A stretch of 63,453 nucleotides of DNA, counting the filler, from Kipferlia bialata (taxonomy: Eukaryota): NCBI GenBank assembly GCA_003568945.1. It is 6 parts of 6 records of this genome, joined end to end, with 100 filler letters (N's around TTAATTAATTAA, not from the genome) between each part and the next. Parts side by side here need not be neighbours in the genome. Positions count along the whole stretch, not along the records: positions 52,275 to 63,453 come from BDIP01001272.1; 5 more parts are not named here. One strand, 5' to 3'. The position numbers and the translations under genes are program-made. Every line of letters begins with the position of its first letter. The first letter of the stretch is position 1. A model generated the notes under the pieces. That model was not told the origin of the DNA. It saw only the letters and a program-made list of their open reading frames with translations, and made no database searches. This document shows, in pieces, positions 1-63,453 of the stretch.

Positions 1-12885: not shown

Positions 12886-15265
12886 CCACAATGTGTTCCT
12901 TGTATCATCCTCCCCCTCCGAACCAGGGGCAGTGCAGGTCATGAACAGAGTATCCACACGCACTGACAGGCATAGGTATTGGTATATGTATAGTGTGTAT
13001 CTGTATGTTGTCTGTGTATACCGCCCCTATACTCCCCATATTTTTATATCCTCCAAGGACTAGCTGCACTATATATTATGATATATTATTATTATATTGT
13101 AATATATTATATTGTTATCAAATTTGTACTACTCTCCCTTGACACCTAGGCGGGCTGACCGCCCCCCATCCCGCTCTCTCTCCTTCTTCGGAGATAGTAC
13201 TCCTGACAGACATACCCCTGTGCATACAGATACCCACACTAGCACTGACAGTGTGTGGGTGAGGCCTGTCCTGGGTGACCTGGGGAGTGGGAGGGTGGTA
13301 CCAGGGGGGACAGGGGGGGAGGGCGTGGTGAGAGACGGGTCGGCAGGAAGCGTCCACACATTCGTAGGTGGGCATACTATGTACACTAATATTCAAAGTG
13401 TATAGTGATATGTACAGTGTATATATATATATATACCAATACACTCCTTTCCATCCTCTGACCCCCAGGCACCCCCAGCTACATGGCCCCTGAGGTGCTG
13501 TCTGGCTATGGCTATGGCCGCCCTGTCGATGTGTTTGGCATTGGGTGCCTGCTCAAGGAGATGTGCACACGGGAGCTGCCATTTGGAAAGGGTGAGTGGT
13601 ACTACTGAACTACTCAATTCGTGTATTGGCACTCCCACTCTCTTACCCTATCCTTAGCGATTCTATCTCAATCCTTATCGCCATGGATGTGTCCTACCAG
13701 TGATGGCTACCATCGTCTCCATATGTCTCTCTCTCCATATATAACTATGTTTGTATCCTATATATATATATATAAATAGCGTATATCTAACGAAGGCTCT
13801 GCCCAGCAGGTGATGGCCACCATCATCTCTTCATCTCTCTCTCTCTCTTTCTCTCTCTTTCTCTATCTTTCTCTCTCTATATATATAAACATATATTTCT
13901 ATATACATTCGTATCCTGTATCTATAACACATCTCTTACCCAGGCTCTGCCCAGCAGGTGATGGCCACCATCCGGTCTGGCACCTACAGCACAGCCATCC
14001 CCAGCATGTACCCCCCCTCCCTACACACCCTTGTGGCACAGTGCATGGCAGCCAAGGCCAGTCACAGACCATCCATTCAGGACGTGTACTCAGTACTATC
14101 TGGTATACAGGCTGACATGGAGAGGGAGAGGGAGAGAAGGAGTGCCGAGGCAGAACCCGCCCATATACTGAGTGCTCGGGTGCCAAGGGAGTCTCCTACA
14201 CCCTCACCTAGAGGGTCAATGGTTATGGATAGTACTCAGACTCTTCCTACTCCTAGCGCTTCATACCCACCTGACCCTGATTCTACTTCCACCTATGGGG
14301 GTGACACGGTGTCTAGGAGGTCTAGTGTTATACCACCCAGGTTGACCAGTGAGAGAGGGAGGGGGAGAGATGATGTGGTTGCGGTGCCCTCTGTCAGACA
14401 GAGCAGGGTCGGACGTGCCCCATTAACTGCCAGACACAGTCCCACACGCAGTGTTCACCTTAATACATCAGAGGGTAGGGATGGTAGTATGGATCACAGA
14501 GACTATCGGAGGGGTGGGAGGCGTGCCCCTCTTCGACAACGTCCCCAGTCAGCCAGTGCCTCTGGTCCTAGCAGGAGGGGTAGGGAGTCACTTGACAACC
14601 AAGAGCTGGGTGACAAGCATGTGTCGCACTACATGGCAGCCCACTTTGGGGTCAGGGCCCACATGCAGTCTCTGAGTGAACATGCACTTAGTAGGGAGAC
14701 GGTATCCACAGGGAGTGATGGGGTGGGGGACATCGGGTATCAGAAGGTGTATCACAGGGCTCCTTTGCGCTCAAGGGTTCCATCTACTGAACAGGAACCT
14801 ACAGTGACTAGTGTTAGACCCTCCTCTGCTAGAAGTGAGAGGGACATCGCTAGTGTGAGGGGTAGGGTGGAGAGAGAGGACGGTAGCAGGGGTAGAAGAG
14901 GCTGGGATGCACCCTCTGGGGGTTGGGCCCCCACCCATGCTGCCCAGGTAGGACTGGACCACCCAGACCCTGTCATTACGGGTAAGAAGCACTCACCTGT
15001 ACGCAGGGTCTCGAGACGACGCTCTGTGTCTAGTATGGGTAGGCCCAGAGTACCTGAGGTAGATATTGGCGCCAGACTTAGAGGGGAGGAGGAAGAGAGT
15101 GATGGGGAGGGAGACCTCTCCCATAGGGCCAAGGTGCTGAGACGGAGGGCGAGGCCTGTCTCAGCTAGGATAGCCAGACCCACCCCAGAGCCGGGTCCGT
15201 CTACCTATAAGGCAGATGCCCCGTCGGTCAGGAGGTTCAACTCTCTCTTTGAGACGTGGATGTAG
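12886..15265 (+). CDS. NEK/NIMA-like Ser/Thr protein kinase, 5'-truncated, with long disordered C-terminal tail
   Basis: HNVFL (end of VIb), VLGDLGSGR (VII), TFVGTPSYMAPEVL (VIII), YGRPVDVFGIGCLLKEMCT (IX), IPSMYPPSLHTLVAQCM...RPSIQDV (XI); Arg/Ser-rich tail to TAG at 15265. Confidence 0.8.
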
Positions 15266-15498
15266 ATAGACAGTTACCGTACCACTCCTATTATCGCCTT
15301 CACTACAGAATTCTCACCGTATCAGTGTAGTATAGAATCAATACTATGGATACACACAAAGACAATATCTCTTTACACATATATTGAACACTTGTGCTCT
15401 ACGAAGTGATTGCTTGGAGTCCAATCATTGGACAGCTATATTCCTAAGACAAGAGCACAGCTATGGCACACTCCGTGCCGCACCTTGGAGTCAATCAC

Positions 15499-18109
15499 CT
15501 AGGGCTTGTCGTCAGCTATCTTGAGCTTCTTGCAGGTGGGGCCGCAGACATGGCTCTTGAAGAACTGATCTATCCCGACCGCAGCCAGGTTAGTCCCGCC
15601 GTACTTGAGCTCATGCTTGCAGTGGATGACCGGGTCGGTGAGGGTGATCTCGGTCTTTCCCACCACACCCTGGATGTCACAGACCAAGTGGCTGCCCTTG
15701 GACACCACCCATGTCCAGTGGGAGAAGGCCTGGAGGTGCTCGTACTGGGAGTCCTTGTTCACGTAGCCGGTGTTGCTGTTGACCTTGACAAAGGTACCTG
15801 CTATTTCGGGCTCCAGGACACCGTAGGCGACAGGGCTGGTGTCGAACTCCACCATGCCGGGCACGATGTAGGAGAAGGTGGGGAGGTCGATACCCACCTC
15901 CTTGGCCCTAATGGCAAACTCACTAGCGAACTTGGCTGCTGCACACTGCGTGTACACGTCTATCAGCACACGCCTCCTAGCCCCACCGGCTACCCTGCCG
16001 CCCTGGTCTTTGTCGATCTTGACCACCAGGGCAATGTGCTTGTCCGCGTCCCAGCAGCGGAAGGCCAGACGGAAGGACCCGGCAGCGAAGGGGAGGGTGG
16101 CCATCCTCAGGGTCTGCTTGTCCACAGTCATGCTGGGGGCAAAGGTGTCTGGCAGCACCTCTGCCAGGGTGGCAGGTATCTTGTACTTGCGAAGCACAAC
16201 CTGGATTGTTAGAATGCTAAAACTATGTCATACAGTAGACTAGGTATCTCCTTGTCCATTATCTCTCCCAAGAGTACGGTTTGCATTCACAGTACACATT
16301 TTCTTACCTTGTTCTTCACGTACTCAGTGTCACCAGTCTCCATAGTGACGTCAGTGCACTTGATAATGGTCCCGTGGTGGGTGAGTGCCGCCGACCTCTG
16401 GCATATGGTGCGCTCCACCGTTGCTGTCAGGTTCTTGAACACAGTGACACTAAGCTCAGTAGGCTTCTGGGCATCAAACTCCACAATGGGGGGACGGCCA
16501 AGCTCCTTGAGCTCCTCGTTGAACCGAGAGACCATCTTGGTGGTGTACTTGGACCTGATGTATCCGAAGAGATACTGGATGTCCTTCTCGGCCAGCAGCT
16601 CCATTGCTGCGCTAGCAGTCAGGCCGTTGGGGTCACCGTCGGAGAAGTCGTCGTGCACACCCATGGAGTTGAACTCCTCTCCGTGTGGTGGGGCATCACC
16701 AATGTGGATGAGCATGCGGCTAGAGCCTGTGCGGAAGGGCAGCTGGGAGACGAGACGAATGCCCCCCATCACGTCCTCTGGTACGTCCCTGCCCCAGTGG
16801 CACTTGATGGCACCGACAAAGGCCTCAAAGGCAGCCAGGTCTCTGGTGAAGTTGAGGACGGAAGTGGTTGGAGACTTGGCGTGGACGTCAGTGTACCGCA
16901 CAAAGGCCACCTTGATGTTGAGGGTGGGGTTATCCTTCACCATGCCCTTGACGATGTCGGTGACGCCGTCCTTGACGGCCTTGATGTAGCTGGTATGAGA
17001 GATGTCCTGTCTTGCTCTTCTTGTAGCACAATTATACTATACTCAGAGTTGTATGTGTCTCTATTGGCTACCTCAGCATTGAGTTGGTGCAGTCCACAAG
17101 GAACACAAGGTCCACCTGCTGGGACCGCACTATCACCTTCAGGACCTGATACTTAGCAACTACTGTCTATGTATATAGTCCAGAACTGTATTATCACTGA
17201 AAGGTTCACATATATAGATGCATCATATACCTTTCTGATCTCCGACCTGCGTGCAGTAATCATGGCACGGATCTGTGTCTTGTTCAGTGGAGCACCGTCC
17301 TAGGCTAGGACTCCTAGCATGAGTTGGGTGTATATACGATGGCGATGAGTTATGGCCAGTCAATAGATTGAATTCTAGTGAGTATCACAATATGTAAACG
17401 CTATAGGCCTGGTCAAGGGCATGGTTAGCATCAGTAAGTGTCTCTATATGTATCACTAACCTGTATTGCACCAGGGTGGACCTTGACTATGGCTCCCACT
17501 GCACCTGTCTTTGTGGCTCCCCCTGTGTGCATGGCAGTGAGCACAGGGTTCCAGGTACCGGGCATGGCGTCCTCGGGGTGCCCCTTGGCAGCGGAAGTGG
17601 GACGGAAGGAGGGTGGGTGAGACAGGTTGGTGAGCCCAAGGAGCTTGAGGAGCTGAGGATCACCTCGTCCCTTGCCCTGGGCACGGACACCCGTAATGGA
17701 CCCAGCACCTACCAGGTGGGGGGCGGTGTTGCTCTGGTGTAGGTAGCAAGTAGCGGCATCACTGCGGAACGATACTGAGATATATAATGTAATAGAGTAG
17801 TGTGCTGATACGACATTGAGTTCAATGAGTATCGACAAGCGTGTAAACGTACCGAGAAGAAGAGTGGCCTGCAGTCCTCTATCTCCAGGTCCTTGCGGCA
17901 GATGGGACAGTAGAAGGGGGGCTGCTTGAGCCACCGCACGAGGCAGTGCTTGTGGAAGGGGTGACCACAGGGGGCAGACACACATTGGCCAGAAAAGGCT
18001 GCGGTGTGAGGTCCAGAGCTTAGAAGCATATACATTGTACCAAGAGAGGGAGGGCGCTTCTATATCGACATAACTAACCTTCCTGGCAAATGGGACATCA
18101 CTGACTCAT
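15499..18109 (-). CDS. RING-H2 / vWA / alpha-kinase (eEF2K/MHCK family) multidomain protein, with an in-frame TGA at codon 4
   Basis: CPICQE-AFSGQCVSAPCGHPFHKHCLVRWL..CPICR (RING-H2); VDLVFLVDCTNSM, DVPEDVMGG, LIHIGDAPPHG (vWA MIDAS); PFAAGSFRLAF, EPEIAGTFVKVNSNTG, QAFSHWTW, LVCDIQGV, LTDPVIH, FFKSHVCGPTC (alpha-kinase). Seven phase-compatible exons. Confidence 0.88.
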
Positions 18110-18323
18110 ATTGTTACCGGTAAAGAGTCACTTATGAAGGTTATGGTTGAGGTCGTGGAGTGGGTGTTCACTCGGCTACACGCAAACACAATCTGGTAAA
18201 CCTCAATTCAGTGGTATACAGTATAGGGTAAACGCTAGGGTTTCTGTATGATACCATATTGAGATAATATTGTCAGACCCTCTACACGCTTTGGCGACGG
18301 GTCTATTGGGTGCACAGAGACAT

Positions 18324-18988
18324 TTAGCCTATTTCCACTTCCACAACGACCACAGTTAACATTACGCCCAGCACCGACTCTGTGGCCGAGGAGGATGAAC
18401 CCCCACCGTAGCTACTTGAACCCTTGGTACACCAGGACACTATCGTGTATACTAGGGTGGCTACACCTGTGGCTAAGAAGAATTGAGCTGTGGGCCACGG
18501 CTTGTCTGTCCGGTACTGAGTGGGACCGAATAGGGAGAGAGGGCCATATATATCTCCGTAGTCCTCCCCTTCTGTGGGGTAGCACTCTGGGCACTCGTCG
18601 GGTGTCATGCACCTGCCCCCTGTCTGGGTGTGGTACAGCTCAGTATCAGTATCAGTATATATATAGTATATATAGATACTAACTAAATCTACTACTTATA
18701 TATATAGATACTGATACTGATACTGCCCCCTGTCTGGCTGTGGTACAGCTCCCCACCGTCGAAGGATACCAGCCAGCTCTCCTCCTTACCGTAGAAGTCG
18801 ACATCCAGGGCACACTCGTACTCATAGTCCCATTCCTCCGGGAAGGTGGGGGAGCTGGGATGGCAGCGACAGTCTGTGGTCCAGGTGGCGGGGCAGGACT
18901 GCCAGAACACCCTGATGCTCTCATTGTGTATCATACACACTATAAGTCCTACCATGCACAGGACAGGTGTGATGCCGGGTAGTTTCAT
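18324..18988 (-). CDS. Small Cys-rich membrane protein (hydrophobic segments at both ends), interrupted by a palindromic insertion or candidate intron
   Basis: MKLPGITPVLCMVGLIVCMIH..CPATWTTDCRCHP..ECALDV..HSQTGG / RCMTPDECPECYP..FFLATGVATLVYTIVSWC; two ORFs are joined across 18613-18751. Confidence 0.6.
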
Positions 18989-19179
18989 TAGTACTAGTAC
19001 TAGTAGAGTCAATGGAAGAGTGTGGTGATCGAAGCAAGTTGGGTTGTGTTACCACACAATTGTTCGGAAAATGTCCATACTCTCTACACGCTTTGAAACT
19101 CATTCCCAAACGCAGGTTGTGACAGGCCACTATAACAACAACTACATTACATATATTCAGACACACAAGCCTCCCCTAA

Positions 19180-21192
19180 GATACTCTACCATGGCCATCC
19201 ATAGATACGCTGTCCCAAGAGCTGGAAGATAGTCTCTCTCTCGCTCCCTCTCTCCCCCTACACCATCTCTGTCCTTGCCTGCCCCTCCGCTGGCACTCTC
19301 TCACTGACGTCTCTGCTGTTGCTGGGTAGGAGTGAGGTACTTACACCTCGGATGCGGTTGACACCGTTCTGAGGGGTGGGAGGGAGAGGGCATCGGGGGT
19401 AGAGATTGACAACAGCGACCAAGACAGGAAATGTATATAACCCGCTTGTGTTGCAGAGTGTATTGCATGCCTTGAGCCTGTCCCTGTTATATATAAATAT
19501 ATATATATATATATATGTGTGTGTATACTATGTATATAGTAACAATCTGCTTCGGTGTATACCTTGAGTCTGTCCCTGATACATACATACATCTTATATT
19601 AACATCTCATATACTATCGGTCAGCGACAACAAGACAATGAATACATGTGTGCCGTGGAGTGTACCTTGAGCCTGTCCCTGATATATATATATACATGTA
19701 TTAATATATATTTATACACATATGCTTTCGCGTATACCTTGAGCCTGTCTCTGATGGATGTCTTCTCAGCCACCTGGGGGTGAGGGAGGGACCAAAGGCT
19801 ACATAACCCAAATGAGTAACAACACACACAGCCCACATCCTCTTTGACCTGGGCCGCTGGTTGTCCAATGCAGTGGTGTCTACATATAATATACATATAT
19901 ACACATACATATATGAGTGCATGTGTATACAACTATATAACAATATATACCCCCACCTGCTCCTTGTTCTGAGGTGGCGGCCTCTGCCTCCTATATATAT
20001 ATATATATATATATAGGGATATATATCCATGTCCATATATCACTATACCTGCTCCTTGTTCTGAGGTGGTGGCCTCTGCCTCCTGACCCTCATCAGCAGG
20101 TTCCTGGTCCCGTGCCACGAGGCAGACAGCCACCCATTCAGGAGACCAGTCAACCTGGGGTGAGGGAGGTATGAGTCTCATACTATGAGATACTGCATCA
20201 GGCCTATATATCATATAGAATGGCCACTCTTATAGAAAGAATACCACTTATAACCACGGCAGCATTACTACTACTACTATACTCATGTATATATTATCAC
20301 CTACCCACTTTGCTGTGAAGGATGGAGAGTCGGAAGCACCAGCATAAAGAGACAAATTCAAACGTATATCATATGTACACATACTAATCTGTCACGTATG
20401 CACTCACTTTGCTGTGAAGGCTGGACTGGGGCAGTATCATTATACACTTGTGTATTATGTATCATATATACACAAGAATAATGTACTAACACCGATACTC
20501 ACTTCGCTGTGAAGGATGGGCATTACCAGCATATAAATATATATATATGTATATATATTCACACATGTCATGTATACACCCACTTTGCTGTGAAGGATGG
20601 ACTGGGGGCAGATCTGGCCAGGGTGTCAGAGGTGGGGAGGAGCATCCTGGGAGTGGGTGAGGGTCTACCAAAAGATACTGTATTCACAGCACAATACATA
20701 TATACTCTACCTAGGGGGTCTATACTCACAATACATATATACTCTACCTAGGCCCAGTTGCCACCCCCGATGTCATCTCGGGTGGCATGGACACAGGCAT
20801 GGCAGAGGAAGGGAGGGTGCCCTGCATGGTGGGGGCCTGGGAGGGGGAGTTGTTGGGGACCTGGGGGTGTCAAGTCGAGGATTAGTGGGAAGAGCATCAA
20901 CGCGATGGATTGATCTGTACCTGAGGTGGGGGAATGGCCTCCTGCCCTGTGTCCTGTGTGGCTGCAGTGTCTAGGGGGACTGGGGGTGCAGGGGGTGGGT
21001 TGTCAAGAGTCGCATCCTGAGGGGTAAGGGAGAGCATATCAGGAGTGTCATGTATTGGATTGGGGGGGGGGGGGATGGGGGATAGTGTACTAATGTATAA
21101 CAGAAAACACTGTAACACCTCCCCTCTACCTGTGGTGTGTCTGGGTGGGGTGGGAGGGGGTCCACCTCAGTGGAGGGACTGCAGTCCGTCAT
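19180..21192 (-). CDS. Hypothetical Pro-rich multi-exon protein; 3' end uncertain
   Basis: GT-AG bounded GC-rich exons: MTDCSPSTEVDPLPPHPDTPQ / DATLDNPPPAPP.. / VPNNSPSQAPT.. / PSPTPRMLLPT.. / LTGLLNGWLSASW..; donor-side echoes at 20307-20520 and 19470-19680. Confidence 0.45.
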
Positions 21193-21582
21193 CGGAGACA
21201 AAAGCTACTCTTCACTATAGAGATTGACCCAGAGAGTACAAGTACTCTGTCTAGTGGGAGTGTGGGTACAGGGGCTGCGTGTGGGAGGCTAGAGGAAGAC
21301 CCATGTGCGAAGAACACATTGGGACATCGGTATGAGAAGGTGAGGGTGGTGTGAAGACCTCAGAGCCATAGGAGCGCACGTTTGGTCCGTACATACACAA
21401 ACCACAAAAGGGGGTAGGGCTGGTCACTCTCTACAGGACCCTATTCATTGTAGAGTGTACAATGGAAGGGCGGTTCGATCTCGGAGGGGGTCACTACAGT
21501 AGAGGGCCAGCGCAACAGCAGAGCCTCAAGATCGTTACCCAAACTCGTGTGGTTTCGGCGTCTTTAGTGCTGTATCTGCAAG

Positions 21583-22498
21583 ATGGAACCAGTGCCGGGA
21601 GAGGACAAGCTCAACGAGCTGATGGCCAGGGTCAACAAGGCCCAGGAGGCATACAAGGGGCTGAACCAGGCCACAATCGACAGTATCTTCAAGGTGAGGC
21701 GTCTTTCTGTATGTCCTTGTTGTACTCTCCCACTATAGGGATTGGTAGTGTGCTAGGTATTGTCCTCTTGCTTTGTGGGTATGTCTTGGCATCTTTCCAT
21801 TGTTTTCTGTGTCCATGTCTACACTGAGGGGATTTGATATCACAATCTCTAGTGTGTTTGTGTCTGGCTCTGGCTCCTCTCACCCTGTGTTCCTCTCTCT
21901 GTTCCGGAGTCATACAAGTATCATCTCCCCTCAGTCTCCGTCCATAACAAACCATGTCTCTATCTTTACCCCCCCCCCTTCTCTCCCCAACCCCAGGCTG
22001 TCTCCATTGTCCTTCATGTCTCTCTCCCTCTCTTCCTCTCTCCCTCTCTCCCTCCTCCCAACCCCAGGCTGTGTCCATTGCCGCTGGCAATGAGCGTATC
22101 AAGCTGGCCGAGATGGCTGTGGCCGAGACAGGGATCGGCATAGTGGAGGACAAGGTATAGTCAAGGAATAGGCATGTCTCTCTCCCTCTCACTCTCTCTA
22201 CACACTCCATTCTTCCTCTCACCATCCAGGTCATCAAGAACCACTATGCGTCAGAGATCATCTACAACAAGGTGGGGGCAGTGTCCTAGTATTATTCATT
22301 ATACACACATTGTACTCCCTCTCCCACCTGTTCCCTCATCTCCCCCCGCTGGCGTGATGGGTTCTCTCTCTCTCTCCCTGCCTCACCCCTATAAGGTGAT
22401 ACATTCTCTCTCTCTCTCCCCCCCTCACCCCTAGTTCAAGGACATGCGCACCTGTGGAGTCATTGAGACAGACCACGTCAACGGCATCGAGAAGATAG
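21583..22498 (+). CDS. adhE: Bifunctional acetaldehyde/alcohol dehydrogenase AdhE, N-terminal 4 exons (cut by contig end)
   Basis: LNELMARVNKAQEAYKGLNQATIDSIFK / AVSIAAGNERIKLAEMAVAETGIGIVEDK / VIKNHYASEIIYNK / FKDMRTCGVIETD matches the AdhE N-terminus (E. coli: LAKMAVAESGMGIVEDKVIKNHFASEYIYN..KTCGVL). Only the ALDH part is visible. Confidence 0.88.
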
Positions 22499-22556
22499 GT
22501 TGGGTATTGCCCAGCCACCTCTCACTCTCAGTTGCAATAGTAATGAATGTTGGTAG

Positions 22557-22605
<49 letters not shown>

Positions 22606-22705
22606 NNNNNNNNNNNNNNNNNNNNNNNNNNNNNNNNNNNNNNNNNNNNTTAATTAATTAANNNNNNNNNNNNNNNNNNNNNNNNNNNNNNNNNNNNNNN
22701 NNNNN

Positions 22706-22756
<51 letters not shown>

Positions 22757-22860
22757 ATATATATCAATACCTGATGTTTGCCAGCTCCTTGACCCTGGCA
22801 CTATCTCTCTCGCTCTCTCTCTCTCTCTTTATATATATATAACTCTCTATATGTCAATAC

Positions 22861-25006
22861 CTGATGTTTGCGAGTTCCTTGACCCTGGCAGCAAGGGCAG
22901 AGGCCTCATCAACATCTGAGGAGTCAGAGTAGTATAGTATACAATATATATGCAATATATAATATGTATTTGTGATACATATACTATCATATACTAGGCA
23001 GCAAGGGCAGAGGCCTCATCAACATCTAGGGATAAGAGATACGTACTCTTAACATATTTGTTGAATATACTATACCGATATATATGTTATCATTATATTC
23101 ATATACTAGGCAGCAAGGGTAGAGGCCTCATCAACATCTGGAGTAAGGAGAGATATATGTATATATATATATTAGAATACGATATATCATATATACGCCA
23201 GATAGAATATGACAAAGCAAAGTATATACTCTATTTGTATTCACATCTATATAACCTATACGCATATATACTAGTCCCATAAGTATATATGTACTATACC
23301 TATAGCTGGAGCACCGAAGGACACCTCCCCATTCACACTGTCTATGTATAACAATGTACATAAATACATAGTATATACATACACACACACACACACATAT
23401 ATATATACCTACTGCAGGTGCCCCAAATGACACTTCACTATCCACACTGTCTATGTAGAACAGAGTATATATATAATATATAGTATATATATATAGTATA
23501 TACATAGACACACACACATATATATATAAATATGTAAATATGTATATACCTATAGCTGGGGCACCGAATGACACCTCTGTGTCCACGCTGTCTATGTAGA
23601 ACAATGTACATAAATGTATAGTATATTCATACACATTCATATATATATATATATATATATACCTATAGCTGGAGCACCGAATGACACTTCTCTATCCACA
23701 CTGTCTACGTAGAACAGCTGCCAGGGGTGGATGTGCAGATCAGCTACAGTGGCCTCCTCTGGACCCTTTTATCAGCGAATAAAGGGTGTAGGGGGAGAGA
23801 GAGTAATATGGGAATATTCCCATAGAGACAGCGAATAAAGTGCGTAGGGAGTGAGAGTCTGTAAAATGGGACACAAGGAGAGTGAATTACATATATATTG
23901 TCCTAAGAGATAGAGAGATTGAGTGAGTATTGACATACCATATAATAATTATCCAATCAATATATAGTGAAGGGAGAGAACAATACCTGGCTTGCAAAGC
24001 TCTTCTTGGCGGCAGAGGAGGTGGAGTACTTGACACCATTCAGACCCTGGGGTTGGTATATGTATGTATTTGTATGACTAGTTCATATATATATGTCTGT
24101 GTATATCATAATAGAGGTGGAGTACTTGACAGCATAGTCGCAGGTCACTATATACCATATAATATATGCCATATACTATAGGTAACTAGCATTACACTAT
24201 TACAAATATGGTGTAAGTGTATATATATATGTAAATGTGTGTGTGTATACATAATTATATATATACAAATACATACACTATACCTTGTATCCGTTGATGG
24301 AATAGTCCCAGTTCACAACAATGGGGACCTGGTTGTGAACACTATATAGATCCGAAATTACAAGGATATATGCTAGGAAACACGGATAGTAGAGATATAT
24401 GTGCCTATATTGATATGCCTATATGTCCTAATACCTCCTTGAGAGGTGACACCAGGGACACAGAGTGGAATACTCCAAATCACAATTAACATAGACTAAT
24501 ACAGTACTCTGCTATGTATATTTATACAGAGTAGTATATATATGCATATATAGACATGGTATATACCTCCTTGAGAGGTGACACCAGGGACACAGAGTGC
24601 AGCCCATCAGAGGACTCAAGGATGGCTGGGATTAGGGGTGTAGGGAGAGAGAGAGAGAGAGAGAGAAAGAGAGTACAGCCCATCAGAGGATGTCTGGGAT
24701 TAGGGGTATATACATACATATAAAATAGAAAGAGAGAGAGAGAGAGAGGGAGAAGGATGGTTGGGTCTAGGGGTGTAGAGACGGAGAGACAGGGAGATAG
24801 CCAGAGACAGGAAGCGATAGGTTCCACAGATAGTATAGCCAATTAGTGAGAGAGACGTCCTACCTGGGGTGTGAATATATATATGCTGTACCTATGGTAG
24901 TGGGGTCCTCTATTCCGAACCTCTGGGCCAGCATCTGCTGGATGGCTTGGTACGGCATGGACTGAGGGTAAGGGGGATATGTGGAACTATGTACATACAT
25001 ATATAT

Positions 25007-25044
<38 letters not shown>

Positions 25045-25682
25045 GTATGAAAGAGAGAGAGACAGAGACTCACGGTACGGCATAGACTGAAGGTTGGGGA
25101 TAGATTACTACAAATGAAATTGCTGAGTACCTCGTCCAGCTTGTCAAAGTATACTAGTAATGTGTATATATGTTTACCCATATTAATACATATATATACA
25201 TAACATAGAGTTGAGTACCTCGTCCAGCCACAGTGGCTCTGGCAGCTTGTCAAAGTGCAGACCGTGGTCAGAGGGGATGTACCTGCATTAGGGGTGTAGA
25301 CGGAGAGAGAGAGAGAGAGAGAGAGAGAGGTGGTCAAAGTGGAGACCGTGGTCAGAAGGGATGTACCTGTATTAGGGGTGTAGAGAGAGAGAGACATAGG
25401 AAGATATCGTATCGATTGAAACACTAGGTCCTCAAAATATCATACACCTGTATATAGTGTATAGATCTAGTATATGTATTGAAATACTCTGATACCTCTC
25501 AAACACCACTGGCACAGTCCCCTTCTCCTGCATGGGTGCATAGTCAGGGCATGCATCACTCTCTCCCTCTCTCTCTCCCTCTCTCTCAGCCTCTCTCTCT
25601 GCCTCTCCCACTCCAAACTCCATGTAGATGTCCAAGGTAGTGCCTTGGGGGATAGAGCTCCGTCCGTACACGTTGTAGCTGG

Positions 25683-25718
<36 letters not shown>

Positions 25719-27610
25719 TAGATGTCCAGGGTAGTGCCCTGGGGGATGGAGGAACGGCCATACACGTTGTAGCTAGTGTCAGATGGGTATATATACATGA
25801 ATATACATTGACTAAGAGAGGGATAATGAATGCCCATAGTTGTGTGTAGAGGCACTGATGTCCTTCCGTACATGTTGTCCTTAATTAACAAGGTACATAT
25901 ATATGGGGATATACCACATGCCTATATGTATACATACACTGTATATATATACCTATACATACACTGTATATATATACCTATACNNNNNNNNNNNNGTATA
26001 TATATACCTATACATACACTGTATATATATACCTATACATACACTGTATACAGGTTGTATATATTCCATATATACCTAGAGTAACTCTTCCTCTTCCCCT
26101 TGTCCATGTCTGTGGCCAGGGTGTCCAGGGTGATGCCAGGGGGGGTTAGTAGTACGGTTCCTGAGGTCATTATGAGAGGGGGGGAGAGAGAGAGAGAGAG
26201 AGAGTGGCCAGGGTGTCCAGGGTGATGCCAGGGGGGGTTGGCAGTACGGCTCCTGATGATTAACATAGTACATATGAGAGAGAGAGATAGAGAGAGAGAG
26301 ATAGAGAGAGAGAGATAGAGAGAGATAGAAGGGGTGTCCAGGGTGATGCCAGGGGGGTGTCTGAGGTTACATACACACACACATACATGCATAGTCATTA
26401 TGCATTCTCCCACCTGGTGTAACACCAGCACACACCCCCTCCACCTCGCCATACACCTGTGCCTTCTCCTTGGACACACGCCTCAGTCTATGCACCAGAG
26501 GGGTGGTCTAGTATGAGTGTGTATATATATATGAGTATGGCAGTATATATATATGTTATATGGAGAGAGAGAGAGAGAGATTGGCCTTCTCCTTGGACAC
26601 ACGCCTCAGACGGTGGGTGAGGGAAGAGGCCTAAGGGTAAGAGGTATGTATATATACATTATAGAGAGAGAGAGAGACAGATTGGCCTCCTCCTTGGACG
26701 GTGGGTGAAAGTGGAGGCATAGTATCAGATAGTGGAGAGAGAGAGAGAGAGAGAGATGCCTCAGACGGTGGGTGAGCGTAGATGCCTATGGGTCAGATAG
26801 ATATATTGGAGAGAGAGGGAGAGAGAGAGACGCCTCAGACGGTGGGTGAGGGGGGAGGCCTAGTATTAGGGAATGGACAGAGAGACAGGTAAAACCTGAG
26901 GAAGACGGTGTACAAGGCTAAACACACACACGTATATCCATGTGTATATATATACAGACATCTACACTCTCTACCTGGGGTATGTATGGCCTGCCACTGT
27001 CACCCAGGGCACGGACAACAGAGGAGATGGCATCCTGGGAATAAGGGGTGTAGAGGGAGAGAGAGAGAGTACGGACAACAGAGGAGATGGCATCCTGGGA
27101 TTGAGAGAATTAAGGGGTGTAGAGAGAGAGAGAGAGAGAGAGAGCATGCAATATACCTCTATGGTGTCTGTCCTCTTGAGGTTGACTGGCACTGCCTGGC
27201 CACGACAGTAGCTAAGGGTTAAGGGGGTAGGAGACGAGAGAGAGAGAGAAGTCCTACGCATCTTCATACCTGGCGCTGCCTTTCTATTTGCGAGTACCAA
27301 GGGTGTATTAGAAGAGGGAGAGATTAACATATATATAGCACCTGGCGCTCCGCTTGCGAGCTGTCTTTCAATACACATATATATATACATATGTATACTA
27401 TCAACATCTATGTTTATAGTGATATACTTATATATATGAATTAATATGGGTATGGGTATGGGTATAGGGTATACCTGGCGCCCCCCCTTGCGAGCTGCCT
27501 GACTATCTTAGAGTACACTTCCATGTCACCCCCTGCCTCTCCCTCTCTCTCCCCCTCTCCATCTGCCTCTGGTTCAGTGACAGAGGGTGTCACACCCATG
27601 GAGACATCAA
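22861..27610 (-). CDS. Multi-exon fragment resembling the C-terminal ubiquitin-like region of USP47/USP40-type deubiquitinases; both ends missing
   Basis: NPPGITLD, TTLDIYME, GTVPVVFERYIPSD..PEPLWLDESMPYQAIQQMLAQRFGIEDPTTIAIL, VVNWD and TVADLHIHPWQLFYVDS are colinear with my recollection of the USP47 C-terminus; the catalytic domain is not present. Confidence 0.5.
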
Positions 27611-27640
27611 CTGGTTTGAGTATATGAGTATACATATATG

Positions 27641-27682
<42 letters not shown>

Positions 27683-27688
27683 TGGTCT

Positions 27689-28375
27689 ATGACACGTGCC
27701 GAGGGAGGCAGGGTACACGACGACAAGAAGAAGGTATGTGTATGTATATGCATTTACCATACATACTTATGGGATGTATTCTTGTTCATTTCCTAACCCC
27801 CAGATGCGCCACACCCTCAAGATATATTCATCTATCCATATGTCTGTTTGTTCCTGTATATGACTTATCTAACCCCCAGCTGCGCCAGACCCTTAAGGAC
27901 GCCAAGAAGAAGAGAAGACAGGCCAGGCAGAGGGCTGAGGCTGCAGCTGAGCAGGTATTTAGTTATATATATATAGTATGTGTATATATATATATAGGTA
28001 GAGATAGTGTATTGTTAGTATATATATGGAGAGATAGGGAGAGAAAAGGCAGGCCAGGTATATGAATTCTGGTCATCCAGGACAAGAAGGACAGGCAGGA
28101 TACTCTCTCTACTTCTCTCTCTGCCCCGCCCCCCCCACATATGTATATAGCCATATACATATACTCCCTCACCCCCAGGTCATCCAGGACAAGAAGGACA
28201 GGCAGGAGCAGAGGAAGGCAAACATCCAGGGCAGGAGGGACAGAAAGGTATATATACTATGAATATAGACTATTATTTAGTATTGTGTATATAGTGTGCA
28301 TCTATCTGTATGTGTCTCTCACCCTAGGTCGACAGGTTTATGCAGCGCAAGGGCTTCGAGGGCTCCAAGCGGTGA
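27689..28375 (+). CDS. SURF6/Rrp14 nucleolar protein, C-terminal exons only
   Basis: TRAEGGRVHDDKKK / LRQTLKDAKKKRRQARQR.. / VIQDKKDRQEQRKANIQGRRDRK / VDRFMQRKGFEGSKR*; RAEG.K..DD...L, RQ..R..NI and GFEG are SURF6 hallmarks. Confidence 0.75.
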
Positions 28376-28980
28376 TTCACCACCCTGTAGCTGCGTGCAA
28401 TGTACCCCCCTCCTTCTGTGTGTTTTTATGGTTGTCGCCACGTGAACGTGTGTATGTGCCTACTAGCATAGTCCTGTAAAGTCGTGCAAGGTCTTGCCTA
28501 GTCTTGCACGGTCTATTGATCCACGTGTGTCTTTTGTGTCTAGCCCTTCACGCTTGATGTATGTCGTGAGGGTGTGTGTTGTTTGAGTATTGGATAGGGG
28601 AGTGTGTATAGCAGCCATTCATTCTAAAACCGAGAAAGAAATAGAGTTATCGTTACCAGATGTCGAAATGTTGGATATATATTGTGGATATGTGGAGAGT
28701 ATATAGTAAAGAATAATAGGAATTGTTGTTCGTATCCGTATGCACCACCAACCACAAGATAAATCAACACTCATCACCCAAAGGAATACTATTGGAACTA
28801 GTCTATTGACGCAACGCTGACTCCAGCGCTCCAACCCATAATACTCATACACCCACTCTCTCCATCCACTACCCTTTGCTCTCTCTCAGCCCCTTAGAGA
28901 GAGAGAGAGGACACTCCATCGACACCCTTAGCACTACTTGCTATCTCATCATGCAGTCTCTCTCCCTCTCCCTACACCCT

Positions 28981-29205
28981 TTACTCATCATCATGCAGGC
29001 CAATGGGACATCCCTTCACCCTCTCCCTGTCCTGCCCTCTCCAGGGCTCCTTGCCAGCAGAGGCACCGTTGACAGGGCGCCTACCCCTGTTAGGGCCTGG
29101 TATTAGTAATAATGAAAGGAGAGAGAGAGAGAGAGAGATAAAATTGCCAGCAGAGGCACCGTTGACAGGGCGTCTACCCCTGTTGGGGCCTGGTATTAGT
29201 AGTGT

Positions 29206-29241
<36 letters not shown>

Positions 29242-29433
29242 ATATTGCCAGCAGAGGCACCGTTGACAGGGCGCCTGCCCCTATTGGGTCCTAGGGTCAA
29301 TAATGCATATATATATATGGAGAGAGAGAGAGAATATATATTGCCAGCAGAGGCACCGTTGACAGGGCGCCTACCGCGGTTAGGGCCTACGGTTAGAATT
29401 AGTAAAAATGAAAGGTGTGTGAGAGAGAGACAC

Positions 29434-29465
<32 letters not shown>

Positions 29466-30283
29466 GTGGAAGCACCGTTGACAGGGCGTCTACCTCTGTT
29501 GGGGCCTGGTATTAGTGATAATGAAAGGAGAGAGAGAGAGAGAGAAAAAAAAAATGAAGGCACCGATATCAGGACCTCTACCCCTGTTGGGGCCTAGAGT
29601 TAGAATTAGTATATAAGGAGAGAGAGAGAGAGAATATTGCCAGCAGAGGCACCGTTGACAGGGCGCCTACCGCGGTTAGGGCCTGACGTTAATAATGCAT
29701 ATATATATAGAGAGAGAGAGAGATAATATTGCCAGCAGAGGCACCGTTGACAGGGCGTCTACCCCTGTTGGGGCCTACGGTTAGAAAGAGTCAATAAGGA
29801 GAGAGAGAGAGAAATATTACTGCCAGCAGAGGCACCGTTGACAGGGCGTCTACCCCTGTTTGGGCCTGATGTTATTATATATATATGGAGACAAAGAGAC
29901 TCGATCTACCTCTGTTGGGGCCTGAGGTTAGAATTAGTATATAAGGAGAGAGAGAGAGAGAGAGAGAGAATATTGCCAGCAGAGGCACCGTTGACAGGGC
30001 GCCTGCCTCTGTTGGGGCCTGGTATTAGTATATATATAGATAATGTATAGAGAGCGAGAGAGAGAGAAGTGGAGGCACCGTTGACAGGGCGTCTACCCCT
30101 GTTAGGGCCTACGGTTAGAAATAGTCTATAAAGAGAGAGAGAGAGAGAAAACATTGCCGCGGTTAGGGCCTACGGTTAGAATTAGTATGTAAGGAGAGAG
30201 GCAGAGAGAATATATATATATATTGCCAGCAGAGGCATCGTTAACAGGGCTTCTACCGCGGCTAGGGCCTGGTATTAGTATAA

Positions 30284-30334
<51 letters not shown>

Positions 30335-30402
30335 TAGAACTGGAGGCACCGTTGACAGGGCGTCTACCACGGATAGGGCCTAGTAAAAGTATACGCATAT
30401 AT

Positions 30403-30448
<46 letters not shown>

Positions 30449-32349
30449 AGCCAATCTGTCAATATTTACCTAGGTAGTATGGTGTGGCCTGTATCCTCTC
30501 CTCCCATATACACATATGAGGAGAAATATACAATAATATACTTGAGGCACCGTTTTGAGTACGATATCCTACCTAGATAGTATGGGGTGGCCTGTATCCT
30601 CTCCTTGTCCCAGGTGGCTACATTGAGCATGGACCTAGTGTGAGTATATGCAACACTTATACTATGCATATAAAAATAGAGAGAGAGTAAGACCCAATTA
30701 ACTACGCGGACCTATAGTTACTATATGAGAATGTATACGGGTTACTAAGGGGGTGCATCAGAAACAACGGATCTACACTAAGGGTGTAGACGGAGAGAGA
30801 GAGAGATAGATAGAGAGAGTGAGAGAAAGAGAGGGAGGGATATACCATATACGTATATATATGTACATATATAGTGATACCTTGTCCCGAGTGTGTCCTC
30901 TGCCTTGCGGTGCCTGATCTGTCTGAGGGGGTCAGGGGGGGGTTGGGAGGTAAACAGAGATACTAACATGTAGCATACACATACTATACCTAGTCCCTGG
31001 GTCATCCACCACACAGAAGTGGGGGTCCTGACACCCTCTCTCTCTAATATACTGTAGTGTATACATAAACAATAGTATACACACCTAGTCCCTGGATCGT
31101 CCACCACACAGAAGTGGGGGTCCTGACTATCTCTCTCCCCCCCCCCATATATATGAACACTTTGCTCAAATGTATATATATATATAGACATACCTTGTCC
31201 CTGGGTCATCCACCACACAGAAGTGCGGGTCCTGACTGGACGGCAGTGATACCACTAGACACTGCTCACCAACATGAAGCTGCTCTCCTAGACATTAGGG
31301 GTGTAGAGAGAGAGAGAGAGAGAGAGAGAGGACTACTAGGCACTACTCACCCACATAGACAATTCCGACTGATACATATGATACCCATACCCTCGTCCTC
31401 CTCGACATCATCGAGGTGCATACCATATATACAAATACATACATACCCAAATACATAAAGAGTGCGATGTATAGTACAGTAGACTAACCCTCGTCCTCCT
31501 CCACATCGTCTAGGTGCATGCCTGGGCCCTGCTGTCTGGTCATGCCACGTGTAGAGCCTAGACAGTTAGAATACATACATATATACACATAGTGTATCTA
31601 TATATAGAGAGCATATGTATACATATAGAGAGACTGAGAAAAAGGTCTGCTGTCTGGTCATACCCCTGGTGGAGCCTAGACAGTTAGTGTATCCTACATA
31701 CACTTTCACAAATACCTGATGTCTTGTAACCAACATCGACTGTGCATGCTCCTTCTCTCGCTCTCTCTCTATCAATATTACATTAGTATACCTGATGTCA
31801 TTATGGTTGCCCCCATGGACCGTGCATTGGCCCTGGTGGCAGCCTGTCTCTCTGGGGTTAGATAGATATATATATTCATATACACAGACACTAGATATAT
31901 ATATTAATATACAAATTAAAATACATATCGAATAGGGCCCTGGTGGCAGCCTGTCTCTCTGTGGGTAAGTATTTGACAAAGAGAGAGAGACTCTCAGGGG
32001 AAAGAGATATATATACTAACAAGTATGAATACGCATACACACTAGGTATATGGTCACGGCCTGTCTCTCTAAGACTTGGAAGATACAGACTCTACCGGTA
32101 TTACATTAACTGTTACACCTCAATATACACTTATAAAAACAAATACTACATATAAATACATATGAATATGTATTAGTGTATATACACACCTAGTATGCCC
32201 TCCAGTGGAGTGTTGTCACCCCTGAGGTAGGCCTCAAACAGCTCACGTCTGGGGATAAGTGAACAGTAAGGTCATCTCTCTCTCTATAAATAGACAACAA
32301 TATACATACATACTACATTTCCCACCTGTACTCGTTGAGGTAGTCGACA

Positions 32350-32389
<40 letters not shown>

Positions 32390-33378
32390 AATAATTATTA
32401 TATACATATACCCATACATACATACTATACCAACCTGTACTCGTTGAGGTAGTTGACATCCGTCCTATCCATGCTCTCCTTCAGTGCCTGAGAATAAGGG
32501 TGTAGGGGGAGAGAAAAAGGGGTGTAGAGGGAGGGAGAGAGTGCCCTTGTCCATGCACTCCTTCAGTGCCTGAGAATAAGGGTGTAGGGGAGATAGAGAG
32601 AGATAGAGACTCTCTATTAGAGAGCGATATATCCTCTCAATGAAACATATGTTCATGGGAAGCGATGGAGAAGCTTGTACTATCTGTGAACAAAAGAGAG
32701 GGATATATATATATATATATATACATATCGTCTGCAGTAGTATGAACACGTAGCTAGAGAGAGAGAGAGAGTAAACGTATATATATGAGTGCGTATCTGT
32801 ATGTACACATACCGTCTGCAGCGGTAGGAACACGTTGCTCTGCCAGTCCGCGTAGAGTCTCTCTCTCCTGTCCCTGGCCTCGGTGTGCTCTCCTGTGCAT
32901 TAAGGGTGTAGGGAGAGAGAGAACACTCCTTTTTGGAGTGTCCCAACCTTCTCCAGCTCTGTAACATATATACATATATATCCATATATATGATAGTGTA
33001 TATATATACGTTATGAGTTCATATATACATATATATACATGTATACCTGTCAGGAGTGTCCCGACCTCCTCCAGCAGCTCTGACACATATATACTTATAT
33101 ACACCTATCTCTCTCTCTCTCTCTATACATATATATATACACATATATATATATGTATACCTGTCAGGAGTGTCCCGACCTCCTCCAGCAGCTCTGCCCT
33201 CTCGGTCTTAAGAGCGGCATAGTCCTAGGGTGTAAAAGGGGTCTAGATATATATATATATATATACATATATGTATATATATAAATGTTGACAAATGTAT
33301 AAAGAAAGAGAGAGAGAGAAGGAGGGAGATGCCCTCTCGGTCTTAAGGGCGGCATAGTCCTAGGGTGTAAAAGGGGTC

Positions 33379-33415
<37 letters not shown>

Positions 33416-33895
33416 AACTAGGCCTCGAACTGTCACTCTATCTCTATATCCCTCAATTATAGATATATACATAATATATAAATATTTATGAATTAGTCAT
33501 ACCTCCTGGAACTTGGCCTCGAGCTGTCGCCTCCGCTGCTCAACAGCCCTGGGGTGAGAAAATGGGTATGCAGTATACAGTATATGTTAGTATATGATAA
33601 TAATGTATATAGTAATATATACAATGTATCATCACCCCTCCGCTGCTCAACAGCCCTGAGGTGAGAAAGGGGGTAGAGGGGGAGAAACTACTGCATAGCG
33701 ATGTATAGGAGTGTAGAGTATATAGTACTATAGATACAATGAATCAACACCCCTCCGCTGCTCCACAGCCCTGAGGTGAGGAAGGGGGTAGAGGGAAAAG
33801 AAAGAGACTACATAACTATGTATCAGAGAGTGTTAAAGAATTGGGGGTATAGAGGAGATGCTGCACCCTACCTAGCCACCTTGTCCTCCCTGGCC

Positions 33896-33900
<5 letters not shown>
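28981..33900 (-). CDS. Hypothetical multi-exon protein with a coiled-coil segment, 5'-truncated
   Basis: Exons AVEQRRRQLEAKFQE / DYAALKTERAELLEEVGTLLT / ALKESMDRTDVNYLNEYR / ELFEAYLRGDNTPLEGIL / SMLNVATWDKERIQATPYYL / GPNRGRRPVNGASAGKEPW..LHDDE* (TAA 28981-28983). Confidence 0.6.
29052..30381 (-). repeat. Array of about 15 copies (some partial) of a ~48-nt acceptor plus exon-start unit, spaced by (GA)n/(TA)n
   Basis: The unit ttgccagcagaggcaccgttgacagggcg(c/t)ctacccctgtt(a/g)gggcct recurs roughly every 90 nt; only the copy at 29052 continues as the real terminal exon. Confidence 0.95.
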
Positions 33901-33956
<56 letters not shown>

Positions 33957-34186
33957 NNNNNNNNNNNNNNNNNNNNNNNNNNNNNNNNNNNNNNNNNNNN
34001 TTAATTAATTAANNNNNNNNNNNNNNNNNNNNNNNNNNNNNNNNNNNNNNNNNNNNTCACTTAGTATTTGGGGCCATATTATGCCCTTTGATATTCCTTG
34101 CCCCCCCCCCCCCCTCATACCTTTTCACTGTATATGTATATCTCTCCCTCACTACTATATATGTACATACACTCTCTTACCCCCAG

Positions 34187-45065
<10,879 letters not shown>

Positions 45066-45386
45066 GGTCTGTAGTGCTGCCTGCTTATGTCTTTCTTAGG
45101 ATTTGAGACATCGGGAGCCTTTAGTCTTGGTGTTTCCGTTATAGTTTTGTGTATTCTGGTGTATTTACAGTAAATGTTGGAATTTCAGTCGTTGAACCAG
45201 TGGACGTGAAAGAGTTCGAGTATAGTTCACAGGATATCGGATATCATCACAATGATATCATTCACTGATATCATTGTGGATATCGANNNNNNNNNNNNNN
45301 NNNNNNNNNNNNNNNNNNNNNNNNNNNNNNTTAATTAATTAANNNNNNNNNNNNNNNNNNNNNNNNNNNNNNNNNNNNNNNNNNNN

Positions 45387-45439
<53 letters not shown>

Positions 45440-45470
45440 CATGTTTCCAAATACCTTCCCTCACCTCCAG

Positions 45471-48400
45471 GTCTCATCCTGCTTGACACCGATGTGCCGC
45501 AGTGTTCCCCTCAGATCAGCCTGGGTATGTCGCTGGAGGGTGTGGGTGGGGCGCAGTGCTGTGCCTGGTTGGGCACAGGCAACCTCCTGATAGCCAAGGG
45601 CATGCCCGGCCCAGTCATATCCTCATACGCGCTCAATGCATCCAACCTCAAGAGCAATGTGGTCGGAAGGAGGCACAAGCGCAACCAGGACAGGTGGGGT
45701 CCAGAGACATATCCCATATCCTTCTCATCATGTGAACAAGGCTTCTTATCTCAGGGAACGCCGCAGTGCCCTGAGTCGCTCTGCCTCTCCCAACGATGGG
45801 TCAGACCCCTCCCCCCTGTCCCTCAACGGCAGCGGCAAGACAGACATACCAGGGCGCGTGCCCACCATGACATACAGCGTGAACCCCAGCTACTACACCC
45901 TCTCCTCGTCCGACCCCTTCGGGTACCCCCACGCCATGGCCACCACAGACGACGGGAGGCGCTTCTGTGTGCTGCAGGACGGGTCTGTCTTCTTCTGGGA
46001 CGTGGAGATGCCGGACTGCGAGTTTGTGTTTGACCCTGAGATGCGGGACCGACAGCAGATGGTGGCCCAGTTCATGCCAGCATCAGTCAGTGTGGCACCT
46101 ATCCTGGCCCTGGGTGAGTGCTATGATACATGTATATAGATAGGGTGCTGTATTATGGTAGAGCCATTCTCATTCTGATACTCACCCCAGGCAGTGGGTC
46201 AGGGGCCGTGCTGACTCTGGACACAAGGTAGGCAGACGCATACCCAGCTGCTTGGAATTGGTATCGAGCTACCCCAACTGTCATATTCAAGTCAAGCCAC
46301 CTACTGTGCCCCTAACCCCCAGAGAGAGTACGTCCAGTGGCCACCGCATCATTGAGCTGGACCGCAGTGCCCTGCCCCTCGACAACAGCCGTGTAGAGTC
46401 GAGTCTGTCCATGTCTAGACGGCAGTCTCTGACCCTGGGGCAGGGGTCTGCCACCGACAACCCCTTCTCCTATGCCACTGGTGGGTATGACCACTACACC
46501 CAGATGCAGGGGGGCATGGAGAGCAGTGACCACAGGGCAGCCAGGATGGGAGCACCTCCCCTGGCCGCACTGGGGATTGACTCGCTGCGCACCCCCTCGG
46601 GCACAGCAGTGAATGGCAGGATGAGGGGTGTCAGTGGGAGGAATAGTGCTAGTAGGAGCCCCGAGGCAGTCAAGGACTCGACATCGGGAGGCGGCATGTT
46701 TGGAACAGGGGAGGGTAGTAGGGGCAAGTGCGGTGTGTCTGCCATCGGGTTCAGTCCATTTCTACCCCACTGCATAGGGGTGGGAGACACACAGGGCACG
46801 GTTAGGGTGTACGACCTCAGAAACACCACCACACACGTACATGCATACACCCCCCACTCGGGCCGTGTGACCGCCGTGACCTTCTCCCCCTCCCACCCCT
46901 CCGTCCTCTCTTCTGCTGCTGTTGGCACCCCTGCCTCTGCGGCTCTGCTTAGGATGGGACCCGAGCCTGGTGTGCTGTGGCAGCACCACTCTGCCCCCGA
47001 GGTGCACTCCTCCCTAGGGGGGTCCACCCAGAGCACTAGGCTGGGGGGCGGCAGTGTCAATGGGTTTGGGATGGACGGGATGCCCCTGGCCCTGGCCTTC
47101 AGCAGCAGCAGGCCCCTATCAGTGTATGCAGTCGATGACTCGGGTTGCGTCGCATACAAGGTGTGTATCTGACTAGTACATATACCTATGCATCCACTCC
47201 TCCCTCTCACCCCCAGGGTCTCAACATGACACCTGTCAAGGGATCCCCCGCCGCTCTCTTCTCCCCCTCCTCCCCAGTCAAGGCTAGACCCAAACACGAG
47301 GAGCCAGGCAGGCGCTTCTTCTCTGACCTCATGGCCCAGCCTGGCCACTCAGTCTCATCCACCGCCCTGATGCAGCATGTGCACAGACAGCAGAAGAGGG
47401 CAGGCAGAGGGGGGAGGGTGGACGAGAGACAGGTATGGGGCAGCGTCATGTTGTATAGTTGGTACTCTCTCTCACATATACCCCCTGTCTCACCCAGGTT
47501 GTCAACACCCTTGGGTCTCTGGCGAGGAATGGCAGGGAGGACGGGAGCAGGGCAGAGCTACACGCCCTGCATAGCGCAATAGGCCTCAGAGACTTTGTAG
47601 AGGCCACTGAGGTATACCATATAGAATTGTCAGGTATCTCATAGAACTAGAGCGATTGTATACCCTTCCATCATGTCTGACCCCTCAGGTTGTGAGGCGC
47701 ACTGTCAAGGCCGCCCTATCTGGACAGGACTACACCACTGCATTCAGGTTCCTGGATATCTACGACCAGTATGTGGGAGCCCTGCAGAGAAAGGAGAGGT
47801 GGGTCCTTGTGTGTCTGAGGGTGTAGTTACGGGTGTATCAAGGGATATTGTGATGTCTTCCAGATCCCCTGTCATCTATCTGACCGATAGGCCTGAGTTC
47901 AACCCCCATGTGTCCATCCCCCTCTGGCTGGGAAAGCTAGGCCCGGCATGCCCAGTGGGTGAGTCGATGCAAGGACTAATACCGATGCTGTGTGATATAT
48001 GTGTTTTCTACACTACTATACACGCTCTAACCCAGGCCTTCCGCAGAGCCTTGTGTGTGTCCCTCTGACCCCCACGAGGCTGGAGATCAAGGCCCTGTCC
48101 CACCACGCAGACATTGTCAGAGAGCTCAACGAGGAGCTCTTTGAACCAGGTGTCGAGCCCAGCAGACAGGCCCTAGCTGATGCAGAGCACCAGAGGGCCA
48201 TGAGGGTGCTGGCCCTTGAGAAGGACTGCACCTCGATGCTCAACATGCCAACCAGAGAGAGGAGTGTCACCAATGATATACTGGCCGATCTCCTCTCCCT
48301 CAGACTGGATGTCATGGGCGACTTTGCAGGTAGGGCTGTATGTGGGTCTAGGGTCACTGTCTTATGTACCAGTTTTCCTCACCGCTTACCCTTCAGGCAC

Positions 48401-49604
48401 GGTTGACCTCAGCCGCCAGATTGTGGCGCCCTTCATCTCCACTGCCAAGGACGGGTCCCACAAGGTGATGCCCAGGGTCAACGGCCTCCTCCCCGTCCTT
48501 TCCCGTCTCCTAGTCCCCTCCATCTTCTGCCATGCCTCCCTCCCTTCCTCCATTGTGTCCCGCATAGCTGCTGTCGATGGGTTCGATGCCGGCCTAGCCC
48601 TTGAGCTTGTCGAGTGCCGCACATCCTCCCCCTCAGTCCTAGGCAGGGCCGGAGACGCAGAGATAGACGCATGCTCCCAGAGGGTCAGTGGCCGTACGGA
48701 CTCAGACGCTGCCTCAGACGGTGACCTGTTCCGGCTTGTCACCCAGGACCCCCTCTCCCTCCTCAGCCAGCTGGACCTGATAGGCAATGTGAGCATGGGC
48801 CTTGTGAATGAGGGATCACCCTTTGCGGTAGAGAGGGCACTCCCTCCCACGTCTGGGGGTGACTCCAGTGAGAAGTACATCCTGCCTCAGGGCATGCTGC
48901 TCACAGTGATATACGCCAGTGTGTGTGCGGGGCACTTCTCGACTGCCATTGGGCAGATAGACCAGCATGCCGAGGCCATCCAGAGACAGATGCTGCAGAA
49001 GGGGAGGGAGAGGGAGCGGGAGAGGGTGGACGCCGGCCAGTTCTGCCGGTCCACCGACACAATCATCCACACCGCCTCTGCCTCTGCCTCAGGCCCCATG
49101 CAGACTGGTTCGTTCTCTGCGCTGCTGGGTCTCTTCTGCTCCCAGGTGGTGTGGCCCAGACTCATCACCCACCTCAAGTCGGCAGTGTCAGTGTCTGAGC
49201 AGGCAGACGCAGCCCTGGGAGACCTCCTGCTGGCTCTCTCCAGTCCCGTCCTGTCCAGTGCCGGTAGACCATCCCTCCCATCAGCCGGAGACGACATCAG
49301 AGCCCTTCTAGGGTCCATGGGGGAGAGTGTGAGACTCGACCTTGTTGACAGAGACGCCGCCCCTGCTGCGTCCCCCTCTGCCCTCGGTAGGATGGTGAGT
49401 GGGGAGAGGATGGGCGGCAGGGAGGGGAGAGAGGGGTCGAGGAAGTCCAGCCTGGCCAGGGCAGACAGGCTCAAGGCCCTGTGCGGCAGGGCCCTGCAGC
49501 GCCAGAGGAGTGACTCCGACTGGGCCAAGGTGTGTCCTGTCATGAGACAGATCCTGGCCATGCTGGAGAGTGTGTCGGAGCATGCAGGCCTCAGCATGAG
49601 GTAG
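45471..49604 (+). CDS. WD40-repeat protein with C-terminal helical region, 5'-truncated
   Basis: LQDGSVFFWDV; ILALGSGSGAVLTLDTR; VSAIGFSPFLPHCIGVGDTQGTVRVYDLR; HSGRVTAVTFSPSHPSVLSSA; long final exon ending at TAG 49604. Confidence 0.75.
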
Positions 49605-49863
49605 AGGTGGCTGTGGGGTGTTGTGGGTTTGGAGTGTTTGTGTCTGTTCGTATGCGTTGTGTTTTGTCGGAGAACTGTGTTATTGCCTATTTGCACCAGA
49701 GTTGTGGGATGATTCAATAGATGACCGTCTCAACAGCAGTGTACTCAACTCATACTAAGGTTGGAGGAGGTCGTGTTCTATGTATTCCATTATTGAAAAC
49801 ACAACGGGCTTGGAGGCACTTCACCAACCTAATACACGTCTGGACGGCGATATATTACACTCC

Positions 49864-51092
49864 TTACAGCCTGTATCCGTGCTCTGCCACACTGAGTCTC
49901 AGGGCCAATGGGACCTTGGGTGTGTCTGTGTCCCCAGCTGTGACTGCATGGAGGGCAGCATGGAGGGGGGACTCAACAGGGACATGGATGGACACGTCAG
50001 GGGGCAGGAGGGGGGGCTCTGCCTGAGGGGTCTCCTCTGCCTTGGCGGCGTCTCTCTCTCTCTCCACCCTGGGCCGCCTGTCTCTCTCCTCCTTCTTGCC
50101 TCTCCCTCCCAGTCTTAGAGCAGGCATCAGCCGCTGCCGCACAGACACTACCTCCACAAACACCTCTGGGACACCATCCTCAGGGGGGCCTGCCACCGAC
50201 ACAGTGACTGTGGAGTACCAGTTAGAGGAGGAAGGGGTGGTAGAGAGGGGAGAGCTAACCTCACCCTCTACCACTGTATCAGCCACCTCACCCGCCTCCT
50301 TCACCTCCTCGCTCTCCTTGGCCACAGACACAGACACCCTCATGCGCCCTGCCACGTACCCCTCTCCCTCTCCCTCTCCCTCTGCCTCTGGAACACCTTC
50401 GACACTAGATATGTCGACCTCCTTGCTAGCTATGCGGCCAGTCTCGGTGTCTGTCTCCGTCCACCCTGCGGCCTGCCTGAGACCATCCCACACATACCCA
50501 CCCTCAGACTCGGCCTCATCCCCTGACCCAAACACAGTACCCGGCATAAGGGAGACGGACAGAGCAGTGTGCAACGCGAGATAGTCCTCAACAAGCCCCT
50601 GACTGCTGAAGGGCTTTGGGGCCACGACCCCCTTGACGGGTAGGCCTAGAGAGGACTTGTACACCTGAAATCCGTGCACTGAAGTGGCGTCTACTGGCCA
50701 CCACACGCCCTCTCCCTCCTTGTCCACTGGGACCTCCCTGTCCTCCTCCTCATCCCCTCCCTCCTCGTCGTCCATGATCTCACCCTCCCCCTCTGTGTTG
50801 AGTAGGTACCGCTGTGCACAGGGTGACTCCAGAGACAGCAGGAACAGCTCCCCACTCACGCCATGCTTCCTGGTCAGAAGACAGAACCCGGCACTGGGGT
50901 TGAGGGCCAGGTCCACCCCGACTGGCACCCCTCCCTCTGTGTCTGTGGCTGTGCCCTCCACCTGCAGACACCTGGCAACAAGGGTGTCAAGAGGCAGGTT
51001 GGTGGAGAGAGTGTGGCGCAACACTGCCCCTGGAAGGATGGCATCTCCGGTGAGAGGGGTGACAAAGGTAGGGGGGGCCTCGAAGGACACCC
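49864..51092 (-). CDS. Hypothetical acidic protein (one long exon; start exon not resolved)
   Basis: 408-codon ORF, GC-rich, preceded by the acceptor cttacactcag; convergent with the WD40 gene. Confidence 0.6.
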
Positions 51093-51663
51093 TGAGTGTA
51101 AGGGATTATTACCAATGATATGTAAGAGTGTCATATACAATGCCAATAGAACAGATGACAGGTGGAGTTGTATCGAAAGTGAGCTAGCCCTCCTTCACTT
51201 CACAAGAGCATCACTGAGGGAAACCAACCTGCTAAGCATGGACGAGTAGAACCTATTCACAATAGTGAGAGCCCTCAGGCGCTTCCGGACGAATATCCAG
51301 AGGACATAAGAGACAGCCACGACTGAGATGAGAAGTAGCACAGAATGCCGTTGTGTGGCCGATTCCAAATCCACATAGCATGGGAACAGTGACAGAGACA
51401 TACAGACTACTAGACACTGACCAACCTGAAAATGACAATAGCCCAACGATCATCCCAATATTAGACCAGGAGTTGACCTTGACCTCGATCATAAACCCGC
51501 CGAATAATGGCCTGCACTGGTGCTATAAGCTTACACAGATAAGCTATGCAGAAGAGGAGCGGCGGCGACCGAGTACTCAGCGCAGATTCTAAGGGTCTAG
51601 GGCATGCCAAAAATCCTCTGATGTCTAATTTCGGAGGTTGCCTCTCTCTTCATACCATACAAG

Positions 51664-52047
51664 ATGGCAGGACTCTTGGATATGCTGAGGCGCCTTCGCC
51701 GTGGGCCCAAGGAGCTCCGCATTCTGATGCTGGGCCTTGACAACGCCGGCAAGACCACCCTCCTGCGCCGTCTGTCGAATGAGGACGTGACGTGTGTGAT
51801 GCCCACCCAGGGCTTCAACGTCAAGTCGGTGCAGACCAAGGGGTTCAGGCTGAATGTGTGGGACATTGGCGGTCAGAAGACCATCCGCCCCTACTGGCGC
51901 AACTACTTTGAGTCCACCGACGCCCTCATCTACGTGGTTGACTCTGCCGCCAGAAGGAGGCTGGAGGAGTCAAGTGTTGAGCTGTCCATCCTGCTGGACG
52001 AGCAGCAGCTGGCCGGGGTGCCCCTCCTTGTGTTCGCCAACAAGCAG
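51664..52047 (+). CDS. ARL3: ADP-ribosylation factor-like GTPase 3, first exon (cut by contig end)
   Basis: [60 protein letters not shown], followed by a GT donor. Confidence 0.92.
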
Positions 52048-52123
52048 GTACGCCTGGTTAGGCCTACATAGGGAATCGGACATGTTTCACAATGATCTTC
52101 AGTATCACTCTCTTTCCACTTGC

Positions 52124-52171
<48 letters not shown>

Positions 52172-52692
52172 ACANNNNNNNNNNNNNNNNNNNNNNNNNN
52201 NNNNNNNNNNNNNNNNNNTTAATTAATTAANNNNNNNNNNNNNNNNNNNNNNNNNNNNNNNNNNNNNNNNNNNNATACACATCGAGTGTGCTGCAATTTC
52301 ACTCTAGCCCTTTCCAGGTTGTCGGGTATATGATGTTCGCAGGTTTGGTTTGTATGGCCCCTACTGCCACATGTGGGCCCCGGTGGAGAACGGTTCATAT
52401 GCACGCAAAAATATAATCTTTCTATAATATATGGTAGGGATATAGATATGTAAGGATAGCTAGAGCCCGAGTCTCACACACTAGTCTGGACCATAGCTGT
52501 CACGACTTGATGCTACACTTCAACGCATGTATAATATATTCGCTGCTGGCCCAGCCTTGCTGGGTAACCTATCAAGGATGTTTCCAGGAGACGACACGCG
52601 ATGTACTGAGTGGCATTCAGTGTGTATAGAACACTGCCAGTAATGCCATCTCCAACAACTGTAAGTGTCTCACGGCAACGTAGATATGCACC

Positions 52693-53578
52693 CTAAGCGG
52701 TGGATATCCTCTCATCCAGCATCTCTAGGTCAATGAATGCTACTACTAGGTTCCTACCATAGAAGAATAGCATGGTGGTGGGGTTGATCATGCACGGGCT
52801 GTACACACTGTTGACTGTCACTCCATCCGAGGCGGTACGACCCAATATCATAGCGTCTGCTGGTAATGAGCAGCCAGATATTGGATCAAGGACCTCGATT
52901 ACTCCCATGTATGGTGGGTCCCACTCCCCGATGAAGATGAATACTGCGTTTTGGAGTGTCGCATATATGCCACTGAAATTACAGTCTGTGACTATTGAAG
53001 AGAAGCCTGAGTGTAGAGACAGAGACAGCAGGTAGTCCTGGGACTGAGTGTAAGCAACGCAGAATAGGGAATCTCTGCACACGAAGTAGTCCGATAAGTA
53101 GCTGTTGTCGAATGCTTCTGGCACGGTGTAGGGCAGTTGCTGCCAAGTATCCGTGTCCGGATCAAACACCCAACAGTCAAGGCAGTGGGTGACAGATGTG
53201 TCATAAACCCTTGCATATCCAGGCATAGGTCTCGACGAGACTCTCGTGTATCTACCGGTTTCACCTCCCGCTACAACTAGAGACCCCTCTACACACCCTA
53301 TCGACGAGTTGATACGGGGACATGGCCAAACCTCCCCTTCTTTATGAGGAACCATGCGCCACTCTAAGGTGTCCAGAGATAACACCCACAGGTCAATGCT
53401 CTCCACGATCTCGTCACGGTCTTGACCAGGTGGGTACCTTGTCTCATTGACCCTCGTCACAAGGGAATACACAATCCCACATGTCGATGGCACCAGCCTA
53501 TAGGACTCTCCCCAATCGGGTACTGGCAGCAGTGTCTCGTCCACGGATAGGTCAGGGAGTAGGGTGAGGAGCTTGAGT
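52693..53578 (-). CDS. Kelch-like beta-propeller protein (terminal exon; upstream exon not identified)
   Basis: LWVLSLDTLEWRMV..WPCPRINSSIGCVEGSLVVAGG..DCWVFDPDTDTWQQLP; acceptor ctcactctctag at 53579-53590. Confidence 0.7.
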
Positions 53579-54723
53579 CTAGAGAGTGAGAAGAGGTGAA
53601 GGCGTGGAGTTATGATAGGGAGAGATAAGTATAATATAGTATAAGTATAATAAAGTAATATAGGTATAATATGACATAGTATTACATAGTGTAATACTTT
53701 AAGTTATACTCGGTCTCGAAGCCTGATACATAGAGCTACGAGGAAGCGAAGCCACGTGAACCCAAGAATATTGTAGTAGAACCCAGCTGGGCACTTAACC
53801 ATACATACACGGTCTGATTCAGACTGGGTAGCCTTAATTTCTTATCTTATGATTGACTATTAGCAAAATATCGGTACCTGGTGGGGCCAGTGTATTGCAC
53901 CAGGACAGTGTTCAGACCGACTGGATACATCTTCCCACATGTCTCAGTCTCCGCTAGATAGTGCTTGGCCTCTATGTGGAACCATTCGGGGGTAACAAAT
54001 GGTTGTTGCATATGTGGTTATGTCTGCTCTCTGTGTAGAAGAGACTATGTGGACTCCGATATACCACCGAGGGTGGTCCACTTTAGTGAGAGGTATTCTG
54101 TTGAGTGAACAGTGTTCACCATTTGAGGGTTGCAATACGTAGTTTACCTTTATCAGTCGCTAGAGTCGTGATCCACTGTAGTCATTACAGTGTAATGTCT
54201 ACAATTTTGACTGTAGTGTCTCCAGGAGAGGTGATATGTACGCCCTAAAGTGTATAACGCTCTGCTAGCCAACAGCACAATTCTCAGAATCCAATCTGAT
54301 ATTCGAATGTAAGAATACGTATACAGTAAGAAACAAATACATAGTGTCATGACCCGAATATATAGCTAAAGCCCGAGTCACACATACTATACACGCCTAG
54401 TCTGGACCATAACTGACAGGACTGGATGACGGTTACATACACTTCAACGCATATATCATGAATATTCGTTACTGGGTAACCATTTCAATGATGTTCCTCA
54501 CTATGAACTGAGACTGAGTGTCAATTGGTGAGTTTAGACACAACAGGCTGGTACTTAGTATGTCTACACGAAGAAACAGAGTCATTGGCGGTCAATAGTA
54601 TTGACTCAATACCATCTCAACAGCATTGGTAATATATATTGTATCACAAGAGGTAAAGATCTTGTCCACTGTAGAAGCAAACATTGCCACTCCAATTCAG
54701 TGTAACACTCAAAGACTTTAAGC

Positions 54724-55550
54724 CTAAGCCGTAGACACCAATTCATCCACCATCTCGATGTCAATTTCCGCCACAACTATGTTGCTACCGTGTAGAAACA
54801 CCATAGTGGTTGGGTTGATCATCCAAGGGCTGTATACAGAGTATTCGGGGTCCTCGGTGTTAGTATCTAGCACAATCAACTCCTCTGGGAGTGAGTGTCC
54901 AGACACCAGGTCACAAAGAGCAACGGTCTGCTCGTATGGCGGGTCACAATTGTGACGGAAAGTGCAGATGGCGTCCTGTAACCTACAGGACTCCTGACGG
55001 TTCACACCCCAGTTACTATAAGGGGTTTCTGTGACTCTGTAAGCGAATCCGCCAGACAGGGAAAGCGACTCAAGTGTGTATGTGACTGTGCGTAAAGTAG
55101 TGTGCATATAGACTCCCTGTAGATGTAAGTCATTGAGAGACTCTTGTCAAATGTGCTTGGCACGGTGTAGGGCAGTTGCTGCCAGGTATCCGTGTCAGGA
55201 TCAAACTCCCAACAGTCATAGCAACGGGTGCGGTGGATCTTGTAACACCGAGGACGCCCTGGTTTTTGCCTCCAGGTGTGACCTGTAACCCCACCTGCTA
55301 GAACTAGAGACCTCTCTACACACCCTGCGAGCGTTGCTACACGATACTGATACTGATTCTACACGTGGACAGGGCCAGTCCTCTCCTTCTTTGTGAGGTA
55401 CCATGCGCCACTCTAAGGTGTCTAGGGATAACACCCACAAGTCAAGGCCCTCTACGGTCCTGTCTGTCTCTGCAAGAGGCGTATACTTGGTCACCACTGT
55501 TCTTACTACAAGAGAATACACAATGCCACACATTGATGCAACCAGCGTAA
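54724..55550 (-). pseudogene. Frameshifted tandem paralogue of the kelch-like gene
   Basis: Same motifs (LWVLSLDTLEWRMVPHKEGE, FDPDTDTWQQLPYTVP, VYSPWMINPTTM) split by a 22-nt insertion at 55337-55365 and a second frameshift near 55075; flanks are also duplicated (52458-52530 vs 54363-54452). Confidence 0.75.
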
Positions 55551-56266
55551 ATAAGCCAACCTAATACTGTCTGATCCATTTAAAATTGCTAACATTGCTA
55601 ACACTCCTATGACCTTGATAATTGCACTACTAGTACCTTGCAGGGTCACTGTACTGTAGCAGTACAGTGTTCAGACCGACAGAGTGGAGCATGACCAGTC
55701 TATCCACGTCCACAGAGTGAGTTGCCACTATGCTTAACCATTCAGGCGTTGCCAGTGGTTCCATTGAAACAATATGCCTAAGAAGGGTGGAGAAGACATA
55801 CTAGGAGTGTCATCCATGCACGGATTTCGCTGTAGGGCTGGCCTACAGTTGAGGGTTTCGCTTGGCTCTGAGGGTATATATGTGTTCACCCGACGATAAC
55901 AATACAGTTTGTCCCGCACTACAGTACTGTCGATGATTGACTATTTGTGCTAGAATAGAAAAAGACTATTTGCCAAGACGGCAAACGTGGCACTCCAAAC
56001 TGTATATTCAGCTATGATAGAAGTACACGCAACAGCAACTCCCTACATCACTGCAGGTCTAATACAGTGTATTGGACTAATACACCCATGACGTCTGTCA
56101 CTCCATCGCATCAACACAAGTATGTATAGTCTCCTAGTACATTCTCTCCATGTCCACCACACCCATGACATCAGTGTCTCCATCGCATATCTACCATCAA
56201 AAATGGTATCTAGTATCCACACATGTATCATGAACGGGTAGAGACACTCCCACATCCTTATGCGAT

Positions 56267-57726
56267 CTAGTACATTCTCTCCATGTCCACCACACCCATG
56301 ACGTCAGTGTCTCCATCGCATATCTGCCTCATCTTGCCAGCCATGTCTCTAGCCACCGACATAGGACTGAGGTTAGTATATATATACAATACTACTATAG
56401 TACATATGTATATATATAGTATATATAGTATATATGAATGAATTCATATACATTACAGTATGTATATATCTGCCTCATCTTGCCAGCCATGTCTCTTGCG
56501 ACGGACATAGGGCTAGGAGTCAGAGTGTGTAGTTGATGTACACACACACACACACACACACACACATTTATATATATATATATATATATATACATATATA
56601 TATACACACACATATATATATATAGAGAGAGAGAAGTATACCAGCCATGTCTGTGGTCACACACATGGGGCTATGGTTAGTGTATACATATACATATGCA
56701 TATATTCTAATAGTCAAAGGTAGAGAGAGGGCAGAGTGATATAGTATTTATATATACTATAGTGCATATAATGTTATATATATAGAGAGAGAGGTAGAGG
56801 TAGAGAGAGGGCAGTGTTGCAGCCCTATCTCTGCCCCGTACGTGTTTAATCTACACACTCACATACATAGATAGATAGAGAGAGATATAGACATGGAGAG
56901 AGAGAGGGAGAGGGATTAATTATTCCGTCAGTCATGTTACTGGCAACAGACACGGGACTCGGAGTCAGTATATTATTATTAACGGAGAGAGAGAGATGCA
57001 GAGAGAGAAACATTGGAAACTATGCGTCTGTGTGTATACCTTGTTATGGCCGAGCAGTGTTGAGTGATGTAGACATTTTCCATAACTGTACATCTTATAG
57101 AAGAGGCCGTAAGAATACAGTATTTCAATGAATAGATGAACATCAATACCTAGTGATGGCTGAGCAGTGTGGAGTGATGTACATGTTGTCCTTAACTGTA
57201 CAACTTGTCGTATGCCCGTAAGAGTATTGTACTAGTGTGTGTTGTCTAGTTCTTGTCTATACCTAGTGATGGCTGAGCAGTGTGGAGTGATGTACACATT
57301 GTCCATGCCCCACAGAGAGTCAGAGGGCGGGAGGGGCTCAGTCTCAAAGACATCTTGAAGTAAGGGTGCAGAGAGAGAGACAGAGAGAGAGAGAGGGAAT
57401 ATACGGGTGTGGAGGGAGAGAGCCTATGACGGGCTCGGTTTAAACACATCTTGAAACAAGGGGAAATCCGGAAGATACGGAGACTGGTAGAAGTGGGTAA
57501 GTAGCTGGTATATCGAAGGTATATACATTTATACCTAACGCTGCAAATGACAGGTGACCCCTCTGCATGACTGTCTTGAGGCCCTCTGTGTCTACAACTG
57601 GACCCCTAATAATAAGAAATGATACACATCTATACAGGAAGTGAGAGAGAGAGCAAATGACTACCTTGAGACCCTAAGTGTCCACAACTGGACCCCTAGT
57701 GTAAGATTGATACAGATTTATACATA

Positions 57727-57764
<38 letters not shown>

Positions 57765-60700
57765 AAGGTGACCTCTTCGCATGTCTGCCCCTCTTGACAC
57801 CAACACCACCAGTTCCTATATATACATATACTAGCTCCATATATCAATGTGTATAAATACATTATCCATATTACACCATAATAATTCACCTTGTTGCATT
57901 GATCCCTTTGGCAGCAGGGACAGACTTCCATATGCGCTCGTAATTACATACAACATAATATGTAAAAAAATGCAAATCTATTACTATAATACCATACCTA
58001 AATGCAAATGCATTGATGGGGCATGCTCCCTTTGGCAACAACTTAGTATCCATATACACCAATATTGATACTAAGTATCAAGTATACATACCCATATTGA
58101 TACATGTGTAAATATATACTTTATTGTACCTTGAAGCGTTGATGAGGCACGCCCCCTTTGGCAGCAGGGACAGTGTACGCTCATTGAGGAGGTGCCTGGG
58201 TATGAGAGAGAACACATTTAGTTAATACCCACAATAATAGAGATAGAGTGTGTGGGGGAAGAAGCAGGGACAGTGGACGCTCATTGAGGAGGTGTCTAGT
58301 GTAAGTATATTCTGTAGAATATATTAACAAATCTACATACAGTGTAGATAGATGATAACTGGCTGAGTGACAGGGTGCTCTCATTATGGAGGTGCATAGA
58401 CTCAGAGACACTATGATATACTAGTAAATACAGAAAAGCAGAGACTCAATGACTAACTAAGTGAGGAAGCCAGAGGTTACTATGATATATGAACTATGAG
58501 GCTATAGAGAGTGTGTGTGGGCGAGAACCTTGTCTCAGGTGTGAAAAGGGACTAGAGAGAGAGAGAGAGAGAGTACCTTGTCTCAGGAGTCAGGGGGCAC
58601 AGGACAATGAGTACGTCAGTGTCCTTAGGGTGAAAAAGAAAGGCAGAGACATAGAGAGAGATCAATCTGGACGAGAGCAAAGTGGGAAATGCGGGAGAGA
58701 GAGACATCAACTGTATCTCACTGGTTGATGGTTGATTGATTGAAAGAGCAGACACGCGTATCTCTTTAACGTACAAGTGTTAGTTAGTATTGACCAAAAG
58801 TGAGCCGATCTAATATATGTACGTCATACCCCTAGGAACTGCTCTACAAAATATATAAGATATACTATATATATAATAATAGTAGTAATGTAATGTAAAG
58901 ATAATGTAAAGAGTATGTACATCATACCCCTAGGAACTGCTCTAATGTGGCATGTATTTTTTTCAAGAGATGTCTGGATGTCCTTGTCCAGACAGGCATA
59001 GACACAGAGTCACAGTATATGTATATATATACATTCATACATATATATATATGTACGTCATACCCCTAGGAACTGCTCTCATGTGGCGTGTATCTTGAGT
59101 GGGGGTCTGGATGTCCGTGTCCATACAGCCATATTGACACACAAATAGTATATATACATACCTTTACATATACTATACATTATATATACATATGGATCAT
59201 ACCCCTAGGAATTGGTCTAGTGTGGCATGTATCTTCAAGGGGTGTCTGGATGTCCTTGTCCATACAGCCACGTTGGGCACGAAGGCCTTGGCGGCATCGT
59301 GACAATGTCTACAGTCAGATACTATGTATATCTATATATATAGAGATATATATGCTAATAGGTTGCCATATTTTGACAGCCACGGTGGGCATGTAGGCCT
59401 TGGCGGCATCATGGCAATGCCTAAGATGAACAGAAGTACATATATATATATATAGGTATATATATATTTATATATGTTGCTGTATAATGACAGACACATT
59501 GGGCATGTAGCCTTTGGCAGCATCATGGCAATGTCTATAGTGAATGGATATACACACACATAGATGGAGAGAAAGAGAGAAGGAGATAGAAGGTTAACTG
59601 ACATGGATGCAGTGGCAGCTTTGTGAATGTGTCTAAACCATTAGAGTGTACCAATTTTAGTATATAACTGTATATACAAATAGTGGTATATAAAAATTCA
59701 TGGATATTTGAAATAGTAGTATTACCTAGCTAGCTTCCCGTATCCCAGGAACCCCACCCTTACTCCATAGGTGTGAGAGACAGGGGACCACAGGGCCTGG
59801 AGGGTGAGATACCAGATGGTGTGAATATATATACGCTCTCTCAGTATATATATATATATATGTCCCCACCTCTTCCTTGTGCACCCGGTAAATATTGTGC
59901 TTATATATATTAATTAGTATAGTCATATAGTGCATATATTACATATATATACGTATGTGTATATACCTCCTCCTGTTGCACCCTGTATGTGTGTGCATGT
60001 GTGATGTATCTCAGCACATTGAACAGTACATACCCATATACATGTTATTCATATATACTAATACATANNNNNNNNNNACAGTACATACCCATATACATGT
60101 TATTCATATATACTAATACATATATATATATAATGCGTGGTGTATGCGTTCTCTCTCTATGTATATAGTAATGGTTACCTCCTCCTGTTGCACTCTGTAC
60201 GTATGTGCGTGGGTGATGTATCTCAGTACATTGAACAGCACATACTCACTCATCTTCTGACCCCTCTGGTCATCGGTCAGCCTGGGTATTAAGGGTGTAG
60301 TGGGAGAGATTAAGGGTCTAGCGTGGGGGGGGAGAGAGAGGTAAACTCTATACACACCCAGTATATTACACATGTGTGTATATATATACATACACTATAC
60401 CTAATAAGGGGTATCCGCTCATTCCCCCTCTGCTTGGGTATGCAGTGTCCAACAGACACAAGGTCACTACAGGATTTATGTAAATGTATATATATTATAT
60501 TATATATAGATATAGATATAGACATTACCTTATTAAAGGTATTCTATCGTTCCCTCTCTGCTTTGGTATGCAGTGTGCCACAGACACTAGGTGGTCAACA
60601 CCGGCACCGAAGGAGAAGATGGCCTGGGTTAGGGGTGTAGAGGGAGAGAGAGAGAGAAAGAGAGACTGCATATCAGAAAGAGAATATGGAAGAATACAAA

Positions 60701-61519
60701 TGGTCTAGAGGTAAACGGATACAAGGTGGTCAACACCTGCACCGAAGGAGAAGATGGCCTAGCGGGAGATAATATATATATATATATATATATTGTATAT
60801 ACAATGATATGTATATAGACAGAGATATATGAGGAATGACCGACACAAGGTGGTCAACACCTGCACCAAAGGAGAAGATGGCCTACTATTAAGGCTGGGG
60901 AAGCAAATACACACATAGAGTAAATGTATAGATATGTATATAGAGAGAGATATAAGAGGAATGACAGACACAAGGTGGTCAACACCTGCACCGAAGGAGA
61001 AGATGGCCTGGTGATAAGTGTGTATAAGTATATATATAAGTATATAGTAAACCCTTGATAGGTATATAGACATAGATATAAGAGGAATGACAGACACAAA
61101 TATATAGTGGGCAACACTTGCCCCAAAGGAGAAGATGGCCTACTAATAAGGTTGCAGAGGTATAGATGCAAAAGTATATATATGAATAGGAAGAAATATA
61201 GGAATAGAAGACTTAGTGGTCAACACCTGCCCCAAAGGAGAAGATGGCCTGGGATTAAGGTTTCGGAAGTATACGTGTAAAAATATAGAAGTATATAAGG
61301 ATTGAGAGAGAGGAAGAGAGGACACAAAGGAGAAGATGGCCCAGGGTAAAGGGGGAGAAAGAGAAGACAGTCAAGGGAATAATAGTGTAAACGGTTGAGA
61401 CAGAGGATAACCGATATCAATTGATACTAAACCTTGCATGTCTGAGTGGGTGTGCTCCTCAGGAACCATAAGAGAAAGATATCACATGTGGAGTAACTAC
61501 AATACAATACAGACATACA

Positions 61520-61557
<38 letters not shown>

Positions 61558-62165
61558 AAATACATATATACCTTGCATGTCTGAGGGGGTATGCTCCTGA
61601 GGAACCTTGGGAAGGTGCCCCACACAATGACAAAATCTGACAGTAAGAGGGAGGATACAATAGTATATGTATACACATATAATATACATGTATACATATA
61701 TATATATAGAGAGACATGCACCTAGGAATGGTGCCCCACACAATGACATATATACATATGTAGAATACCTGTGTCTGCTGGGCATGTGTCTCTGTCACAC
61801 ATGGATACCCACGTATACATATGTAATTGATTTGTACAATGAGAAAGAGACGGAGAGAGAGACGGATAGAGAGAGAGAGATACCTGTGTCTGCTGGGCAT
61901 GTGTCTGTGTCAGAAGTGTATAGACACCATATACAGTATATATATGAAAATATAAAATATTATGGTATACAATATACCTGTGTCTGCTGGGCATGTGTCT
62001 GTGTCACACATTGAGACAGATGTATATATATTTATGTATATATATTGAACTGCAGAAAGAGAGAGAGAGAGAGAGAAAGAGAGACAGAGAGAGCGAGAGA
62101 GAGAGATACCTGGGTCTGCTGGGCATGTGTCAGTGTCAGAAGTGTATATACACCATATACAGTAC

Positions 62166-62198
<33 letters not shown>

Positions 62199-63046
62199 CA
62201 AATATATATATATATAATTATACTCAATTCACCTGTGTCTGCTGGGCATGTGTCTGTGTCACACATGGAGACAGAGGGCCTAAAGTGCAGGTCCTAGATG
62301 GTTAGAGGGTATTATGTACATAACGTATACTATAAGGAAAATACATATATGAAGAGTAAGATGGCTTAAAGTCCAGCTCCTTACCAAAAGGTAAGAGAAT
62401 ATGTATTGATTTGAGTAAGAATACATCCATAGTTCAGAATGTCTGAGTGCAATCAAAAGAGGGGGAGGAAGACAGTACATTCACCAACTCTCCACCCAGC
62501 GCCATATGCCTTACACAAGCTTCACTATGGATACATACAATGCATACCTGCAACTGTTGCTCCAGTCTACCGATGAACCTCTGCATGTATTGACCTAGTG
62601 TAAGGGTACAGTAATAAGTGTATTATTATATGGATATGACTGTATTGGAACAATTCTTGGCTTTCATTGCACCTCTATTTATTACTACGCACTTCTTACA
62701 AGAGGGGGAGAGGGGAGAGATGAGTCACTAGTCGGCAACTCTATTCATATATATATAGAGAGAGAAAGAAACTGGAACACAGACAACACTCTCGTCCCAC
62801 ATGTCTGGTACCCAAGGAGCTGTGGGTACATACATAATATACATATTAGTCTCATGTATACTCATACATATTGTGCCCCATATATATTTACATATCCACC
62901 CACCTGGCACGCCCTGACCTATGCGTCAACGCACACAATATAAGTCAGGTATATATAACAATACATATAGAATATGAATTGGTATATACTACATATACAG
63001 TCACAGCCACCCACCTGGCACTCCTTGTCCTATGGGTGTGGATGAC
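56267..63046 (-). CDS. D-2-hydroxyacid dehydrogenase, glyoxylate/hydroxypyruvate reductase A (GhrA/YcdW)-like; 5' exons uncertain
   Basis: DFVIVWG / AIFSFGAGVDHL..IPLIR / LTDDQRGQKMSEYVL / VGFLGYGKLA / DVLIVLCPLTPETR / HLLNERTLSLLPKGACLINASR / GPVVD / DVFETEPLPPSDSLWGMDNVYITPHCSAIT / ..GVVDMERMY*, colinear with E. coli GhrA. Confidence 0.88.
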
Positions 63047-63453
63047 TGAGGGTGAGACAGATAGGGATATGGATACATATACACGTATATAGATAGAGAG
63101 AGAGGATGACTGTGGGAAGAGAGAGACTGGTATATGGATACAATATATATATAGAGAGAGAGATAGAGAACGGGGACTAAGGGGAGAGGGAGAGACATAT
63201 ATATACATCTAAGTGTTTGGGACTGTAGACTGATAGAGACAGAGGGGGAGAAAGAGAGAGAGGGGGGGGGGGGAATTAATAGTGAACTGTGATTGAAGGA
63301 CAGAGGGAGAGGGAGATGTGAAGAGAAGTGAAAGAGTTGCTGGGGGGGGGGGGGGGGGGGGGGGGAGACACTGAAGTAGAAAAAAGGAAAGGGCGGAGTG
63401 TGTAGGACTCAGGGTGTAAGGGTGGGTGGGGGGACACTAGAGTAGAATGAGAT

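What the first reader, a model, noticed from the sequence alone, without database searches (positions are those of the whole stretch)
58828..61345. Two more nested exons in the GhrA-like gene, with outer halves sharing a variant absent from the inner exon
Exon 60529-60623 versus donor-side echo 60401-60463: over 20 codons there are 9 synonymous differences (including aga/cgg and tta/ctt double changes) and 2 conservative ones (A/G, D/E). Acceptor-side echo 60964-61007 ends with ccttgtgtctgt, exactly the 12 nt that start the donor-side echo, whereas the inner exon reads cctagtgtctgt. The two outer halves therefore look like one former exon. The same geometry holds for exon 59203-59308, where echoes 59376-59420 and 59064-59131 overlap by tggctgt. 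An AG precedes the 60401 echo, so in-frame inclusion as an extra exon is also possible.
Basis: seen in the sequence. Interest (0 to 1): 0.8.

Follow-up and report, generated by a model that had tools for sequence, protein, structure and literature searches.

The report
Retired half-exons flanking working exons
In five gene stretches of this single-celled eukaryote, most exons are flanked by half-copies of themselves that stop near the exon's middle and differ mainly at silent positions, likely leftovers of older working alleles pushed aside by recombination, which would make its introns a fossil record of exon turnover.

Summary
DNA contigs carry several echoes at single-copy depth. Two spliced contigs use only the inner exons and skip the 60401 piece. 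The feature is general. In five echo-rich exon chains, 39 of 54 exons have echoes (102 in all). Upstream echoes copy the acceptor and 5' half, downstream echoes the 3' half and donor (100 of 102), and both stop near 0.47 of exon length. Differences fall at third codon positions in 108 of 154 cases, above the 0.57 maximum of simulated plain tandem duplication. Intron flanks are mostly unalignable, and amino-acid damage hits conserved residues freely. The echoes therefore look like now-dead halves of formerly working, diverged copies. Best mechanism (inferred, about 0.5): recombination between diverged alleles that can pair only in short exons leaves the old half behind. Ten literature searches found no description.

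The parts
56267..63078 (-). 13-exon GhrA-like D-2-hydroxyacid dehydrogenase gene (P0001, 328 aa); annotated first exon uncertain
   Evidence: joined exons equal P0001; PF02826
60529..60623 (-). working exon 5 (95 nt, AG..GT)
   Evidence: spliced contig 11 of X2 matches 60533-60622 with 0 other letters
60401..60463 (-). donor-side echo of exon 5 (3' part plus GT); upstream AG allows a 66-nt in-frame exon 60401-60466, not used in the spliced contig
60715..60758 (-). acceptor-side echo of exon 5 (positions 1-44, 4 synonymous differences)
   Evidence: not in a listed DNA piece
60839..60882 (-). acceptor-side echo of exon 5 (1-44, 4 synonymous differences)
   Evidence: DNA record 7
60964..61007 (-). 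acceptor-side echo of exon 5 (1-44, 2 synonymous differences)
   Evidence: DNA record 8 covers 60980-61500
61107..61139 (-). acceptor-side echo of exon 5 (1-33; damages the conserved GAGVD motif, G87S and D89A)
61216..61248 (-). acceptor-side echo of exon 5 (1-33, 3 synonymous differences)
61327..61340 (-). short acceptor-side echo of exon 5, AG lost
60179..60281 (-). working exon 6
59967..60036 (-). donor-side echo of exon 6 (34-103; 7 of 8 differences synonymous)
59726..59796 (-). working exon 7, no echo detected
59203..59308 (-). working exon 8 (106 nt)
   Evidence: spliced contig 9 of X2
59376..59420 (-). near acceptor-side echo of exon 8 (1-45)
   Evidence: lies in a stretch skipped as repeat
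59490..59534 (-). far acceptor-side echo of exon 8 (1-45)
   Evidence: DNA record 4
59064..59131 (-). near donor-side echo of exon 8 (39-106; contains an in-frame stop)
   Evidence: DNA record 3 spans it and the exon
58928..58998 (-). second donor-side echo of exon 8 (39-106, with a small insertion)
58830..58846 (-). short third donor-side echo of exon 8 (90-106)
60068..60077 (.). 10-N scaffold gap with the same sequence on both sides: an assembly overlap, not an echo

Best explanation
Working exons here are flanked by half-copies of themselves (acceptor plus 5' half upstream, 3' half plus donor downstream) that stop near mid-exon and differ mostly at silent sites; they are likely dead leftovers of diverged alleles, displaced when recombination started inside the exon. 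Shown: geometry, silent excess, unalignable flanks, unselective damage, and skipping in two spliced contigs. Inferred: the short exons are the only stretches where diverged alleles can pair, because the microsatellite-rich introns no longer match. A break near mid-exon leaves about 25-50 nt of homology on each side. An end copies the other allele through the splice site into about 70 nt of unrelated intron, and this tail is joined to the old half-exon instead of being trimmed. The new full exon works and the old half is pushed outward. Misaligned crossovers between an echo and another allele's working exon would then multiply echoes at the same end point and refresh their splice-side part. The spliceosome likely ignores echoes because each has only one splice site (exon-definition-like pairing), or mis-spliced RNA is destroyed.
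For: Polarity 100 of 102; A-end 0.48+/-0.10 and D-start 0.47+/-0.10 of exon length, rho 0.84 and 0.73 with exon length, n=27 each. Third-position share is 108 of 154 for nearest echoes and 161 of 242 for unique variants. Simulated plain duplication gives a mean of 0.46 and a maximum of 0.57. The four chains other than the GhrA-like gene give 96 of 140. Variants on echo lineages are also third-biased, 32 of 58. In a 12-echo array, 9 copies encode the exon's first 8 full codons unchanged while using four Arg codons at one site, and 2 of 28 site pairs show all four gametes. Only 11 of 81 splice-side flanks are clearly homologous, against 89-100% expected at 7-16% divergence. One echo ends exactly at the stop codon. 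Amino-acid changes do not spare conserved residues (8 of 54 vs 25 of 153) and include stops, so echoes are dead now. Some shared echo residues match paralog P0002 (V179M, D200E), consistent with old working states. Silent differences are richer on the splice side (67/339 vs 41/323), first/second-position differences on the mid-exon side (18/674 vs 28/663; Fisher P=0.013). Echo density follows dinucleotide-run content across contigs, with none in 45387-55900. K. bialata is tabulated with Spo11, several Dmc1, Rad52 and PolQ, and without Rad51A or Ku70 (PMC8516963 section 8 and supplement rows). Dmc1 stabilises mismatched triplets (PMC6719624 passages).
Against: No diverged allele was seen. X1 shows no other letters over 58575-61500, and no second Kipferlia isolate appeared among the 120 listed proteins or the 2 metagenome loci. 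The model needs about 15% silent diversity with much faster intron turnover, which is untested. XPF, ERCC1 and Msh3, which would trim tails, are tabulated as present. The narrow midpoint preference is only loosely explained. The splice-side gradient may partly be alignment run-on into spacer. Nearest echoes are less diverged than farthest ones in only 14 of 24 series (13 vs 5 for amino-acid changes). The 11 echoes with homologous flanks have a similar third-position rate (14/111 vs 146/885, P=0.34). Exon chains other than the GhrA-like gene were annotated by hand without RNA.
Confidence: 0.5

Rival explanations
1. Echoes are born as same-chromosome tandem duplications of about 110 nt with one end at a nucleosome dyad over the exon centre (for example an unremoved Okazaki flap). 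The silent excess arises later, from allelic conversion or from indirect selection because echo sequence is sometimes swapped into the working exon.
For: Nearest-echo period median 109 nt, range 58-212, n=56; each echo adds about 101 nt to an intron. AG kept in 50 of 54 and GT in 27 of 28. 11 of 81 echoes have homologous flanks. Duplications up to 100 bp are attributed to flap failure in rad27 yeast (PMC13493898 passage). Okazaki junctions near dyads is recalled, not from a call.
Against: Plain duplication cannot reach the observed third-position share unless the exon's silent rate is about 4x neutral. Conserved residues are not spared, as ongoing selection would predict. Fen1 (3 ids) and Dna2 are tabulated as present. 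The passages read place rad27 insertion peaks in linkers. No nucleosome map exists here.
Confidence: 0.25
2. One reading: a fragment holding the whole exon and both intron ends, from a homolog, was inserted once into a staggered break in the old exon, so the outer halves are one former exon with a short target duplication.
For: Overlap -13 to +14 nt in 17 of 17 two-sided exons, positive in 12; one shared variant in exon 5. Insertion of SPO11 double-cut fragments and inter-homolog joining occur in mouse (bioRxiv 10.1101/2020.06.23.168138 passages).
Against: One-sided exons obey the same midpoint rule and there is no extra coupling between the two ends (P=0.15). 12 of 13 variable overlap sites are not shared. 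Copy numbers are unpaired (6 vs 1 for exon 5). Local inserts in the mouse passages read were inverted.
Confidence: 0.13
3. Echoes are still used, as alternative exons or alternative splice sites in minor transcripts, and purifying selection keeps them synonymous.
For: Splice dinucleotides mostly intact; the 60401-60466 piece is in frame and stop-free.
Against: Both spliced contigs use the inner exons with 0 other letters. Stops, indels and damage to conserved residues occur. Only 4 of 76 decoy-site extensions are both in frame and stop-free.
Confidence: 0.08
4. Assembly artefact from stitching two haplotypes or strains.
For: Short-read draft with an overlap-duplicated N gap at 60068. No single contig spans the region, and echoes 60715-60758 and 59376-59420 are not in listed pieces. 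X1 may be the assembly's own sample, so it is not an independent source.
Against: Contigs of X1 span exon 6, echo 60401 and exon 5 (60164-60630), and echo 59064 with exon 8 (59062-59319), with 0 other letters. Depth is 371-412 on seven of eight listed pieces (574 on the one by the gap), not half depth, and no alternative alleles appear.
Confidence: 0.04

Closest known systems
Tandem genomic duplication route of intron gain (AGGT-containing exonic segment; review PMC3443670, passages read)
   Same: Local duplication leaves exon-like sequence inside an intron without changing the protein.
   Different: Here an existing splice site is duplicated and no new junction appears in the spliced contigs. 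Copies are diverged at silent sites, have foreign flanks and stop at mid-exon.
Junction-spanning tandem repeats such as the human F7 intron 7 VNTR and the sea-urchin case of earlier finding e1-9861148 (both known only from that note)
   Same: Dead tandem copies of an exon-intron junction inside the intron.
   Different: That note reports 43 of 107 silent differences, within what selection on the exon alone gives. Here 191 of 285 are silent and 70% are third-position, with a strict midpoint rule, both polarities and many genes.
Duplications and insertions from SPO11 double cutting and inter-homolog end joining (bioRxiv 10.1101/2020.06.23.168138, passages read)
   Same: Meiotic breaks joined between chromatids or homologs give tandem duplications and inserts of tens to hundreds of bp with microhomology.
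   Different: Those are rare events at PRDM9 hotspots, enriched in ATM-null mice, with no link to exon boundaries or midpoints.
One-sided invasion / synthesis-dependent repair finished by end joining (recalled; one search gave listings only)
   Same: One end copies a homolog and rejoins without homology, duplicating sequence next to the break.
   Different: Known from reporter assays, not as a gene-wide fossil pattern at most exons.
Duplicated mutually exclusive exons
   Same: Neighbouring exon copies diverged at silent sites.
   Different: Echoes have one splice site, are half length, carry stops and are skipped.

Membership tests
GhrA-like D-2-hydroxyacid dehydrogenase (host gene) | 2-Hacid_dh_C domain and closest named relatives called GhrA | tested here: met
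   PF02826; 34-41% identity to listed hits, many named glyoxylate/hydroxypyruvate reductase A
GhrA-like D-2-hydroxyacid dehydrogenase (host gene) | glyoxylate/hydroxypyruvate reductase activity | not testable with these tools
   no assay
Plain junction-spanning tandem duplication with neutral decay | third-position share of differences at or below about 0.5 | tested here: not met
   108 of 154 vs simulated maximum 0.57
Plain junction-spanning tandem duplication with neutral decay | intron flank copied along with the exon part | tested here: not met
   11 of 81 flanks homologous; 4 of 29 near-identical echoes have flank identity >=0.8
Plain junction-spanning tandem duplication with neutral decay | breakpoints spread along the exon | tested here: not met
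   overlap SD 8.0 vs 23.6 under uniform breakpoints, P=1e-5
Intron gain by tandem genomic duplication | a new intron forms between the duplicated copies | tested here: not met
   spliced contigs join only the full inner exons in 58575-61500; other genes had no RNA laid
Single nested insertion with target-site duplication | outer halves coupled at one site and sharing variants | tested here: inconclusive
   P=0.15 beyond the midpoint rule; 1 of 13 variable sites shared
Alternative or mutually exclusive duplicated exons | copy has both splice sites, an intact frame and RNA use | tested here: not met
   one splice site each (60401 excepted), stops present, skipped in contigs
Inter-allelic recombination remnant (best explanation) | echo variants match working exons of other isolates | not testable with these tools
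   no second isolate found
Introner elements | one repeated intron family inserted in many genes | tested here: inconclusive
   echoes are exon-specific, but a shared 3' intron-end motif recurs 18 times (0.04 expected); terminal repeats not examined

The most novel reading that the evidence does not exclude
Kipferlia routinely renews its exons from diverged alleles through a Dmc1-only recombination route that starts at exon centres and swaps in whole new splice-site ends. Much of its intron mass is then a layered record of past alleles, which a reduced spliceosome reads past by strict exon definition even with a dozen intact decoy acceptors.
Probability: 0.3. Interest if true: 0.9.

Novelty: new variant of a known kind. 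Interest (0 to 1): 0.72.

Why it matters
It points to an undescribed way introns grow and turn over, by accumulating retired half-exons with their splice sites (about 101 nt per echo). It bears on whether this fornicate's many introns reflect an ancestral state, as argued in PMC5874029 (passages read), since intron sequence appears to be rewritten fast. It offers a natural test of exon definition in a spliceosome with only 87 of 174 surveyed proteins (PMC6679479 passages): the working acceptor is chosen over five intact near-identical decoys. If the allele model holds, one genome preserves samples of many past alleles and indirect evidence of sex in a lineage without Rad51.

Tried and rejected
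No whole genome is held for this window, so counts come from five hand-picked, echo-rich exon chains and are not a genome-wide rate. No run is on record as RNA; X2 is a guessed RNA run whose contigs skip GT-AG introns. No RNA was obtained for the other chains. Paralog P0002 as echo donor was rejected: 64-65% protein identity, and the echoes encode P0001-like peptides. No second Kipferlia isolate was found (the two loci are 33-36% identical). A frame or nonsense-decay signature in echo spacing was not found: 22 of 76 multiples of three, P=0.47. Two apparent triples (26584-26633, 30072-30131) were dropped as echo-on-echo matches once exons were placed. Of 112 echo hits at score >=12, 10 below 14 were dropped before the counts, and two of those ran against the polarity rule. 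Purine- or pyrimidine-only hits were filtered, and a low-complexity hit at the start of annotated exon 1 was left out. One donor (5233) was chosen with help from an echo. Literature: ten searches; none of the listings describes this pattern, but most subscription papers are not in the library. One supplement file of PMC8516963 had no readable text. Earlier-finding look-ups by place found nothing.

Full report
Setting. The window is a string of short contigs joined by N spacers. The last one, 52275-63453 (11179 nt), has the length of the contig of protein P0001, which its source labels a Kipferlia bialata hypothetical protein with PF02826. Thirteen minus-strand exons with GT-AG introns join to exactly P0001. 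After a 65% paralog (P0002) and a Dysnectes protein (41%), the listed relatives are 34-41% identical and many are named glyoxylate/hydroxypyruvate reductase A.

Observation. Exon 5 has six acceptor-side echoes, five with AG, and exon 8 has two acceptor-side and three donor-side echoes.

Real DNA, skipped in RNA. Contigs of run X1 span 60164-60630 and 59062-59319 (echo plus inner exon) and 60980-61500 with no other letters. Seven of eight listed pieces have depth 371-412, and no variant letters were listed. No piece spans the whole stretch, two echoes lie outside listed pieces, and X1 may be the assembly's own sample. Run X2 is only guessed to be RNA, but its contigs skip GT-AG introns. Contig 11 (depth 8) runs exon 4, exon 5, exon 6, exon 7 and the first 8 letters of inner exon 8, with record positions leaving no room for the 60401 piece. 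Contig 9 (depth 5) runs exon 8, exon 9 and inner exon 10. Contigs drop rare isoforms. A third X2 record matches 60581-60625 with 4 differences and continues as the P0002 paralog (compared by eye).

Generality. I placed exons by hand in four more echo-rich chains, each stop-free over 197-355 codons and without RNA support; two of them may be one gene across an N gap. With the GhrA-like gene, 39 of 54 exons have echoes, 102 at score >=14. The control gave hits in 17 of 2127 exon-foreign-intron pairs at score >=12. All 60 upstream echoes lie in the 5' half and 40 of 42 downstream echoes in the 3' half. Echoes end at 0.48+/-0.10 and start at 0.47+/-0.10 of exon length, scaling with it (rho 0.84 and 0.73). 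AG is kept in 50 of 54 and GT in 27 of 28. The median period is 109 nt. Echo density follows dinucleotide-run content, from 4.8 loci per kb down to none in 45387-55900.

Is it one former exon? In 17 two-sided exons the halves meet within -13 to +14 nt (SD 8.0 vs 23.6 for uniform breakpoints, P=1e-5). Resampling fractional breakpoints among exons gives SD 10.1 (P=0.15), and the two ends are uncorrelated. The nested look follows from a midpoint rule that one-sided exons obey too. A single insertion is possible but not needed.

What the differences say. In the GhrA-like gene 85 of 128 mismatches are at third positions (pS 0.287, pN 0.056), against a composition-matched expectation of 37 of 111 unique variants where 71 were seen. 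Over all chains, nearest echoes give 108 of 154. Simulated duplication with a neutral echo and a selected exon, run through the same aligner, gives a mean of 0.46 and a maximum of 0.57, and needs a silent rate about four times neutral to match. Variants on echo lineages are also biased (32 of 58). A 12-echo array keeps PNRGRRPV in 9 copies while using four Arg codons at one site, and shows recombinant site pairs. Splice-side flanks are only faintly related to the live flank (mean percentile 0.62-0.71; 11 of 81 clearly homologous). Amino-acid changes do not spare conserved residues (8 of 54 vs 25 of 153) and include stops. So echoes diverged while working and then died.

Mechanism (inferred). 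Leftover halves of diverged alleles fit all of this. Repair from an identical sister would leave no trace, while repair from an allele that matches only in a 50-110 nt exon runs into unmatched intron and can strand the old half. Later misaligned crossovers between echo and exon would build arrays with a fixed inner end and refreshed splice-side sequence, as the gradient suggests (possibly inflated by alignment run-on). The organism is tabulated with Spo11, several Dmc1, Rad52 and PolQ but no Rad51A or Ku70 (PMC8516963: passages, section 8 and supplement rows), and Dmc1 tolerates mismatches (PMC6719624 passages). Against: XPF, ERCC1 and Msh3 are present, no diverged allele was observed, the age ordering is weak (14 of 24), and the sharp midpoint preference is loosely explained. 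A nucleosome-dyad replication slip explains the midpoint and period better but not the silent excess or foreign flanks. It is the main rival, and a hybrid (slip at birth, allelic refresh later) is not excluded.

Comparison and novelty. It works like junction-spanning internal duplication but fails that class's expectations on silent share, flank and breakpoint spread. It makes no new intron, unlike the tandem-duplication route of intron gain (PMC3443670 passages), and it is not alternative exon use. The genome paper passages on introns and repeats do not mention it (PMC5874029), and none of the listings of ten searches describes it. Verdict: real, general within this window's echo-rich genes, a new variant of a known kind with an unexplained midpoint rule; interest 0.72.

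Noticed in passing
window 29144-30385 (minus): Array of at least 12 acceptor-side echoes of one terminal exon (29096), nearly all synonymous variants with mosaic flanks; the strongest example of the pattern.
   Followed up: yes
window, 18 places, e.g. 60631-60642, 2669-2680, 25374-25385: A shared 12-nt motif recurs 18 times (0.04 expected); its 7-nt core lies just upstream of 17 of 53 live acceptors. It may be an extended branch-point signal or copied intron ends.
   Followed up: partly
window 56082-56195 (minus): Echoes of the last exon lie beyond the stop codon; the near one ends exactly at the stop, so homology follows the coding boundary as well as splice sites.
   Followed up: partly
window 45387-52174: GC-rich contig whose genes have long exons, short microsatellite-poor introns and no echoes; includes a small GTPase ORF near 51665-52050 that reads like an ARL3-type protein (label recalled, not searched).
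   Followed up: partly
window 52456-53921 and 54362-55680: A diverged tandem duplication of about 2 kb (69-81% identity in pieces), apparently a decayed gene pair.
   Followed up: no
window 3313-9828 (plus): One or two hydrophobic, transporter-like exon chains (MFS-like by eye) rich in echoes, split by a 995-N gap.
   Followed up: partly
window 60068-60077 and 25984-25995: Short N gaps with the same sequence repeated on both sides: unmerged overlaps in the assembly.
   Followed up: no
window 63015-63078: The annotated start of P0001 is low-complexity (MYPYPYL...) and unlike the paralog; the true first exon probably starts elsewhere.
   Followed up: no
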